Below are positions 1-64,000 of a stretch of 64,000 bases of DNA, one piece after another (position 1 is the first letter of the stretch; each line of letters begins with the position of its first letter). The DNA lies in assembly GCA_964016885.1 (NCBI GenBank), contig OZ024755.1:38812001-38876000 (forward strand), given 5' to 3'. Position numbers and translations under genes: made by a program. Below the pieces are notes generated by a model. It saw only the letters and a list, made by a program, of their open reading frames with translations, did no database searches and was not told the DNA's origin. Origin of the DNA: Eledone cirrhosa. Taxonomy: Eukaryota.

Positions 1-3000
1 AGGTGTAATGTGGGTTGGAGGTGTAATGTGGGTTGGAGGTGTATGTGGGTTGGAGGTGTAATGTGGGTTGGAGGTGTAATGTGGGCTGGAGGTGTAATGT
101 CTGTTGGAGATGTAATGTGGGTTGGAGGTGTAATGTGGGTTGGAGGTGTAATGTGGGTTGGAGGTGTAATGTCTGTTGGAGGTGTAATGTCTGTTGGAGG
201 TGTACTGTGGGTTGGAAGTGTACTGTGGGTTGGAGGTGTAATGTGGGTTGGAGGTGTAATGTCTGTTGGAGGTGTAATGTGGCTTGGAGGTGTAATGTCT
301 GTTGGAGCTGTAATGTGGGTTGGAGGTGTAATGTGGGTTGGAGGTGTAATGTGGGTTGGAGGTGTAATGTGGGTTGGAGGTGTAATGTCTGTTGGAGGTG
401 TAATGTCTGTTGGAGGTGTAATGTGGGTTGAAGGTGTAATGTGGGTTGGAGGTGTAATATGGGCTGGAGGTGTAATGTCTGTTGGAGGTGTAATGTCTGT
501 TGGAGGTGTAATGTGGGTTGGAGGTGTAATGTCTGTTGGAGGTGTAATGTCTGTTGGAGATGTAATGTGGGTTGGAGGTGTAATGTGGGTTGGAGGTGTA
601 ATGTCAGTTGGAGGTGTAATGTCTGTTGGAGGTGTAATGTGGGTTGGAGGTGTAATGTCTGTTGGAGGTGTAATGTCTGTTGGAGGTGTAATGTGGGTTG
701 GAGGTGTAATGTCTGTTGGAGCTGTAATGTGGGTTGGAGGTGTAATGTGGGTTGGAGGTGTAATGTGGGTTGGAGGTGTAATGTGGGTTGGAGGTGTAAT
801 GTCTGTTGGAGGTGTAATGTAGGTTGGAGGTGTAATGTGGGTTGGAGGTGTAATGTGGGTTGGAGGTGTAATGTGGGTTGGAGGTGTAATGTCTGTTGGA
901 GGTGTAATGTGGGTTGGAGGTGTAATGTGGGTTGGAGGTGTAATGTGGGCTGGAGGTGTAATGTGGGTTGGAGGTGTAATGTCTGTTGGAGGTGTAATGT
1001 CTGTTGGAGGTGTAATGTGGGTTGGAGGTGTAATGTGGGTTGGAGGTGTAATGTCAGTTGGAGGTGTAATGTCTGTTGGAGGTGTAATGTGGGTTGGAGG
1101 TGTAATGTCTGTTGGAGGTGTAATGTGGGTTGGAGGTGTAATGTGGGTTGGAGGTGTAATGTGGGTTGGAGGTGTAATGTGGGTTGGGGGTGTAATGTCT
1201 GTTGGAGGTGTAATGTAGGTTGGAGGTGTAATGTGGGTTGGAGGTGTAATGTGGGTTGGAGGTGTAATGTGGGTTGGGGGTGTAATGTGGGTTGGGGGTG
1301 TAATGTCTGTTGGAGGTGTAATGTAGGTTGGAGGTGTAATGTCTGTTGGAGGTGTAATGTGGATTGGAGGTGTAATGTGGGTTGGAGGTGTAATGTCTGT
1401 TGGAGGTGTAATGAGGGTTGGAGGTGTAATGTGGGTTGGAGGTGTAATGTCTGTTGGAGCTGTAATGTGGGTTGGAGGTGCAATGTGGGTTGGAGGTGTA
1501 ATGTGGGTTGGAGGTGTAATGTGGGTTGGGGGTGTAATGTCTGTTGGAGGTGTAATGTAGGTTGGAGGTGTAATGTCTGTTGGAGGTGTAATGTGGATTG
1601 GAGGTGTAATGTCTGTTGGAGGTGTAATGAGGGTTGGAGGTGTAATGTGGGTTGGAGTTGTAATGTCTGTTGGAGGTGTAATGTCTGTTGTAGGTGTAAT
1701 GTGGGTTGGAGGTGTAATGTCTGTTGGAGGTGTAATGAGGGTTGGAGGTGTAATGTGGGTTGGAGGTGTAATGTCTGTTGGAGGTGTAATGTCTGTTGGA
1801 GGTGTACTGTGGGTTGGAGGTGTAATGTAGGTTGGAGGTGTAATGTAGGTTGGAGGTGTAATGTCTGTTGGAGGTGTAATGTGGGTTGGAGGTGTAATGT
1901 GGGTTGGAGGTGTAATGTCTGTTGGAGGTGTAATGTCTGTTGTAGGTGTAATGTGGGTTGGAGGTGTAATGTCTGTTGGAGGTGTAATGAGGGTTGGAGG
2001 TGTAATGTGGGTTGGAGGTGTAATGTCTGTTGGAGGTGTAATGTCTGTTGGAGGTGTACTGTGGGTTGGAGGTGTAATGTAGGTTGGAGGTGTAATGTAG
2101 GTTGGAGGTGTAATGTCTGTTGGAGGTGTAATGTGGGTTGGAGGTGTAATGTGGGTTGGAGGTGTAATGTCTGTTGGAGGTGTAATGTCTGTTGGAGGTG
2201 TAATGTGGGTTGGAGGTGTAATGTCTGTTGGAGGTGTAATGTCTGTTGGAGGTGTAATGTCTGTTGGAGGTGTAATGTGGGTTGGAGGTGTAATGTCTGT
2301 TGGAGGTGTAATGTCTGTTGGAGGTGTAATGTGGGTTGGAGGTGTAATGTGGGTTGGAGGTGTAATGTCTGTTGGAGCTGTAATGTGGGTTGGAGGTGTA
2401 ATGTGGGTTGGAGGTGTAATGTGGGTTGGAGGTGTAATGTGGGTTGGAGGTGTAATGTCTGTTGGAGGTGTAATGTCTGTTGGAGGTGTAATGTGGGTTG
2501 GAGGTGTAATGTGGGTTGGAGGTGTAATGTGGGCTGGAGGTGTAATGTCTGTTGGAGGTGTAATGTCTGTTGGAGGTGTAATGTGGGTTGGAGGTGTAAT
2601 GTCTGTTGGAGGTGTAATGTCTGTTGGAGATGTAATGTGGGTTGGAGGTGTAATGTGGGTTGGAGGTGTAATGTCAGTTGGAGGTGTAATGTCTGTTGGA
2701 GGTGTAATGTGGGTTGGAGGTGTAATGTCTATTGGAGGTGTAATGTCTGTTGGAGGTGTAATGTGGGTTGGAGGTGTAATGTGGGTTGGAGGTGTAATGT
2801 GGGCTGGAGGTGTAATGTGGGTTGGAGGTGTAATGTCTGTTGGAGGTGTAATGTCTGTTGGAGATGTAATGTGGGTTGGAGGTGTAATGTGGGTTGGAGG
2901 TGTAATGTCAGTTGGAGGTGTAATGTCTGTTGGAGGTGTAATGTCTGTTGGAGGTGTAATGTGGGTTGGAGGTGTAATGTGGGTTGGAGGTGTAATGTCT

Positions 3001-6000
3001 GTTGGAGCTGTAATGTGGGTTGGAGGTGTAATGTGGGTTGGAGGTGTAATGTCTGTTGGAGGTGTAATGTCTGTTGGAGGTGTAATGTCTGTTGGAGGTG
3101 TAATGTGGGTTGGAGGTGTAATGTGGGTTGGAGGTGTAATGTCTGTTGGAGGTGTAATGTAGGTTGGAGGTGTAATGTCTGTTGGAGGTGTAATGTGGGT
3201 TGGAGGTGTAATGTGGGTTGGAGGTGTAATGTCTGTTGGAGGTGTAATGTAGGTTGGAGGTGTAATGTCTGTTGGAGGTGTAATGTGGGTTGGAGGTGTA
3301 ATGTGGGTTGGAGGTGTAATGTCTGTTGGAGGTGTAATGAGGGTTGGAGGTGTAATGTGGGTTGGAGGTGTAATGTCTGTTGGAGCTGTAATGTGGGTTG
3401 GAGGTGTAATGTGGGTTGGAGGTGTAATGTCTGTTGGAGGTGTAATGTAGGTTGGAGGTGTAATGTCTGTTGGAGGTGTAATGTGGGTTGGAGGTGTAAT
3501 GTGGGTTGGAGGTGTAATGTCTGTTGGAGGTGTAATGAGGGTTGGAGGTGTAATGTGGGTTGGAGGTGTAATGTCTGTTGGAGGTGTAATGTGGGTTGGA
3601 GGTGTAATGTCTGTTGGAGGTGTAATGTGGGTTGGAGGTGTAATGTGGGTTGGAGGTGTAATGTGGGTTGGAGGTGTAATGTCTGTTGGAGGTGTAATGT
3701 GGGTTGGAGGTGTAATGTGGGTTGGAGGTGTAATGTGGGTTGGAGGTGTAATGTGGGTTGGAGGTGTAATGTGGGCTGGAGGTGTAATGTGGGCTGGAGG
3801 TGTAATGTCTGTTGGAGATGTAATGTGGGTTGGAGGTGTAATGTGGGTTGGAGGTGTAATGTGGGTTGGAGGTGTAATGTCTGTTGGAGGTGTAATGTGG
3901 GTTGGAGGTGTAATGTGGGTTGGAGGTGTAATGTCTGTTGGAGGTGTAATGTCTGTTGGAGGTGTAATGTCTGTTGGAGGTGTAATGTGGGTTGGAGGTG
4001 TAATGTGGGTTGGAGGTGTAATGTCTGTTGAAGGTGTAATGTGGGTTGGAGGTGTAATGTCTGTTGGAGGTGTAATGTCTGTTGGAGGTGTAATTTGGTT
4101 TGGAGGTGTATGTGGGTTGGAGGTGTAATGTCTGTTGTAGGTGTAATGTCTGTTGGAGGTGTAATGTGGGTTGGAGGTGTATGTGGGTTGGAGGTGTAAT
4201 GTGGGTTGGAGGTGTATGTGGGTTGGAGGTGTAATGTCTGTTGGAGGTGTAATGTATGTTGGAGATGTAATGTCTGTTGGAGGTGTAATGTGGGTTGGAG
4301 GTGTAATGTGGGTTGGAGGTGTAATGTCTGTTGGAGGTGTAATGAGGGTTGGAGGTGTACTGTGGATTGGAGGTGTAATGTCTGTTGGAGGTGTAATGTC
4401 TGTTGGAGGTGTAATGTAGGTTGGAGGTGTAATGTGGGTTGGAGGTGTAATGTGGGTTGGAGGTGTATGTGGGTTGGAGGTGTAATGTGGGTTGGAGGTG
4501 TAATGTGGGCTGGAGGTGTAATGTCTGTTGGAGATGTAATGTGGGTTGGAGGTGTAATGTGGGTTGGAGGTGTAATGTCTGTTGGAGGTGTAATGTCTGT
4601 TGGAGGTGTACTGTGGGTTGGAAGTGTACTGTGGGTTGGAGGTGTAATGTGGGTTGGAGGTGTAATGTCTGTTGGAGGTGTAATGTGGGTTGGAGGTGTA
4701 ATGTGGGTTGGAGGTATAATGTCTGTTGGAGGTGTAATGTCTGTTGGAGGTGTAATGTGGGTTGGAGGTGTAATGTCTGTTGGAGCTGTAATGTGGGTTG
4801 GAGGTGTAATGTGGGTTGGAGGTGTAATGTGGGTTGGAGGTGTAATGTCTGTTGGAGGTGTAATGTCTGTTGGAGGTGTAATGTGGGTTGAAGGTGTAAT
4901 GTGGGTTGGAGGTGTAATGTGGGCTGGAGGTGTAATGTCTGTTGGAGGTGTAATGTCTGTTGGAGGTGTAATGTGGGTTGGAGGTGTAATGTCTGTTGGA
5001 GGTGTAATGTCTGTTGGAGGTGTAATGTGGGTTGGAGGTGTAATGTCTGTTGGAGCTGTAATGTGGGTTGGAGGTGTAATGTGGGTTGGAGGTGTAATGT
5101 GGGTTGGAGGTGTAATGTGGGTTGGAGGTGTAATGTCAGTTGGAGGTGTAATGTCTGTTGGAGGTGTAATGTGGGTTGGAGGTGTAATGTCTGTTGGAGG
5201 TGTAATGTCTGTTGGAGGTGTAATGTGGGTTGGAGGTGTAATGTCTGTTGGAGCTGTAATGTGGGTTGGAGGTGTAATGTGGGTTGGAGGTGTAATGTGG
5301 GTTGGAGGTGTAATGTGGGTTGGAGGTGTAATGTCTGTTGGAGGTGTAATGTAGGTTGGAGGTGTAATGTGGGTTGGAGGTGTAATGTGGGTTGGAGGTG
5401 TAATGTGGGTTGGAGGTGTAATGTCTGTTGGAGGTGTAATGTCTGTTGGAGGTGTAATGTGGGTTGGAGGTGTAATGTGGGTTGGAGGTGTAATGTGGGC
5501 TGGAGGTGTAATGTGGGTTGGAGGTGTAATGTCTGTTGGAGGTGTAATGTCTGTTGGAGATGTAATGTGGGTTGGAGGTGTAATGTGGGTTGGAGGTGTA
5601 ATGTCAGTTGGAGGTGTAATGTCTGTTGGAGGTGTAATGTGGGTTGGAGGTGTAATGTCTGTTGGAGGTGTAATGTCTGTTGGAGGTGTAATGTGGGTTG
5701 GAGGTGTAATGTGGGTTGGAGGTGTAATGTCTGTTGGAGCTGTAATGTGGGTTGGAGGTGTAATGTGGGTTGGAGGTGTAATGTGGGTTGGAGGTGTAAT
5801 GTGGGTTGGAGGTGTAATGTCTGTTGGAGGTGTAATGTAGGTTGGAGGTGTAATGTCTGTTGGAGGTGTAATGTGGATTGGAGGTGTAATGTGGGTTGGA
5901 GGTGTAATGTCTGTTGGAGGTGTAATGAGGGTTGGAGGTGTAATGTGGGTTGGAGGTGTAATGTCTGTTGGAGGTGTAATGTCTGTTGGAGGTGTAATGT

Positions 6001-9000
6001 AGGTTGGAGGTGTAATGTAGGTTGGAGGTGTAATGTCTGTTGGAGGTGTAATGTGGGTTGGAGGTGTAATGTGGGTTGGAGGTGTAATGTCTATTGGAGG
6101 TGTAATGTCTGTTGGAGGTGTAATGTGGGTTGGAGGTGTAATGTCTGTTGGAGGTGTAATGTCTGTTGGAGGTGTAATGTGGGTTGGAGGTGTAATGTGG
6201 GTTGGAGGTGTAATGTCTGTTGGAGGTGTAATGTCTGTTGGAGGGGTAATGTCTGTTGGAGGTGTAATGTGGGTTGGAGGTGTAATGTGGGTTGGAGGTG
6301 TAATGTGGCTTGGAGGTGTAATGTGGGTTGGAGGTGTAATGTCTGTTGGAGGTGTAATGTGGGTTGGAGGTGTAATATCTGTTGGAGGTGTAATGTGGGT
6401 TGGAGGTGTAATGTGGGTTGGAGGTGTAATGTCTGCTGGAGGTGTAATGTGGGTTGGAGGTGTAATGTCTGTTGGAGGTGTAATGTCTGTTGGAGGTGTA
6501 ATGTGGGTTCGAGGTGTAATGTGGGTTGGAGGTGTAATGTGGGTTGGAGGTGTAATGTGGGTTGGAGATGTAATGTCTGTTGGAGGTGTAATGTCTGTTG
6601 GAGGTGTAATGTGGGTTCGAGGTGTAATGTGGGTTGGAGGTGTAATGTGGGTTGGAGGTGTAATGTGGGTTGAAGGTGTAATGTGGGTTGGAGATGTAAT
6701 GTCTGTTGGAGGTGTAATGTCTGTTGGAGGTGTAATGTCTGTTGGAGGTGTAATGTCTGTTGGAGGTGTAATGTCTGTTGGAGGTGTAATGTGGGTTGGA
6801 GGTGTAATGTCTGTTGGAGGTGTAATGTGGGTTGGAGGTGTAATGTCTGTTGGAGGTGTAATGTCTGTTGGAGGTTTAATGTCTGTTGGAGGTGTAATGT
6901 GGGTTGGAGGTGTATGTGGGTTGGAGGTGTAATGTCTGTTGGAGGTGTAATGTCTGTTGGAGGTGTAATGTCTGTTGGAGGTGTAATGTGGGTTGGAGGT
7001 GTAATGTGGGTTGGAGGTGTATGTGGGTTGGAGGTGTAATGTGGGTTGGAGGTGTAATGTCTGTTGGAGGTGTAATGTCTGTTGGAGGTGTAATGTGGGT
7101 TGGAGGTGTATGTGGGTTGGAGGTGTAATGTCTGTTGGAGGTGTAATGTCTGTTGGAGGTGTAATGTGGGTTGGAGGTGTATGTGGGTTGGAGGTGTAAT
7201 GTGGGTTGGAGGTGTAATGTCTGTTGGAGGTGTAATGTCTGTTGGAGGTGTAATGTGGGTTGGAGGTGTATGTGGGTTGGAGGTGTAATGTCTGTTGGAG
7301 GTGTAATGTCTGTTGGAGGTGTAATGTCAGTTGGAGGTGTAATGTGGGTTGTAGGTGTAATGTCTGTTGGAGCTGTAATGTCTGTTGGAGGTGTAATGTG
7401 GGTTGGAGGTGTATGTGGGTTGGAGGTGTAATGTGGGTTGGAGGTGTAATGTCTGTTGGAGGTGTTATGTCTGTTGGAGGTGTAATGTGGGTTGGAGGTG
7501 TATGTGGGTTGGAGGTGTAATGTCTGTTGGAGGTGTAATGTGGGTTGGAGGTGTATGTGGGTTGGAGGTGTAATGTGGGTGGAGGTGTAATGTCTGTTGG
7601 AGGTGGAATGTCTGTTGGAGGTGTAATGTGGGTTGGAGGTGTATGTGGGGTGGAGGTGTAATGTCTGTTGGAGGTGTAATGTCTGTTGGAGTTGTAATGT
7701 GGGTTGGAAGTGTAATGTCTGTTGGAGGTGTAATGTGGGTTGGAGGTGTAATGTCTGTTGGAGGTGTAATGTGGGTTGGAGGTGTAATGTGGGTTGGAGG
7801 TGTAATGTCTGTTGGAGGTGTAATGTCTGTTGGAGGTGTAATGTAGGTTGGAGGTGTAATGTGGGTTGGAGGTGTAATGTGGGTTGGAGGTGTATGTGGG
7901 TTGGAGGTGTAATGTGGGTTGGAGGTGTAATGTGGCCTGGAGGTGTAATGTCTGTTGGAGATGTAATGTGGGTTGGAGGTGTAATGTGGGTTAGAGGTGT
8001 AATGTCTGTTGGAGGTGTAATGTCTGTTGGAGGTGTAATGTGGGTTGGAGGTGTAATGTCTGTTGGAGGTGTAATGTCTGTTGGAGTTGTAATGTCTGTT
8101 GGAGGTGTAATGTCTGTTGGAGGTGTAATGTCTGTTGGAGGTGTAATGTGGGTTGGAGGTGTAATGTCTGTTGGAGGTGTAATGTGGGTTGGAGGTGTAA
8201 TGTCTGTTGGAGGTGTAATGTGGGTTGGAGGTGTAATGTCTGTTGGAGGTGTAATGTGGGTTGGAGGTGTAATGTGGGTTGGAGGTGTAATATCTGTTGG
8301 AGGTGTAATGTGGGTTGGAGGTGTAATGTGGGTTGGAGGTGTAATGTCTGTTGGAGGTGTAATGTGGGTTGGAGGTGTAATGTCTGTTGGAGGTGTAATG
8401 TCTGTTGGAGGTGTAATGTGGGTTGGAGGTGTAATGTGGGTTGGAGGTGTAATGTGGGTTGGAGGTGTAATGTCTGTTGGAGGTGTAATGTGGGTTGGAC
8501 GTGTAATGTGGGTTGGAGGTGTAATGTGGGTTGGAGGTGTAATGTGGGTTGGAGGTGTAATGTGGGTTGGAGGTGTAATGTGGGCTGGAGGTGTAATGTG
8601 GGCTGGAGGTGTAATGTCTGTTGGAGATGTAATGTGGGTTGGAGGTGTAATGTGGGTTGGAGGTGTAATGTGGGTTGGAGGTGTAATGTCTGTTGGAGGT
8701 GTAATGTGGGTTGGAGGTGTAATGTGGGTTGGAGGTGTAATGTCTGTTGGAGGTGTAATGTCTGTTGGAGGTGTAATGTCTGTTGGAGGTGTAATGTGGG
8801 TTGGAGGTGTAATGTGGGTTGGAGGTGTAATGTCTGTTGAAGGTGTAATGTGGGTTGGAGGTGTAATGTCTGTTGGAGGTGTAATGTCTGTTGGAGGTGT
8901 AATTTGGTTTGGAGGTGTATGTGGGTTGGAGGTGTAATGTCTGTTGTAGGTGTAATGTCTGTTGGAGGTGTAATGTGGGTTGGAGGTGTATGTGGGTTGG

Positions 9001-12000
9001 AGGTGTAATGTGGGTTGGAGGTGTATGTGGGTTGGAGGTGTAATGTCTGTTGGAGGTGTAATGTATGTTGGAGATGTAATGTCTGTTGGAGGTGTAATGT
9101 GGGTTGGAGGTGTAATGTGGGTTGGAGGTGTAATGTCTGTTGGAGGTGTAATGAGGGTTGGAGGTGTACTGTGGATTGGAGGTGTAATGTCTGTTGGAGG
9201 TGTAATGTCTGTTGGAGGTGTAATGTAGGTTGGAGGTGTAATGTGGGTTGGAGGTGTAATGTGGGTTGGAGGTGTATGTGGGTTGGAGGTGTAATGTGGG
9301 TTGGAGGTGTAATGTGGGCTGGAGGTGTAATGTCTGTTGGAGATGTAATGTGGGTTGGAGGTGTAATGTGGGTTGGAGGTGTAATGTCTGTTGGAGGTGT
9401 AATGTCTGTTGGAGGTGTACTGTGGGTTGGAAGTGTACTGTGGGTTGGAGGTGTAATGTGGGTTGGAGGTGTAATGTCTGTTGGAGGTGTAATGTGGGTT
9501 GGAGGTGTAATGTGGGTTGGAGGTATAATGTCTGTTGGAGGTGTAATGTCTGTTGGAGGTGTAATGTGGGTTGGAGGTGTAATGTCTGTTGGAGCTGTAA
9601 TGTGCGTTGGAGGTGTAATGTGGGTTGGAGGTGTAATGTGGGTTGGAGGTGTAATGTCTGTTGGAGGTGTAATGTCTGTTGGAGGTGTAATGTGGGTTGA
9701 AGGTGTAATGTGGGTTGGAGGTGTAATGTGGGCTGGAGGTGTAATGTCTGTTGGAGGTGTAATGTCTGTTGGAGGTGTAATGTGGGTTGGAGGTGTAATG
9801 TCTGTTGGAGGTGTAATGTCTGTTGGAGGTGTAATGTCTGTTGGAGATGTAATGTGGGTTGGAGGTGTAATGTGGGTTGGAGGTGTAATGTCAGTTGGAG
9901 GTGTAATGTCTGTTGGAGGTGTAATGTGGGTTGGAGGTGTAATGTCTGTTGGAGGTGTAATGTCTGTTGGAGGTGTAATGTGGGTTGAAGGTGTAATGTG
10001 GGTTGGAGGTGTAATGTGGGCTGGAGGTGTAATGTCTGTTGGAGGTGTAATGTCTGTTGGAGGTGTAATGTGGGTTGGAGGTGTAATGTCTGTTGGAGGT
10101 GTAATGTCTGTTGGAGGTGTAATGTCTGTTGGAGATGTAATGTGGGTTGGAGGTGTAATGTGAGTTGGAGGTGTAATGTCAGTTGGAGGTGTAATGTCTG
10201 TTGGAGGTGTAATGTGGGTTGGAGGTGTAATGTCTGTTGGAGGTGTAATGTGGGTTGGAGGTGTAATGTCTGTTGGAGGTGTAATGTGGGTTGGAGGTGT
10301 AATGTCTGTTGGAGGTGTAATGTGGGTTGGAGGTGTAATGTCTGTTGGAGGTGTAATGTGGGTTGGAGGTGTAATGTCTGTTGGAGGTGTAATGTGGGTT
10401 GGAGGTGTAATGTCTGTTGGAGCTGTAATGTGGGTTGGAGGTGTAATGTGGGTTGGAGGTGTAATGTGGGTTGGAGGTGTAATGTGGGTTGGAGGTGTAA
10501 TGTCTGTTGGAGGTGTAATGTAGGTTGGAGGTGTAATGTGGGTTGGAGGTGTAATGTGGGTTGGAGGTGTAATGTGGGTTGGAGGTGTAATGTCTGTTGG
10601 AGGTGTAATGTCTGTTGGAGGTGTAATGTGGGTTGGAGGTGTAATGTGGGTTGGAGGTGTAATGTGGGCTGGAGGTGTAATGTGGGTTGGAGGTGTAATG
10701 TCTGTTGGAGGTGTAATGTCTGTTGGAGATGTAATGTGGGTTGGAGGTGTAATGTGGGTTGGAGGTGTAATGTCAGTTGGAGGTGTAATGTCTGTTGGAG
10801 GTGTAATGTGGGTTGGAGGTGTAATGTCTGTTGGAGGTGTAATGTCTGTTGGAGGTGTAATGTGGGTTGGAGGTGTAATGTGGGTTGGAGGTGTAATGTC
10901 TGTTGGAGCTGTAATGTGGGTTGGAGGTGTAATGTGGGTTGGAGGTGTAATGTGGGTTGGAGGTGTAATGTGGGTTGGAGGTGTAATGTCTGTTGGAGGT
11001 GTAATGTAGGTTGGAGGTGTAATGTCTGTTGGAGGTGTAATGTGGATTGGAGGTGTAATGTGGGTTGGAGGTGTAATGTCTGTTGGAGGTGTAATGAGGG
11101 TTGGAGGTGTAATGTGGGTTGGAGGTGTAATGTCTGTTGGAGGTGTAATGTCTGTTGGAGGTGTAATGTAGGTTGGAGGTGTAATGTAGGTTGGAGGTGT
11201 AATGTCTGTTGGAGGTGTAATGTGGGTTGGAGGTGTAATGTGGGTTGGAGGTGTAATGTCTATTGGAGGTGTAATGTCTGTTGGAGGTGTAATGTGGGTT
11301 GGAGGTGTAATGTCTGTTGGAGGTGTAATGTCTGTTGGAGGTGTAATGTGGGTTGGAGGTGTAATGTGGGTTGGAGGTGTAATGTCTGTTGGAGGTGTAA
11401 TGTCTGTTGGAGGGGTAATGTCTGTTGGAGGTGTAATGTGGGTTGGAGGTGTAATGTGGCTTGGAGGTGTAATGTGGGTTGGAGGTGTAATGTCTGTTGG
11501 AGGTGTAATGTGGGTTGGAGGTGTAATATCTGTTGGAGGTGTAATGTGGGTTGGAGGTGTAATGTGGGTTGGAGGTGTAATGTCTGCTGGAGGTGTAATG
11601 TGGGTTGGAGGTGTAATGTCTGTTGGAGGTGTAATGTCTGTTGGAGGTGTAATGTGGGTTCGAGGTGTAATGTGGGTTGGAGGTGTAATGTGGGTTGGAG
11701 GTGTAATGTGGGTTGGAGATGTAATGTCTGTTGGAGGTGTAATGTCTGTTGGAGGTGTAATGTCTGTTGGAGGTGTAATGTCTGTTGGAGGTGTAATGTG
11801 GGTTGGAGGTGTAATGTCTGTTGGAGGTGTAATGTGGGTTGGAGGTGTAATGTCTGTTGGAGGTGTAATGTCTGTTGGAGGTTTAATGTCTGTTGGAGGT
11901 GTAATGTGGGTTGGAGGTGTATGTGGGTTGGAGGTGTAATGTCTGTTGGAGGTGTAATGTCTGTTGGAGGTGTAATGTCTGTTGGAGGTGTAATGTGGGT

Positions 12001-15000
12001 TGGAGGTGTAATGTGGGTTGGAGGTGTATGTGGGTTGGAGGTGTAATGTGGGTTGGAGGTGTAATGTCTGTTGGAGGTGTAATGTCTGTTGGAGGTGTAA
12101 TGTGGGTTGGAGGTGTATGTGGGTTGGAGGTGTAATGTCTGTTGGAGGTGTAATGTCTGTTGGAGGTGTAATGTGGGTTGGAGGTGTATGTGGGTTGGAG
12201 GTGTAATGTGGGTTGGAGGTGTAATGTCTGTTGGAGGTGTAATGTCTGTTGGAGGTGTAATGTGGGTTGGAGGTGTATGTGGGTTGGAGGTGTAATGTCT
12301 GTTGGAGGTGTAATGTCTGTTGGAGGTGTAATGTCAGTTGGAGGTGTAATGTGGGTTGTAGGTGTAATGTCTGTTGGAGCTGTAATGTCTGTTGGAGGTG
12401 TAATGTGGGTTGGAGGTGTATGTGGGTTGGAGGTGTAATGTGGGTTGGAGGTGTAATGTCTGTTGGAGGTGTTATGTCTGTTGGAGGTGTAATGTGGGTT
12501 GGAGGTGTATGTGGGTTGGAAGTGTAATGTCTGTTGGAGGTGTAATGTGGGTTGGAGGTGTATGTGGGTTGGAGGTGTAATGTGGGTGGAGGTGTAATGT
12601 CTGTTGGAGGTGGAATGTCTGTTGGAGGTGTAATGTGGGTTGGAGGTGTATGTGGGGTGGAGGTGTAATGTCTGTTGGAGGTGTAATGTCTGTTGGAGTT
12701 GTAATGTGGGTTGGAAGTGTAATGTCTGTTGGAGGTGTAATGTGGGTTGGAGGTGTAATGTCTGTTGGAGGTGTAATGTGGGTTGGAGGTGTAATGTGGG
12801 TTGGAGGTGTAATGTCTGTTGGAGGTGTAATGTCTGTTGGAGGTGTAATGTAGGTTGGAGGTGTAATGTGGGTTGGAGGTGTAATGTGGGTTGGAGGTGT
12901 ATGTGGGTTGGAGGTGTAATGTGGGTTGGAGGTGTAATGTGGCCTGGAGGTGTAATGTCTGTTGGAGATGTAATGTGGGTTGGAGGTGTAATGTGGGTTA
13001 GAGGTGTAATGTCTGTTGGAGGTGTAATGTCTGTTGGAGGTGTAATGTGGGTTGGAGGTGTAATGTGGGTTGGAGGTGTAATGTCTGTTGGAGTTGTAAT
13101 GTCTGTTGGAGGTGTAATGTCTGTTGGAGGTGTAATGTCTGTTGGAGGTGTAATGTCTGTTGGAGGTGTAATGTGGGTTGGAGGTGTAATGTGGGTTGGA
13201 GGTGTAATGTCTGTTGGAGGTGTAATGTGGGTTGGAGGTGTAATGTCTGTTGGAGGTGTAATGTGGGTTGGAGGTGTAATGTCTGTTGGAGGTGTAATGT
13301 GGGTTGGAGGTGTAATGTGGGTTGGAGGTGTAATATCTGTTGGAGGTGTAATGTGGGTTGGAGGTGTAATGTGGGTTGGAGGTGTAATGTCTGTTGGAGG
13401 TGTAATGTGGGTTGGAGGTGTAATGTCTGTTGGAGGTGTAATGTCTGTTGGAGGTGTAATGTGGGTTGGAGGTGTAATGTGGGTTGGAGGTGTAATGTGG
13501 GTTGGAGGTGTAATGTGGGTTGGAGATGTAATGTCTGTTGGAGGTGTAATGTCTGTTGGAGGTGTAATGTCTGTTGGAGGTGTAATGTCTGTTGTAGGTG
13601 TAATGTCTGTTGGAGGTGTAATGTGGTTTGGAGGTGTAATGTCTGTTGGAGGTGTAATGTGGGTTGGAGGTGTAATGTCTGTTGGAGGTGTAATGTCTGT
13701 TGGAGGTTTAATGTCTGTTGGAGGTGTAATGTGGGTTGGAGGTGTATGTGGGTTGGAGGTGTAATGTCTGTTGGAGGTGTAATGTCTGTTGGAGGTGTAA
13801 TGTCTGTTGGAGGTGTAATGTGGGTTGGAGGTGTATGTGGGTTGGAGGTGTAATGTGGGTGGAGGTGTAATGTCTGTTGGAGGTGTAATGTCTGTTGGAG
13901 GTGTAATGTGGGTTGGAGGTGTAATGTATGTTGGAGGTGTAATGTATGTTGGAGGTGTAATGTCTGTTGGAGGTGTAATGTGGGTTGGAGGTGTAATGTC
14001 TGTTGGAGGTGTAATGTGGGTTGGAGGTGTAATGTATGTTGGAGGTGTAATGTCTGTTGGAGGTGTAATGTCTGTTGGAGGTTTAATGTCTGTTGGAGGT
14101 GTAATGTCTGTTGGAGGTGTAATGTCTGTTGGAGGTGTAATGTGGGTTGGAGGTGTAATGTGGGTTGGAGGTGTAATGTGGGTTGGAGGTGTAATGTATG
14201 TTGGAGGTGTAATGTGGGTTGGAGGTGTAATGTCTGTTGGAGGTGTAATGTGGGTTGGAGGTGTAATGTCTGTTGGAGGTGTAATGTCTGTTGGAGGTGT
14301 AATGTGGGTTGGAGGTGTAATGTGGGTTGGAGGTGTAATGTATGTTGGAGGTGTAATGTGGGTTGGAGGTGTAATGTCTGTTGGAGGTGTAATGTGGGTT
14401 GGAGGTGTAATGTCTGTTGGAGGTGTAATGTCTGTTGGAGGTGTAATGTCTGTGGGAGGTGTAATGTCTGTTGGAGGTGTAATGTCTGTTGGAGGTGTAA
14501 TGTCTGTTGGAGGTGTAATGTGGGTTGGAGGTGTAATGTGGGTTGGAGGTGTAATGTCTGTTGGAGGTGTAATGTGGGTTGGAGGTGTAATGTGGGTTGG
14601 AGGTGTAATGTGGGTTGGAGGTGTAATGTCTGTTGGAGGTGTAATGTCTGTTGGAGGTGTAATGTCTGTTGGAGGTGTAATGTCTGTTGGAGGTGTAATG
14701 TGGGTTGGAGGTGTAATGTGGGTTGGAGGTGTAATGTCTGTTGGAGGTGTAATGTGGGTTGGAGGTGTAATGTCTGTTGGAGGTGTAATGTCTGTTGGAG
14801 GTGTAATGTCTGTGGGAGGTGTAATGTCTGTTGGAGGTGTAATGTCTGTTGGAGGTGTAATGTCTGTTGGAGGTGTAATGTGGGTTGGAGGTGTAATGTG
14901 GGTTGGAGGTGTAATGTCTGTTGGAGGTGTAATGTGGGTTGGAGGTGTAATGTGGGTTGGAGGTGTAATGTGGGTTGGAGGTGTAATGTCTGTTGGAGGT

Positions 15001-18000
15001 GTAATGTCTGTTGGAGGTGTAATGTCTGTTGGAGGTGTAATGTCTGTTGGAGGTGTAATGTGGGTTGGAGGTGTAATGTGGGTTGGAGGTGTAATGTCTG
15101 TTGGAGGTGTAATGTGGGTTGGAGGTGTAATGTCTGTTGGAGGTGTAATGTCTGTTGGAGGTGTAATGTCTGTTGGAGGTGTAATGTCTGTTGGAGGTGT
15201 AATGTGGGTTGGAGGTGTAATGTGGGTTGGAGGTGTAATGTCTGTTGGAGCTGTAATGTCTGTTGGAGGTGTAATGTCTGTTGGAGGTGTAATGTGGGTT
15301 GGAGGTGTAATGTCTGTTGGAGGTGTAATGTCTGTTGGAGGTGTAATGTCTGTGGGAGGTGTAATGTCTGTTGGAGGTGTAATGTCTGTTGGAGGTGTAA
15401 TGTCTGTTGGAGGTGTAATGTGGGTTGGAGGTGTAATGTGGGTTGGAGGTGTAATGTCTGTTGGAGGTGTAATGTCTGTTGGAGGTGTAATGTCTGTGGG
15501 AGGTGTAATGTGGGTTGGAGGTGTAATGTGGGTTGGAGGTGTAATGTCTGTTGGAGGTGTAATGTCTGTTGGAGGTGTAATGTCTGTGGGAGGTGTAATG
15601 TCTGTTGGAGGTGTAATGTCTGTTGGAGGTGTAATGTCTGTTGGAGGTGTAATGTGGGTTGGAGGTGTAATGTGGGTTGGAGGTGTAATGTCTGTTGGAG
15701 GTGTAATGTCTGTTGGAGGTGTAATGTCTGTTGGAGGTGTAATGTGGGTTGGAGGTGTAATGTGGGTTGGAGGTGTAATGTGGGTTGGAGGTGTAATGTC
15801 TGTTGGAGGTGTAATGTGGGTTGGAGGTGTAATGTCTGTTGGAGGTGTAATGTCTGTTGGAGGTGTAATGTCTGTTGGAGGTGTAATGTCTGTTGGAGGT
15901 GTAATGTGGGTTGGAGGTGTAATGTGGGTTGGAGGTGTAATGTCTGTTGGAGCTGTAATGTCTGTTGGAGGTGTAATGTCTGTTGGAGGTGTAATGTGGG
16001 TTGGAGGTGTAATGTGGGTTGGAGGTGTAATGTGGGTTGGAGGTGTAATGTCTGTTGGAGGTGTAATGTCTGTTGGAGGTGTAATGTCTGTTGGAGGTGT
16101 AATGTCTGTTGGAGGTGTAATGTGGGTTGGAGGTGTAATGTGGGTTGGAGGTGTAATGTCTGTTGGAGCTGTAATGTCTGTTGGAGGTGTAATGTCTGTT
16201 GGAGGTGTAATGTGGGTTGGAGGTGTAATGTGGGTTGGAGGTGTAATGTCTGTTGGAGGTGTAATGTGGGTTGGAGGTGTAATGTGGGTTGGAGGTGTAA
16301 TGTGGGTTGGAGGTGTAATGTCTGTTGGAGGTGTAATGTGGGTTGGAGGTGTAATGTCTGTTGGAGGTGTAATGTCTGTTGGAGGTGTAATGTCTGTTGG
16401 AGGTGTAATGTCTGTTGGAGGTGTAATGTGGGTTGGAGATGTAATGTGGGTTGGAGGTGTAATGTCTGTTGGAGCTGTAATGTCTGTTGGAGGTGTAATG
16501 TCTGTTGGAGGTGTAATGTGGGTTGGAGGTGTAATGTGGGTTGGAGGTGTAATGTCTGTTGGAGGTGTAATGTGGGTTGGAGGTGTAATGTGGGTTGGAG
16601 GTGTAATGTGGGTTGGAGGTGTAATGTCTGTTGGAGGTGTAATGTCTGTTGGAGGTGTAATGTGGGTTGGAGTTGTAATGTCTGTTGGAGGTGTAATGTG
16701 GGTTGGAGGTGTAATGTGGGTTGGAGGTGTAATGTCTGTTGGAGGTGTAATGTGGGTTGGAGGTGTAATGTGGGTTGGAGGTGTAATGTGGGTTGGAGGT
16801 GTAATATCTGTTGGAGGTGTAATGTGGGTTGGAGGTGTAATGTGGGTTGGAGGTGTAATGTCTGTTGGAGGTGTAATGTCTGTTGGAGGTGTAATGTGGG
16901 TTGGAGGTGTAATGTGGGTTGGAGGTGTAATGTCTGTTGGAGGTGTAATGTCTGATGGAGGTGTAATGTGGGTTGGAGGTGTAATGTGGGTTGGAGGTGT
17001 AATGTCTGTTGGAGGTGTAATGTCTGTTGCAGGTGTAATGTGGGTTGGAGCTGTAATGTCTGTTGGAGGTGTAATGTGGGTTGGAGGTGTAATGTCTGTT
17101 GGAGGTGTAATGTGGGTTGGAGGTGTAATGTCTGTTGGAGGTGTAATGTGGGTTGGAGGTGTAATGTGGGTTGGAGGTGTAATGTCTGTTGGAGGTGTAA
17201 TGTCTGTTGGAGGTGTAATGTGGGTTGGAGCTGTAATGTGGGTTGGAGGTGTAATGTCTGTTGGAGGTGTAATGTCTGATGGAGGTGTAACGTGGGTTGG
17301 AGGTGTAATGTGGGTTGGAGGTGTAATGTCTGTTGGAGGTGTAATGTCTGTTGCAGGTGTAATGTGGGTTGGAGCTGTAATGTCTGTTGGAGGTGTAATG
17401 TGGGTTGGAGGTGTAATGTGGGTTGGAGGTGTAATGTCTGTTGGAGGTGTAATGTGGGTTGGAGGTGTAATGTGGGTTGGAGGTGTAATGTGGGTTGGAG
17501 GTGTAATATCTGTTGGAGGTGTAATGTGGGTTGGAGGTGTAATGTGGGTTGGAGGTGTAATGTCTGTTGGAGGTGTAATGTCTGTTGGAGGTGTAATGTG
17601 GGTTGGAGGTGTAATGTGGGTTGGAGGTGTAATGTCTGTTGGAGGTGTAATGTCTGTTGGAGGTGTAATGTGGGTTGGAGGTGTAATGTGGGTTGGAGGT
17701 GTAATGTCTGTTGGAGGTGTAATGTCTGTTGCAGGTGTAATGTGGGTTGGAGCTGTAATGTCTGTTGGAGGTGTAATGTGGGTTGGAGGTGTAATGTGGG
17801 TTGGAGGTGTAATGTCTGTTGGAGGTGTAATGTCTGTTGGAGGTGTAATGTGGGTTGGAGGTGTAATGTGGGTTGGAGGTGTAATGTCTGTTGGAGGTGT
17901 AATGTCTGATGGAGGTGTAACGTGGGTTGGAGGTGTAATGTGGGTTGGAGGTGTAATGTCTGTTGGAGGTGTAATGTCTGTTGCAGGTGTAATGTGGGTT

Positions 18001-21000
18001 GGAGCTGTAATGTCTGTTGGAGGTGTAATGTGGGTTGGAGGTGTAATGTGGGTTGGAGGTGTAATGTCTGTTGGAGGTGTAATGTGGGTTGGAGGTGTAA
18101 TGTGGGTTGGAGGTGTAATATCTGTTGGAGGTGTAATGTGGGTTGGAGGTGTAATGTGGGTTGGAGGTGTAATGTCTGTTGGAGGTGTAATGTCTGTTGG
18201 AGGTGTAATGTCTGTTGGAGGTGTAATGTGGGTTGGAGGTGTAATGTGGGTTGGAGGTGTAATGTCTGTTGGAGGTGTAATGTCTGATGGAGGTGTAACG
18301 TGGGTTGGAGGTGTAATGTGGGTTGGAGGTGTAATGTCTGTTGGAGGTGTAATGTCTGTTGGAGGTGTAATGTGGGTTGGAGGTGTAATGTGGGTTGGAG
18401 GTGTAATGTGGGTTGGAGGTGTAATGTCTGTTGGAGGTGTAATGTGGGTTGGAGGTGTAATGTCTGTTGGAGGTGTAATGTCTGTTGGAGGTGTAATGTC
18501 TGTTGGAGGTGTAATGTCTGTTGGAGGTGTAATGTGGGTTGGAGGTGTAATGTGGGTTGGAGGTGTAATGTCTGTTGGAGCTGTAATGTCTGTTGGAGGT
18601 GTAATGTCTGTTGGAGGTGTAATGTGGGTTGGAGGTGTAATGTGGGTTGGAGGTGTAATGTGGGTTGGAGGTGTAATGTCTGTTGGAGGTGTAATGTCTG
18701 TTGGAGGTGTAATGTCTGTTGGAGGTGTAATGTGGGTTGGAGGTGTAATGTGGGTTGGAGGTGTAATGTCTGTTGGAGCTGTAATGTCTGTTGGAGGTGT
18801 AATGTCTGTTGGAGGTGTAATGTGGGTTGGAGGTGTAATGTGGGTTGGAGGTGTAATGTCTGTTGGAGGTGTAATGTGGGTTGGAGGTGTAATGTGGGTT
18901 GGAGGTGTAATGTGGGTTGGAGGTGTAATGTCTGTTGGAGGTGTAATGTGGGTTGGAGGTGTAATGTCTGTTGGAGGTGTAATGTCTGTTGGAGGTGTAA
19001 TGTCTGTTGGAGGTGTAATGTCTGTTGGAGGTGTAATGTGGGTTGGAGATGTAATGTGGGTTGGAGGTGTAATGTCTGTTGGAGCTGTAATGTCTGTTGG
19101 AGGTGTAATGTCTGTTGGAGGTGTAATGTGGGTTGGAGGTGTAATGTGGGTTGGAGGTGTAATGTCTGTTGGAGGTGTAATGTGGGTTGGAGGTGTAATG
19201 TGGGTTGGAGGTGTAATGTGGGTTGGAGGTGTAATGTCTGTTGGAGGTGTAATGTCTGTTGGAGGTGTAATGTGGGTTGGAGTTGTAATGTCTGTTGGAG
19301 GTGTAATGTGGGTTGGAGGTGTAATGTGGGTTGGAGGTGTAATGTCTGTTGGAGGTGTAATGTGGGTTGGAGGTGTAATGTGGGTTGGAGGTGTAATGTG
19401 GGTTGGAGGTGTAATATCTGTTGGAGGTGTAATGTGGGTTGGAGGTGTAATGTGGGTTGGAGGTGTAATGTCTGTTGGAGGTGTAATGTCTGTTGGAGGT
19501 GTAATGTGGGTTGGAGGTGTAATGTGGGTTGGAGGTGTAATGTCTGTTGGAGGTGTAATGTCTGATGGAGGTGTAATGTGGGTTGGAGGTGTAATGTGGG
19601 TTGGAGGTGTAATGTCTGTTGGAGGTGTAATGTCTGTTGCAGGTGTAATGTGGGTTGGAGCTGTAATGTCTGTTGGAGGTGTAATGTGGGTTGGAGGTGT
19701 AATGTCTGTTGGAGGTGTAATGTGGGTTGGAGGTGTAATGTCTGTTGGAGGTGTAATGTGGGTTGGAGGTGTAATGTGGGTTGGAGGTGTAATGTCTGTT
19801 GGAGGTGTAATGTCTGTTGGAGGTGTAATGTGGGTTGGAGCTGTAATGTGGGTTGGAGGTGTAATGTCTGTTGGAGGTGTAATGTCTGATGGAGGTGTAA
19901 CGTGGGTTGGAGGTGTAATGTGGGTTGGAGGTGTAATGTCTGTTGGAGGTGTAATGTCTGTTGCAGGTGTAATGTGGGTTGGAGCTGTAATGTCTGTTGG
20001 AGGTGTAATGTGGGTTGGAGGTGTAATGTCTGTTGGAGGTGTAATGTGGGTTGGAGGTGTAATGTGGGTTGGAGGTGTAATGTGGGTTGGAGGTGTAATG
20101 TCTGTTGGAGGTGTAATGTGGGTTGGAGGTGTAATGTGGGTTGGAGGTGTAATGTCTGTTGGAGGTGTAATGTGGGTTGGAGGTGTAATGTGGGTTGGAG
20201 GTGTAATGTCTGTTGGAGGTGTAATGTGGGTTGGAGGTGTAATGTCTGTTGGAGGTGTAATGTGGGTTGGAGGTGTAATGTGGGTTGGAGGTGTAATGTG
20301 GGTTGGAGGTGTAATGTCTGTTGGAGGTGTAATGTGGGTTGGAGGTGTAATGTGGGTTGGAGGTGTAATGTGGGTTGGAGGTGTAATGTGGGTTGGAGGT
20401 GTAATGTGGGTTGGAGGTGTAATGTCTGTTGGAGGTGTAATGTGGGTTGGAGGTGTAATGTCTGTTGGAGGTGTAATGTGGGTTGGAGGTGTAATGTGGG
20501 TTGGAGGTGTAATGTGGGTTGGAGGTGTAATGTCTGTTGGAGGTGTAATGTGGGTTGGAGGTGTAATGTGGGTTGGAGGTGTAATGTGGGTTGGAGGTGT
20601 AATGTGGGTTGGAGGTGTAATGTGGGTTGGAGGTGTAATGTGGGTTGGAGGTGTAATGTGGGTTGGAGGTGTAATATCTGTTGGAGGTGTAATGTGGGTT
20701 GGAGGTGTAATGTGGGTTGGAGGTGTAATGTCTGTTGGAGGTGTAATGTCTGTTGGAGGTGTAATGTGGGTTGGAGGTGTAATGTGGGTTGGAGGTGTAA
20801 TGTCTGTTGGAGGTGTAATGTCTGTTGGAGGTGTAATGTGGGTTGGAGGTGTAATGTGGGTTGGAGGTGTAATGTCTGTTGGAGGTGTAATGTCTGTTGC
20901 AGGTGTAATGTGGGTTGGAGCTGTAATGTCTGTTGGAGGTGTAATGTGGGTTGGAGGTGTAATGTGGGTTGGAGGTGTAATGTCTGTTGGAGGTGTAATG

Positions 21001-21535
21001 TCTGTTGGAGGTGTAATGTGGGTTGGAGGTGTAATGTGGGTTGGAGGTGTAATGTCTGTTGGAGGTGTAATGTCTGATGGAGGTGTAACGTGGGTTGGAG
21101 GTGTAATGTGGGTTGGAGGTGTAATGTCTGTTGGAGGTGTAATGTCTGTTGCAGGTGTAATGTGGGTTGGAGCTGTAATGTCTGTTGGAGGTGTAATGTG
21201 GGTTGGAGGTGTAATGTGGGTTGGAGGTGTAATGTCTGTTGGAGGTGTAATGTGGGTTGGAGGTGTAATGTGGGTTGGAGGTGTAATATCTGTTGGAGGT
21301 GTAATGTGGGTTGGAGGTGTAATGTGGGTTGGAGGTGTAATGTCTGTTGGAGGTGTAATGTCTGTTGGAGGTGTAATGTCTGTTGGAGGTGTAATGTGGG
21401 TTGGAGGTGTAATGTGGGTTGGAGGTGTAATGTCTGTTGGAGGTGTAATGTCTGATGGAGGTGTAACGTGGGTTGGAGGTGTAATGTGGGTTGGAGGTGT
21501 AATGTCTGTTGGAGGTGTAATGTGGGTTGGAGGTG
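1..21535. repeat. 18-bp minisatellite, consensus GGAGGTGTAATGT(GG/CT)GTT, roughly 1,190 units, runs off the left edge of the window
   Basis: Continuous tandem 18-mer read directly; two dominant variants (TGGGTT / TCTGTT) plus rare substitutions and 17-bp deletion units; ends abruptly at ...ggaggtg|aaatcag. Confidence 0.99.
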
Positions 21536-21607
21536 AAATCAGAAACTTGAAAAACAGACTAAGATAATCATACAACGTGTAGATTACCGTGTAGACTAAC
21601 ACCACTG

Positions 21608-22250
21608 TATATATAATGTAAAGTATGTATATAATGTAAAGTATGTATATAATGTAGAGTATATATATATAATGTAGAGTATATATATATAATGTAGAGT
21701 ATATAATGTAGAGTTTATATAGAATGTAGAGTATGTATATAATGTAGAATATGTATAGAATGCAGAGTATATATAGATTGTACTGTATATATATAATGTA
21801 GAGTATATATAGAATGTAGAGTATGTATATAATGTAGAGTATCTATATAATGTAGAGTATGTATAGAATGTAGAGTATATAACGTAGAGTATATATAGAA
21901 TGTAGAGTATATAACGTTGAGTATATAACGTAAAGTATATATAGAATGTAGCGTATATAACGTAGAGTATATATAGAATGTAGAGTATATAACGTAGAGT
22001 ATATATAGAATGTAGAGTATACAACGTTGAGTATATAACGTAAAGTATATATAGAATGTAGCGTATATAACGTAGAGTATATAAGGTAGAGTATATATAG
22101 AATGTAGCGTATATATATAATGTAGAGCATATATATAATGTAAATTATGTATAGAATGTAAAGTATGTATAAAATGCAGAGAATGTATATAATGTAATGT
22201 GTAGAATGTAGAGTATATATAGAATGTATATAATGTATATACTGTAGATA
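21608..22250. repeat. Degenerate ~18-22 bp AT-rich tandem repeat (TATATAATGTAGAGTA-like)
   Basis: Recurrent aatgtagagtatata / aacgtagagtatata motifs. Confidence 0.9.
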
Positions 22251-22269
22251 ATATATTAAGATGAGAGCC

Positions 22270-22705
22270 AATCAAAGAATCAGACCTGCCAAGCCTGGCA
22301 GGGAAATATGTCTTCCTTGAAACAGGTGGGAAACGTAGCAGCAGACAGAATAAATGGGTCCAAAGTTAAGACATGGGAGGATTTTGTAGTTAAGCTGGAA
22401 TCTGACTTTAGATCAGCAAATAAAATATTCTGCCAGACACTCTACCGACTTTGTAATAAGAAGTCGCGCTCTGCGCTTCCTCGTAGGAACTCATCTAGGA
22501 CGGGGTCTCCTCTCTTCAGAGAAGTGCATCCATGAGAGGAGGACAGAATACTTAGCTGATCTTTTAAATCCGATCACAACAACATCTGATGTACATGAGA
22601 TCCATTTGGGAACGGTGGGTAACCTCTCAAGGACTGAGAGGTTAGCCACCGTTAGCCCTAACCCTAACCCAAAAGCAATTAAAGAGCTCAAATGTGGTAA
22701 AGCCT
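22270..22705 (+). mobile_element. Decayed RTE-clade LINE fragment (region between endonuclease and RT)
   Basis: Translation KTWEDFVVKLESDFRSANKIFCQTLYRL resembles the W-E-E-F...DFRSA.K.FWQT..RL linker of RTE LINEs (recalled similarity); frameshifted. Confidence 0.6.
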
Positions 22706-23164
22706 CCTACGAAAAAGACTGACTGAACACATTTCTTTTAGCTAAGTTGTGGCAACTTAGGCAAGTGTTGTTACAGCCTGGCCACACTCATGCTTTGCTA
22801 AATCACTTCATCATGCAATGTGAGGCTTTTTAGTAGCCTTCTTAGTATTGAATCCTACGAGAATTCTGGTTTAAAGAAACGAATTAATCATTGAATAGAC
22901 GCTTCTCTCTCCACTCCACCACACTAATTCTCTCTATTCCCTCACTTTACTCATCCCTCTCTCTCTTACCTCTACCGCTCACTCTATCCCCCCCTCTCTC
23001 TCCCTCTCTCTACCCCTCTCTCACACACTCTTGTTTATCACTCCCGTTTCATTTCTTCCTTTATTTTCGATCTTCTATTCAAGTGATTAAGAATGATTTA
23101 TTTTCATGAAGAGATCATCCGTCTTCGGTGCTAATGTGTTAATTTGAGATGCATGGCGACTACG

Positions 23165-23363
23165 ATATACATACATATATATAGATACATATATACATAC
23201 ATACATAAATACATACATATATACGTATATACATATATATACACACATACATACATATATATATATATATATACATACATACACATACACATACATACAT
23301 ATATGTATACATACATACACATATGTACATACATATATATATACACATACATATATACATACA
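23165..23363. repeat. (TA/CATA)n microsatellite, 3' tail of the adjacent minus-strand RTE-derived element
   Basis: Direct reading. Confidence 0.95.
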
Positions 23364-23974
23364 CATGGTGGCTGCCAACTCATTTTCGAGTACGGCCACT
23401 ACTTTATATCCATGTAGGAGAACCCCTACCGATGCGCTGAACGAGTGTGACTTTTTAGTCCAGCCAGCGACTTGAAAACTCTGGCACAAACACTACACTT
23501 GTGACAATTATTGACACATAGTGCTGGGCCCATGGCACCATGTGACGACAAGTGCAGAGAGATCTCCAGATATAAAGCAATGCCTGTGCCGTGAAGCTTT
23601 TATAATGAGCAAAGGCACTGCACAAAGCCAGTCCCACTCTCTTAACCAAGATGATATTTACCAAAAAGAAGAACAATTCAACATCATTGGATGCCATCAG
23701 AGTTGCAGGTGTTATATCAGAGTTTTCCTTCTCCTAGAATTCTGCCTTGACAAAGGCTAAGGGGTCATCTCTCCCGGTGATTTTGGATGGCCATTGACTC
23801 TTAAGAGCTCCTTTGCCCTTTGACATGTTTTGTTTTTAGTCCTGCAGGATGTCCAAAGTCACCCTCCTCACCAAGAAACCTTGGTGGGGTTGCCAGTTTA
23901 GTCGCCAACGAACCGACCATGAGACAGGTTGTACTGGGATACATGTTACCAGTAGCACCAACTGGTGACCTGAC
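23364..23974 (-). mobile_element. Short (~610 bp) non-autonomous RTE-derived element, longest copy
   Basis: Minus strand carries the RTE 5'UTR-like motif ggagaaggaaaactctgat and, near its 3' end, a C2H2 remnant ([24 protein letters not shown]) typical of RTE ORF C-termini, followed by a (TGTA/TA)n tail; no RT; two more copies in the window. Confidence 0.7.
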
Positions 23975-24286
23975 ATATGTATATATATATATGTATGTAT
24001 ATATATACATACATATATATATACATACATACACACATATATATATATATATATATATACATACATATATACATATATACATACTTATATACATATATAC
24101 ATACATACACATATATATATATATACATACATATATACATATATACATACATACACATATATATATATATATATATATACATACATATATACATACATAC
24201 ATACATATATACATACATACATACATATATATACATACATATATACATACATACATACATATATATACATACATACATATATATAC

Positions 24287-24320
<34 letters not shown>

Positions 24321-24449
24321 ACATACATATATATATATACATACATATATATATACATACATATATACATACATACATATATATATACATACATATATAT
24401 ATACATACATATATATATACATACATACATACATATATACATACATACA

Positions 24450-24482
<33 letters not shown>

Positions 24483-24717
24483 CTATATATATACATACAT
24501 ACATATATATACATATATATATACATACATATACATATATATATATACATACATATACATATATATATACATACATATACATACATATATATATACATAC
24601 ATATACATATATATATACATACATATACATATATATATACATACATATACATATATATATACATACATATATATATACATACATATATATATACATACAT
24701 ATATATATATATACATA
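23975..24717. repeat. (TA/CATA)n compound microsatellite
   Basis: Direct reading. Confidence 0.97.
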
Positions 24718-24891
24718 TTTGGCGGCACAGCTACTTTTTGTCGATTTATTATTATTATTATTTTAGATCGATGTGGACGAACTGTGGTAAAATAATTAAT
24801 ATTCTTCAGTCTGGCTAACTTTCTTTTGCAATATAAATACAGATATGTTGGTATCTGTTTCATCATATATATTACTCATATATATTACTTT

Positions 24892-25573
24892 TATACATAT
24901 ATACATATATATATACATAGATACATATATATACATATATATATACATACATATATAAATACTTATATATATACATACATATATATATACATACATATAT
25001 ATATACATACATATATATATACATACATATATATATACATACATATATATATACATACATATATATATACATACATATATATATACATACATACATATAT
25101 ACATACATATATATATACATACATATATATATACATACATATATATATACATACATATATATATACATACATATATATATACATACATATATATATACAT
25201 ACATATATACATACATATATATATACATATATATATACATATATATATACATATATATATACATACATATATATATACATACATATATACATATATATAT
25301 ACATACATATATATAAACATATATATATACATACATACATATATATAAACATATATATATACATACATATATATATACATATATATATACATACATACAT
25401 ATATATAAACATATATATATACATACATATATATATACATATATATATACATACATACATATATATATACCTATAAACATACATACATATATATATATAC
25501 CTATATACATACATACATATATATATACCTATATACATACATACATATATATATACCTATATACATACATACA

Positions 25574-25611
<38 letters not shown>

Positions 25612-25722
25612 CAGATATATATATACATACATACACATATATACATATATACATATATACATACATATACATATATATATACATACATACATATACATAT
25701 ATATATACATACATACATATAT
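24892..25722. repeat. (TA/CATA)n compound microsatellite
   Basis: Direct reading. Confidence 0.97.
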
Positions 25723-25769
25723 ATAAAGTTAAATAAAAGTCAAATGATTAAAATTTAGCTTCGTTTATT

Positions 25770-25824
25770 ACTGCTATATATATTTCAGTGACAGCCATCT
25801 TTGGCTGTGACCTCTTCAGGCAGT
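25770..25824 (-). ncRNA. Minimal type-I hammerhead ribozyme (mirror copy)
   Basis: Exact reverse complement of 26497-26551. Confidence 0.85.
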
Positions 25825-26496
25825 TTGAATTAGTATGGTATAGACAAGTACATATGTTGTTTAGGTGAATGATATTGTCAATACTCTGATATGCCCAGTT
25901 CCTTGTTGGGTTGTTAATTCACTGGGGAACTGGAGTCATATGAATTCAAACAAACGAATTTTAGTGTCACAGGTCCCCTTCTCCTCTCATTGGTCAGTTA
26001 TTAGTGTTGTCATTGTTGGAGTTAGCTTAAAAATTGATAAAATGGTAGAAGGGACAAGGTGTTGAAGGAACAAAATATCAAAAAATGTGTCAAACTTCCC
26101 ATTGTTCAGTTCTGAGAGCATTCCTCAGTCAGAAGTCTATAGAATTCTTTCTGTGGGAGCCTCACCACAGAAAGAATTCTATAGACTTCTGACTGAGGAA
26201 TGCTCTCAGAACTGAACAATGGGAAGTTTGACACATTTTTTGATATTTTGTTCCTTCAACACCTTGTCCCTTCTACCATTTTATCAATTTTTAAGCTAAC
26301 TCCAACAATGACAACACTAATAACAGACCAATGAGAGGAGAAGGGGACCTGTGACACTAAAATTCGTTTGTTTGAATTCATATGACTCCAGTTCCCCAGT
26401 GAATTAACAACCCAACAAGGAACTGGGCATATCAGAGTATTGACAATATGATACAGCTAAACAACATATGTACTTGTCTATACCATACTAATTCAA

Positions 26497-26551
26497 ACTG
26501 CCTGAAGAGGTCACAGCCAAAGATGGCTGTCACTGAAATATATATAGCAGT
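26497..26551 (+). ncRNA. Minimal type-I hammerhead ribozyme
   Basis: actgc-CTGAAGA-ggtcacagcca(aaga)tggctgtcact-GAAA-tatatATA-gcagt: stem I actgc/gcagt, core CUGANGA and GAAA, stem II with one C.C mismatch, palindromic stem III, AUA cleavage triplet. Confidence 0.85.
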
Positions 26552-26700
26552 AATAAACGAAGCTAAATTTTAATCATTTGACTTTTATTTAACTTTATTT
26601 TACACTACTCCGGAGTAACCAAACCAACCTGCGCACTTCGTCGAGTGCTCCAGCCTGCATACTGAGGTGTTGGTATACAACCAACATAAACTCAAAATCT

Positions 26701-29128
<2,428 letters not shown>

Positions 29129-29449
29129 CATGGTGGCTGCCAACTCGTTTTTGAGTACGGCCACTACTTTATATCCATGTAGGAGAACCTTTACCGATGC
29201 GCTGAACGAGTGTGACTTTTTAGTCCAGCCAGCGACTTGAAACCTCTGGTACAAACACTACACTTGTGACAATTATTGACACATAGTGCTGGGCCCATGG
29301 CACCCTGTGACGACAAGTGCAGGGAGATCTCCAGATATAAAGCAATGCCTGGGCCATGAAGCTTTTATAGTGAGCAAAGGCACTGCACAAAGCCAGTCCC
29401 ACTCTCTTAACCAAGATGATATTTACCAAAAAGAAGAACAAGTCAACAT
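29129..29449 (-). mobile_element. Non-autonomous RTE-derived element, 3' ~320 bp (copy 2)
   Basis: Closely similar to 23364-23685; joined directly to the R4/Dong fragment. Confidence 0.8.
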
Positions 29450-31180
29450 GGATGGGTTGAAAAAAAATCTTGACCTGGTTACAATGTTCTCAAAGTATAT
29501 AGGAATGGAGTTTGGCCAAGATAAATGCTCATACATGACTGTAAAGTGGGGAAAAACAACCCAATCTAGCAACATTGTCATCAATGGTCTAACTGTTTCA
29601 CCGATATCTGATGAGGACTGCTACAGATACCTGGGGATAGATGAGAACATATCCTATAATGGTATCTGTAATAAAGAACGCGTAACCAGGGAATACTACA
29701 CCCGATTAAGAAAGATTTGGTCATCGGAACTCTCTGCGCAAAACTAAACAGTGGCTTATAATGTGTTTGCTGTGACTGTCCTAACACCAACGTTTGGAAT
29801 ACTCAATTGGACGATAGACGAAATCCGAGCAGTTGATGTTGTAACTCGAAAAATATTGAACAACACCGGAAACTTCCACATCAACAGTGACATAGACCGC
29901 CTTTACTTGAAACGTAAGCAGGGAGGCAGAGGCCTAACATCAGTCCAGACAACATTTGAATGTCGCATCATATCTCTCCGACAACATATACGAACCTCGA
30001 AGCGTAGGAGACCGTCTCTCGAAAAAGTCTATCTGCATGAAACAGATAAGATCATGAGAGTTGGGAAGGAACTCCTCGAGAGATATTCCCTGTGTGATAA
30101 TCAAAAACTCACACCCAGGGATGTCACTCAGCAGTATCGCAGTGAATCCATGGATGAAAAACTGCATGCCTATCAGCAAAAAATCATGCATGGATATGTT
30201 GCCAGGAAGCTCCAGAGTGAGAGTAATATAGATAAGAAAAGTAGTCTATCTTGGACCAACAACCGCTATATTGGCTCCCACTTTGAAGGATACGCTTTTG
30301 CAATCCAAGAACAGGAGTTTAGCACGAAATACCTGATTCACAAAAGAGATAGGGATGCAGGCAAAACACGTAGATGTGATAACAAGTGCAGACTCTGCAG
30401 AACTACCATCAAGGATATCACCCATGTCATCAGCAGCTGTCCAAAGATGTCATCGCGGTACTATTTACCTATGAGGCATGATGTAGTGGCCAAAACACTG
30501 TACAATGCAATCCGTAGAAAAGATAGCCCCGATAATAAACACATTAAAAGCTACAACAATGTGGAAGACATACATATACATAATATGAAAGAATACTGGT
30601 GGAATGTTCCAGTAAAAACCCCCAATAAAATGCAGGCATAACAGACCAGATATTATGATATGGGACAGGGAAAAGAAAGCATGCACAGTAGTGGAAGTTA
30701 GCTGCCCAGCAGATGCCAATATAATATCAAAGATTAGTGAAAAGGAGAATATTTATGCAGAACTAATGAGACATCCGCAGATACTCCACCCTGATTCATG
30801 CCTGTGATTATTGGGGCACAGGGGTATGTTAGTAACTGCCTCAATACAAATCTTGAGAAGCTGGGCTTCACAGGAACAGAAAGAACACACCTAGTTAGGA
30901 AATTACAAGTACAATCCATTAATGGAACAGTGAAAATATGTAAAACATTCCAAAAATTTTGCATCTAATAACTGCATATACACATGTACAGATACAAAGC
31001 ATATACATATGCACCCATACAACTCAAAACATACACATCCATATCTACACATGCATGCATGCATACATAATCTACCTAGTTGATGTTGTGTAAATTCCAA
31101 TGAGAGAGTCTTGTGTCTATGTTAGAAAGAGACTCTCTCTATTGGAAAAAAATTTGCGAAATTATAAAACCAGAAGGACA
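29448..31180 (+). mobile_element. 5'-truncated R4/Dong-clade non-LTR retrotransposon (RT C-terminus, CCHC knuckle, restriction-like endonuclease), inactivated
   Basis: GMEFGQDKC, YRYLG, DIDRLYLKRKQGGRGL, EGYAFAIQEQ, CRLC..ITHVISSC, RHD, RPDIMIWD...VEVSCP motifs; premature stop and frameshifts; 3'UTR ends in a CATA/TA tract. Confidence 0.9.
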
Positions 31181-31258
31181 TACATATGTACTTATATATA
31201 TACATACATATGTATATATATATACATATATACATACATATATATATATATATATATA

Positions 31259-31677
31259 CATGGTGGCTGCCAACTCGTTTTCAAGTACGGCCACTACTTT
31301 ATATCCATGTAGGAGAACACCTACAGATGCGCTGAACGAGTGTGACTTTTTAGTCCAGCCAGCGACTTGAAAACTCTGGTACAAACACTACACTTGTGAC
31401 AATTATTGACACATAGTGCTGGGCCCATGGTACCATGTGACGACAAGTGCAGAGAGATCTCCAGATATAAAGCAATGCCTGTGTCGTGAAGCTTATATAG
31501 TGAGCAAAGGCACTGCACAAAGCCAGTCCCACTCTCTTAACCAAGATGATATTTACCAAAAAGAACAAGTCAACATCATTGGATACCATCAGGTATGACC
31601 TCTTAGCCTTTGTCAAGGCAGAATTCTAGGAGAAGGAAAACTCTGATATAACACCTGCAACCCTGATGGTATCCAAT
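31259..31677 (-). mobile_element. Non-autonomous RTE-derived element (copy 3) with inverted 5' segment 31595-31677
   Basis: 31259-31593 matches copy 1 directly; 31595-31677 is the reverse complement of copy 1 at ~23686-23768. Confidence 0.8.
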
Positions 31678-31890
31678 ATATATACATACACATATATATA
31701 CGCACATATATACATATAAACATACATTCACACACACGTTAGAAATCTCAATTATAATTCTTCCTCTCTAGTCTATCCTACTGTTTAGTTAGTTTTAGTT
31801 ACTGTTAAATTGACTGAGCTGTCTTTTACTAACTGTAACTGACGCCATGACACTGTTGTAAATATGATGGGGAAAATATCTTTAATACAC

Positions 31891-32083
31891 GTGTGTGTGT
31901 GTGTGGCTGTGGCTGTGAGTGTATATGTGTGTGAGTGTGTGTGTGAGTGTATGTGTGTGTGCGCGTGAGTGTGTGTGTGTGTGTGTTTGAGTGTGTAGCG
32001 TGAGTGTGTGTTTGAGTGAGTGTGTGTGAGTTAGTGTGTGTGTGTGAGTGTGTCTATGTGAGTGTGTGTGTGAGTTTGTTTTT

Positions 32084-32144
<61 letters not shown>

Positions 32145-32242
32145 TGTGTGTGCCTGTTTCTGTGTGTGTATCTGTGAGTGTTTTTTGAGTGTGGTTGTCT
32201 GTGTGTATGTCTGTGTATGTATGTGTGTGTGTGTCTGTGTGT

Positions 32243-32276
<34 letters not shown>

Positions 32277-32330
32277 CTGTGTGTGTGTGTGTCTGTGTGT
32301 GTCTGTGTGTGTGTCTGTGTGTGAGTGTGC
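31891..32330. repeat. (GT)n-rich compound microsatellite
   Basis: Direct reading. Confidence 0.95.
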
Positions 32331-32869
32331 ATGAACCTAGTTCCTGGCGTGCTGTAGCTGGTGTGCCACAGGCCTTTCTCTGTGGTAATACCAGCAACAC
32401 CAGCTGCAGGAGACTCAGGGAGTTGACCCCCTGTAACATGGTTCAGACAAGCTGGAACCGTCTGTCACCCTCTCTCTCCTTCTACCTCTTTCTCTCCTTC
32501 TTCCTCTCCCTCTTCATTTCTTTCTTCCTCTCCTTCCTCCCCTCCTTCCTCTCTTTCTTCCTCTTCCTCCTTTCTTTCCTTTATTTCTGACTTTTTTTTA
32601 TTTTCCTCTCTTTTTTTTTTGTTTCTTATTGCCCTGTTTATTGTGTAGTTGTTTTTTAAACTATTGGATATTTTGTATTACAATACATTTTAATGAGAGA
32701 CTTCTTATTGTTATGGAATGGACCCCCGTCGCTATCGACGATGTGAGTTTCAGTTACTCCATCAAAATTTCCTCTACAAAATCGGAACGTCATCAACCCG
32801 TCTGAAGAAGGGGCTCCAGGAGGTGGGGTGGCTGTTGCAGCGGGTGTCGCTGGTTACTATCCGCGGAAT

Positions 32870-33470
32870 AGCCTTTTTTCAGCTTTGTCTGAGGGGCGCA
32901 GCCCAAAAGCCAATCCTCCCCTGGGCCGAGAGCCCATCACCCTTCCGCTCGTCCATTCCCTCCCACCTTCCTCCCTCTCCTCTCTTCCTTTCTTCTGTGG
33001 CCCAATATTCCTTGCTTTTTCCCTCCCTTTCCTCTTATTTACAACATTTATAGTCCTTTCCCCTACTTTCCCATACACCCCTATCTGCTCTTCTTTAACC
33101 CTTCCCCCTTTTTTCATTATTTAATTTTCTTTTTACCTTTTTATTATTATTTCCATCATTGTATAACTTCTCTCTGTAAAATCTAGTTGACATATGTTTA
33201 TGTACAACAAACTGCCTGTATTTAATTCATAAATCGTAGTTTTGACGGCGGGGCACAGCCCAAACACTACCCCGCCCTAGGCCAAGCCCATCTTCCTCTC
33301 ACCTTCTCCCTCCCTTTCGTCTGTAGCCTAATAGTCCTTGTCCCCCTCCTTTTCCTCTCATTTATAATCACCTTTCCTCTACTTCCCATACAGCCAGATC
33401 TGTCCTCCTTTAACCCCCCCTCCTTTTTTCATTACTTAATTTTGTTTTTATCTTTCTATTTCACATTTCT
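32870..33470 (+). repeat. Diverged tandem pair of an unclassified pyrimidine-rich repeat end (~32885-33160 and ~33245-33470)
   Basis: gggcgcagcccaaa..gggccgagagcccatc..tttcccatac..ctttaaccc..ttttttcatta..ttaatttt motif order occurs twice. Confidence 0.5.
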
Positions 33471-33544
33471 GTAATTATCGATGACACACGTGTATTGACA
33501 ATAGACACGTGTTATTTATCAATGAATAAAAAAAACAATCTGTA

Positions 33545-34085
33545 ATTGGTTGAGCATTTCACAGACCCCTTTACCGTCAACGCAATTCTCAGGGAGATTC
33601 AGTGAGATTCGGTATGTGATAAAGCTAACTCTTTGAACCACAGGTGCAGTTCACCTCAGACAACAGGCTTTGTGGCATAGAGTTACTGCCCTTTACGTTC
33701 GGAGTTCGAAACCCGCCGAGGTTAGCTTTGTCTTTCATCATTACTATGTCGATAAAATAAAGTACCAGTAATGGACTGGGGTAGATTTAATCGACTTTCT
33801 TCTCCCCCAAAATGTCTGGCCTTGTGCCTAAATCAGAAACTATGCTTGTGTAAGACTGAGTATTCCACAAGTACGTGTACCCTTAAAGTTATTCTTAGGG
33901 AGATTCAGTCGACACGGTGTGTGAATATACTGGTTCTTTGAACCACAGGTACAGTCCACCTTGTATTTTAATGCAAGTGTCTGAGCATTCCTTACACACA
34001 TGTACCCTTAATGTAAATTCTCTGGGAGATTCAGTAGAACACAGTGTGTAACAAGGCTGGTTCTTTGAATTACTGGTGCAGTCCA
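33545..34085 (+). mobile_element. Cluster of SINE fragments: three gagcattcc..ctcagggagattcag..tttgaa pieces and one plus-strand tRNA-SINE copy (~33670-33840)
   Basis: B-box-like gagttcgaaaccc, core ctttcatc..gtcgataaaataaagtaccagt and tail ggccttgtgcctaaatcagaaac shared with many other copies in the window. Confidence 0.75.
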
Positions 34086-34464
34086 TATAGCGGGAGTTCG
34101 AATAATTCCATCACTCCCAAAGTTCAACCCGAAGCCATTGTAAATTAGACTTGGCAAAAATGCAGTGGGATCAACCCTACGATCTAATAATTGTCAAGCA
34201 AACTTCTTAATCTTCCGGTCATGCTGCGTTCTCACGCCGAATCTCCCTGAGAAATGTGTTAACGTTACACATGTCTGTGGAACGTTCAATAGCATGCATG
34301 ATAATTTCACCAATAGCAGTTCTTGTATCTCTAGTCATGTTAAAGGTGGTGGTGGTGGTGGTGTGTGTGTGTGACAGCTCACACTTATGCAGGTTTAGCT
34401 GGGCCTCCTCCAAGGTATATATCGTTGGAGGGGTCTTGGGTAATTTAATGATAGGGACCCCAGT

Positions 34465-34600
34465 CTCATTTCTACAGCTGAGTAAACTGTAGCAACGTGA
34501 AATAAAGTGTCTTGCTCAAGGAAACAACACATCAACCGGTCTGAGAATTGAACTCACAACCTTTCGATTGCAAGCCCAATGCTCGAACCACTAAGCCATG
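34465..34600 (-). mobile_element. tRNA-derived SINE head of a second family
   Basis: Minus strand: A-box-like tggcttagtgg, B-box-like gagttcaattc, then ccttgagcaagacactttatttcacgttgct. Confidence 0.7.
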
Positions 34601-34679
34601 TGGTGGTGAGAGGAAAACAATGGAGTAATGGTGCAGAGAAGATGGGGAGAGTGGTGGTAGTTTCACGTGGAATAAGCTG

Positions 34680-34960
34680 CTCCCTACTCACCACCATAGG
34701 CGCTGAGCTGGCCAGCCGCAGGTGTGAAGCCTCGCCAGATGGAATGGCTCTTCCAGCGCATCTCCCTTACCATCCTCCGGGGAAACGCCTTCTCCATTCT
34801 GTCCGCCGGGGCTGTGGGGCGGCCAGCACGTGGGACCCCATTTTCTCACCATACAGAGAGATGGGGAGTGCAAGAGAGATGGGGACGGTGACAGAGGGAG
34901 TTTGGCTCTTCCGTATTCGGACACATTGCACCTGTCAAGAGTGTTTTCATATTTACACAT
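34680..34960 (+). mobile_element. CRE-like non-LTR retrotransposon 3' fragment
   Basis: Translation WLFQRISLTILRGNAFSILSAG resembles the FQRLS.AIQRGNA terminal motif of CRE-clade elements (recalled similarity). Confidence 0.6.
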
Positions 34961-35960
34961 CTGTTTATAGTCAGTAGATAGTTGGGTATTTAGGGTGAAT
35001 TTACTTCTGCCTTTGCATCACTATGGATTTTCTCTAAATATAATTTTTAAAGAATCCCCTTTTTTTAAATCCATCAACCAATGACCTCCACACATCTCAA
35101 TCACCACCCTCTCCTACCACCAGAAAATATATAAATACCACCATATTACATTGACAGTCGGGTTAGTTGAAGGTGATAGGAGGAGGAAGAGAATAAAGGG
35201 AGTGGCAGTTGAAGGTGATAGTGAGAGGAAGAGGATAGAGGGAGTAGCAGTAGTTTCACGTGGAACAAGCAGTTTAGTTACACAATCAACTGGAACACTC
35301 ATCGTCGAAACCGACGTATTACCAACACACCACACAACACTATTGTTACTGCAGAACAAAATAACTAAGTTCTCATGATTTTCTGATAAGTGTAGGAAGT
35401 GTTTAATCAAGAACACAACTCCTTGGACTTATATCTCACCTCATCAGCCCCCACACCCAGTCTCCTTACTAACCATATTATGTCTATTAGAAATATTTTT
35501 CTTATTATTTCAACTCTATTCGTTGTCGTTCATTTTCTTTTCAAGTAATCAAAGCAAAAGAAAGCCAAAACAACTTCAAATTTTGTACAATATTTCATCA
35601 AATGTAAATCTAAAGTTAAATAATTCTCATGTTATACCCCCACCCACCCCTAGACATTCAGAGTTTTGCTGTAGGATATTATTCGTGGATTCCTAGATAA
35701 ATAAGCATAACGGAGGTTTTGAAAGTTGTTCAAAATCAAAAATATAAAAAGAAGCTAAAAGTAAAAAATCCAAAAGATGTCAGTAGCTAGACTGTTGGAA
35801 AGACAATCAATGTTAAGATCTTTCGTTTGAAATAAGTAGAAGATAAGATTTATGAAAGAATTCACTAGTCTCGGAGAACAACCAGTTGTGAATATTAATG
35901 AGAAAACTGAGACGAGGACACTAAGACAATGAGTCTTATCACTAGTTGAAGAGACTAACA

Positions 35961-36843
35961 ATAATTGTTTCTGTTTTTGGCACAAGGCCAGCAATTATCA
36001 CAGTGTATTACTGGTACTTTATTTTATCGACCCCGTAAGGATGAAAGGCAAAGTGAATCTCAGCGGGATTTGAACTCAGACCGTAAAGGATCGTAACTCC
36101 ATGTTGCAAAGCATTGTGTCCGACTCTCTACCGATCCCGCCAATCCACCGCAGACTAACAATAATACAGGTGTTAATTCTAGGTTAAAGTTGCCACAAAA
36201 CAAATAATTGTTTCTACTTTAGGCACAAGGCCAGCAATTACCCAGTGCATTACTGGTACTTTATTTTATCGACCCCCGTAAGGATGAAAGACAAAGTCAA
36301 CCTCGGCGGGATTTGAACTCAGATCGTAAAGGGACGTAACTATGCTGGAAAGCATGGCGTCCGACCCTCTACCGATACTGCCAATCCACAGGGAAATGAC
36401 CCTCGCATGTAATGCACAACTACATTAAATACAACCACAAGGGTAGGGTCCGAACACGGAAGAGCCGAACTGTCATCGCTCTCATCTCTCCCCCCCCCCC
36501 ATCTCTCTGTAAAGTGAGCAAATGGGGTCCCACGTGCTGGCCTTCCCACAGCCCCTGCGGACAGAATGGAGGAGACGTTTCCCCGGAGGATGGTAAGGGA
36601 GATGCCACTATTTCTGCACATGTCTTATATTGGTAAAACAAATATTTAAAATTAATTGTCTCTACTTTAGGCACAAGGCCAGCAATTACCCAGTGCATTA
36701 CTGGTACTTTATTTTATCGACCCCGTAAGGATGAAAGGCAAAGTCAACCTCGGCGGGATTTGAACTCAGATCGTAAAGGGACGTAACTATGCTGGAAAGC
36801 ATGGCGTCCGACTCTCTACCGATACTGCCAATCCACCGCCCTT
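35961..36843 (-). mobile_element. Three tRNA-SINE copies (~35961-36151, 36205-36388, 36655-36843)
   Basis: Minus strand: ggcggtggattggcagtatcgg (A box), gagttcaaatccc (B box), gcctttcatccttacggggtcgataaaataaagtaccag core, ggccttgtgcc..gaaacaattatt tail. Confidence 0.9.
36400..36620 (-). mobile_element. CRE-like 3' fragment, second copy, nested between SINEs
   Basis: ISLTILRGNVSSILSAG; reverse-complement similar to 34755-34925. Confidence 0.6.
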
Positions 36844-37102
36844 ATCTTAAATATTTCAAATTAATGGTTTACAGTTCCCCGTCTATAATTTACTTTGATT
36901 AATTAACTACTATGGCAATTTCAAAGAGAAACGACCATAGACGATTGTGGGTGGGGTGTTAGGGTGTTTATTTCATCGTCACGTGAGATTAGAACTCGAA
37001 TAATGAATCACAGTATAGGATAATCTCTCAGTACCGGTCGCTCTCCGATAGGTTTGCAGTCGTGCCCTTGGCAGTGGAGACTTCTGGTGTCCTCTCTACT
37101 CA

Positions 37103-37580
37103 CCACCATAGATATAACACTGTCTAGTTATAGTATATCTATGATAGTGTGATATATCCCATAAGTATAACACTGTATAGCTATGTTAATGTGATATATC
37201 CCATAGATATAACACTGTCAAATGATAATATATATGTTAGTGTGATATATCCCATAAGTATAACACTGTCTAGTTATAGTATAGCTATGTTAGTGTTATA
37301 TCTATGGGATATACCACACTAACATAGATATACTATAACAGTGTTATATCTATGGGATATACCACACTGTCTAGTTATAGTATAGCTATGTTAGGGTTAT
37401 ATCTATGGGATATACCACACTAACATATACTATAACTAGACAGTGTTATATCTATGGGATATACCACACTGTCTAGTTATAGTATATATATGTTAGTGTA
37501 GTATATCACATAGATATAACACTGTCTAGTTATAGTATATATTAGTGTGGTATATCCCATAGATATCACACTGTGATATA
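37103..37580. repeat. ~50-bp degenerate minisatellite with internal orientation flips
   Basis: cccatagatataacactgtctagttatagtata units alternate with the reverse complement gtgttatatctatgggatataccacac. Confidence 0.8.
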
Positions 37581-38610
37581 TTCCAAGATCAGTCCTGATA
37601 AAGAGGACATCTCACTGAATGTGTTCCTATAATGTCCAACACATTTTCATTCCGACATAATTTATTAATGACAACATTGTTTTCTTCCGTTTCTGATAGA
37701 GGAGTGTGTTATTTAAAGAAGATTTAGCTATCATGAATAATCAAAAGGTAGAGTAAAGTATCAGCTATCGAAATATGTAGACTTCATTAGTTTTACAAAC
37801 GGAATTTCCCTTGAAAAAATCCGAGTTGCTAAGATATACCACCTTGGCAGGTGTGTAGAGCATGTCCCTCCTTTCTCCTCACCCCTTTTTTTCATTATCA
37901 AGTTTTGTTCTCTCATTCCTGTTTATCATGAAAATAAAATATTCAAAATTTATTTCTGTCTGAATAAATTATACAAAACGATTCTGATCAGCCGTTCACA
38001 GCTTCTGCCTTTGAGAATAACATCAACACTCTCAATAAACCTTTCCCAATTAAATCGATGATTCAGAAAAGAGAGAGTATCATTATAAAATATATAAACC
38101 TGTTCCTATTCGCCCAACAAAGGTGAAAGTGCTCAAACATTTATAAATCCTTAATCTCACAACAGGAACGTTAGACTTTCCCCGCTGTGATCCTGATTGA
38201 AGGAGATGTAAATATATCGTTTAAGATCTCTCGATAGAAAGATATGAAATGAAGATTCCCAAATTATCGTAGTTTATGCAGAAATCATGGAAATTGCAGT
38301 CGGATTAGTGCCCTATGTTAGGAGGTGCCTTAAGGCTTCACCGAAAATCTTTTACAGTTCATTATGTTTTCTATAGGATATGTGGAGAAATCGCTGTTTA
38401 AATAAATATTGGGTGACCAAGATTTCGTAGGGGGAAATACAGTTATCGACAAGAGAAATATCGATCTCAGTCGTTTTAGATAAAAGTTGTTCAAGTTGTT
38501 GGATCAACGGAAGACCCTACTCATGAAATTAACATGTAGGTGCCTTAGCATTCCACAAACTAGTGTATTTGTAGTGTAATTCTCAGAGATTCAGTGAGAC
38601 AGACACCCAG

Positions 38611-40430
38611 AGTCACTGTGTGTGACAAAGCTAGTCCTTGAGACAGTCACACAGAGAGACAGTGTGTGACAAAGCTAGTCCTTGAGACAGTCACACACAG
38701 AGACAGTGTGACAAAGCTAGTCCTTGACTCAGTCACACAGAGAGACAGTGTGTGACAAAGCTAGTCCTTGACTCAGTCACACAGAGGGACAGTGTGTGAC
38801 AAAGCTAGTCCTTGAGACAGTCACACAGAGAGACAGTGTGTGACAAAGCTAGTCCTTGAGACAGTCACACAGAGAGACAGTGTGTGACAAAGCTAGTCCT
38901 TGAGACAGTCACACAGAGAGACAGTGTGTGACAAAGCTAGACCTTGAGACAGTCACACAGAGAGACAGTGTGTGACAAAGCTAGTCCTTGACTCAGTCAC
39001 ACAGAGAGACAGTGTGTGACAAAGCTAGTCCTTGAGACAGTCACACAGAGAGACTGTGTGTGACAAAGCTAGTCCTTGACTCAGTCACACAGAGGGACAG
39101 TGTGTGACAAAGCTAGTCCTTGAGACAGTCACACAGAGAGACAGTGTGTGACAAAGCTAGTCCTTGAGACAGTCACACAGAGAGACAGTGTGTGACAAAG
39201 CTAGTCCTTGACTCAGTCACACAGAGAGACAGTGTGTGACAAAGCTAGTCCTTGAGACAGTCACACAGAGAGACAGTGTGTGACAAAGCTAGTCCTTGAG
39301 ACAGTCACACAGAGAGACAGTGTGTGACAAAGCTAGTCCTTGAGACAGTCACACAGAGAGACAGTGTGTGACAAAGCTAGTCCTTGACTCAGTCACACAG
39401 AGAGACAGTGTGTGACAAAGCTAGTCCTTGAGACAGTCACACAGAGAGACAGTGTGTGACAAAGCTAGTCCTTGACTCAGTCACACAGAGGGACAGTGTG
39501 TGACAAAGCTAGTCCTTGAGACAGTCACACAGAGAGACAGTGTGTGACAAAGCTAGTCCTTGAGACAGTCACACAGAGAGACAGTGTGTGACAAAGCTAG
39601 ACCTTGAGACAGTCACACAGAGAGACAGTGTGTGACAAAGCTAGTCCTTGACTCAGTCACACAGAGAGACAGTGTGTGACAAAGCTAGTCCTTGACTCAG
39701 TCACACAGAGGGACAGTGTGTGACAAAGCTAGTCCTTGAGACAGTCACACAGAGACAGTGTGTGACAAAGCTAGTCCTTGAGACAGTCACACAGAGAGAC
39801 AGTGTGTGACAAAGCTAGACCTTGAGACAGTCACACAGAGAGACAGTGTGTGACAAAGCTAGTCCTTGAGACAGTCACACAGAGAGACAGTGTGTGACAA
39901 AGCTAGTCCTTGAGACAGTCACACAGAGAGACTGTGTGTGACAAAGCTAGTCCTTGAGACAGTCACACAGAGAGACAGTGTGTGACAAAGCTAGTCCTTG
40001 AGACAGTCACACAGAGAGACAGTGTGTGACAAAGCTAGTCCTTGAGACAGTCACACAGAGAGACAGTGTGTGACAAAGCTAGTCCTTGAGACAGTCACAC
40101 AGAGAGACAGTGTGTGACAAAGCTAGTCCTTGACTCAGTCACACAGAGAGACAGTGTGTGACAAAGCTAGTCCTTGAGACAGTCACACAGAGAGACAGTG
40201 TGTGACAAAGCTAGACCTTGAGACAGTCACACACAGAGACAGTGTGTGACAAAGCTAGTCCTTGAGACAGTCACACACAGAGACAGTGTGTGACAAAGCC
40301 AGTCCTTTAGACAGACACACAGTGACACAGTATGTGACAAAGCCAGTCCTTTAGACAGATACACAGAGAGACAGTGTGACAAACCAGTCCTTTAGACAGA
40401 CAGTGTCGTTTAGACAGACACAGTGTGTGT
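38611..40430. repeat. 44-bp minisatellite (AGACAGTCACACAGAGAGACAGTGTGTGACAAAGCTAGTCCTTG), ~40 units, embedded in a SINE copy
   Basis: Direct reading; the flanks 38545-38610 and 40430-40540 are the left and right parts of the ctcagggagattcag..tttgaattacag SINE. Confidence 0.97.
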
Positions 40431-40827
40431 CAAAATTAGTCTTTTGAATTACAAGTGCAGTCCAATTTCACTTAAAAGATTAGACTTCGGTAAGAGAAAC
40501 TTGCTCAAGATGCTAAGCAATGAGATCGAAAGCAGGACTTTATCATTGTGACACTACATCTTCTGTGTACGATAGTGTGTTTTAGAAATAAAAAATGAAA
40601 CTGAGGTTGTTTTAAAAAGTTATTTTAGTTAAAAAGTGTTAGATTCATTGGTATGAAACAATAAATGTTTTAGAAATTGACAGATGATACAGCATTGGAA
40701 CTGTTCAACTGATAGCTTTATTATCAATATTTCATTTAAAGACTTTTTAAAAATCAAGTCGAGTATTTTGTTTATAGTTTCTTTATTGCAATTTCTTCTA
40801 TTAACCAACTTTCTAAAACATGTTTTC

Positions 40828-43800
40828 TGTCTGGTCTCTCCTTCTTTCATCTAACGTGTTATCCCGTCTTATATCCCATTTTATATCCAGTCTACCGTAT
40901 ACCTGGTCTCTTATCCGTTCATCTAACGAGTTATCCCATCTTATATCCAGTCTACCGTATACCTGGTCTCTTCTCCTTTCATCTGACGTGTTATCCCATC
41001 TTATATCCAGTCTACCATATATCTGGTCTCTCCTTTCATCTAACGTGTTATCCTATCTTATATGCAGTCTACCATATATCTCGTCTCTCCTTTCATCTAA
41101 CGTGTTATCCCATCTTATATCTAGTCTACCATATATCTCGTCTCTCCTTTCATCTAACGTGTTATCCCATCTTATATCCAGTCTGCCATATATCTCGTCT
41201 CTCCTTTCATCTAACGTGTCATACTATCTTATATCTAGTCTACCATATATCTGGTCTCTCCTTTCATCTAAGGTGTTATCCCATCTTATATCCAGTCTAC
41301 CGTATACCTGGTCTCTTCTCCTTTCATCTAACGTGTTATCCCATCTTATATCCAGTCTACCATATATCTGGTCTCTCCTTTCATCTGACGTGTTATCCCA
41401 TCTTATAACCAGTCTACCATATATCTGGTCTCTCCTTTCATCTGACGTGTTATCCCATCTTATAACCAGTCTACCATATATCTGGTCTCTCCTTTCATCT
41501 GACGTGTTATCCCATCTTATAACCAGTCTACCATATATCTGGTCTCTCCTTTCATCTAAGGTGTTATCCCATCTTATATCCAGTCTACCGTATATCTGGT
41601 CTCTCCTTTCATCTAAGGTGTTATCCCATCTTATATCCAGTCTACCGTATACCTGGTCTCTTCTCCTTTCATCTGACGTGTTATCCCATCTTATAACCAG
41701 TCTAGCATATATCTAGTCTCTCCTACCATATAACGTGTTATCCCATCTTATAATCCAGTCTACCATATATCTGGTCTCTCCTTTCATCTAACGTTACCCC
41801 ATCTTAAATCCAGTCTACCATATATCTGGTCTCTCCTTTCATCTGACGTGTTATCCCATCTTATAATCCAGTCTACCATATATCTAGTCTCTCATTTCAT
41901 ATAACGCGTTATCCCATCTTATAATCCAGTCTACCATATATCTGGTCTCTCCTTTCATCTAAGGTGTTATCCCATCTTATATCCAGTCTACCATATATCT
42001 GGTCTCTCCTTTCATCTAACGTGTTATCCCATCTTATAATCCAGTCTACCATATATCTGGTCTCTCCTTTCATCTAACGTGTTATCCCATCTTATATCCA
42101 GTCTACCATATATCTGGTCTCTCCTTTCATCTAACGTGTTATCCCATCTTATATCCAGTCTACCATATATCTAGTCTCTCCTTCCATCTAATGTGTTATC
42201 CCATCTTATATCCAGTCTACCATATATCTAGTCTCTCCTTCCATATAACGCGTTATCCCATCTTATAATCCAGTCTACCATATATCTGGTCTCTCCTTTC
42301 ATCTAACGTGTTATCCCATCTTATATCCAGTCTACCATATATCTGGTCTCTCCTTTCATCTGACGTGTTATCCCATCTTATAACCAGTCTACCATATATC
42401 TGGTCTCTCCTTTCATCTGACGTGTTATCCCATCTTATAACCAGTCTACCATATATCTGGTCTCTCAATTCATCTAACGTGTTATCCCATCTAATAACCA
42501 GTCTACCATATATATAGTCTCTCATTTCATCTAACGTGTTATCCCATATTATATCCAGTCTACCATATATCTGGTCTCTCATTTCATCTAACGTGTTATC
42601 CCATCTAATAACCAGTCTACCATATATATAGTCTCTCATTTCATCTAACGTGTTATCCCATCTTATATCCAGTCTACCATATATCTGGTCTCTCATTTCA
42701 TCTAACGTGTTATCCCATCTTATATCCAGTCTACCATATATCTAGTCTCTCCTTTCATCTAAGGTGTTATCCCATCTGATATCCAGTCTACCATATATCT
42801 AGTCTCTCATTTCATCTAACGTGATATCCCATCTTATATCCAGTCTACCATATATCTAGTCTATCCTTTCATCTAACGTGTTATCCTATCTTATACCCAG
42901 TCTACCATATATCCAGTCTCTCCTTTCATCTAACGTGTTATCGCAAGTCATATCCAGTCTACCATATATCTGGTCTCTCCTTTCATCTAACGTGTTATCC
43001 TATCTTATATCCAGTTTACCATATATCTGGTCTCTCCTTTCATCTAACGTGTTATCCTATCTTATATCCAGTCTACCATATATCTAGTCTCTCATTTCAT
43101 CTAACGTGTTATCCCATCTTATACCCAGTCTACCATATATCTAGTCTCTCCTTTCATCTAACGTGTTATCCCATCTTATATCCAGTCTACCATATATCTA
43201 GTCTCTCCTTTCATCTAACGTGTTATCCCATCTTATATCTAGTCTCTCATTTCATCTAACGTGTTATCCCATCTTATATCCAGTCTACCATATGTCTAGT
43301 CTCTCCTTTCATCTATCGTGTTATCCCATCTTATATCCAGTCTACCATATATCTGGTCTCTCCTTTCATCTAGCGTGTTATCCCATCTTATATCCAGTCT
43401 ACCATATATCTGGTCTCTCCTTTCATCTAACGTGTTATCCCATCTTATATCCAGTCTACCATATATCTGGTCTCTCCTTTCATCTAACGTATTATCCCAT
43501 CTTATAACCAGTCTACCATATATCTGGTCTCTCATTTCATCTAACGTGTTATCCCATCTAATAACCAGTCTACCATATATATAGTCTCTCATTTCATCTA
43601 ACGTGTTATCCCATCTTATATCCAGTCTACCATATATCTGGTCTCTCCTTTCATCTAACGTGTTATCCCATCTTATATCCAGTCTACCATATATCTGGTC
43701 TCTCCTTTCATCTATCGTGTTATCCCATCTTATATCCAGTCTACCATATATCTGGTCTCTCCTTTCATCTAACGTGTTATCCCATCTTATATCCAGTCTA

Positions 43801-44005
43801 CCGTATACCTGGTCTCTTCTTTCATCTAACGTGTTATCCCATCTTAAATCCAGTCTACCATATATCTAGTCTCTCATTTCATCTAACGTGTTATCCCATC
43901 TTAAATCCAGTCTACCATATATCTAGTCTCTCATTTCATCTAACGTGTTATCCCATCTTATATCCAGTCTACCATATATCTAGTCTCTCCTTTCATCTAA
44001 CGAGT
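40828..44005. repeat. 57-bp minisatellite (TCTGGTCTCTCCTTTCATCTAACGTGTTATCCCATCTTATATCCAGTCTACCATATA), ~55 units
   Basis: Direct reading; 57-60 bp variants. Confidence 0.97.
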
Positions 44006-44334
44006 TATTTCGTCTTGAATTCAATTTTTCTAACATCTTTTCAAATATTATATTTCCTTTATTTTTTGCAAGGGGTCTCACTTCTCAGAAAATAAATGTG
44101 AATACATTAAAATGAAGAATGGCTCTACTTAGTAGCTAAATATTATATAATACTGTATTTTTTTTTTATGTATAAAAATCAATGTGACAAGAGTGCTCGA
44201 TAAATTGTAGCATAGCTCGTGAACATATGCCTATATTTAACAATTTAAACATACAAGAAACCACATGTTATCTATGTAGAGCGATTAAACCCAATATCAT
44301 CAGTCTTATGAATCTTAATATTCCGTGCTGTAAA

Positions 44335-44653
44335 GACGGCTGGATTTAGATCCTGGAGGGGGGGGGACTAGGGTACTTCAGGTTTGGGGTCCTCGGGGCA
44401 CTTCAGTTTTGGGGAGCCCCCCCCCCCCCCCCTCATACAAAAAAATTAGAGTACACAGCAAACCGCCAGTTTTACATATCAACGTCAGCTTGGCGCAAGT
44501 AATTGGAATTGAAAAGTTATACAAGCAGGTATTAAATTAAAAAAATCTAACCATCCTAAAACTAAAAAGCCGAGCTGAGGCCACAAATAAACCGGTACGC
44601 CCATCCTCAATGCAGGAGACCCGGAGCAATTTACTCCATTAAATCCGGCACTG
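44335..44653. mobile_element. Possible MITE with degenerate terminal inverted repeats
   Basis: Left ggctggattta versus right taaatccggcactg; GC-rich subterminal blocks; no clear TSD. Confidence 0.35.
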
Positions 44654-45744
44654 CTTACAGACACAACAATCAACATAAGAAGTCGGGTCATTTGCGTTGG
44701 CACATACTTCAAATATCTAAAACATTCCAACATTCCAAGTCATCTTTTATTTAAACTTCTCTCAGGTTCGATTCGTCGCAGTGGCACCTGTCTCTACAGT
44801 TACCTGTCTCCAGGGGTACTTTACCCGATATTCTAAACTATTGTTTATTGTGATTTTCTTCTTCTTCTGCACCCACTTATTCTTGGGAGGGTCGTGGGAG
44901 CAGTGTCTTCAAACACTCCCTCCCGCGGGTCCTGTCAGAAGCAATCATCCCCAAGCGAGACCAGCCAAGCTCATGGTTGTTACCCAACCTCCTTTCTCGG
45001 GGTCTACTACCAGTTGGTTTTGCCCTTAAAATCTGTTTTCCCTAAAATAATTCTCAAAAATCTACCATGTGTCCTGATAGCCAAAAGTTGTGTTTCTCAT
45101 CGGTATATCCTAACCCCAGGGGAAATATATCTCTGCTGGACAGTAATCTGAACTCCAGGACATGGCTTCTCAATGAAATGTATAAATTATACTTAGTTAA
45201 AATAGTGTGGGGCTGCCGCGAGATAGAGGGGGGTGTAGAGCTGCCGTGTGAGGGGGAATGCCGGAAGTTGGGGACGAGGGCGACTCGAGAGACCAGGGTT
45301 CAACAGGGGCCTCTGAGCCATAGGCCATCGAAGGTGATGGACGTGTGAAGACAGACGCAAGCGGACTGTACCCACGTGGACCAGAGAGACGCAAGGTAAG
45401 TCCGAATGCCTCCGGCTACAAGTAGTAAATAAACAAAATATCATAACAAATTAGGTAACAAGACCCGAAATGCCGGGACCTTAGTTTTATGTTTATTATT
45501 ATTTTTATTTCAATATTTTGGTTGTCGCAATTGCGGTTCGTCGTCGAGGGCGAAGCGTCTTTGACGACGGGAAATACGGTTATTTGGATTCTTACTAATG
45601 TTGATATCAATACTTACATTGTATGTAGGGTCCCGAAACCCCCGAGTCATAAGGGCGCCGCACCGACATACGGCGTTTCTCGGGTGAGCCCATCCCTCCC
45701 CAGACCCGAGTACAGCAGATTTCTTCCGGAGAAAGATAGAAAGT

Positions 45745-46170
45745 GAGAGAGATGAAATGAGAAAGAGATATAGAGGAAGAATTGACCCCAGTACTAGACT
45801 GGTACTGTATATATATATATATGGAGAGATAGGGTGAGAGAGAGGAAATGAGAAAGAGATATAGAGGAAGACTCGACCCCAGTACTAGACTGGTACTGTA
45901 TATATATATATGGAGAGATAGGGTGAGAGAGAGGAAATGAGAAAGAGATATAGAGGAAGAATCGACCCCAGTACTAGACTGGTACTGTATATATATATAT
46001 ATGGAGAGATAGGGTGAGAGAGAGGAAATGAGAAAGAGATATAGAGGAAGAATTGACCCCAGTACTAGACTGGTACTGTATATATATATATATATATGGA
46101 GAGATAGGGTGAGAGAGAGGAAATGAGAAAGAGATATAGAGGAAGACTCGACCCCAGTACTAAACTGGTA
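45745..46170. repeat. ~90-bp tandem repeat (about 4.5 units) containing a SINE fragment and a variable (TA)n
   Basis: gagaaagagatatagaggaaga..gaccccagtactagactggtactg(ta)nggagagatagggtgagagagaggaaat; the last unit continues into the SINE core. Confidence 0.93.
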
Positions 46171-46227
46171 CTTTTTTTATCGACGTCGAAAGGATGAAAG
46201 GCGAGAATACTTACATTATCGATACAA

Positions 46228-46730
46228 TAATTATTTTTAATATAGGCACAAGGCCAGCAATTTAAAGGGAAGGAGAAGTCAATTTAATTGATCCCAGTGC
46301 GTTACTGGTACTTTATTTTATCGACCTCGTAAGGATGAAAGGCAAAGCTAACCTAGGCGGAATTTTGACCCAAAACATAAAGGGTCGTAACTATATGCCG
46401 TAAAGCATGTCTGACGCTCTACCGATACTGCTAATCCACCGCCCTTATCGATACAATAATTAGAACTAATATATTATGGTTGATTCAATGTACTTAGACT
46501 TGTGTATAGTAATTATAGAAATTGGTTTCTAATTTAGGCACAAAACCCGAAATTTGGTGGAGGGGTGAAGAGAAAGCCGATTAAATCGAACCCAGTAGAT
46601 GATGTGTACTTTATCCTATTTTATTGATCACCCGGAAAGATTAAAGGCGAAGTTGATCACAGTGGAATTTGAACATAGACCGCTGGAGTTGAAACAAATA
46701 CGGGACTCTCTAATAACTCCGCCATGTTAC
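46228..46730 (-). mobile_element. Two tRNA-SINE copies (46228-46446 near complete; 46520-46730 degenerate)
   Basis: Same motifs as 35961-36843. Confidence 0.8.
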
Positions 46731-47378
46731 CGTCCATCTATATCATTGTTTAAATTTGGTTATCGTCTTCAGATCATTCTGAAGTTAAAAACAAATTGAG
46801 TAAAAAAAAAAATGTTTGTGATGGGTAATCCGTTGATTTGAATTAACAGAGGCCGGTTGGATCGAGTTTTCTCAAAGTCTAGAAGAAATGAAATTGATTT
46901 ACGAAGGCACAAAACTGAATTTTTTCATTCTTAAACCATTTCTTATGAAGGCCATAACGAAATTATCTTAAGATTGCCTCTTAGATTTATACAATTTGTG
47001 ACAAAGATCGAACAACATGTTTCAGAGTATTCTGTTGATTAGAATTCCAGACCAATGAAATTGTTACGAATCTAATGTCACAGCCAATCAGCAGTAAGGT
47101 TTCACAATTTCTTTTTCTCCTTTATATTTCACTATCGGCAGGAGGTGGATCTCCGTTTCTCTAGAAAACTCTTATTTGTATGTAGAAAATGCTATGAAAA
47201 TAAAATGACACGAATCGTCAACTTATGAATATGAGGATAATGCGACAATGTTTCGTATATAAAATGTCAAACATCCTAATTTTACATGAAAAACATATAA
47301 ATTTTAGAGCATTCCCATAAAAACACTTAAGGAATGGTTGATTAAAAAACATTAATGTTATAACAGCTACTAAAATAC

Positions 47379-47382
<4 letters not shown>

Positions 47383-47434
<52 letters not shown>

Positions 47435-47502
47435 TTTATAACATCTAACATATAGGAGCTATATAGATATACACAGTTTTATAACATCTGCTAACATACA
47501 GG

Positions 47503-47543
<41 letters not shown>

Positions 47544-47589
47544 AGCTATATAGATATACACAGTTTTATAACATCTGCTAACATACAGG

Positions 47590-47632
<43 letters not shown>

Positions 47633-47678
47633 AGCTATATAGATATACACAGTTTTATAACATCTGCTAACATACAGG

Positions 47679-47739
<61 letters not shown>

Positions 47740-47810
47740 GTTTTATAACATCTAACATATAGGAGCTATATAGATATACACAGTTTTATAACATCTGCTA
47801 ACATACAGGC

Positions 47811-47846
<36 letters not shown>

Positions 47847-47866
47847 TATAACATCTAACATACATG

Positions 47867-47898
<32 letters not shown>
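47383..47898. repeat. Compound repeat: (TA)n tracts separated by ttataacatctgctaacatacaggc / ggagctatatagatatacacag spacers
   Basis: Direct reading; related units resume at 48332-48638. Confidence 0.9.
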
Positions 47899-47907
<9 letters not shown>

Positions 47908-47945
47908 ATATTAATAAATGGAAACTATATTTATAAAACCATAAT

Positions 47946-48011
47946 TATTTTATTATATATATTTCAAGGGCGACCAAGCTAAATTATGGTGCGCTTTCAT
48001 CAGATAAAATA
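47946..48011 (-). ncRNA. Minimal type-I hammerhead ribozyme (mirror copy)
   Basis: Reverse complement of 48132-48197. Confidence 0.78.
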
Positions 48012-48131
48012 CAGATTTGTTTTATAAATAAATATTGACATACCCGGAAAAAAGACAACCTCAACCGTTGAAATTCGCTGGATAGTGTCTTTTTTCCGGG
48101 TATGTCAATATTTATTTATAAAACAAATCTG

Positions 48132-48197
48132 TATTTTATCTGATGAAAGCGCACCATAATTTAGCTTGGTCGCCCTTGAAATATATATAATAAAATA
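48132..48197 (+). ncRNA. Minimal type-I hammerhead ribozyme
   Basis: tattttat-CTGATGA-aagcgcacca(taatttagct)tggtcgccctt-GAAA-tatatATA-ataaaata: 8-bp stem I, canonical core, bulged stem II, palindromic stem III. Confidence 0.78.
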
Positions 48198-48328
48198 ATT
48201 ATGGTTTTATAAATATAGTTTCCATTTATTAATATATTGTATATTTACTCTACTAACTTGATGAGTGCTTTATATCAGTTATAAATTTTTTTAAGCTTGT
48301 TGAATCCCAACAAATTAAATATAACCTC

Positions 48329-48331
<3 letters not shown>

Positions 48332-48384
<53 letters not shown>

Positions 48385-48433
48385 ACATACAGGCTATATA
48401 TATATATATATATATACACATATAACATACAGG

Positions 48434-48470
<37 letters not shown>

Positions 48471-48591
48471 TAACATCTAACATACAGGCTATATATATAT
48501 ATATATATACACACATATAACATCTAACATACAGGCTATATATATATATATATATATACATACACACACACACATAACATCTAACATACAG

Positions 48592-48638
<47 letters not shown>
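48332..48638. repeat. (TA)n compound repeat with cataacatctaacatacaggc spacers
   Basis: Direct reading. Confidence 0.9.
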
Positions 48639-48639
<1 letters not shown>

Positions 48640-48643
<4 letters not shown>

Positions 48644-48893
48644 CGAAACATAAGTCAATTGCTTGAACTCATAATCCTTTATTTACTGCTATATATATTT
48701 CGATGATAGCCATTGACTGGCTATGACCTCATCAGGTAGTTAGTCAGTTCTTAGATATGCCAGCTCTGTGTTTATAGTGTTGATGGTATCAGAGTCTTGG
48801 GACATATGAGCTTGTTAGGAGTAATTTAATGTTGGAATAATCTTAATTCTCATTGGTCAGTTTTTAGATGCTAGTAGGGTTGGTATTTGACTT

Positions 48894-48895
<2 letters not shown>
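48640..48895 (-). mobile_element. Solo Penelope-like pseudo-LTR fragment related to 25723-26700
   Basis: Shares the hammerhead, gatatgcc and ctcattggtcagtt motifs in the same order; bounded by (TA)n on both sides. Confidence 0.7.
48685..48740 (-). ncRNA. Minimal type-I hammerhead ribozyme
   Basis: Minus: actac-CTGATGA-ggtcatagcca(gtcaa)tggctatcatc-GAAA-tatatATA-gcagt; one stem I mismatch; compensatory change in stem II relative to 26497-26551. Confidence 0.8.
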
Positions 48896-48941
<46 letters not shown>

Positions 48942-49542
48942 AAATAACAAAACGAAATTAAATTTCGTTTCGTTTGTAACTCACTTTTGTATGACTGACG
49001 CTTAAACAATTAAGTTAAAAATGTACATCTACATATGCATACTGAAATACTAGTGTGTATATGAATACACACACGTATACATATGTAGGTGTACCAAGTC
49101 TTTCACTGGTCGCTTTACAGTGAGCGGCCCAGCTATTCTGTATGTAAACACACAGACAAACCGGTTTTTAGAGTCATACTGGTTTTTGAGGAAACACCTT
49201 TCCTCTATTCTCCAGAAAGCCAGACAAGGAATATTGAACTAGTTTCGTTGTTGTTACAACTCATCAGCAATATTTACCTATCTACCGGCCTTTCTGGAGA
49301 ATTGTAAAAGCACATATCGTTATATGCTTTTTCTATATATATATTTATTTATTTATTAAAATAACAGATTAAAGTATAAGCAAAGAATCGCTACTTTCAC
49401 CCTTAACGGGATCTTCTGAAACTAACAAAGTCAATCTGTAAACGCAGAAGTGGATATTTCAAAAAACGTTGCAACCGGAGGAAGACAGGAAGACGATACT
49501 TTGGTTCGAGCTCTCTTTGGATTTTAGTCTTCAAATTTATTA

Positions 49543-49598
<56 letters not shown>

Positions 49599-49649
49599 TT
49601 AGTAACTTATACACTTACAAGAACAAGAGAAATTTGCGATACATTTTGC

Positions 49650-49853
49650 TTAACCCTTTAGCATTTAAACCAGCCATATACGGCCAGAATCCTGCCACCT
49701 CTCTCTGTTCAAGCCACCCATAACCAGCCACTCATGCTGATGTTAAGGTATTGTTCTCAAAATAAATAGCTCCAAGATCTCATAAATTCGATATTATGTA
49801 AATAATTATGAAAATACAATAAACATAGAGTAATGTAAGGGTTAAAGGGTTAA
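49650..49853. mobile_element. piggyBac-type MITE
   Basis: TTAA-CCCTTTA ... TAAAGGG-TTAA termini. Confidence 0.65.
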
Positions 49854-50097
49854 AGCCTGACAATGTACGGTAAAGTTAATGAATGCAATACCCCACCATT
49901 ACAAATGCCCACACCTCCCATGCTGGTAGTCAGGGTTTATTTGGTAGGGTAGCAAACTGAGAGAGACATTTTATGGGATCTCTTGCAATCCGTTTAAAGC
50001 AAATTCTACTCTCGTATTTAAACATTCTCTGCTGGTGTCTGACTTAGACGTTACAGTTCTGAGCTTACGATTATAAGGTTGTAAGTTCAATTCTCGA

Positions 50098-52445
50098 AAG
50101 AGTAGCCACTCCTGTGTGGTCAGACGTGAAGGAGGACAAGGTACGACGGCCAGACGGTAGTAGATGACGGACGAGATATACACGTTCGCCACCTCTGCCC
50201 GACCTTTCAGGGATAGCTTCTCCTCGGCCGCTTTCTGGGTGAGAAAGTCCACCTTGCTCGTAACCTCATCCAAGTCTTTGTTTATCTGGAGGTCCTGACG
50301 AATCCAGACTCCTAGCCAGGGGCCTCATTTACCTTAAAAATGTGAGGGGGACAAACCAACATTTGTTGATTCTTAAAGGAGTATGTTAGTATTGCTTACG
50401 GTGCCTTTCCCGGACCCTATCACATAAATAAAATTTTACACTAATTAAATTTTATATATTCAAATGAAGTTAGAATATAAAACAAATAAAAAGAATTTAT
50501 TATATCAAATAAACAAAAAATAAAATATAGATGTTTCAATTTAACTGGTCCATCTGTTCAGCACTGTATGACGCTGTTAGACGGCAAATGGCAGCCTCTC
50601 CAGGTGCTGAGCTTCAGACCTACCAACGTTTTTGGTTAATCTTTGCTCTTGTTACCACTTCGTATTCCCAGAGAGCGGTGCCAATTATCCCAATGTGTTT
50701 GGCGTTCGACACCAATACGGTGGCACCTTTGACATATGCTGACACGGACTTCCCACATCTTATTATGCGCGGGTCACCCCCTCAACGTCACTTATTTGTG
50801 TAGTAATGGCTCGAGAGTTAATACATACAAAAGGGAGGAGAGAGGACCACATTAGCGGACCAAGAGAATGATGTTGAACAGTTCTGAAAGGTTATCGTTT
50901 AGTCTAATCACAGAGCAGATGTCACTGTGCAATGCAGCGATCCTTCCTCTGGAATAAAACCCGAAACTGCTGCCTTGGAGACTGCCGCCAGGTAGCAATG
51001 GTCGGCCCTATCAAAAGCTTTCGATTGAACTAAGTTGATCAGGCCGCCACCCGTGTCAGGTTCCTTAGTGATCCTCTCTATGATGCATCGGATGAGGTGG
51101 ATGGGTCTGTATGGAATGTCGCATGTTTGTGCTTCCCCTACAAGACCACAGACCACAAGCAACACCCGTACTGCCAACATTTTAAACACCGCATTTAGTA
51201 GAGCTATTGGCTTAAAATTATAAATATGTTCCCCTTTGTTCGGGTCCTTTCTCAGCAGTGCCACCGTTCCTCGTCCCACAGAACTAGGAATTCTCCCATT
51301 CTGCTGCAACTTGCAGTAGATGCCAAGAGGTCATCGAACAAGCCTGACATGAACACGTAAACCTTGTAGGCCAGACCATCCAAACCCGGCGATTTGCCCC
51401 TCGTGCATTCAGTCATCATCTTCCGTACCTCAGCGGCTTTTATCAGCTTTTCACAGAATCCAGTCTCCGTGGTCGAGAGGCGCGTCAGGCCGTCGAGGTA
51501 CGCACTAAAGTTCATCTCGCAATCAAGCCCACCACCGCTCCCATACAACTAAGTGAAGTGCTGCTGAAAAACCGCACACATCCTCTAGGGATCGAGTAAC
51601 ATGCGCCCGTCGTGGTCCGCCAAAGACCGGATTGTGGCTTTGTTTCCACGACACACCTCCACCACTCGGGCCAATAAAATAGCAGTGAAGGGTATGCTTT
51701 CAGGCTAGTAGTTGACAGGGGCAGAAAGACTTGATTTCTTCAGGCCCCTTGAGTTCTTCCTAACGTTCCGCTCTTTAGTGTTAGTGGGCGACTGAAACGG
51801 TATCATAGATGCACGCTGGGAATGTGTGAGACTAACTGATGGGGGAGGAGGGTGTAAAATTCTCGCAAACCTGCTCAGACATTTCCACTTGTCTGTACCG
51901 ACAAGATTTCCTGAATGTGACAATGTGGACATGGAAAAAACGATGTCCACATTGTCACATTCAGGAAATCTTGTCGGTACAGACAAGTGGAAATGTCTGA
52001 GCAGGTTTGCGAGAATTTTACACCCTCCTCCCCCATCAGTTAATCTCACACATTCCCAGCGTGCATCTATGATACCGTTTCAGTCGCCCACTAACACGAA
52101 AGAGCGGGACGTTAGGAAGAACTCAAGGGGCCTGAAGAAATCAAGTCTTTCTGCCCCTGTCAACTACTAGCCTGAAAGCATACCCTTCACTGCTGGTCAC
52201 GTCCTATACTACCTACTTACTTTCTGGTTCCATATCGTGAGATCCAAGCCTTCTCGAAACAATACAGTGACTCCGCCTTCTGATCCTGGACGGTTCGGAG
52301 ATACGTACACCTCGTAGCTGCCAAACATGGGTGTGAAGGCTCGAGACTCGGAAATTCTGGTCTGGCTAATAGCCACCACATCTATGTTTAGTAACCTGAT
52401 GTCATTGAGGGGTAGCCTTGCTACCAAGACGACTCCAAGCCACGT
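50098..52445 (-). mobile_element. Decayed Tx1/L1-clade LINE ORF2 (endonuclease and RT), interrupted by an unclassified insertion (~50317-50805) and a fold-back inversion
   Basis: IDVVAISQTR, GGVTVLF, VLVGD.N (APE); GKSPGLDGL, NFKPIALLN, QSKAFDR (RT); KLSLKGRAEVANVYISSVIYY. Confidence 0.85.
51681..52194. repeat. Long inverted repeat, 252-bp arms (51681-51932 / 51943-52194), 10-nt spacer
   Basis: Arms reverse-complementary with about 3 mismatches; mirrored ORFs 51705-52049(-) and 51826-52170(+). Confidence 0.95.
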
Positions 52446-52447
52446 GT

Positions 52448-52900
52448 AATAATTGTTTCTACTTTTGGCACAAGGCCAGCAATTACCCCCAGTGCATTAC
52501 TGGTACTTTATTTTATCGACCCCGTAAGGATGAAAGGCAAAGTTAACCTCGGCGGGATTTGAATTCAGAACGTAAAGGGCCATAACTATGCTGCAAAGCA
52601 TAGCATCCGACCCTCTAGTAATACTGCCAATGTGTAATAATTGTTTCTACTTTTGGCACAAGGCCATCAAATAACCAGTACATTACTGGTACATTATTTT
52701 ATCGACCCCGTAAGGATGAAAGGCAAAGTTAACCTCGGCGGGATTTGAACTCAGACCGCAAAGGGACGTAACTATGCTGGAAAGCATGTCAGACCCTACA
52801 CCGATAATGCCAATCCACCGCCCTTAATGCTATTAATGTGTAATAATTGTTTCTACTTTAGGCACAAGGCCAGCAATTAACCAGTGCATTACTGGTACTT
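52448..52900 (-). mobile_element. Head-to-tail tRNA-SINE cluster (two near-complete copies and one partial)
   Basis: Same SINE motifs, separated by aatgtgtaataat. Confidence 0.9.
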
Positions 52901-53469
52901 AATGTGTAATAATAATACCTATTTTGAGTAAGGTTTGTTGAATAACAAGAGTAGGAAACGTAAAAAAAAAAAGTCACCTACCCTGTTCATGTGGAGGGAA
53001 GGATAATGCTCCCTCCCCCGGCCAGTTGAAGGTACCTCCACAAGGATGTCGGAGTATATCCGTTTGAATAAAGTAGCCCAGACGTCCCTGGCGTATTTTT
53101 CCTATAATATACAGCTTCCTGTGTCCTGTGTAAGATTTGTATGTATGTTGGTGGTGTAATATAGTGTAATATAGTTATTGTCGACCTTGAGACACGGAAA
53201 CGAGTTGCTGTCACGTGACAGCTGGTTGAATGAGGATTTTGAATGGTGTTCTTGCCTCCATTTTTTTTTAGACGCTTGTAGGCGTGAAAATTAAAAAAAT
53301 AAAGTACAAATATTTGGGCCTTTGGTCTAAATAATATGGGGTCGCCTTTTTAGATGACAATGTATGGCGCCCTATTTACAGTTTGTAGCAAAACTATTTC
53401 AACAAATCACATTTCAAACTAAACAACAAACCTTTCGGAGCTAACGATAACACGTGTCGGTCGCCAATA

Positions 53470-53770
53470 ATAATTAATAATAATGGTTTCTTATATAGGC
53501 ACAAGGCCAGCAATTTTGGGGGAGGGGAAAGTCGATTAAATCGACCCCAGTGCATCACGGGTACTTTATCATAATAATAATAATTGTTTCTACTTTTGGC
53601 ACAAGGCCAGATATTACCCCCAGTGCATTACTGGTACTTTATTTTATCGACCCCGTAAGGATGAAAGACAAAGTTGACCTCGGCGGGATTTGAACTCAGA
53701 ATGGAAAGGGCCGTAACTCTATGCGTCAAAGCAAGGCGTCGGACCCTCTACCGATACTGCCAATCCACCG
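53470..53770 (-). mobile_element. Two tRNA-SINE copies (partial and near complete)
   Basis: Same SINE motifs. Confidence 0.88.
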
Positions 53771-55320
53771 ATGGTTTCATTTATTGGCCACAAGGGCCGA
53801 TATATAGGGGGACAATTAATAGACGGGGACAGTGGGGGTTTACATAAAGATCGAGTAAAAAATAGGAAAACAATAACAATAAACAAGAAAAATACAACAA
53901 TGAAAATCCCTAATAGGAGGGGGACGGGGTGACCACCCAGGGTTGATTCAGGTCCACCGCCTGACGCTTCGAGGGCACCCCTCTCTTCCTCAAATTAACC
54001 AGCCTACAGGTCCATGATCAGAGTAGGCCCACTCACACGGGCCATTCTCGCCACATTCACCCACCTTTTAGTAAATGTACTGGAGGGCAGCACTTCTCTC
54101 TCCACCCTCACCTTCCTTTCCAAGTGAAACTTAAAAAAGTTAATGAGGGATTGGCCGAAGAGAAAAGTGTCTGTCTTCAGTCCTTTCAATGGTCCACCAT
54201 ATAACCTCTTTCGCTACTGCCACCAGACAGAAGAAAATTACCTGCCCTTCCTCGCCAAAAGAAGGCGGCGGGTCGATCTTCACTATGGACTCGGCCGATA
54301 GCCGGATCCGTTCCACACGCGACAACAGCTGTTCGACATAACTACACAAGTCAGTAATGCACGGACACTGGACAAGTGCGTGCATAATGGATTCGTCGCT
54401 CTGCGCGCATCTCGGGCAGGTCTGTCTGACAGCACTTCCGTGCCTGTAGAGTTTATCCCGAACCGGCAGTACCGGTTGTCCAACGTCGCAGGCTTGAAAG
54501 TTCTCCGGAACAGACTGGTCAGTTCGACTTTGTCGGCGCTCAGAGCCTCTCCGAGTGCGTCATCGCACTCGCCCACGACTAATCCTCTATAGAACTCCAT
54601 AAGAAGTTGAAGAAGAGCCGTTCCAACTTGGCGAGGCGCGGACGGGGGCAAGGCACGACGGCTAGGTGGTAGTAGATGACGGACCCGATGTACGCATTCG
54701 CCGCCTCCAACCGCCTATTCAGTGACAGCTTCCTCACAGCCCATTTCTGGGTGGGACTGGCTACCCTGCTCGTCATATCGTCCCAAGGCTCATGCCCCTG
54801 GAGGTGTGGTTCGAACCAAACCCCGAGCGACTTCACCGGTCCATCCGTCCAGCACCCAACGACGCTGTTGGATGACATGGACTTGCCTCTCGTAGGGCAG
54901 ACCATCCAAACTGGGTGACTTGCACCTCCTGCAGCCGACTAGGACATCCTGAATTTTAGCTGGAGTTATTGGCCTTTCACAGCGTTCAGCGTCGGCCGTC
55001 GAGGTCGGACTGAAGTCCGCTACCGTCTCTGACTCACCACTCTCCCGAACAACCCAGAAAAGTGCCGGCGAAAGGCCTCACACATACGCCTGGAATCGCT
55101 CAGCTCTTGTCCGTCTCGGTCCATCAAAGACTGAATTGTGGTTTTATTTCCATGCTGCGCCTCTGGCACGCGGGCTCATCGAACAGCTTTGAGTCCCTCG
55201 TTTCTCAAAGCACGCGCCTTAGCCCCTGACAATGCAGCCTTCGTGTTTCACATTGAAGGAATGGTCTAATGTCATTCCCACGTCAGTTGCAATGCCACCA
55301 TAAATAGCCTCGTCTAATTT
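53771..55320 (-). mobile_element. Tx1/L1-clade LINE with internal deletions, retaining the ORF2 C-terminus and 3'UTR
   Basis: PVKSLGVWF, KLSLNRRLEAANAYIGSVIYY, Cys/His knuckle (CPRC..HALVQCP), AKEVIWWT, FTKRW; AATAAA near the 3' end. Confidence 0.85.
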
Positions 55321-55454
55321 AGCTTGAGGGCAAAGACTAAAGTCTTTTGTCCGTTTTGAAACAAAGAAATATTAATAACAAAAGGATTTAAACACGTAAA
55401 AATAACAAACTTACTCGAGCTCACGATAATACGTCCTTTGACTTCACCGACCAA

Positions 55455-55785
55455 TAATAATTGTTTCTACTTTTGGCACAAAGTCAGCAATTACCCCAGT
55501 GTATTACTGGTACTTTATTTTATCGACCCCGTAAGGATGAAAAGCAATGCTAACCACGGCGGGATTTGAACTCAGACCATAAAGGGCCGTAACTCGTTGC
55601 TGCCAAGCATGGCGTCCGACCCTCTACCGATACTGCCAATCCACCGCCCTAATAATACTAATAATTGTTTCTACTTTAGGAACAAGGCCAGCAATTTAAA
55701 GTGGATGGGAAAGTCGATTAAATCGACCCCAGTGCATTACTGGTGCTTTATTTTATCGCCCCTGTAAGGCAAAGCTAACCCACAA
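55455..55785 (-). mobile_element. Two tRNA-SINE copies
   Basis: Same SINE motifs. Confidence 0.85.
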
Positions 55786-58603
55786 GTCTCAGACCCGTAC
55801 AGCAGCACAGACTCCACTACAGCAACAAAAAGACAGATCTTCAGGTCTTTACGAAGGTCCGACTTCCACACTGATCTCAAGCTGTAGCACGCCGCCCAGG
55901 CTTTGCTCTTCCTCTCAACCACATCATCCTCTGTTTTGCTCCCAAATGCAGGAAGTCCTCAACCAATTCTAGCGGCTTCCCGCCTACATTCATAATCTTG
56001 TCTGGCTTCTCAACATTCTCTACCAGATATTTCGTCTTAGTCTCATCCATTCTCAGCCCCACACTCATCGACACAGTCTCAACCTCCTGCATCAAATCCT
56101 CTGCCTCCTTCACTGTATTTGTCACCAGAATTATGTCGTCAACAAAATAAGCATCTGAAATCGTTTTAACCTTAACTCTCCTGCTCTGAACCGGTGCTAC
56201 AGTAAAGCCCAAGTCCTGGTGTTTCTCCAGTGCAAGGCTCATTCAATAGTCCACTACGATGATACAAAGGTAGGGAAGCAATGTATCTCCCTAGAGCACT
56301 CCAGCCAGTATCTCAAAGTACTTCGTCATCCCATCAGGTCTAATTACTTGGACTCTGGTGTTGGTGTAGAGCAGTGATATCAGGTCCACTATCTTCTTGG
56401 GGATTCCATAAGCCTGTAAGATCGTCAACAGGCAGTGACGGTCCACAGAATTAAAGGCCTTCCTGAAGTCAATGAAACCATGACAGCAGGAAGGCTCTTT
56501 GCTCTAGCTCCCTCTAATATCCTCCTCAGGATCAGGATGATGATTGGTGGTTGATCTTCCCTCTCTGAAGCCGTTCTGGTTGTCCCTGAGCTTCTTCTCC
56601 ATCTCGGACTGGTTCCTGTTAAGAATCATCCTGTTGAGGGTCTTTGCCACATGTGACATCAGTGAGATCCCCCTATAGTTGTTGGTGTTTGAGAGATCTC
56701 CCTTCTTTGGCACTGGGACGATGTTACTGATCCTCCACTGATCCCGGGCAACTCCTTTCTCCAGTGCCTGGTTACAGAACTCCAGGGTGATATCAAAATC
56801 ACACCTCTTCATCACCTCTGATGCCACTCCATCTTCTCCGTGGGACTTGCCCTCCTTGATCTTCTCCTTCGCTCTCTGAAGTTCCTCTCTCAATATCCAG
56901 TTCCTCAAACAGTGGCCTGATCTTCCCGGTGTGCTGTGCTGTGGCTCTCCTAGTAAGGTCCTAAAATGGTCCAGCCATTTCCTCTTCCTACCCTCAGGCC
57001 TTGACTCAAACCCCCTCTCTTCCTACTTGTGATCTCGTTAATGATCGCCCAGCTCTCTTTACCTTTACACCTGTCAACCACTCTTTCCATACTCATGATC
57101 TCCATCAGAACCTCCTCTCTGGCCGCAGTGTAAGAGGTACAGAGTACTTCTTTCTTCACCTCCACATTCTCCTTCCTCTCCTCTGTAGGATCAACATGGA
57201 ATTGGTCCTTTGCAGCTCTCAGATGTTTTCTCGCTGCACACACACTTGGGTCTGCAGAGCTGTCGTCCTTCCTCTTCCTCTCTCTACTCGATTCAAGGGT
57301 CTCACTTGCTTCCGCCTCGTCACACTCTCCTCAGTCCCTCCAATCTCTCTCTCCTCTGCCTCTCAACACAGAGCACTGAACCTGTTCCTCACTTCCACTG
57401 TGAACCGCTCCTGTAGCTTATCATCTTCCTTGAAAACACCCCAGTCATAGATTGTTCTTTCTTAAGCTCACCCGGACCTCACTCATAACAAGCCGGTAGT
57501 CACTGCCCAGTGTACTGAAATAGTTGTATGGTTCTGTGTTCAGAACACAATTCTGTCACTTTTTCCTCGCCAGAATGAAATCAATCTGGGACTTGGTCAG
57601 GTGAACATCAGAAATGTAGGTCCACATCTTCTCCAGATTCTTCTTAAACCTTAGGTTGGTTGCCTTGAAGTTCACCTCCAGCAGGGTGTCCCTCAGTAGT
57701 CTGCCGTTTCGATTGGTGTTGTTATGGAAGTACCAGCAAGGATCTTCACTGCCCTCCTTACTCAGATGTGCATTGAAGTCCCCCAGAACAAGCAGGATGT
57801 TGTGTGCTTGTGTGGTATTGACAGCTCTACATTTCCTCATGGAACTCCTCTGCACTCACATCACTGTCCCTCGCGGTTGTACTATAGGCTGAGATGACTG
57901 TCAGCCCTGGCGTTCCACTGAAAGTCACCCACAAAACTCGCGGGGAGACAGGTATGATCTCCTTCAATAATAGGTTGCCTCTTGTACTCAATACAAAACC
58001 CACTCCTCCTACTGCGGCATAAGTTGTGTTCTTCACTGCCGATGTGGTGATGAGCTGGCTCCTCTTTCCAATCATCACACTCCTCACGGGCTCATCATGT
58101 AGGATCCTGTGTTCTTGGATCGCAAGGATCTGCATACCACTCTCCTCGAACAGATGACCCAACTCCTCTCTCTTCTCCAGCGTCCGAACTGTCCTCACAT
58201 TTTAAGTACCGATTTTAATGGCTCTTCTGTAGGACAAAACTGTATTCTTTATATTTGTCTCAGAGACAGCGGATCCATCATCCACTGGCCCTCCCTGTGG
58301 CTCTAAACCAGCAGATTCATAACCACCAGACTGCTCCTTGACAGTGTAGTTAGGGGTTCTAACTCTAGTGCTGTTAAATATACTCTCCAAGGCCCTTTTC
58401 AATGGCTAACAACACCTTACTGGCACCACTGCAATAAGGTAATTATTTAACCCATAAATGGGGCCCTAACAGGTACTATTACTCCGGGCCAGAGCAGACC
58501 TGGGAGTTATGACAACTAAGGGGTAACTCCACATTCCCCACAGCTCCTGAACTCCCGAAATGGAGCCTTGCCACTGGATGTAGTTTAATATGATACCAGG
58601 ATA
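55780..58603 (-). mobile_element. RTE-clade LINE with probable 5'UTR, APE endonuclease and RT; 3' end lost; many stops and frameshifts
   Basis: NVRT, ILAIQEHR, GGVGF, LGDFNAH, QIDFIL (APE); PKKGDLSNTNNYRGISL, QNGFREGRST, FIDFRKAF, FVDD, ESVLLYGSET (RT). Confidence 0.9.
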
Positions 58604-58642
58604 CACACACATACACATATGTATATATTTATTTATACACAT

Positions 58643-58770
<128 letters not shown>

Positions 58771-58805
58771 AACTGCAAGGTTCCAGTATATATATATATA
58801 TATAT

Positions 58806-58941
58806 AACGAAGGAATTGTGGTAAGGAACCAGATGAACCATAACGCACCACAGTACTCAATACTTAGGGTAGCAGAGTGGGTAATAGGAAAAGGTATGAC
58901 CCCGACGGCAGAGCTCAAGCCGTTTCGACACCTTTTCCTAT
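58806..58941 (-). mobile_element. Short repeat, probably a Penelope-like 3' end carrying the 3' half of a hammerhead; related copy at 63385-63485 (+)
   Basis: Minus: cGAAAcggc(ttgagctct)gccGTC ggggtc; 12-bp inverted terminal duplication; bounded by (TA)n. Confidence 0.5.
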
Positions 58942-59197
58942 ATATATATATATACAGACAGACATAGACCCGGTTAGACAGACAGGCACACACGCACATA
59001 TACACAAAAACGTATAAACATACTTTAACATAAAAACATACACAAATATCTGCATGAGTTTTATCTATTTTACAAAAATGAAATGGACTAAGGGAAATAA
59101 CTTTAAATTATTGTATAGAAGTCGATTCTAAGAGTAGCCTCCCTTACACTATTACAATTTTAACTGTGGTAACTTGTTTCTTTACTTCATTGTAGCA

Positions 59198-59665
59198 ACC
59201 TGAAACTTTACTCACTCCAACGTCGCCGTGAGCGTTATATTATCTGCATGATGTGGAAAATGTTCCATCATCACTGCCCAAATGATGTTGGCATCGCCTT
59301 CAAGATACACCCAAGGCTTGGGCCTCGTGCTATCCGTCCCATTCAAAAATCTAAATCGCAACTCATAACAACAATACGGCACAATTATTTCACCTCAATC
59401 GGCCCTGCTCTCTTCAACATCACACCAGGACACGTCAAAACAGAAACTGACCACACAAAATTCAAGAAGTCTTTGGACAAATTCCTCCAAGTAATCCCGG
59501 ACAAACCACCCACACCCGGATATGTCTCCGCAAACAGTAATTCTCTTCTCGAATGGGCCATGGTGCCCAAATCCTGAATTGAAAGACTTCGCCAGGTGGT
59601 GCTATTAAGTTAGACATGGCCTGGGCCAATACTGGCCAAAACATTTCAAAGTTATTCAAAGTTAT
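59198..59665 (+). mobile_element. CR1-clade LINE 3' end
   Basis: LKLYSLQRRRERY, GPALFN, FKKSLDKFLQVIPDKP..SNSL; short tandem tail ttcaaagtta x2. Confidence 0.85.
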
Positions 59666-59924
59666 ACATTTAGTGCCAAAATAAGTTCAAGTCCACGAAA
59701 ACACAAATACAAAGTCCATCTACCTGGAAATATATTTTATTTACAAAAGAAAATTTTTATTTTAAATAATTTCTGAATTATTTGTGTTTAAAAATAAAGA
59801 AAAGCAGTTTGTGTTTTCATAATTTTAATGCCAGTGGAAAAAAAAGCATTTTATCGCTCACTTCTTTTCCTTGAGCTGATTAAGTCTATTTAAAAAATTG
59901 CCTACCATATTTTAGCGGCAGTTA

Positions 59925-60128
59925 ACGGCTTTTCGTAGCCCTCCGCCTCCGTCGCCGAGAGCCGTGGCATGCCGTCGGGGTAGGGTCTAAAGTCCATTCA
60001 GCGATCAGTTTCGCCATTGCTCCCGAACACATATACTCAGCCGCACACATATACTCAGGATTAATCAACATGCGAACGTCGTGGTGCGCCAAAGACCAAA
60101 TCGTGGCATTATTGCCACGCAGGCCCAT
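59925..60128 (-). mobile_element. Tx1/L1-clade fragment
   Basis: RGNNATIWSLAHHDVRMLINP similar to the 51580-51660 and 55100-55160 segments. Confidence 0.6.
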
Positions 60129-60129
60129 T

Positions 60130-61797
60130 GGGTATGGTTACAATATTGCCAACAAGAAAATAATCCTTCTACTTTATATGGAAGATCTAAAGCTATATCA
60201 CAAAGACAATGACGAGCTGTAAGTTCTTTTGTGAACAGTAAAAATCTTTAGCGATGTCATCAGGATGGAGTTTGGACCGATAAGTGTGCCCAAGCCACTT
60301 TCTTTCAAGAAGGGGAAGCTTATCAACTCAGTTGAATTAGATGGTGAAATAGCCATAAAGGAACTTGAGCAGGAACAAATTATAAATACTTTGGGATTAA
60401 TGAGGGCTCTGGCATTCGGCATGCAAGTATAAAAGAAAGAATAAGGAAGGAATGTTACAGGAGGGTACGCGCAGTTCTGAAATCAGAACTAAAGGTGTTC
60501 ACCATAAATTCTTTGGCAGTTCCAGTTGTCACTTATAGTTTCGGTGTGTTGAACTGGAACATGAGTGAAATTAAAAGAATCGACTCCAAAATCCGTAAGT
60601 CTCTGACTTGTAATAGAATGCACCGCCCGAAAGCAGATGTGGATCGTCTTTACCTTCCTAGAACTCAAGGAGGCCGTGGCCTGATCCAATTTGAACTTAC
60701 CTATAAGACCACTACCACTGGACTGGTCAAATACTCTGAAACAACAAACGACTGTATGCTAAAACTTGTTGAAAAACATTAGAGAAGTAAGAAGCTTCAT
60801 TCTATCTTCAATGAGAGTAAAATAATATGCCACTGATCTCATGCTTAATCCCCAGATTTGACAGAGTAAGGAAACTGTTGCAATTGATGCTGCTAAGCAC
60901 ATAAAATTAATGGCAAAAGCAAAAGGGCAAGAGCAATTAGCATCAAAGTGGGAGCAGAAACCTCTGCATGGCAAATATGTGACTAGTAGCAAACATGATG
61001 TTAACCAAAAGAACACCCATCAGTGGCTACGTAGCTCAAGGCTAAAATAAGAGAGCGAAGGCTTCATCTTAGCTGCCCAAGATCAAAGCTTACTGACACA
61101 GAATTACCAGGCCAACGTGATGAGAAATGGAGTAAATCCAAAGTGCCGATTCTGCAATGTTGAGGTTGGAACAGTGGACCACCTAATTTCTGGATGTAAA
61201 GTGCCCCAGTAGAGTACAAATATAGACACTGGGTAATATGTCGGCATTACAAAATCAAAGCTGCTGACAAGTGGTACAAACATTACCCTGAGGCTGTAAC
61301 TGAAGGAGAAAAAGTAACGATTCTTTGGGATTTTCCTGTACATACTGACCGGACCATAAAAGCTGATAGACCAGATATCATTGCAAAAGACCAACATATC
61401 AAGGTCTGTTTATTGATAGATATGAGCATCACATGTGATCACAATATCACAGCAAAATAATTTGACAAGCTAAGAAAATATAAAGATCTGCTCATTGAAA
61501 TTGAACCAATGTGGTACCTCAGGGCCGTTACAACACCAGTGATTGTGGGAGCACTGAGAATGATCAAGAAAGGAAGAGGACAGTATTTGAGAATGATGCC
61601 CGGTTTACCCTCGCTGCAAGAGGCGCAAACATTGTTATAACTGGTATTGCACACGTATAGAGAAGAGCACTATCTCTCTGAAAATTATAAACAATTTGGT
61701 GTGTTAACTGGCTTACCAATGTATGCAGTGGGTTTATTGCCCGAGGTGTCAGGAAGACGGCATATAACAGAAACAATACTGAAGGAAAAGGAAAAAC
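60130..61797 (+). mobile_element. Second 5'-truncated R4/Dong-clade element, heavily decayed, ending in (AAT)n
   Basis: YMEDLKLY, GMEFG, DVDRLYLPRTQGGRGL, EGFILAAQDQ, CRFC..VDHLISGC, DRPDII..LIDMS motifs. Confidence 0.9.
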
Positions 61798-61984
61798 AAT
61801 AATAATAATAATAATTGTTTCTACTTTTGGCACAAGGCCAGCAATTACCCCAGTGTATTACTGGTGCTTTATTTTTATCGACCAGGTAAGGATGAAAGGC
61901 AAATCTAATCTCGGCGGGATTTGAACGCAGAACGTAAAGGACCATAACTCTATGCTGCAAAGCATGGTGTCTGGTGCTCTACCG
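61798..61984 (-). mobile_element. tRNA-SINE copy with (ATT)n tail
   Basis: Same SINE motifs. Confidence 0.88.
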
Positions 61985-62800
61985 AAATAATTTCTTATAT
62001 AGCGGATAATACAAAAAACAGGGGCAGTTAACGTTTACAAAAATTGAGTAAAAAAGATAAAATATATAACAAGAAAATTCCCCAGTAGTGGGGTGTACGA
62101 CCCAGGGGTCACTTACGAACCCCACCGATCCTATACCACCCTACTCTCCCAGAGCACCATAGGAAAGCGCCCCGCTCCTGCCCAAACTAGCCAGCATACA
62201 GGCGTATGGTCAGAGTAGTCCCATCCATACGAGCCATTCTCATTACATTCAACCACCTTTCAACGAATGTTCTGGGCCTGGGGCAGCACCTCAGTCTCCA
62301 CCCTCACCTACTTTTCCAAGTGGAACTTGAAAATATTGATGAGGGTTTGCCCGAAGAACAAAGTGTCTATCTTTGGTTCTTTCAGATTCATCCACAACAC
62401 AACCGCTTTCACAACAGCCACCAGACAGGAAAACTGTCTGCCCTTCCGGACCATAAGAAGGTGGCGGGGCAATCTTCCTGATGGACTCGGTCAATAGCCG
62501 CATGTGTCCTACATCCGATAATAACTGTTTGACAAAACTCCTCAAGTACGTAATGCACGGTCGCTGGACGTGGAGAAAGCTTTCACCGTCCTGCACGTCT
62601 CTCGGGCAGGTCGTCTGCCTGACAGCAATTCCGTGTCCCGTAGAGTTTATCTCAAACCAGACGTTGTCCATAATCAAGAGTTCTCCGGAACAGACTGGTC
62701 AGTTTGCTTTTGTCGGCACCGAGAAAGTCGTCACATTTGCCCACCACTAGTATTCTATAGAACTCTAGAGTAGAATTTCCACCGATTGCATTGCCCGACC
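61985..62800 (-). mobile_element. Tx1/L1-clade LINE 3' portion
   Basis: Collinear with 53800-54600 (TCPR, ESIRKIAPPP, FKFHL motifs). Confidence 0.8.
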
Positions 62801-62984
62801 GGATGGCAAGGCGAGGTCACCTCCATTTTTACGAAAAAAAATTGTGGGCATAAATTTTAGGTTTGAAGTTCATATGTTTATGTCCCCTTGGCAACAAAAA
62901 ATATAGCAAGGTACCAATTTTAATAGCTGAAAACAAACTTGCGGTAGCAATCTGCAAGAATATTCAACAAACGGACGAATAAAA

Positions 62985-63290
62985 TAATAATTGTAATGGT
63001 TTCTGATTTAGGCACAATTTTCGGTGAGGGGAAAGTCGATTAATTCGACTCCAGTGCATTACTGGTACTTTATTTTATATACCCTGTAAGGAATAAAGGC
63101 GAAGTTAACTTCGGCGAGATTTGAACACAATACGTAAGATGGAGTAATTCTATGCCTCAAAAAATGTTACACGCTAAAAGCACGTTACGCCTTAATGATG
63201 GTTTTATCGACCTTGTAAGGAGGAAAGGCAAAGCTAACCTCCATGGGATTTGAACCTAGAACGTAAAGGGCCGTAACTAATACCACTAGA
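62985..63290 (-). mobile_element. Degenerate tRNA-SINE copies
   Basis: Same SINE motifs. Confidence 0.75.
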
Positions 63291-63486
63291 ACATTCTCAT
63301 GATTCAATAATGTCTAACATAGTCCCATCGGATTTCAAATATTGGAAATCCGTTAATTTTATTTGAAGAAAACTCTTTTTTAATGGGGTCCCGACTCTTT
63401 TCCTATTACCCACTCTACTACCCTAAGTATCGAGTACTCTGGTGAGTTATGGTCCACCTAGTTCCTTACCACACCTTCTTTGTTGA

Positions 63487-63526
<40 letters not shown>

Positions 63527-63527
<1 letters not shown>

Positions 63528-63720
63528 CATCATCATCATCATCGTTTAACGTCCATATTCCACGCTTGCATGGGTTTGGACGGGAGTTTTCCCACTTGAG
63601 GCAAGAGTGGTTGTCTTGCTCGCATAGGACTGTCTGGCGGGTTTTCTACGGCTGGATGCCCTTCCTAACACCAACCACGTTTACAGTGTGGACTGGGACG
63701 TTTTTACTGTGTTACCTACA
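63527..63720 (-). mobile_element. RTE-related short non-autonomous element with (GAT)n tail
   Basis: Minus: ggttggtgttaggaagggcatccagccgtagaaa (RTE 5'-like) and cccatgcaagcgtggaatatggacgttaaacgatgatgat (RTE 3'-like). Confidence 0.65.
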
Positions 63721-64000
63721 CGGTCACATGGACTGTGTGTTTTTTTTTTTGTCGTGACACCTACACGACCTCGTTTGTTTCGGGCTGGATGTTGTGGTAC
63801 CAACATAACTTTACATTGTATATATATATATATATATAGAATATTTAAGTACCGAGAGAGAGAAAAGAAGACATAAGCGATACATATATTATTTGCCAAA
63901 AGCTTGTACAGATGTACTCAATACTTGTGCCTACAGGGTTAAATATTAGAAGCGGTAATATCTAGCGGGCGAGAATATAAGCAGAGCGGTTACAAGTGAA

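Follow-up and report, generated by a model that had tools for sequence, protein, structure and literature searches.

A palindrome with mirrored hammerhead motifs, likely a dead-end insertion of a Penelope-like repeat end

Penelope-like insertions and the layout of the palindrome

The closest described systems are insertions of Penelope-like elements (PLEs). Minimal hammerheads, unlike canonical ones, are tied to PLEs (PMC7229834), and dual minimal motifs with a palindromic helix III, lying ~100–700 bp apart on opposite strands, have been described in metazoan PLEs (Cervera and De la Pena 2014, PMC4209133), with one further dual case in a supplement legend of that paper. Insertions comprising an inverted 5′-truncated copy, a one-sided tail of 30–40 bp ascribed to endonuclease resolution and a bias towards (TA)n have been reported (PMC8557442), the insertion bias being described for Neptune, Hydra and Naiad, and head-to-head junctions have been read as self-priming on an antisense template (PMC3846280). 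In PAc, the Poseidon of Anolis whose ORF starts at stem II, both target strands are cut and extended, two reverse transcription start sites bound the tail, and hammerhead cleavage was unnecessary for insertion in the in vitro work presented (PMC11167929). Recently active PLE families have been reported from Octopus vulgaris (PMC13282606), which bears on the palindrome only if its host is a cephalopod. Retrozymes are defined as tandem units (PMC7229834; bioRxiv 10.64898/2026.07.22.740005), and the latter source proposes that those of animals derive from pseudo-LTRs.

The window analysed here, a stretch of 64,000 nucleotides, had been described in a sequence-only reading as containing a palindrome of 434-bp arms with four mismatches and an 8-nt loop, its right arm running ~100 bp further and both its ends falling in TA microsatellite. 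Alignment of the window to itself confirmed this description: the arms pair over 434 bp, the extension measured 104 bp, and both ends, asymmetric by that length, lie within TA/CA repeats (Table 1). RNA folding predicted hairpins within the tail. At all four mismatched positions (25865/26456, 25868/26453, 25871/26450 and 25996/26325) the + strand has the same purine in both arms, and three of the four fall within 7 nt; a same-base outcome at all four has a chance of 1/81 at equal rates, and clustered damage or an error in the consensus could account for it. Judging from variants in public sequencing runs, the left arm matches the family letter at three of the four and the right arm at the fourth; the two arms are thus not simple duplicates of each other.

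In every feature tested, the layout matches that of an EN+ PLE insertion. As reported for Penelope/Poseidon, Neptune, Nematis and Hydra (PMC8557442, PMC3846280), the element is 5′-truncated and abuts its inverted copy head to head, with a one-sided tail and a (TA)n target lacking a readable target-site duplication; unlike the insertions described there, the locus has neither a direct partial tandem of pseudo-LTRs nor an ORF. What is unusual against published PLEs is the tail, 104 nt here and 87 nt in a second mirror pair of the window vs 30–40 bp, together with the four same-base arm mismatches. As in PAc (PMC11167929), two fixed ends downstream of the hammerhead bound a tail with a predicted stem-loop in an AT-rich target, although in this family the end points lie about 100 nt apart, unlike those of PAc. 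The link that had been drawn to PLE pseudo-LTRs and their minimal hammerheads is supported, and membership of the family among PLEs is likely. A Naiad PLE was rejected as a candidate, since a complete hammerhead motif is present at the palindrome and Naiad is described as being without a canonical one.

Table 1. Positions of the palindrome, its motifs and related features in the window
Feature	Position	Strand	Remark
Left arm	25723..26156	-	Inverted, tail-less copy of the element 3′ end, from arm alignment
Right arm	26165..26598	+	5′-truncated 3′ end of an abundant repeat, non-coding and pseudo-LTR-like
Turnaround	26155..26166	+	8-nt loop 26157-26164, closing GG/CC
One-sided tail, 104 bp	26599..26702	+	Between family short end (~26602) and long end (~26697-26702)
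TA/CA microsatellite	23975..25722		Left part of inferred target; repeat tract reaches 25725
TA/CA microsatellite	26703..29128		Right part of inferred target
CCAAT, single	26328	+	Within right arm
Minimal type I hammerhead motif, right copy	26497..26551	+	Predicted cut after A26546
Minimal type I hammerhead motif, left copy	25770..25824	-	Predicted cut after 25775
AATAAA, right	26552..26557	+	Directly after right stem I
AATAAA, left	25764..25769	-	Directly after left hammerhead; mirror of 26552-26557
Second mirror pair	47899..48331		Different AT-rich family; (TA)n both sides; 22 kb away
Second pair, arms	47899-48057 / 48086-48244		159 bp, 0 mismatches, 28-nt spacer, 87-bp right tail
Second pair, hammerhead motifs	47946-48011 and 48132-48197	- and +	120 bp apart
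Solo tail-less relative of arm	48640..48896	-	Hammerhead motif 48685-48740; (TA)n both sides
Further type I hammerhead motif	49230-49274	-	7-bp stem I, palindromic ACUAGU stem III
Third long inverted repeat	51681-51932 / 51943-52194		252-bp arms, 3 mismatches, 10-nt loop

Hammerhead motifs and their predicted state

Each arm had been said to carry a complete minimal hammerhead followed immediately by AATAAA, and a descriptor scan bore this out. The two motifs, 672 bp apart on opposite strands, contain the CUGANGA core, GAAA and UH together with helices I and II. In the right copy, stem I has five Watson-Crick pairs, and the core CUGAAGA (26502–26508) is followed by stem II (26509–26534; 10 of 11 positions paired, with a single C.C mismatch), GAAA (26535–26538) and the palindromic stem III AUAUAUAU. 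The latter is an 8-bp self-complementary helix with a predicted intercopy duplex of −3.2 kcal/mol, and its letters are identical in the solo relative (48640–48896) and the second family (47899–48331). When the descriptor was run on 20,000 dinucleotide shuffles of 26165–26705, a loose motif was found in 25, stem I of at least 5 with stem II of at least 3 in one, and a motif of the observed quality in none. The Rfam search that had been proposed for the region returned no match to a hammerhead family at E ≤ 1 on 24500–28000 or at E ≤ 10 on 26400–26690, where matches were limited to microsatellite-driven miRNAs and chance matches.

The G10.1–C11.1 pair of hammerheads is highly conserved, not invariant. 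At the palindrome, a G.U pair takes the place of this usual base of stem II; a C at 26534, which restores it, makes up 41–47% of the depth in three public runs (X1, X6 and X17) and none in a fourth (X4). By a rough count among 40 of the 49 variant rows, the hammerhead holds this one variant vs ~4 expected, which is a weak signal. In an alignment of four rows, two of them the palindrome arms and the others the solo relative and a loosely aligned distant family, 89% of cells are paired and 5 of 17 pairs are changed on both sides (one from the solo relative, four from the distant family).

In common with the motifs of PMC4209133, ours have a short helix I, a long helix II, a palindromic helix III and an AU-rich flank, and the spacings of dual motifs, 672 and 120 bp in the window, resemble the ~100–700 bp reported there, where motifs are mostly single and in truncated copies. 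Unlike those described, the palindrome copy has G.U at the base of stem II and no extra, unpaired base between A9 and G10.1, and shares with the solo relative a C.C mismatch in the 11-bp stem II. An ATG within stem II, as in PAc, opens just 16 codons at the palindrome (26523–26573, +), unlike in PAc, and 14 codons at the equivalent place of the solo copy; it may be the start of an intron-split or decayed ORF.

Folding of the 983-nt read-through RNA of either strand gave a pairing probability of 0.0 for stems I and II. The full palindrome RNA of each strand has a predicted folding energy of about −798 kcal/mol, and in the predictions all prefixes tested are already zipped arm to arm. When the right arm is folded by itself, stem II forms in its seven inner pairs (0.75–0.99) and stem I does not (0.03–0.04), and a fold lacking stem III is favoured by 3.4 kcal/mol over the active monomer fold. 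In the experiments cited, such minimal motifs did not cleave as monomers and cleaved at a low level as dimers (PMC4209133), and minimal hammerheads are reported to require a second copy on the same strand. Neither strand of the palindrome bears two copies, and cleavage is therefore predicted only in trans. Because this second copy is absent and the read-through RNA would zip before the ribozyme is made, the mirrored ribozymes of the locus are predicted to be muted. The suggestion that the hairpin competes with self-cleavage holds on paper only for read-through RNA; a transcript starting inside one arm would be without the antisense.

The repeat family and related copies

The repeat family to which the arm belongs is abundant. 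Part of 26100–26705 was contained in 15 of the 19 listed public runs, and nine runs, from six organism codes and five studies, held at least 0.28 of its words. Four runs (X1, X4, X6 and X17) were mapped onto 26120–26705 at 85% likeness (2715 X1 contigs and 8395 X17 reads), with X10–X15 (share <0.2) excluded. Summed depth in X1 rose from 0 at 26120–39 and 1.8e3 at 26140–59 through 1.0–3.5e4 over 26160–26359 to 7.7–8.6e5 at 26500–59, with 2.5–4.4e5 in the tail bins; summed depth is not copy number, and other families also land in the hammerhead bins and inflate the gradient. The shape is as expected of a 5′-truncated retroelement. In X6, a contig matches from 26155 on and is preceded by 27 differing letters, and five X1 contigs carry a variant of the loop letters with other sequence before them, identifying the loop and the GG at 26155–56 as native and the element as extending upstream.

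The fold-back joint was absent from all mapped contigs and reads of the four runs, which possibly derive from individuals other than the source; as contigs also lose rare and palindromic sequence, all that this absence tells is that the family does not commonly carry the joint. Depth over the left stub was 0 in the three contig sets, and the only raw reads there, four in X17 that join 26120 to 26317, fit an indel variant of the family. Copies run into (TA)n at 26602 in eight contigs of three runs (six in X1, one each in X4 and X6), and TA-rich letters lie behind 26697 in 300 X17 reads, such that two fixed end points of the family match the two arm ends of the palindrome. Indels of the family occur around 26316, where X6 has an 18-nt insertion, and in X4, X6 and X17 loose ends before 26317 resemble 26175–26203, which suggests candidate variants in which ~110 bp (26204–26316) are lacking or rearranged. 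Many X17 reads also cease matching at two places, 26490–26493 (9–12 nt ahead of the core) and 26569, past which their letters are mixed; either the hammerhead module alone is common to several families, or truncations pile up there.

Within the window, the solo relative shares 76% identity with the palindrome arm over 97 nt (BLAST, E 3e-11) and keeps the core and the C.C mismatch. Its stem II starts from a G–C pair, a single pair has both of its bases changed, and in stem I one pair is broken. The palindrome, the second pair and the solo relative all have both ends in TA-rich microsatellite. Their tail-less ends meet it 49–50 nt past the predicted cut (three of three in the window) and their tailed ends 142–153 nt past it (two of two). 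The further motif at 49230–49274 belongs to a unit that looks unrelated and is bordered by (TA)n runs near 48940 and 49550. The third inverted repeat (51681–52194) contains no hammerhead motif, and its mismatches are ordinary, unlike the same-base ones of the palindrome. Pfam gave no match on it; we take its translation, by eye, to resemble an L1/Tx1-type endonuclease, and by eye the repeat appears to be an internal fold-back in a LINE fragment. Fold-backs in the window thus also arise by other routes.

No Pfam domain of interest was found in six frames over 550 nt of the arm, in agreement with its earlier description as an ORF-less unit. Across the window, 108 of the 115 listed ORFs were scanned (seven were excluded as repeat-derived), of which six had Pfam matches, all at 54–58 kb: RVT_1 (three), zf-RVT, Exo_endo_phos_2 and DUF6451. 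The 15 read-through frames gave only four weak matches (E 0.03–0.18), and GIY-YIG families were found in 0 of 108 ORFs and 0 of 15 frames. The window as a whole is repeat-rich, animal-type DNA, with a satellite, long TA/CA microsatellites and decayed reverse transcriptase fragments at 54–58 kb. Decayed LINE-like coding fragments lie at 29280–30641 (+), 54143–58201 (−) and 60369–60782 (+). The satellite (1–21539) spans 21.5 kb in about 1200 copies of a strongly G/T-skewed 18-bp unit, and minisatellites lie at 38595–40399 (44 bp), 40872–44008 (57 bp) and 47450–47778 (87–89 bp), the last containing (TA)n and adjoining the hammerhead cluster. A SINE-like repeat at 52444 is, we presume, of cephalopod type. 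Among metagenome contigs, a hammerhead pattern scan gave 14 loci, none with helices by eye, and BLAST gave only 18-nt motif matches; viral contigs and prokaryote genome contigs held no relatives.

Origin of the palindrome

We consider it very probable that the palindrome is a 5′-truncated end of a hammerhead-motif repeat, likely a PLE pseudo-LTR, joined head to head to its own inverted copy, and that a TA/CA microsatellite received it in what was likely one dead-end insertion. Observed are the geometry, the motif, both end points of the family and the native loop sequence. As for the steps, an element endonuclease supplied in trans would nick both strands of the microsatellite, and the right-hand end would prime reverse transcription at the far start site of the family, keeping the 104-nt tail. 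The cDNA would stop about 550 nt in, fold back on the 2-nt GG/CC match around the native 8-nt loop and copy itself. Joining of the left-hand end would take place at the family's near start site, which lies about 50 nt past the predicted ribozyme cut. On this course of events the mirrored ribozymes would be passengers. This order, which we infer, combines ideas from PMC11167929 and PMC3846280. The explanation is supported by depth that falls towards the centre, by native sequence upstream of the loop, by the two family end points with their constant distances from the predicted cut, by a second family with the same layout 22 kb away, by the shuffles and paired changes of the motif and by the published PLE layouts; counting against it are a joint seen in the window alone, an RT or GIY-YIG ORF linked to the family in none of the frames scanned, the null result with Rfam, the G.U pair and missing extra base of this copy, tails longer than those published and the third inverted repeat, a fold-back without a hammerhead motif.

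The palindrome had been proposed as a mobile unit in itself, a proposal at odds with family sequence that continues past the loop and a joint present in no mapped contig or read; this native continuation, with the absence of the joint from the runs, makes one dead-end insertion the best reading. A palindrome that is mobile or functional, as a cassette of ribozyme plus antisense whose 434-bp hairpin feeds Dicer or ADAR and gates self-cleavage, could draw on the predicted fold of about −798 kcal/mol, which abolishes the ribozyme stems on either strand, and on siRNAs from Penelope inverted repeats in transformed Drosophila (PMC3681739), with which the palindrome shares the capacity to give dsRNA from the element's own sequence. 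Native copies, however, continue with other sequence, the left stub has the depth of 0 in three contig sets and the four X17 reads described above, the asymmetric ends lie within microsatellite, and the layout recurs in another family, as a by-product would. We consider such a mobile or functional unit very improbable, and both the mobile-palindrome and the regulatory readings are unsupported. A MITE or foldback DNA transposon was rejected as a candidate, as the ends differ by 104 bp and other copies are not palindromic at the centre.

The same read evidence bears on whether the left arm is a fold-back artefact of assembly or library, or a fold-back of host repair unrelated to insertion: the joint is without an independent read, three long inverted repeats occur in 64 kb and, oddly, the four mismatches are all same-base pairs. 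But in a chimera made by fold-back the tail and the flank to its right would be duplicated too, whereas the left arm stops at the family's short end inside microsatellite, like the second pair and the solo copy, and the family letters at the mismatches make neither arm a plain copy of the other, leaving this origin hardly credible. Somewhat closer to the proposed insertion is a non-autonomous, retrozyme-like parasite that borrows PLE enzymes, with the palindrome still a fold-back insertion and no ORF-bearing master copy. The family tolerates indels around 26316, and the arm, non-coding over the whole 550 nt, resembles animal non-LTR retrozymes in this, in its type I hammerhead and in its abundance, which would agree with the proposed derivation of animal retrozymes from pseudo-LTRs (bioRxiv 10.64898/2026.07.22.740005). 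Against it, no tandem units and no array of head-to-tail hammerhead units occur in the window, family sequence extends upstream of 26155, and minimal hammerheads are tied to PLEs (PMC7229834); unlike head-to-tail retrozymes, the head-to-head palindrome is predicted to give no unit-length cut product. We regard such a parasite as unlikely.

The known anatomy of PLE insertions explains the palindrome well, and paired opposite-strand hammerheads were already published in 2014 (PMC4209133). Neither the family nor the exact model was described in the open-access texts covered on Octopus hammerhead ribozymes and Penelope fold-back insertion, and four 10-mers of the arm had 0 matches in the supplement of PMC8557442, a weak test given its wrapped lines. 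A further, unlikely idea is that hairpin stubs are frozen two-ended Penelope insertions, in which two RNAs paired via the palindromic helix III would prime both nicked (TA)n strands ~100 nt apart and the longer cDNA would fold back to the shorter, the hammerhead acting as an RNA dimerisation device and not as a nuclease; if true, the tail of this lineage would be about three times the published length.

Taken alone, the palindrome is one more truncated Penelope-type insertion and matters little. Its use is as data on how Penelope integration proceeds once priming has taken place: the fixed ends (~50 and ~150 nt past the predicted cut), the native loop and the 2-nt match at the turnaround provide predictions for the in vitro Poseidon system. 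A Penelope inverted repeat as a source of siRNAs is not a new idea (cf. PMC3681739), and should the density of two stubs in 64 kb be representative, such insertions could be a large putative source of hairpin RNA in the genome.
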